Source of the DNA: a virus
Strand: one strand, 5' to 3'
Virus record (IMG/VR): IMGVR_UViG_3300026522_000019
Length of the DNA stretch: 5,145 nt
Shown: piece after piece, positions 1-5,145 of the stretch
Position numbering within the stretch: the stretch's first letter is position 1
Layout of the letters: each line of letters begins with the position of its first letter
Notes under the pieces: model-generated
Told to the model about the DNA's origin: nothing
What the model saw: the letters and a program-made list of their open reading frames with translations, nothing else
Database searches by the model: none
Position numbers and translations under genes: made by a program

Positions 1-127
1 ATACTTTTCGGCGTCTGTCAAATGTAAATATTCATCATAATACGCTGGCGGTCGGGTAATCATACCATCAGGCAAAACAACTTTATCATAATTATAGACA
101 TCATTAAAATACTTAACAATCCAATCA
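1..127. repeat. Terminal redundancy, copy 1 (identical to 5019-5145); circularisation overlap rather than a biological repeat
   Basis: Exact 127-nt direct identity read by eye. 127 is a commonly used assembler k-mer length. A coding frame runs through the join. Confidence 0.9.
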
Positions 128-774
128 TGAGCAATGCCAGGCTTACGAGACATGGTAATAAATTCAGGAGTCCGGCCCTGATAATGCGCCGGGGCGTCCT
201 TACCATACACTTTTTTAGTTACATACCGGGCCACATAAGCGCAGCTCTTAAAAGTAACATTACCAATGGTATGGAAACCATAAGGCCAAAGACTAAATAA
301 AAAGTCAGAGATATAAAGCGGGCCGTAAGGCGTCTGTCTAAGTAACTGACGGTCATCACTAAAATCGTAATTAAATATAATAAGATGATAATGAGGCCGT
401 AAATTTTTGTCACCATATTCACCACAAGCAAAGAAACGAATCTTGATATTCTGATAAGAGAGAGCCTTACGTAACCGTTTTAGGAAAAGCTGAACATCAC
501 GTACAGACACAGAACGAGAAGCTGGAAGATGCGCATCATCGAAAGTCAAAGTTAAAAAACAGTTACAGTCATGTAAAGAAGCTTCATGAACACATCTGAC
601 TGCCCATTGCCTAGAATGTGCCAAACGGCATCCAATACATTTTCCACAAGGTATAGTGCAGGGCTCCGCACCGCGAGCCGGAGGGCTCGCAGGGGAACCA
701 AACACAATACGATATCCAGATTTTGAACTGGCATCAGGAACGCGCCAGCAATCGATAGGATGATAACAAGCCAT
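1..774 (-). CDS. VP4: Replication initiator protein VP4 (HUH rolling-circle endonuclease), N-terminal 258 codons. The ORF leaves the window edge and continues at 5018->4902, for 296 aa in total.
   Basis: Hand translation from ATG 774-772 has no stops: MACYHPIDCWRVPDASSKSGYRIVFG...CGKCIGCRL...CFLTLTF (motif I)...RPHYHLIIFN (HUH motif II)...CAYVARYVTKK (catalytic Tyr motif III). It is in frame with the track ORF 4902..5093 (774-75=699, divisible by 3). The ATG lies 2 nt after the TAG of the upstream small ORF, suggesting translational coupling. Confidence 0.93.
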   Translation of the reverse strand, partial: MACYHPIDCWRVPDASSKSGYRIVFGSPASPPARGAEPCTIPCGKCIGCRLAHSRQWAVRCVHEASLHDCNCFLTLTFDDAHLPASRSVSVRDVQLFLKRLRKALSYQNIKIRFFACGEYGDKNLRPHYHLIIFNYDFSDDRQLLRQTPYGPLYISDFLFSLWPYGFHTIGNVTFKSCAYVARYVTKKVYGKDAPAHYQGRTPEFITMSRKPGIAHDWIVKYFNDVYNYDKVVLPDGMITRPPAYYDEYLHLTDAEKY

Positions 775-776
775 AA

Positions 777-893
777 CTAAATCCGGAAGCCGCCGCGCAT
801 AGGGCGAGCGCGAAGGTTACGTTTTTTAATGTTTACGGCACCTTTTGTAAAAATCTTACGAGACTTTTTCCTAGACAGTTTACGACGTTTCAT
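777..893 (-). CDS. 38-aa highly basic DNA-binding/packaging protein (phiX174 J analogue; gokushovirus VP8/ORF8-like)
   Basis: ATG 893-891 is preceded by GAAAGGAG with an 8-nt spacer. Translation is MKRRKLSRKKSRKIFTKGAVNIKKRNLRARPMRGGFRI, ending at TAG 779-777. It has 16 Arg/Lys in 38 aa and a C-terminal RPMRGGxRI-type tail typical of microvirus small basic proteins. The ORF is too short for the supplied track. Confidence 0.8.
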   Translation of the reverse strand: MKRRKLSRKKSRKIFTKGAVNIKKRNLRARPMRGGFRI

Positions 894-907
894 AATAAAC
901 ACTCCTT

Positions 908-1786
908 TCACTTAAGAGCGCTAAAAGGCATCCAGCGCAATAATTCACCCATAGACGTGCCAAAACGATGAGCATAGCCGGTTTTGATATCCTGGACAGA
1001 CTGTTCCTGTTCATTAGCAAGTTTAATCCGGAGAGAATCTTCAAGGGTACGTTGAGAATCAGCATCAAGATTAGCCGCACGAGCCATATTTTCAGCAGTA
1101 CCAGAGGCCAAATTATCAATTTCATAAGGAGTCAATTGCTGAAGCCTGGACAATTCGCCATAGGACTTAGCAGCTAACGCAGATGCAGCACCTGCCTGTG
1201 CAAGGTTAGCCTCAGAACGGGTACCTAGTTCAGCAACCTGGGCATCAGTAATACGCCGACTATTTTCAATATCCTGGAGAATTTTATTGATATTAGCATC
1301 AGCTACCTTAACCTGCATTTTAAAAACTTCAGTCTGTTGTTTAGCCTGGGCAGTAAGAGCAGAGATATTATCCGCTTTAAGCGGTATAAGGGAAGTTTCA
1401 CCCTGCACCTGCGAGGTCTGAGCAGATTTGAGTTTAGTATCCTGTAATACGTTTGAAGCTTCGGCACGGGTCTTTTCAATATCAGCCTTGATAGCTTCAT
1501 TCTGCATCTGTAAATTTTTAGCCTGCTGGGTAACCATATAACCAGATGTCGCGGCAGTACCAAGGTTCTCATAAGTGCCGCCACTAGAAACACCGAAAGT
1601 ACTATTACCAGTATTAGCCGACAGAATAGGATTGAGACCAGCGGCTTTTAAATCAGCTACTTCAATTTGATGCTGATTATAAAGCTGTTCATTGGCAAGG
1701 TTATAATTTTTATTAAATTGCTTCTGCTGTTGGCGGTTAGCCAACAAACCGCCAACAAAATTAGCGGCAACACCCAACCAAGACAT
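908..1786 (-). CDS. VP2: Minor capsid / DNA pilot protein VP2 (292 aa)
   Basis: Track ORF. It sits immediately downstream of VP1. SD GAGGTG lies 7 nt before the ATG. It has a Gly/Ala-rich hydrophobic N-terminus, an AAGLNPIL motif and a long Gln/Ala-rich helical middle, typical of microvirus pilot proteins. The TGA stop is embedded in the SD of the next gene. Confidence 0.85.
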   Translation of the reverse strand: MSWLGVAANFVGGLLANRQQQKQFNKNYNLANEQLYNQHQIEVADLKAAGLNPILSANTGNSTFGVSSGGTYENLGTAATSGYMVTQQAKNLQMQNEAIKADIEKTRAEASNVLQDTKLKSAQTSQVQGETSLIPLKADNISALTAQAKQQTEVFKMQVKVADANINKILQDIENSRRITDAQVAELGTRSEANLAQAGAASALAAKSYGELSRLQQLTPYEIDNLASGTAENMARAANLDADSQRTLEDSLRIKLANEQEQSVQDIKTGYAHRFGTSMGELLRWMPFSALK

Positions 1787-1801
1787 AATACATCACCTCG
1801 C

Positions 1802-3439
1802 TTAGAAGTGGTCAACAAGACCAGGGACACCGTAAACCGGCATAGGACGGGCACACTTCATCTGGATATAGCTATCAATAATGAACTGAGGTTCATCCTG
1901 GACTGCGAGTATTCGAGACACTGGCGGATTATCTTCAATAAACTGAGCTGAAAGCGTCGGAAGACTATCAAATTTCTGGGAAAGATGCCAAACATCAAGA
2001 CTCTGAGGGTCAGTAGACCTAAGTTTACCAGTAATCATAGAAGGAAAATAACGATATTCTGCATATCTTTCCTGATAACCAAATACATCATCATCAACAG
2101 GTTTACCCTGGGCAAAAATTTCCTTATTAAGAATCGCCTGTTCACCAAGATGCGCAAGTACGGGCCAATAGAAATCAAAGCGTGTGCGACGGCTAAACAT
2201 GCGCGGAATACCCTGCTGGTAAGTGAGGTCAGCACGAACATTAAGGAGACCAATAACAATACCATGTTCAACGAAAGATTTAGTAAAACCATGCTTAGCA
2301 GAAGTACTAGAAGCAAGACCATATGCAGCAAGGTTACCCTGCGGAGTATCTGCGTCTCTAGCAGTCGCAGAGTTCTGGACTACCGGATTGATAATAACAG
2401 GGCTTTCAGAGCCGCCAAGATATTCAGGACGCTGTAGGCGACTATCCGGAGAAACAACGCCAAAGTGAGAGCGGAGAATCTCAGTATAACGAGTACCGCC
2501 ACGGGCATCACGTTCGTAAAGTTTCTGAAGCTGGAAGGCCTGGCGGAGAGAATTGATAGTGGCAGCTGTTACAGAAGATAAATCAGCATACATAGGGCCA
2601 GTAGTAGCACCAGAACCCACGTTGGGGGGAAAGGGAGTATTCAAAAAAATACGGTCATCATAATTAGCAGGTTTAAAAAGAGCAAGATTTGTGTTAGTAA
2701 CCGTAGATTTAACCGTAGGCTGGAAATGCGTAGCATTAAAAGTACCACCATCAACAGTAACCGGAGCATTTCCGGAAAGGGGAAGCTCTACGCCCGGGCC
2801 TTTCTGAGGCCACGGAAGCGCGCTAGTAAAATAATCATGACGCTTTCCACGTCTCAGGAGCTTATGAAAGCCAGTATAACCAGCATCACCAAGGCCAACA
2901 TCATCCAAACCGGAAGCAGATGCAATCTCAGCGAAAGAAGAAAGATTAATAGGATTCTGAAGATTTTCATCCCTAAACCATTCATTCCAGATAAGCGCAT
3001 ACGCTCTAGCGGCTAATTCATTAGCTTTAATACCTTTGACGCCAGTCGGTAAACCAAAATAATCTTCAAGAGAGCCAACCGGGAAACCTTTATCAGCCGG
3101 AGCGGTTGTCTGAGGTACAAGATAATCAGTCTGGGCACCGGGATAATCCTGCTGACCATTAAACTGTTCCCAGTGTTTCCAAAGCAAGCGATAAGGGACG
3201 AAGAAAAAAAACGTATCAATAAACAGATTATCCATCGTAGGGACGATAGGAGTAGAAAGACGAGCTAAAAAATTAAACTTAACCTTGTAGGAGTCACCGG
3301 GAAGCACTTCATCCACAAGAAACGGCACAAGATAACCGCTATCGAAAGTACTTTTCCAGCCGTGAGACCTATCAAAGACAGACCGGGAGATTTGAGCTCG
3401 AGGAATCTGCGAAAATAAATGCTTCATGACTGACTTCAT
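1802..3439 (-). CDS. VP1: Major capsid protein VP1 (phiX174 F-like), 545 aa
   Basis: Track ORF with SD AAAGGA 8 nt upstream. Hallmark microvirus capsid motifs are present: FSQIPRAQISRSVFDRSH, YLVPFLVDEVLPGD, FFFFVPYRLLW, ALPWPQKG, TINSLRQAFQLQKLYERDARGGTRYTEILRSHFGV, and RFDFYWP. Confidence 0.97.
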   Translation of the reverse strand: MKSVMKHLFSQIPRAQISRSVFDRSHGWKSTFDSGYLVPFLVDEVLPGDSYKVKFNFLARLSTPIVPTMDNLFIDTFFFFVPYRLLWKHWEQFNGQQDYPGAQTDYLVPQTTAPADKGFPVGSLEDYFGLPTGVKGIKANELAARAYALIWNEWFRDENLQNPINLSSFAEIASASGLDDVGLGDAGYTGFHKLLRRGKRHDYFTSALPWPQKGPGVELPLSGNAPVTVDGGTFNATHFQPTVKSTVTNTNLALFKPANYDDRIFLNTPFPPNVGSGATTGPMYADLSSVTAATINSLRQAFQLQKLYERDARGGTRYTEILRSHFGVVSPDSRLQRPEYLGGSESPVIINPVVQNSATARDADTPQGNLAAYGLASSTSAKHGFTKSFVEHGIVIGLLNVRADLTYQQGIPRMFSRRTRFDFYWPVLAHLGEQAILNKEIFAQGKPVDDDVFGYQERYAEYRYFPSMITGKLRSTDPQSLDVWHLSQKFDSLPTLSAQFIEDNPPVSRILAVQDEPQFIIDSYIQMKCARPMPVYGVPGLVDHF

Positions 3440-3543
3440 ATTATCAATCCTTTCTGAATGACCGCCCTAAGGCTTCGCCAACAGGCTGTATCATTCAAAA
3501 ATATTCAAAGAGTGAGAAAAAAGAGCCGCTTAACGGTGTCACT

Positions 3544-3577
3544 CCGGCCAATTACATCAAGTAGTGTAATTGGCCGG
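3544..3577 (-). other. Perfect 13-bp stem / 8-nt loop hairpin in the VP3-VP1 spacer; candidate replication-origin or RNA-processing/attenuation structure
   Basis: CCGGCCAATTACA (3544-3556) pairs with TGTAATTGGCCGG (3565-3577) with no mismatch. The loop on the sense (minus) strand is CTACTTGA. Confidence 0.75.
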
Positions 3578-3600
3578 GCGGCGCTTACCGTTAGCAAATA

Positions 3601-4044
3601 TCAATTTACTTCTTTACCGGAACCTTCAACAGGTCCGGAAGGTACTTCAGGAGCACCGTCAACAGGTTTGTCAATAATTCCAAGCCTAATTGCTTCAGCA
3701 TATTCATCACTTCCTTCCTTAAGAGACTGAACGAACTGGAAATAGGCGGCTGGATCATTTCCAAATCGTTCGCGAATTTTACTTGAAAGGTGACCAAATG
3801 CATTATTAGCCGCCACTATGACATTCTGAGCCTCCTGGTAAGAAGGCATTTCAGAAAAATCACCAAATTGAGGAACACGAGACACCGGTACAGTAGGGTC
3901 TACAAGTACACCGGTAGTCTCAAAACGCGAAATAATAGAGTTAATATCCGCATCATCTTTAAAAGACTGAAGCGTCTGGGAAGGCTGGTCAAACACAATA
4001 CCAGGCTTTTCGCCGGTAACAGAATAACGAGATTTAAATTTCAT
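3601..4044 (-). CDS. VP3: Internal scaffolding protein VP3 (147 aa)
   Basis: ATG 4044-4042 is preceded by GGAAAGGAAG. Translation starts MKFKSRYSVTGEKPGIVFDQPSQTLQSFKDDADINSIISRFETTG...FGDFSEMPSYQEAQNVI. Size, acidic character, position just upstream of VP1 and these motifs fit gokushovirus VP3. The 176-aa track ORF begins at a GTG (4131) with no SD, so I prefer the internal ATG. Confidence 0.82.
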   Translation of the reverse strand: MKFKSRYSVTGEKPGIVFDQPSQTLQSFKDDADINSIISRFETTGVLVDPTVPVSRVPQFGDFSEMPSYQEAQNVIVAANNAFGHLSSKIRERFGNDPAAYFQFVQSLKEGSDEYAEAIRLGIIDKPVDGAPEVPSGPVEGSGKEVN

Positions 4045-4246
4045 GATCTTCCTTTCCGCGCGGATCCGCGCTGCAAGTATCTGCAAATAAACTAGTAGGT
4101 TTAAAATTACTACTAGTAAAACAGGCACCACAATTTAAACAAACAGAGATATAGTCGTCAACGTGATACAAAACGCATTGACAATACTCACAACGATCGA
4201 TACCGTCAAATACAAAACGCTTAAAAGCAGGAGGAACTTTAAGCAT
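4034..4246 (-). CDS. Hypothetical 70-aa Cys-rich (zinc-ribbon-like) protein, accessory ORF between the non-coding hub and VP3
   Basis: ATG 4246-4244 is the first start after an in-frame TGA. The Cys pattern is C19-x2-C22-x-C24 ... C36-x2-C39-x2-C42, with 7 Cys and 2 His in 70 aa. 42 of 70 codons end in T, versus 26 of the first 60 VP1 codons and 6 of 29 in the competing frame. It overlaps the VP3 start by 11 nt, as real microvirus genes often do. Weakness: the only SD-like AAGGA is 14 nt upstream. Confidence 0.5.
   Translation of the reverse strand: MLKVPPAFKRFVFDGIDRCEYCQCVLYHVDDYISVCLNCGACFTSSNFKPTSLFADTCSADPRGKEDHEI
4058..4071. repeat. Perfect 14-bp GC-rich palindrome GCGCGGATCCGCGC just upstream of the VP3 ribosome-binding site
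   Basis: The sequence is self-complementary by direct reading. It can form a 5-bp GC stem with a GATC loop. It lies 3 nt from the VP3 SD, inside the 3' end of the Cys-rich ORF. Confidence 0.7.
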
Positions 4247-4262
4247 GACATTAAATCACATC

Positions 4263-4275
4263 CTTAGGCTAATAA
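4263..4275. repeat. 13-bp direct repeat CTTAGGCTAATAA, copy 1, on the Cys-rich-ORF-proximal flank of the tandem array
   Basis: Identical to 4395-4407. Separated from the array only by CATG. Confidence 0.85.
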
Positions 4276-4279
4276 CATG

Positions 4280-4394
4280 CCAGGAACTTTCCAGGAACTT
4301 TCCAGGAACTTTTCCAGGAACTTTCCAGGAACTTTTCCAGGAACTTTCCAGGAACTTTTCCAAGAACTTTTCCAGGAACTTTTCCAGGAACTTT
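4280..4394. repeat. Tandem array of 10 units of CCAGGAACTTT(T); the sense strand reads (A)AAAGTTCCTGG
   Basis: Unit lengths are 11,11,12,11,12,11,12,12,12,11, totalling 115 bp. There is a single substitution (G->A at 4363, unit 8). Each junction creates TTCCAGGAA, a TTCC-N-GGAA dyad. Nine units carry CCWGG. Confidence 0.95.
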
Positions 4395-4407
4395 CTTAGG
4401 CTAATAA
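4395..4407. repeat. 13-bp direct repeat CTTAGGCTAATAA, copy 2, abutting the last tandem unit
   Basis: Identical to 4263-4275. Confidence 0.85.
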
Positions 4408-4489
4408 TGGGGGGAACATGCCGCAAGTCATTAGAGAAGTTAAACAACAAAACAGACAAAAGCAAGAAAAACGCGGCATTTCCCCCCAT
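4407..4489. repeat. Long inverted repeat: ATGGGGGGAACATGCCGC (4407-4424) pairs with GCGGCATTTCCCCCCAT (4473-4489); 17 bp with a one-base bulge, 48-nt loop
   Basis: The reverse complement of the second arm equals the first arm except for the extra C at 4417. The arms contain G6 and C6 runs. The loop is A-rich on the plus strand and T-rich on the sense strand. Confidence 0.8.
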
Positions 4490-4493
4490 GCCC

Positions 4494-4506
4494 CTAGGGC
4501 TAATAA
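4494..4506. repeat. Variant third copy of the 13-bp motif (CTAGGGCTAATAA, 11/13 identical), between the long inverted repeat and the terminator
   Basis: Read by eye. It shares GGCTAATAA exactly with the other two copies. Confidence 0.6.
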
Positions 4507-4507
4507 G

Positions 4508-4541
4508 GGAAAAAGAAAACACCGCCGTATGGCGGCGGTGT
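4508..4541 (-). terminator. Rho-independent terminator for minus-strand transcription, 57 nt downstream of the VP5-like ORF
   Basis: The sense strand reads ACACCGCCG-CCATA-CGGCGGTGT (9-bp stem, 7 G:C, 5-nt loop; 4541->4519) followed immediately by TTTTCTTTTTCCC. On the plus strand the hairpin has no T-tail, so it is directional and matches the gene orientation. Confidence 0.7.
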
Positions 4542-4597
4542 CGGGTGTCACCATACGAAAAGAGAAAACAGTATAACGGCAGCACCCAGGAGGAAAA

Positions 4598-4891
4598 TTA
4601 GGCCTCGTCCGAATCTCGGGCAAAGCTCGGACGAGTAAGATGATACTTGTCATAAAGGTCCGAAACGGAACAAATCAGTTTTGGGGACTTAATAGTAGAA
4701 ACAACCATAGAATCACGGTCGAAATCACAAATTTTATAAATGTCGTAATCTTCCGGGAAAGTACCAAAAATAGTCGTACCATTAATGAGCATACTCTGAA
4801 CAAACCAACGCTCAAATTCCTCAACATTTACGGCATCCTTAACAAACACAGAAAAAGCAGTTTTACGATCGCGAAGTGCAAAGATTTCCAT
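4598..4891 (-). CDS. 97-aa conserved-looking non-structural protein (VP5/ORF5-like by position and size)
   Basis: Track ORF. ATG 4891-4889 is preceded by GAGAGGAAAA, and the VP4 TGA stop lies inside this SD. Translation starts MEIFALRDRKTAFSVF...EEFERWF...FPEDYDIYKICDFDRDS. This resembles the small protein that follows VP4 in many gokushovirus genomes. That family resemblance is recalled, not searched. Confidence 0.7.
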   Translation of the reverse strand: MEIFALRDRKTAFSVFVKDAVNVEEFERWFVQSMLINGTTIFGTFPEDYDIYKICDFDRDSMVVSTIKSPKLICSVSDLYDKYHLTRPSFARDSDEA

Positions 4892-4901
4892 AATTTTCCT
4901 C

Positions 4902-5145
4902 TCATTCTATCGGTCTAATCAACTTTTTGGCAACCTCCTTCTGGTGTTGCTCTTTTTGGAGAAGGCGCGTGACCGATTCATTTTTTACCGTCGCCTTCCT
5001 CTGCGCCTTAAGTATATGATACTTTTCGGCGTCTGTCAAATGTAAATATTCATCATAATACGCTGGCGGTCGGGTAATCATACCATCAGGCAAAACAACT
5101 TTATCATAATTATAGACATCATTAAAATACTTAACAATCCAATCA
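4902..5145 (-). CDS. VP4: VP4 Rep C-terminal portion: the last 38 codons plus TGA are unique (4902-5018), and 5019-5145 duplicates window nt 1-127
   Basis: Same frame as the 1..774 segment once the 127-nt overlap is collapsed. The protein ends ...YHILKAQRKATVKNESVTRLLQKEQHQKEVAKKLIRPIE followed by TGA (4904-4902). The M of the track ORF at 5093 is an internal TTG Leu codon, not a start. Confidence 0.9.
   Translation of the reverse strand, partial: DWIVKYFNDVYNYDKVVLPDGMITRPPAYYDEYLHLTDAEKYHILKAQRKATVKNESVTRLLQKEQHQKEVAKKLIRPIE
5019..5145. repeat. Terminal redundancy, copy 2 (identical to 1-127)
   Basis: Same as copy 1. Confidence 0.9.

Follow-up and report, generated by a model that had tools for sequence, protein, structure and literature searches.

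A perfect hairpin in the intergenic region between the VP3 and VP1 genes of a gokushovirus genome is probably the viral-strand origin of this phage, that is, the double-strand origin from which rolling-circle replication would start. This reading, already put forward in the original prediction, is supported in related genomes by a covarying stem, a near-invariant loop and a TGACACC box that lies in the phiX174 register. Gokushoviruses are among the most abundant ssDNA phages in gut and environmental viromes. In the literature covered, no description of the element and no mapped gokushovirus origin was found, although the older papers on Chp2, SpV4, phiMH2K and Chp4 may hold an earlier description, and the element is annotated in none of the public records examined.

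The window (the whole stretch of DNA analysed, 5145 nt) corresponds to a circular gokushovirus genome of 5018 nt followed by a 127-nt terminal assembly overlap, positions 5019-5145 repeating 1-127, and all genes of this genome are on the minus strand. The nearest public records are microviruses with about 80% nucleotide identity that come from human vaginal, cat and pig samples. VP4, the proposed nicking enzyme, is encoded by a 296-aa ORF on the de-duplicated circle. The features are the following:

1802..3439, minus strand: VP1 major capsid gene (Pfam PF02305, E 2.5e-182), downstream neighbour of the module in the window's clade
1786 to 908, minus strand: VP2 pilot protein gene
1..774, minus strand: VP4 (Rep) gene, first 258 codons (Pfam PF23343, E 2e-23; PHROG 942, E 6e-112)
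4902..5018, minus strand: VP4 gene, last 38 codons and stop, joined to position 1 across the circle junction
4891 to 4598, minus strand: VP5 gene
4246 to 4034, minus strand: small Cys-rich ORF, 70 aa
3601..4044, minus strand: VP3 internal scaffolding gene (Pfam PF09675, E 1e-29), the module always lying after its 3' end
3587..3593, minus strand: outer stem 5' half, TAACGGT, pairing with 3531-3537; predicted by folding, clade-specific
3532..3579, minus strand: whole conserved module (5' arm, loop, 3' arm and TGACACC box), described by covariance model R1
3544..3577, minus strand: perfect 13-bp stem with 8-nt loop, the upper stem of the module (arms 3544-3556 and 3565-3577)
3557..3564, minus strand: loop, CTACTTGA on the gene-sense strand; predicted scissile bond G3558/A3557 by analogy with phiX174
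3535..3541, minus strand: TGACACC box, with its first base at +20 from the C of CTTG
3531..3537, minus strand: outer stem 3' half, ACCGTTA, overlapping the 3' end of the box
3517..3522, minus strand: T6 run, found only in the window and L014
3451..3501, minus strand: second spacer hairpin, an optional accessory; its TTAGGGCGGTCATTCA is an inverted, degenerate version of the box region

Some other parts of the genome also deserve mention. Most of its extra length is due to an array at 4280-4394 of about 10 tandem copies of an 11-12-nt unit (sense-strand AAGTTCCTGGAA, palindromic core TTCCTGGAA), bounded by direct repeats TTATTAGCCTAAG and located immediately upstream of the Cys-rich ORF; the unit is present in 0-1 copy in 20 relatives, and the array either arose by expansion in this lineage or is an artefact of assembly. 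At 1728-1757, in the first 20 codons of VP2 and just past the VP1 stop, 11 bp pair perfectly around an 8-nt loop; this hairpin ranks second in stability among the local folds and lacks conservation in 19 relatives. The site that most resembles a terminator lies on the minus strand at 4518-4542 (GACACCGCCGCCATACGGCGGTGTT then TTCTTTTTCC), just past VP5 and within a probably spurious 85-aa ORF, and among close relatives a counterpart with a different stem was found only in L011; neither of these two strong structures is conserved in close relatives. Among the relatives, L002 (KT264828) carries a 158-nt tandem duplication inside VP4, which is why its VP4 is annotated as split VP4-1/VP4-2.

The hairpin and its conservation among relatives

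The original prediction had described a perfect 13-bp hairpin in a 161-nt spacer between VP3 and VP1, followed 21 nt downstream by a T6 run, as the strongest local structure of the genome, and the description proved accurate throughout. The two arms of 13 nt are 100% complementary with 8 nt between them, the VP3 stop at 3601 and the VP1 start at 3439 leave a spacer of 161 nt, and the gene-sense (minus) strand reads CCGGCCAATTACA-CTACTTGA-TGTAATTGGCCGG, then AGTGACACCGTTAAGCGGCTC, then TTTTTT, a run that begins 21 nt after the stem. As a local structure it ranks first only narrowly, with -14.8 kcal/mol for a 44-nt window under DNA parameters compared to -14.0 (1762 to 1719) and -13.6 kcal/mol for the runner-up folds. 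Perfect hairpins of at least 13 bp with 3-12-nt loops have a chance expectation of 0.00076 at the composition of this genome, and the longest perfect hairpins in 60 shuffles measured 6-12 bp, none exceeding 12 bp. The fold of the whole spacer gave z = -4.4 as DNA and -5.2 as RNA, and a search of the window against Rfam returned two chance-level matches only, both outside the hairpin.

Relatives (7 GenBank and 80 IMG/VR genomes) were picked by VP1 similarity alone, at 55-93% identity. In a simple search, 59 of 88 genomes showed CTTGAT between the arms of a perfect stem (6 bp or more), and these stems varied widely (for example ccggccaattaca, ggcacagttac, cagccatataata and agaccagtta). A loop-anchored MAFFT alignment failed to yield a consensus structure, the loop being of variable length on its 5' side. 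The covariance model R1, with a hand-specified structure and 26 seed sequences of one loop-length class that did not include the window, matches the window with 57.2 bits (E 9e-13) and finds the module in 72 of the 88 gokushovirus genomes at E<1e-3, the other 16 having no match at this threshold. Compensatory changes were found at all 12 modelled stem pairs (65 distinct sequences), with 87.7% of cells paired compared to 24-38% in controls where the partner was slid by 1-3 columns and a covariation score of 0.556 versus 0.148 in shuffles, figures that come from an alignment fitted to the model structure, which favours structure, and from phylogenetically related sequences, so that the statistics overstate independence. 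The search for a covarying stem with an invariant loop in relatives, which the original prediction had proposed, was strongly positive (12 of 12 pairs, with a nearly invariant loop core).

An additional IMG/VR sample, independent and free of the model-fitting bias, was obtained with a strict pattern made of the loop, the proximal 3' arm and the box, the 5' arm being left out. This pattern matches at least 120 IMG/VR contigs; among the matches listed, a VP1 homologue is encoded by 117 of 117 new loci, and a perfect 5' arm of at least 6 bp is present in 115 of these 117, represented by 71 distinct arms.

The loop CTACTTGA together with the first base of the 3' arm gives CTACTTGAT, and its core CTTG(A/T) is nearly invariant across relatives. 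CTTGAT was itself the search key for the 55 instances chosen by regular expression; in the model-derived alignment it forms the core of most rows, with CTAGAT, CTTGTT and CTTGGT as variants. The 3' arm starts at +4 or later in all of 169 distinct instances, which places the G-A bond within the loop or at its 3' edge in every one of them. When the 55 loop-anchored instances are compared without gaps, T, G, A, C and A occupy +20 to +24 in 47-49 of them, usually as TGACACC, and the box played no part in their selection. It is proposed as a candidate Rep recognition element. The TGACA of the box was also considered as a sigma-70 -35 element and rejected, since by eye neither the window nor the E. 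coli phage has a suitably spaced -10.

In the clade of the window, an outer 7-bp stem encloses the hairpin and part of the box, and 2 of its 7 pairs show compensatory changes (AU/GC and AU/UA) among 11 close relatives. At the position of the T6 run other close relatives read CACTCTTCAC or similar, and the run is probably outside the conserved element. The second spacer hairpin is absent from L001, L011 and L012. Instead of the outer stem, many lineages have an inverted box copy located some tens of nucleotides downstream. Such copies are enriched overall and found in a minority of genomes: a complement of the box of at least 6 nt occurs downstream in 14 of 64 cases compared to 3.6% expected, and the exact inverted 7-mer in 3 of 64 compared to 0.1 expected. 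In the E. coli prophage relatives an exact inverted copy, GGTGTCAG, follows the box at a distance of about 40 nt. The outer stem and the inverted box copies are accessories of the module and not defining parts of it.

With regard to individual genomes, the E. coli dif-locus prophages L093 (4163-4260) and L094 (4104-4214) present the module, a small hairpin and then the inverted box, of which the conserved TTAGGGCGGTCATTCA of the window (3455-3470) resembles a degenerate counterpart. L007 (MG945426) carries two identical modules 741 nt apart (2761-3549), which bracket an 89%-identical partial copy of the VP1 start containing a 400-nt internal palindrome. It was considered as a natural double-origin genome and rejected, since the 89%-identical duplicate and the palindrome point to a probably chimeric assembly. 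L041 is a concatemer of two 85%-identical variants.

Position, orientation and occurrence

The module is located directly after VP3 in all 72 genomes, whichever of two gene orders they have: module-VP1-VP2-VP4-VP5-VP3, as in the window's clade and the E. coli phages, or module-VP4-VP5-VP1-VP2-VP3. Weak model matches (E 0.002-0.02) occupy the same relative position in Chp2, Chp1 and phiMH2K:

Chp2, 2903-2952: weak match, E 0.0016, loop CAGTCTACTTGATCTG
Chp1, 2747-2790: weak match, loop CCTCTTGGC
phiMH2K, 3297-3344: weak match, loop CTACTTGTTG

The module is unannotated in these three records, that of Chp1 listing four other hairpins, and SpV4 showed just AACTTGATAA with GGTGAT at +20 and no stem. 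The hosts of the carriers include Chlamydia, Bdellovibrio and E. coli, and gut and environmental phages also keep the motif; this wide host range fits recognition by a phage protein better than recognition by a host protein. In the gokushovirus prophages of the E. coli dif locus, the module scores 63.9 bits and is found between VP3 and VP1, away from the prophage ends.

In four of 189 genomes (L065, L110, L160 and L175) the module is on the strand opposite to all genes. It is at 4113-4161 on the minus strand in L065, and in L065 and L160, the two with gene order traced, it occupies the usual VP3-VP4 gap. The nearest VP1 relatives of each of the four are sense-oriented genomes, and the four are not mutual closest relatives. 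The strand that carries the inverted module is very T-rich in all of them (T minus A = +0.15 to +0.22); among 185 sense-oriented genomes, T exceeds A in 107 and 16 are strongly A-rich, so that the orientation of the module goes with the T-rich strand only in part. Such a flip would be tolerated by a DNA signal and would abolish one that works in mRNA, and the inverted cases therefore speak for a function at the level of DNA and against one in mRNA. It is conceivable, although doubtful, that the module is a self-contained, strand-defining origin cassette and that the phages with a flipped module nick and package the antisense strand as negative-sense ssDNA, after several independent switches. 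The whole module of L065 lies between the halves of an 8-bp inverted repeat (TTGCTCTT/AAGAGCAA), which could have mediated its flip.

Proposed mechanism and rival explanations

If the hairpin is the viral-strand origin, the 13-bp inverted repeat would extrude or breathe in the supercoiled replicative form, and VP4, as a two-tyrosine HUH endonuclease homologous to protein A, would recognise the TGACACC box together with the proximal 3' arm (GTAAYTG) and cut the gene-sense strand in the loop at CTACTTG/AT. In the window this would be a cut after the G of the loop, between G3558 and A3557. VP4 would become linked to the 5' A while host helicase and polymerase would extend the 3' OH in a rolling circle; after one round, the displaced strand would refold into the hairpin, and the second tyrosine would cut and reseal it into a circle for packaging. 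The element would then be a phiX174-type 30-nt origin whose positions +5 to +17 gained a complementary upstream arm, an arm by which the nick site would be displayed in a loop as in CRESS-DNA viruses and in plasmids of the pT181 and pMV158 types. The persistence of the module after VP3 through gene-order rearrangement counts in favor of an origin, and against it stands the fact that phiX174 does without a hairpin and has its origin within gene A.

A separate observation concerns L016, where a 114-nt tandem duplication (918-1150) starts 1 nt past the predicted nick, with junctions CCACTTG/ATGTAACTGG and CTGG/ATGTAACTGG. In this single contig the duplication could come from aberrant Rep termination or from slippage between two ACTTGA microhomologies. 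No second case of repeat boundaries at the nick site was found in 205 genomes, which is a weak negative because the strict pattern also missed L016.

The main alternative to a viral-strand origin is a complementary-strand origin, in which the hairpin of the packaged strand would be the place where host RNA polymerase, primase or a PriA-type primosome starts the conversion to double-stranded DNA, as at the phiX174 n' site and the G4 origin hairpins. In its favor, the hairpin is conserved, lies in the main non-coding region and is on the strand presumed to be packaged, the inverted modules suit any function linked to ssDNA, and conserved intergenic hairpins of other microvirus clades are read in this way in one study, whose authors could not certify the role (PMC9865509). 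This alternative appears unlikely because the invariant part of the element is a loop equal to the phiX174 Rep cut site plus a box in the phiX174 register, and because host priming signals are host-specific whereas the motif is kept across phages of Chlamydia, Bdellovibrio and E. coli and those of gut and environmental samples. It is likewise improbable that the module is a binding site used by the phage in some other way, for example in packaging or as the operator of a DNA-binding protein, and resembles the phiX174 origin by coincidence. A perfect palindrome with a nearby box, and sometimes with an inverted copy of this box, does resemble the site of a dimeric protein, and the phiX174 origin itself doubles as a packaging entry point; however, the stem sequence varies freely while its pairing is kept, which points to structure instead of a readout of duplex sequence, and the loop motif is specific to one strand and agrees with an HUH cut site that is already known.

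A role in RNA, whether in terminating or attenuating transcription between VP3 and the gene that follows or in stabilising mRNA 3' ends there, is very unlikely, even though the extended stem of the window read as RNA is followed after 3 nt by CUCUUUUUUCUC and, in the common gene order, the module closes the gene array. The original prediction had offered an attenuator or stabiliser that uses the T6 run, and this part of it fails: the run is missing in nearly all relatives, being present only in the window and one close relative, and lies 21 nt after the inner stem; a consensus terminator scan is silent at the hairpin but calls a site at 4542 to 4518; four genomes have the module on the non-coding strand; and neither the invariant loop nor the fixed-register box would be explained. 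The least probable candidate, with hardly any weight left to it, is a dif-like XerC/D recombination site for lysogeny. A phage dif motif located in a non-coding region allows some gokushoviruses to integrate at dif (PMC7062461), and the element is a palindrome with a central spacer, but its perfect 13+8+13 geometry differs from the 11+6+11 of dif (28 bp, imperfect arms), the E. coli dif-locus prophages carry the module internally between VP3 and VP1 and not at their ends, and phages deleted for dif still made circular phage genomes in infected cells (PMC7062461). A dif/Xer site is thus excluded by geometry and by prophage anatomy.

Read as the viral-strand origin, the stem, the CTTG/AT loop and the TGACACC box make up a short, recognisable and directly testable module, and the strong copy in the dif-integrated E. 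coli prophages makes it testable in a K-12 system. The module could also be used as a natural zero point for the coordinates of circular genomes, as a marker of the replicated and probably packaged strand, and as a minimal cis element for vectors or for the study of VP4.

Comparison with phiX174 and other rolling-circle origins

In the phiX174 record, the viral-strand origin is annotated at 4306, within CCCCCAACTTGATATTAATAACACTATAGACCACC, and the 30-nt origin is cut by protein A at G4305/A4306. An ungapped comparison of phiX174 CAACTTGATATTAATAACACTATAGACCAC with CTACTTGATGTAATTGGCCGGAGTGACACC of the window gives 17 of 30 identical positions; CTTGAT is common to both, as is GAC at +21 to +23 from the C of CTTG, and CTACTTGAT of the window agrees with the cut-site CAACTTGAT at 8 of 9 positions. 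The phiX174-origin-like motif that had been noticed on the gene-sense strand is borne out by this core, CTTGAT, being identical to the verified phiX174 origin. The accompanying caveat was a shared core of only 7 nt; the resemblance reaches beyond this core, as the TGACACC box lies at the distance of the phiX174 GAC, with the phiX174 GACCAC in the same register. The 3' part of the phiX174 origin is its binding 'key'.

The enzymes are also comparable. VP4 has the HUH and Tyr motifs that the original prediction ascribed to it, as PHYHLIIF and the two-tyrosine motif YVARYVTKK, and its alignment with protein A pairs CFLTLTF (FLTLT) with FDTLT and PHYHLIIF with LHFHAVHF, with WPYG as a further element, and in motif III (YVA[RK]YVxKK) YVARYVTKK with YVAKYVNKK; BLASTP between the two proteins gives E 0.002 over motifs I and II. 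Both elements are on the gene-sense strand, in phages of the same family with homologous Rep proteins. They differ in that the phiX174 origin has no inverted repeat, model R1 matching just its 7-mer, and is located within gene A, whereas the gokushovirus element is intergenic after VP3 and in the window has a perfect 13-bp stem; on account of this intergenic site and stem, it is called a variant and not a plain member of the phiX174-type origins. The middle of the origin is an AT-rich spacer in phiX174 and a 3' arm covarying with an upstream arm in gokushoviruses, and the gokushovirus element resembles a phiX174-type origin in which the central segment has turned into a 3' hairpin arm.

In CRESS-DNA viruses (geminivirus, circovirus and nanovirus), the HUH Rep cuts a conserved loop motif above a stem whose sequence varies while its pairing is kept, and the gokushovirus element is similar in its location in the main intergenic region and in the display of a cut-type motif in the loop of a stem with conserved pairing. 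The loop motif is nevertheless of the nonanucleotide NANTATTAC type in CRESS-DNA viruses and YTACTTGAT here (window loop CTACTTGA(T)), and CRESS Rep, with one catalytic Tyr and an SF3 helicase, belongs to a different family from VP4. Additionally, a single fixed-register box takes the place of the CRESS iterons; no direct repeats were found beside the stem of the window, the sole repeat array being about 700 nt away and absent from relatives.

Among rolling-circle plasmids, the pC194 origin contains TTCTTATCTTGATAATAAGG, with the same CTTGAT core (PMC7072734), the nick region of pC194/pUB110 reads CTTGATA, and in pT181 and pMV158 hairpin extrusion places the nick in a loop, apart from the bind site. 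Such a split between nick site and bind site, with hairpin display of the nick, is the general scheme for plasmid origins of this kind (PMC5714925). These plasmids use Rep_1, Rep_2 and Rep_trans proteins, not the Microviridae Rep, and have other bind sites, and the plasmid initiator is inactivated after one round whereas the phage protein re-initiates. Closer to the window, conserved and compensated intergenic hairpins near Rep were described by comparative analysis in reekeekee- and roodoodoo-microviruses and tentatively tied to negative-strand initiation, a role that the authors could not certify (PMC9865509). These hairpins belong to clades other than gokushoviruses, and in the passages covered of that study they are not linked to the phiX174 cut site. 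With the gokushovirus module next to the phiX174 origin, a single virus family would thus contain one type of HUH origin both with and without hairpin display.

Follow-up and report, generated by a model that had tools for sequence, protein, structure and literature searches.

In plasmid R1, the ten 11-bp ParR-binding repeats of the parC centromere are split into two sets of five around the parMR promoter, and they act together with the adjacent parM and parR genes. Rep iterons hold a conserved position and co-vary with their Rep, and the operator arrays of OmpR/PhoB-type regulators (e.g. pho boxes) keep a strict 10-11-bp phasing, usually with two to six units placed before the regulated promoter. 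The origin of microviruses is not known to use iterons, and the literature on tandem and direct repeats in Microviridae and gokushoviruses yielded no relevant description. Here, we analyze a tandem array of ten short units in a microvirus genome. The window, by which we mean the whole stretch of DNA that was analyzed, is 5145 nt long. A first-pass annotation of this window, made from the sequence alone, had proposed that the array could be an iteron set, a parC-like centromere, an operator or a protein-titrating RNA.

Genome and gene context

The window holds the circular genome of a gut gokushovirus strain, 5018 nt plus a terminal redundancy of 127 nt (5145 nt in all). Every gene of the window lies on its minus strand, which by Microviridae convention we take to be both the packaged strand and the mRNA sense. 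The genome has the features of the Gokushovirinae, namely a Phage_F capsid protein, a Chlamy_scaf scaffold protein, an ORF5 protein, a rolling-circle Rep and a circular genome of ~4.5-5 kb. The Rep family match, REP_ORF2-G2P, was obtained on an exact copy of the window's VP4 in L064. Gut and vaginal gokushoviruses are the closest GenBank records (~83% identity), and the size of the array-bearing genome fits the range of the clade (4852-5149 nt and above). With VP1, VP3 and VP5 matching Phage_F, Chlamy_scaf and Phage_ORF5, and with the array lying between VP5 and ORF70, the microvirus intergenic setting given by the first-pass annotation is confirmed. A host call via Escherichia coli prophages was tried and rejected: their VP1 is only ~70-72% identical at the nucleotide level, and they have another gene layout without ORF70 or the hub. 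The features of the window are:

774 down to 1, continuing 5018 down to 4902, minus strand: VP4/Rep, 296 aa
777-896, minus strand: small basic protein
908-1786, minus strand: VP2
1802-3439, minus strand: VP1, Phage_F match (E = 2.5e-182)
3601-4044, minus strand: VP3, Chlamy_scaf match
4034-4246, minus strand: ORF70, Cys-rich protein of 70 aa
4263-4275: 13-bp direct repeat copy A, CTTAGGCTAATAA (gene sense TTATTAGCCTAAG)
4276-4279: CATG linker, joining the array to the promoter-distal 13-bp repeat copy
4280-4394, no strand: tandem array, ten units of CCAGGAACTTT(T), from TRF and direct unit listing
4395-4407: 13-bp direct repeat copy B
4407-4489, minus strand: conserved hub hairpin, arms ATGGGGGGAAATGCCGC / GCGGCATGTTCCCCCCAT, loop of ~50 nt
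4494-4506: third, degenerate 13-bp repeat copy, CTAGGGCTAATAA, on the opposite side of the hairpin
4518-4542, minus strand: intrinsic-terminator-like hairpin with T-run, directly downstream of VP5
4598-4891, minus strand: VP5, Phage_ORF5 match, upstream of the hub

In gene sense, the hub runs from the VP5 stop through the terminator-like hairpin with its T-run (4542-4518), TTATTAGCCCTAGG and the large hairpin (4489-4407) to TTATTAGCCTAAG, the array, CATG, a second TTATTAGCCTAAG and the GATGTGATTTAATGTC-ATG of ORF70. The large hairpin is kept in every relative; across 15 relatives it has 15 conserved pairs that include an invariant G6/C6 run and two compensatory GC<->CG pairs. Its loop holds conserved TTGTCT and TTAAC motifs. 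The hairpin could act in priming or as a single-strand origin, or could belong to the plus-strand origin region. A search of the hub in the window and the relatives placed no conserved sigma-70-type promoter match. ORF70, which follows the hub, is conserved and overlaps the start of VP3; it carries a CxxC...CxxC pattern and has no Pfam or PHROG family match. Its homologues fall into at least 60 clusters, all confined to this gokushovirus clade.

Structure of the array

TRF and a direct listing of the units bore out the description given in the first-pass annotation. The ten units stand head to tail, with starts at 4280, 4291, 4302, 4314, 4325, 4337, 4348, 4360, 4372 and 4384 and with unit lengths, as claimed, of 11, 11, 12, 11, 12, 11, 12, 12, 12 and 11 nt. 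A single substitution is present in the 115 nt, the G->A change at 4363 that gives unit 8 the sequence CCAAGAAC. The gene-sense (minus-strand) reading of the array is AAAGTTCCTGG / AAAAGTTCCTGG. TRF described it with a period of 12 in 9.9 copies (score 195) as well as with a period of 23 in 5.0 copies (score 209). Nine occurrences of TTCCNGGAA were counted in the window, eight of them within the array, where 0.10 are expected from dinucleotide-preserving shuffles and none of 200 shuffles reached nine. The ten-unit repeat is far beyond chance: as in a minisatellite, a short unit is present in head-to-tail copies that are non-random both by TRF and by the dyad count (nine against 0.10 expected).

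The near-palindrome that had been noted at the unit boundaries is likewise present, as a TTCCAGGAA dyad at eight of the nine junctions, and every unit has UCCU together with an A3-4 tract at 11.5-bp phasing. The mean period of ~11.5 bp, described earlier as about one helical turn, is confirmed, but the units do not share one face of the DNA, as successive units are rotated by ~34 degrees (at 10.5 bp per turn). We also found a feature that the first-pass annotation did not describe, a block of three perfect 23-nt (12+11) super-units in the middle of the array. The units at the array edges are unlike one another, with T-runs of varying length and one G->A change; those flanking the super-units are older.

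Two further points on the unit sequence were set aside. One was the idea that the CCWGG (Dcm/EcoRII) site found in every unit matters; outside the array, the genome is not depleted of such sites (13 against a rough estimate of ~10). A complementarity of 13 out of 15 positions between the array and VP5 (4751-4765) was judged to be chance, since by rough estimate ~0.2 such matches are expected per genome.

The array is non-coding, as had been argued from its mixture of 11- and 12-nt units, which breaks any reading frame. Two assemblies of the genome differ within the array by 46 nt, which is not a multiple of three, and the sister strains are without it. The units thus do not preserve a frame, and the relatives have no conserved ORF across this position. 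Open reading frames do cross the array, but solely for want of a stop codon in all three frames of the unit; the 46-nt length difference breaks them, and they are missing in the sisters.

A 132-nt insertion with a flanking duplication

A perfect 13-bp direct repeat, CTTAGGCTAATAA, brackets the array at 4263-4275 and 4395-4407, and was missed by the first-pass annotation. Copy A retains the ancestral junction to the Shine-Dalgarno sequence of ORF70 (TAAGGATG) and copy B retains the ancestral junction to the 3' arm of the conserved hairpin (CCCCCCATTATTAGC), so that both junctions, hairpin-ATTATTAGC and TTATTAGCCTAAGGATG-ORF70, are intact after the duplication. The virus would tolerate the insertion because the 13-bp duplication keeps both of these junctions. 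In the relatives the 13-bp repeat is a single copy. The degenerate copy at 4494-4506 is ancestral and is also found in the sister strains. The CATG linker is missing in all relatives and belongs to the insertion, which, measured against every relative, consists of the array, CATG and the second 13-bp TTATTAGCCTAAG, 132 nt altogether. According to the ORF list and the protein family matches, there is no new gene within or alongside these 132 nt.

The motif TTATTAGCC(C)TA(A/G)G, in gene sense, lies on both sides of the hub hairpin throughout the sub-clade, array-less sisters included, and is the sequence that was duplicated by the array insertion. Speculatively, it could mark a recombination or nick/termination hotspot.

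Comparison with related genomes

The array is absent from ~30 relatives (four from GenBank, ~20 from IMG/VR and four from ENA/Logan, L217-L220) that have the same hairpin, ATTATYAGC motif, ribosome-binding site and ORF70 start. In these genomes ATTATYAGC, the Shine-Dalgarno sequence and the ORF70 ATG come in this order after the hairpin's 3' arm, i.e. ...GGTTCCCCCCATTATYAGC-(SD)-ATG(ORF70), with 22-27 nt between hairpin and ATG. The nearest lineages found (L218-L220) are array-less at 92-94% nucleotide identity. Their spacer between VP5 and ORF70 measures 218-222 nt in comparison with 351 nt in the window, a difference of ~132 nt, and their proteins are nearly those of the window, with 290 of 296 residues identical in VP4 (98%), 91 of 97 in VP5 (94%) and 137 of 147 in VP3. 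Because these sisters do not have the 132-nt insertion, it is younger than the split from them. This lineage-specific presence between unique flanks that are conserved in ~30 relatives, the 92-94% sisters included, is again what is seen of minisatellites.

We found no sister with the array in the exact-protein index or in the 90% clusters of ORF70 and VP5, where it is carried only by 100%-identical copies. The first-pass annotation had suggested searching microvirus genomes and metagenomes for arrays at this junction and for the unit itself, and no comparable array came to light. Scans with an exact two-unit pattern found none in IMG/VR, none in 241 million metagenome records and none in 185,579 bacterial and archaeal species genomes (one per species), and they returned neither a donor sequence nor a second microvirus with the array. 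What the two-unit scans did return elsewhere were single chance or coding matches and, in marine and GC-rich phage contigs unrelated to this genome, short tandem runs of the unit. TRF on 38 + 80 gokushovirus loci (~118, ~520 kb) gave no array with a score >53, in comparison with 195-209 here, which agrees with the earlier remark that such an array is unusual for microviruses.

Four IMG/VR relatives (L233, L249 (=L084), L251 and L256) have a different insertion of ~48 nt at the exact position of the array, 3' of GTTCCCCCCATTATYAGC. This insertion forms two small hairpins, whose stems differ compensatorily between L256 and the other three. From these sequence comparisons, the spot between the hub hairpin and the Shine-Dalgarno sequence of ORF70 appears to be a recurrent, permissive insertion site.

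A tandem duplication of another kind was seen in a related gokushovirus from cat faeces, KT264828.1 (L004), where a perfect 158-nt x 2 duplication lies inside VP4 at 2947-3264; the split annotation of VP4-1 and VP4-2 in that record is due to this duplication. Unless it is an assembly artefact, it suggests that genomes of the clade can carry tandem duplications.

The unit itself recurs in other settings. In GC-rich marine contigs, three to five strict 11-bp copies of CCAGGAACTTT stand right after TTGACATAG (L009 at ~663-700; L023 at ~9869 and ~10594, minus strand; L035 at ~1079, minus strand). They are followed downstream by AAAGATnnn repeats and then by four to five copies of an 11-bp TTGCAGTTGCA repeat, and the whole stretch occurs twice within 725 bp in L023; it looks like a composite multi-repeat intergenic module. 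In two GC-rich IMG/VR phage contigs (L001 13-45 and L002 7537-7570), 2.7 units of CCAGGAACTTT precede, by ~45 nt, an ATG that has a good Shine-Dalgarno sequence. This position is operator-like and unrelated to microviruses.

Copy number and assembly support

The genome was recovered in two further assemblies. The ENA record ERZ27252042 (MEGAHIT, circular, 141-nt redundancy) has 4972 unique nt with 0 mismatches to the window, and its sole difference is a 46-nt gap in the array that removes two 23-nt super-units and leaves six units. A Logan k=31 contig (SRR7971120) is 100% identical and reaches past unit 5 of the array to end within the following unit; the break point fits a longer version of the array. 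An outright artefact is unlikely because the three assemblers (a JGI-type contig, MEGAHIT and Logan) concur on the array, on the order of its 11- and 12-nt units and on the G->A variant. The three assemblies may derive from one sample or read set.

The copy number is not secure. The 10- and 6-unit assemblies are otherwise identical, and the 6-unit form equals the longer one with its three perfect 23-mers collapsed to one. The difference may be real copy-number variation or assembly collapse. The Logan contig (L303) also breaks inside ORF70, where it starts at window position 4219. The sisters have >31 nt of identical sequence downstream of this position, which suggests the presence of a second, related strain in that sample.

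Origin of the array

We consider it probable that the array is a young, strain-private and slippage-prone minisatellite (VNTR) at an insertion-tolerant spot, without a dedicated function. It would have arisen in the stretch that separates the conserved hub hairpin from the ORF70 ribosome-binding site, and would have grown by duplication and slipped-strand mispairing during rolling-circle/ssDNA replication. The latest growth came in 23-nt (12+11) steps, the central block of 3 x 23 nt marking the newest expansion. As a single strand the array can form many alternative GGAA/TTCC mini-hairpins. It folds better than shuffles, with z = -4.4 as RNA, with an open centroid and competing registers, and z = -6.3 in the DNA context. 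Such self-complementarity would be a ready substrate for slippage, and an ssDNA rolling-circle replicon an ideal setting for it. On this reading the array would be passenger DNA in a non-coding leader, altering at most the spacing from hub to ORF70.

A possible source of the first unit lies close by. The degenerate unit GAGGAACTTT reported earlier is indeed present at 4231-4240, where it covers the K V P P codons (3-6) of the minus-strand ORF70 (4034-4246). These codons (AAAGTTCCTCC, 4230-4240) and the repeat unit have the 9-mer AAAGTTCCT in common, which falls in codons 3-5 at a distance of 40 nt from the array (p ~0.02 by simulation). Since the array-less sisters have this 9-mer too, its presence in ORF70 is older than the array. 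The seed unit may have been copied locally from these codons, although a p of ~0.02 is suggestive only. The GG-CATG junction was not derivable from the sister sequence by a simple single-step duplication model.

The insertion is at least not lethal, because the array-bearing genome assembled as a complete circle and was recovered by three assemblers. Its non-conservation indicates that the clade does not need the array and is silent on any role within this strain. Two points speak against a minisatellite without function. Selection in a compact ssDNA genome of 5 kb might well remove 132 bases of no use, so that their retention could point to a benefit, and a near-helical period with a TTCCNGGAA dyad is the expected look of a binding array.

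Alternative explanations

One alternative, unlikely but credible, is that the array is a copy-number-tunable cis-regulatory leader, or promoter-upstream element, of the ORF70-VP3-VP1-VP2 transcript, whose output would be tuned in 23-nt steps. The array could act by moving the hairpin off the ORF70 ribosome-binding site, by an anti-SD-like pairing of UCCU with the AAGGA Shine-Dalgarno sequence or by DNA bending through the phased A3-4 tracts. Its location is right for such a role, exactly between the terminator-like and hub hairpins on one side and the ORF70 SD/ATG on the other, and the UCCU and A3-4 tract at 11.5-bp phasing recur in each unit. In the predicted fold, the last unit pairs with the 13-bp repeat copy that lies near the SD, and four relatives have another structured insertion at the same site. 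The pairings in question are just 4 bp long, though, the same operon is expressed array-free in the relatives, and the search for a conserved sigma-70-type promoter placed no match in the hub. The possible difference between six and ten units in otherwise identical genomes would suit a tunable element, but a form in which three perfect 23-mers are collapsed to one is also a typical de Bruijn artefact.

In a broader form, which we hold to be rather unlikely, the array would be a new functional module of variable copy number, such as a leader or DNA platform. It would serve to recruit or titrate a DNA- or RNA-binding factor of the host, or to tune the structural genes in 23-nt steps, and would have been born at a recurrent insertion hotspot beside a putative origin hairpin.

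It is quite improbable that the array serves as a platform for protein binding, be it as a roadblock, titration sink, iteron set or parC-like centromere. A dimeric or head-to-tail DNA-binding protein would then coat it, the candidates being VP4, VP5, ORF70 and host factors such as an OmpR/PhoB-type response regulator. This was the main idea of the first-pass annotation. In its favour are the ten direct repeats, spaced 11.5 bp apart on average, the TTCCAGGAA dyad at eight of nine junctions and the adjacent conserved hairpin, and operator-like roles are plausible for CCAGGAACTTT in the marine arrays of three to five units and in the 2.7 units before a phage-contig gene. Comparison with the relatives weighs against it. 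No relative examined has the array, not even the sisters, whose VP4 and VP5 are 98% and 94% identical to those of the window, and its absence beside near-identical proteins argues that no phage protein co-evolved with it. Iterons are expected at a conserved position and in co-variation with Rep; here the sisters whose VP4 is identical at 290 of 296 positions are repeat-free. A centromere of the parC type has adjacent genes for a ParR adaptor and a ParM/ParA motor, and the ORFs of the window include neither of these nor any other gene brought by the insertion, all being standard gokushovirus genes. With units of 11 and 12 bp irregularly mixed, the register drifts by 5 bp from one end of the array to the other and sites are rotated by ~34 degrees per unit, and the unit is not known to match a bacterial operator consensus. 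An iteron or centromere should be conserved or accompanied by its binder, and the array is neither; the comparative evidence does not support the iteron, centromere or operator proposed earlier.

We regard it as very improbable that the array arose, wholly or for most of its copies, during assembly or amplification and is missing from the viral population. The three recoveries are 100% identical outside the array and may stem from one read set, the copy number is ten, six or cut short by a contig break, and nothing similar appeared in the IMG/VR, metagenome or species-genome scans. Against this, each of the three assemblers recovered at least 5-6 units, with the same 11/12 order and the same G->A variant, and de Bruijn assemblers collapse repeats rather than invent them. 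Both versions of the array (115 and 69 nt) are shorter than the overlaps of their own contigs (127 and 141 nt) and so, with the overlap taken as the assembly k, should be spanned by single k-mers. The clean 13-bp flanking duplication with its intact junctions also resembles a biological insertion.

Finally, a protein-titrating RNA, in which the array transcript (sense CUGGAAA, antisense CAGGAAC) would sponge a GGA-binding regulator such as CsrA/RsmA, is extremely implausible. The 115 nt do contain ten GGA triplets, and CAGGAAC, the antisense unit, is similar to the CsrB repeat cores. Yet the best Rfam scores are 24 and 21 bits against gathering thresholds of 64 and 100 and belong to unrelated families (the 24-bit match being eukaryotic), the self-paired repeat places GGA in GGAA/UUCC stems and not in hairpin loops, with an open centroid, no convincing promoter for an antisense transcript was found in the hub, and the relatives are without the array.

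Implications

If the minisatellite reading is true, a 132-nt minisatellite can arise and be carried in a highly compact ssDNA phage genome, and the stretch from the hub hairpin to the ORF70 ribosome-binding site is a natural insertion-tolerant site that has been used at least twice independently. Such a site could serve for gokushovirus engineering or barcode insertion, and the array would be a hypervariable marker for tracking the strain. If the functional-module reading were true instead, this would be the first contingency-like locus described in Microviridae, and a minimal virus would give a seldom-available view of how a regulatory or binding array arises.

Comparison with known systems

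The locus shares single traits with several known systems. The CsrB/RsmY sponge RNAs resemble it in having many GGA motifs in a short non-coding stretch, but the array has no Rfam match and its GGA motifs are not in hairpin loops. The likeness to OmpR/PhoB operator arrays would lie in a core of ~7 bp with a 4-5-bp A/T spacer and a period of ~11 bp; the spacing here, however, alternates between 11 and 12 bp, and the unit is not known to match a consensus. Plasmid R1 parC has the same number of repeats (10) and a unit of ~11 bp, whereas the array is contiguous, mixes 11 and 12 bp, lacks partition genes and is absent from relatives. Like the Rep iterons of theta and rolling-circle plasmids and of CRESS-DNA viruses, the array consists of direct repeats beside a conserved stem-loop in a hub; unlike them, it is absent in strains with 98%-identical VP4. 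On the minisatellite reading, direct repeats at a helical period with a dyad are insufficient to call an iteron or a centromere.

The closest likeness is to the minisatellites, VNTRs and contingency repeats of bacteria and phages. These share with the array short head-to-tail units, near-perfect homogeneity and growth in steps of a unit or super-unit, as well as strain-specific presence, a short flanking direct repeat, a non-coding location and possible differences in copy number. The array differs from them in its setting, a 5-kb ssDNA microvirus, where tandem-repeat insertions of this kind are rare (no other such array in ~118 gokushovirus loci), and in having no phase-variable gene demonstrably coupled to it.
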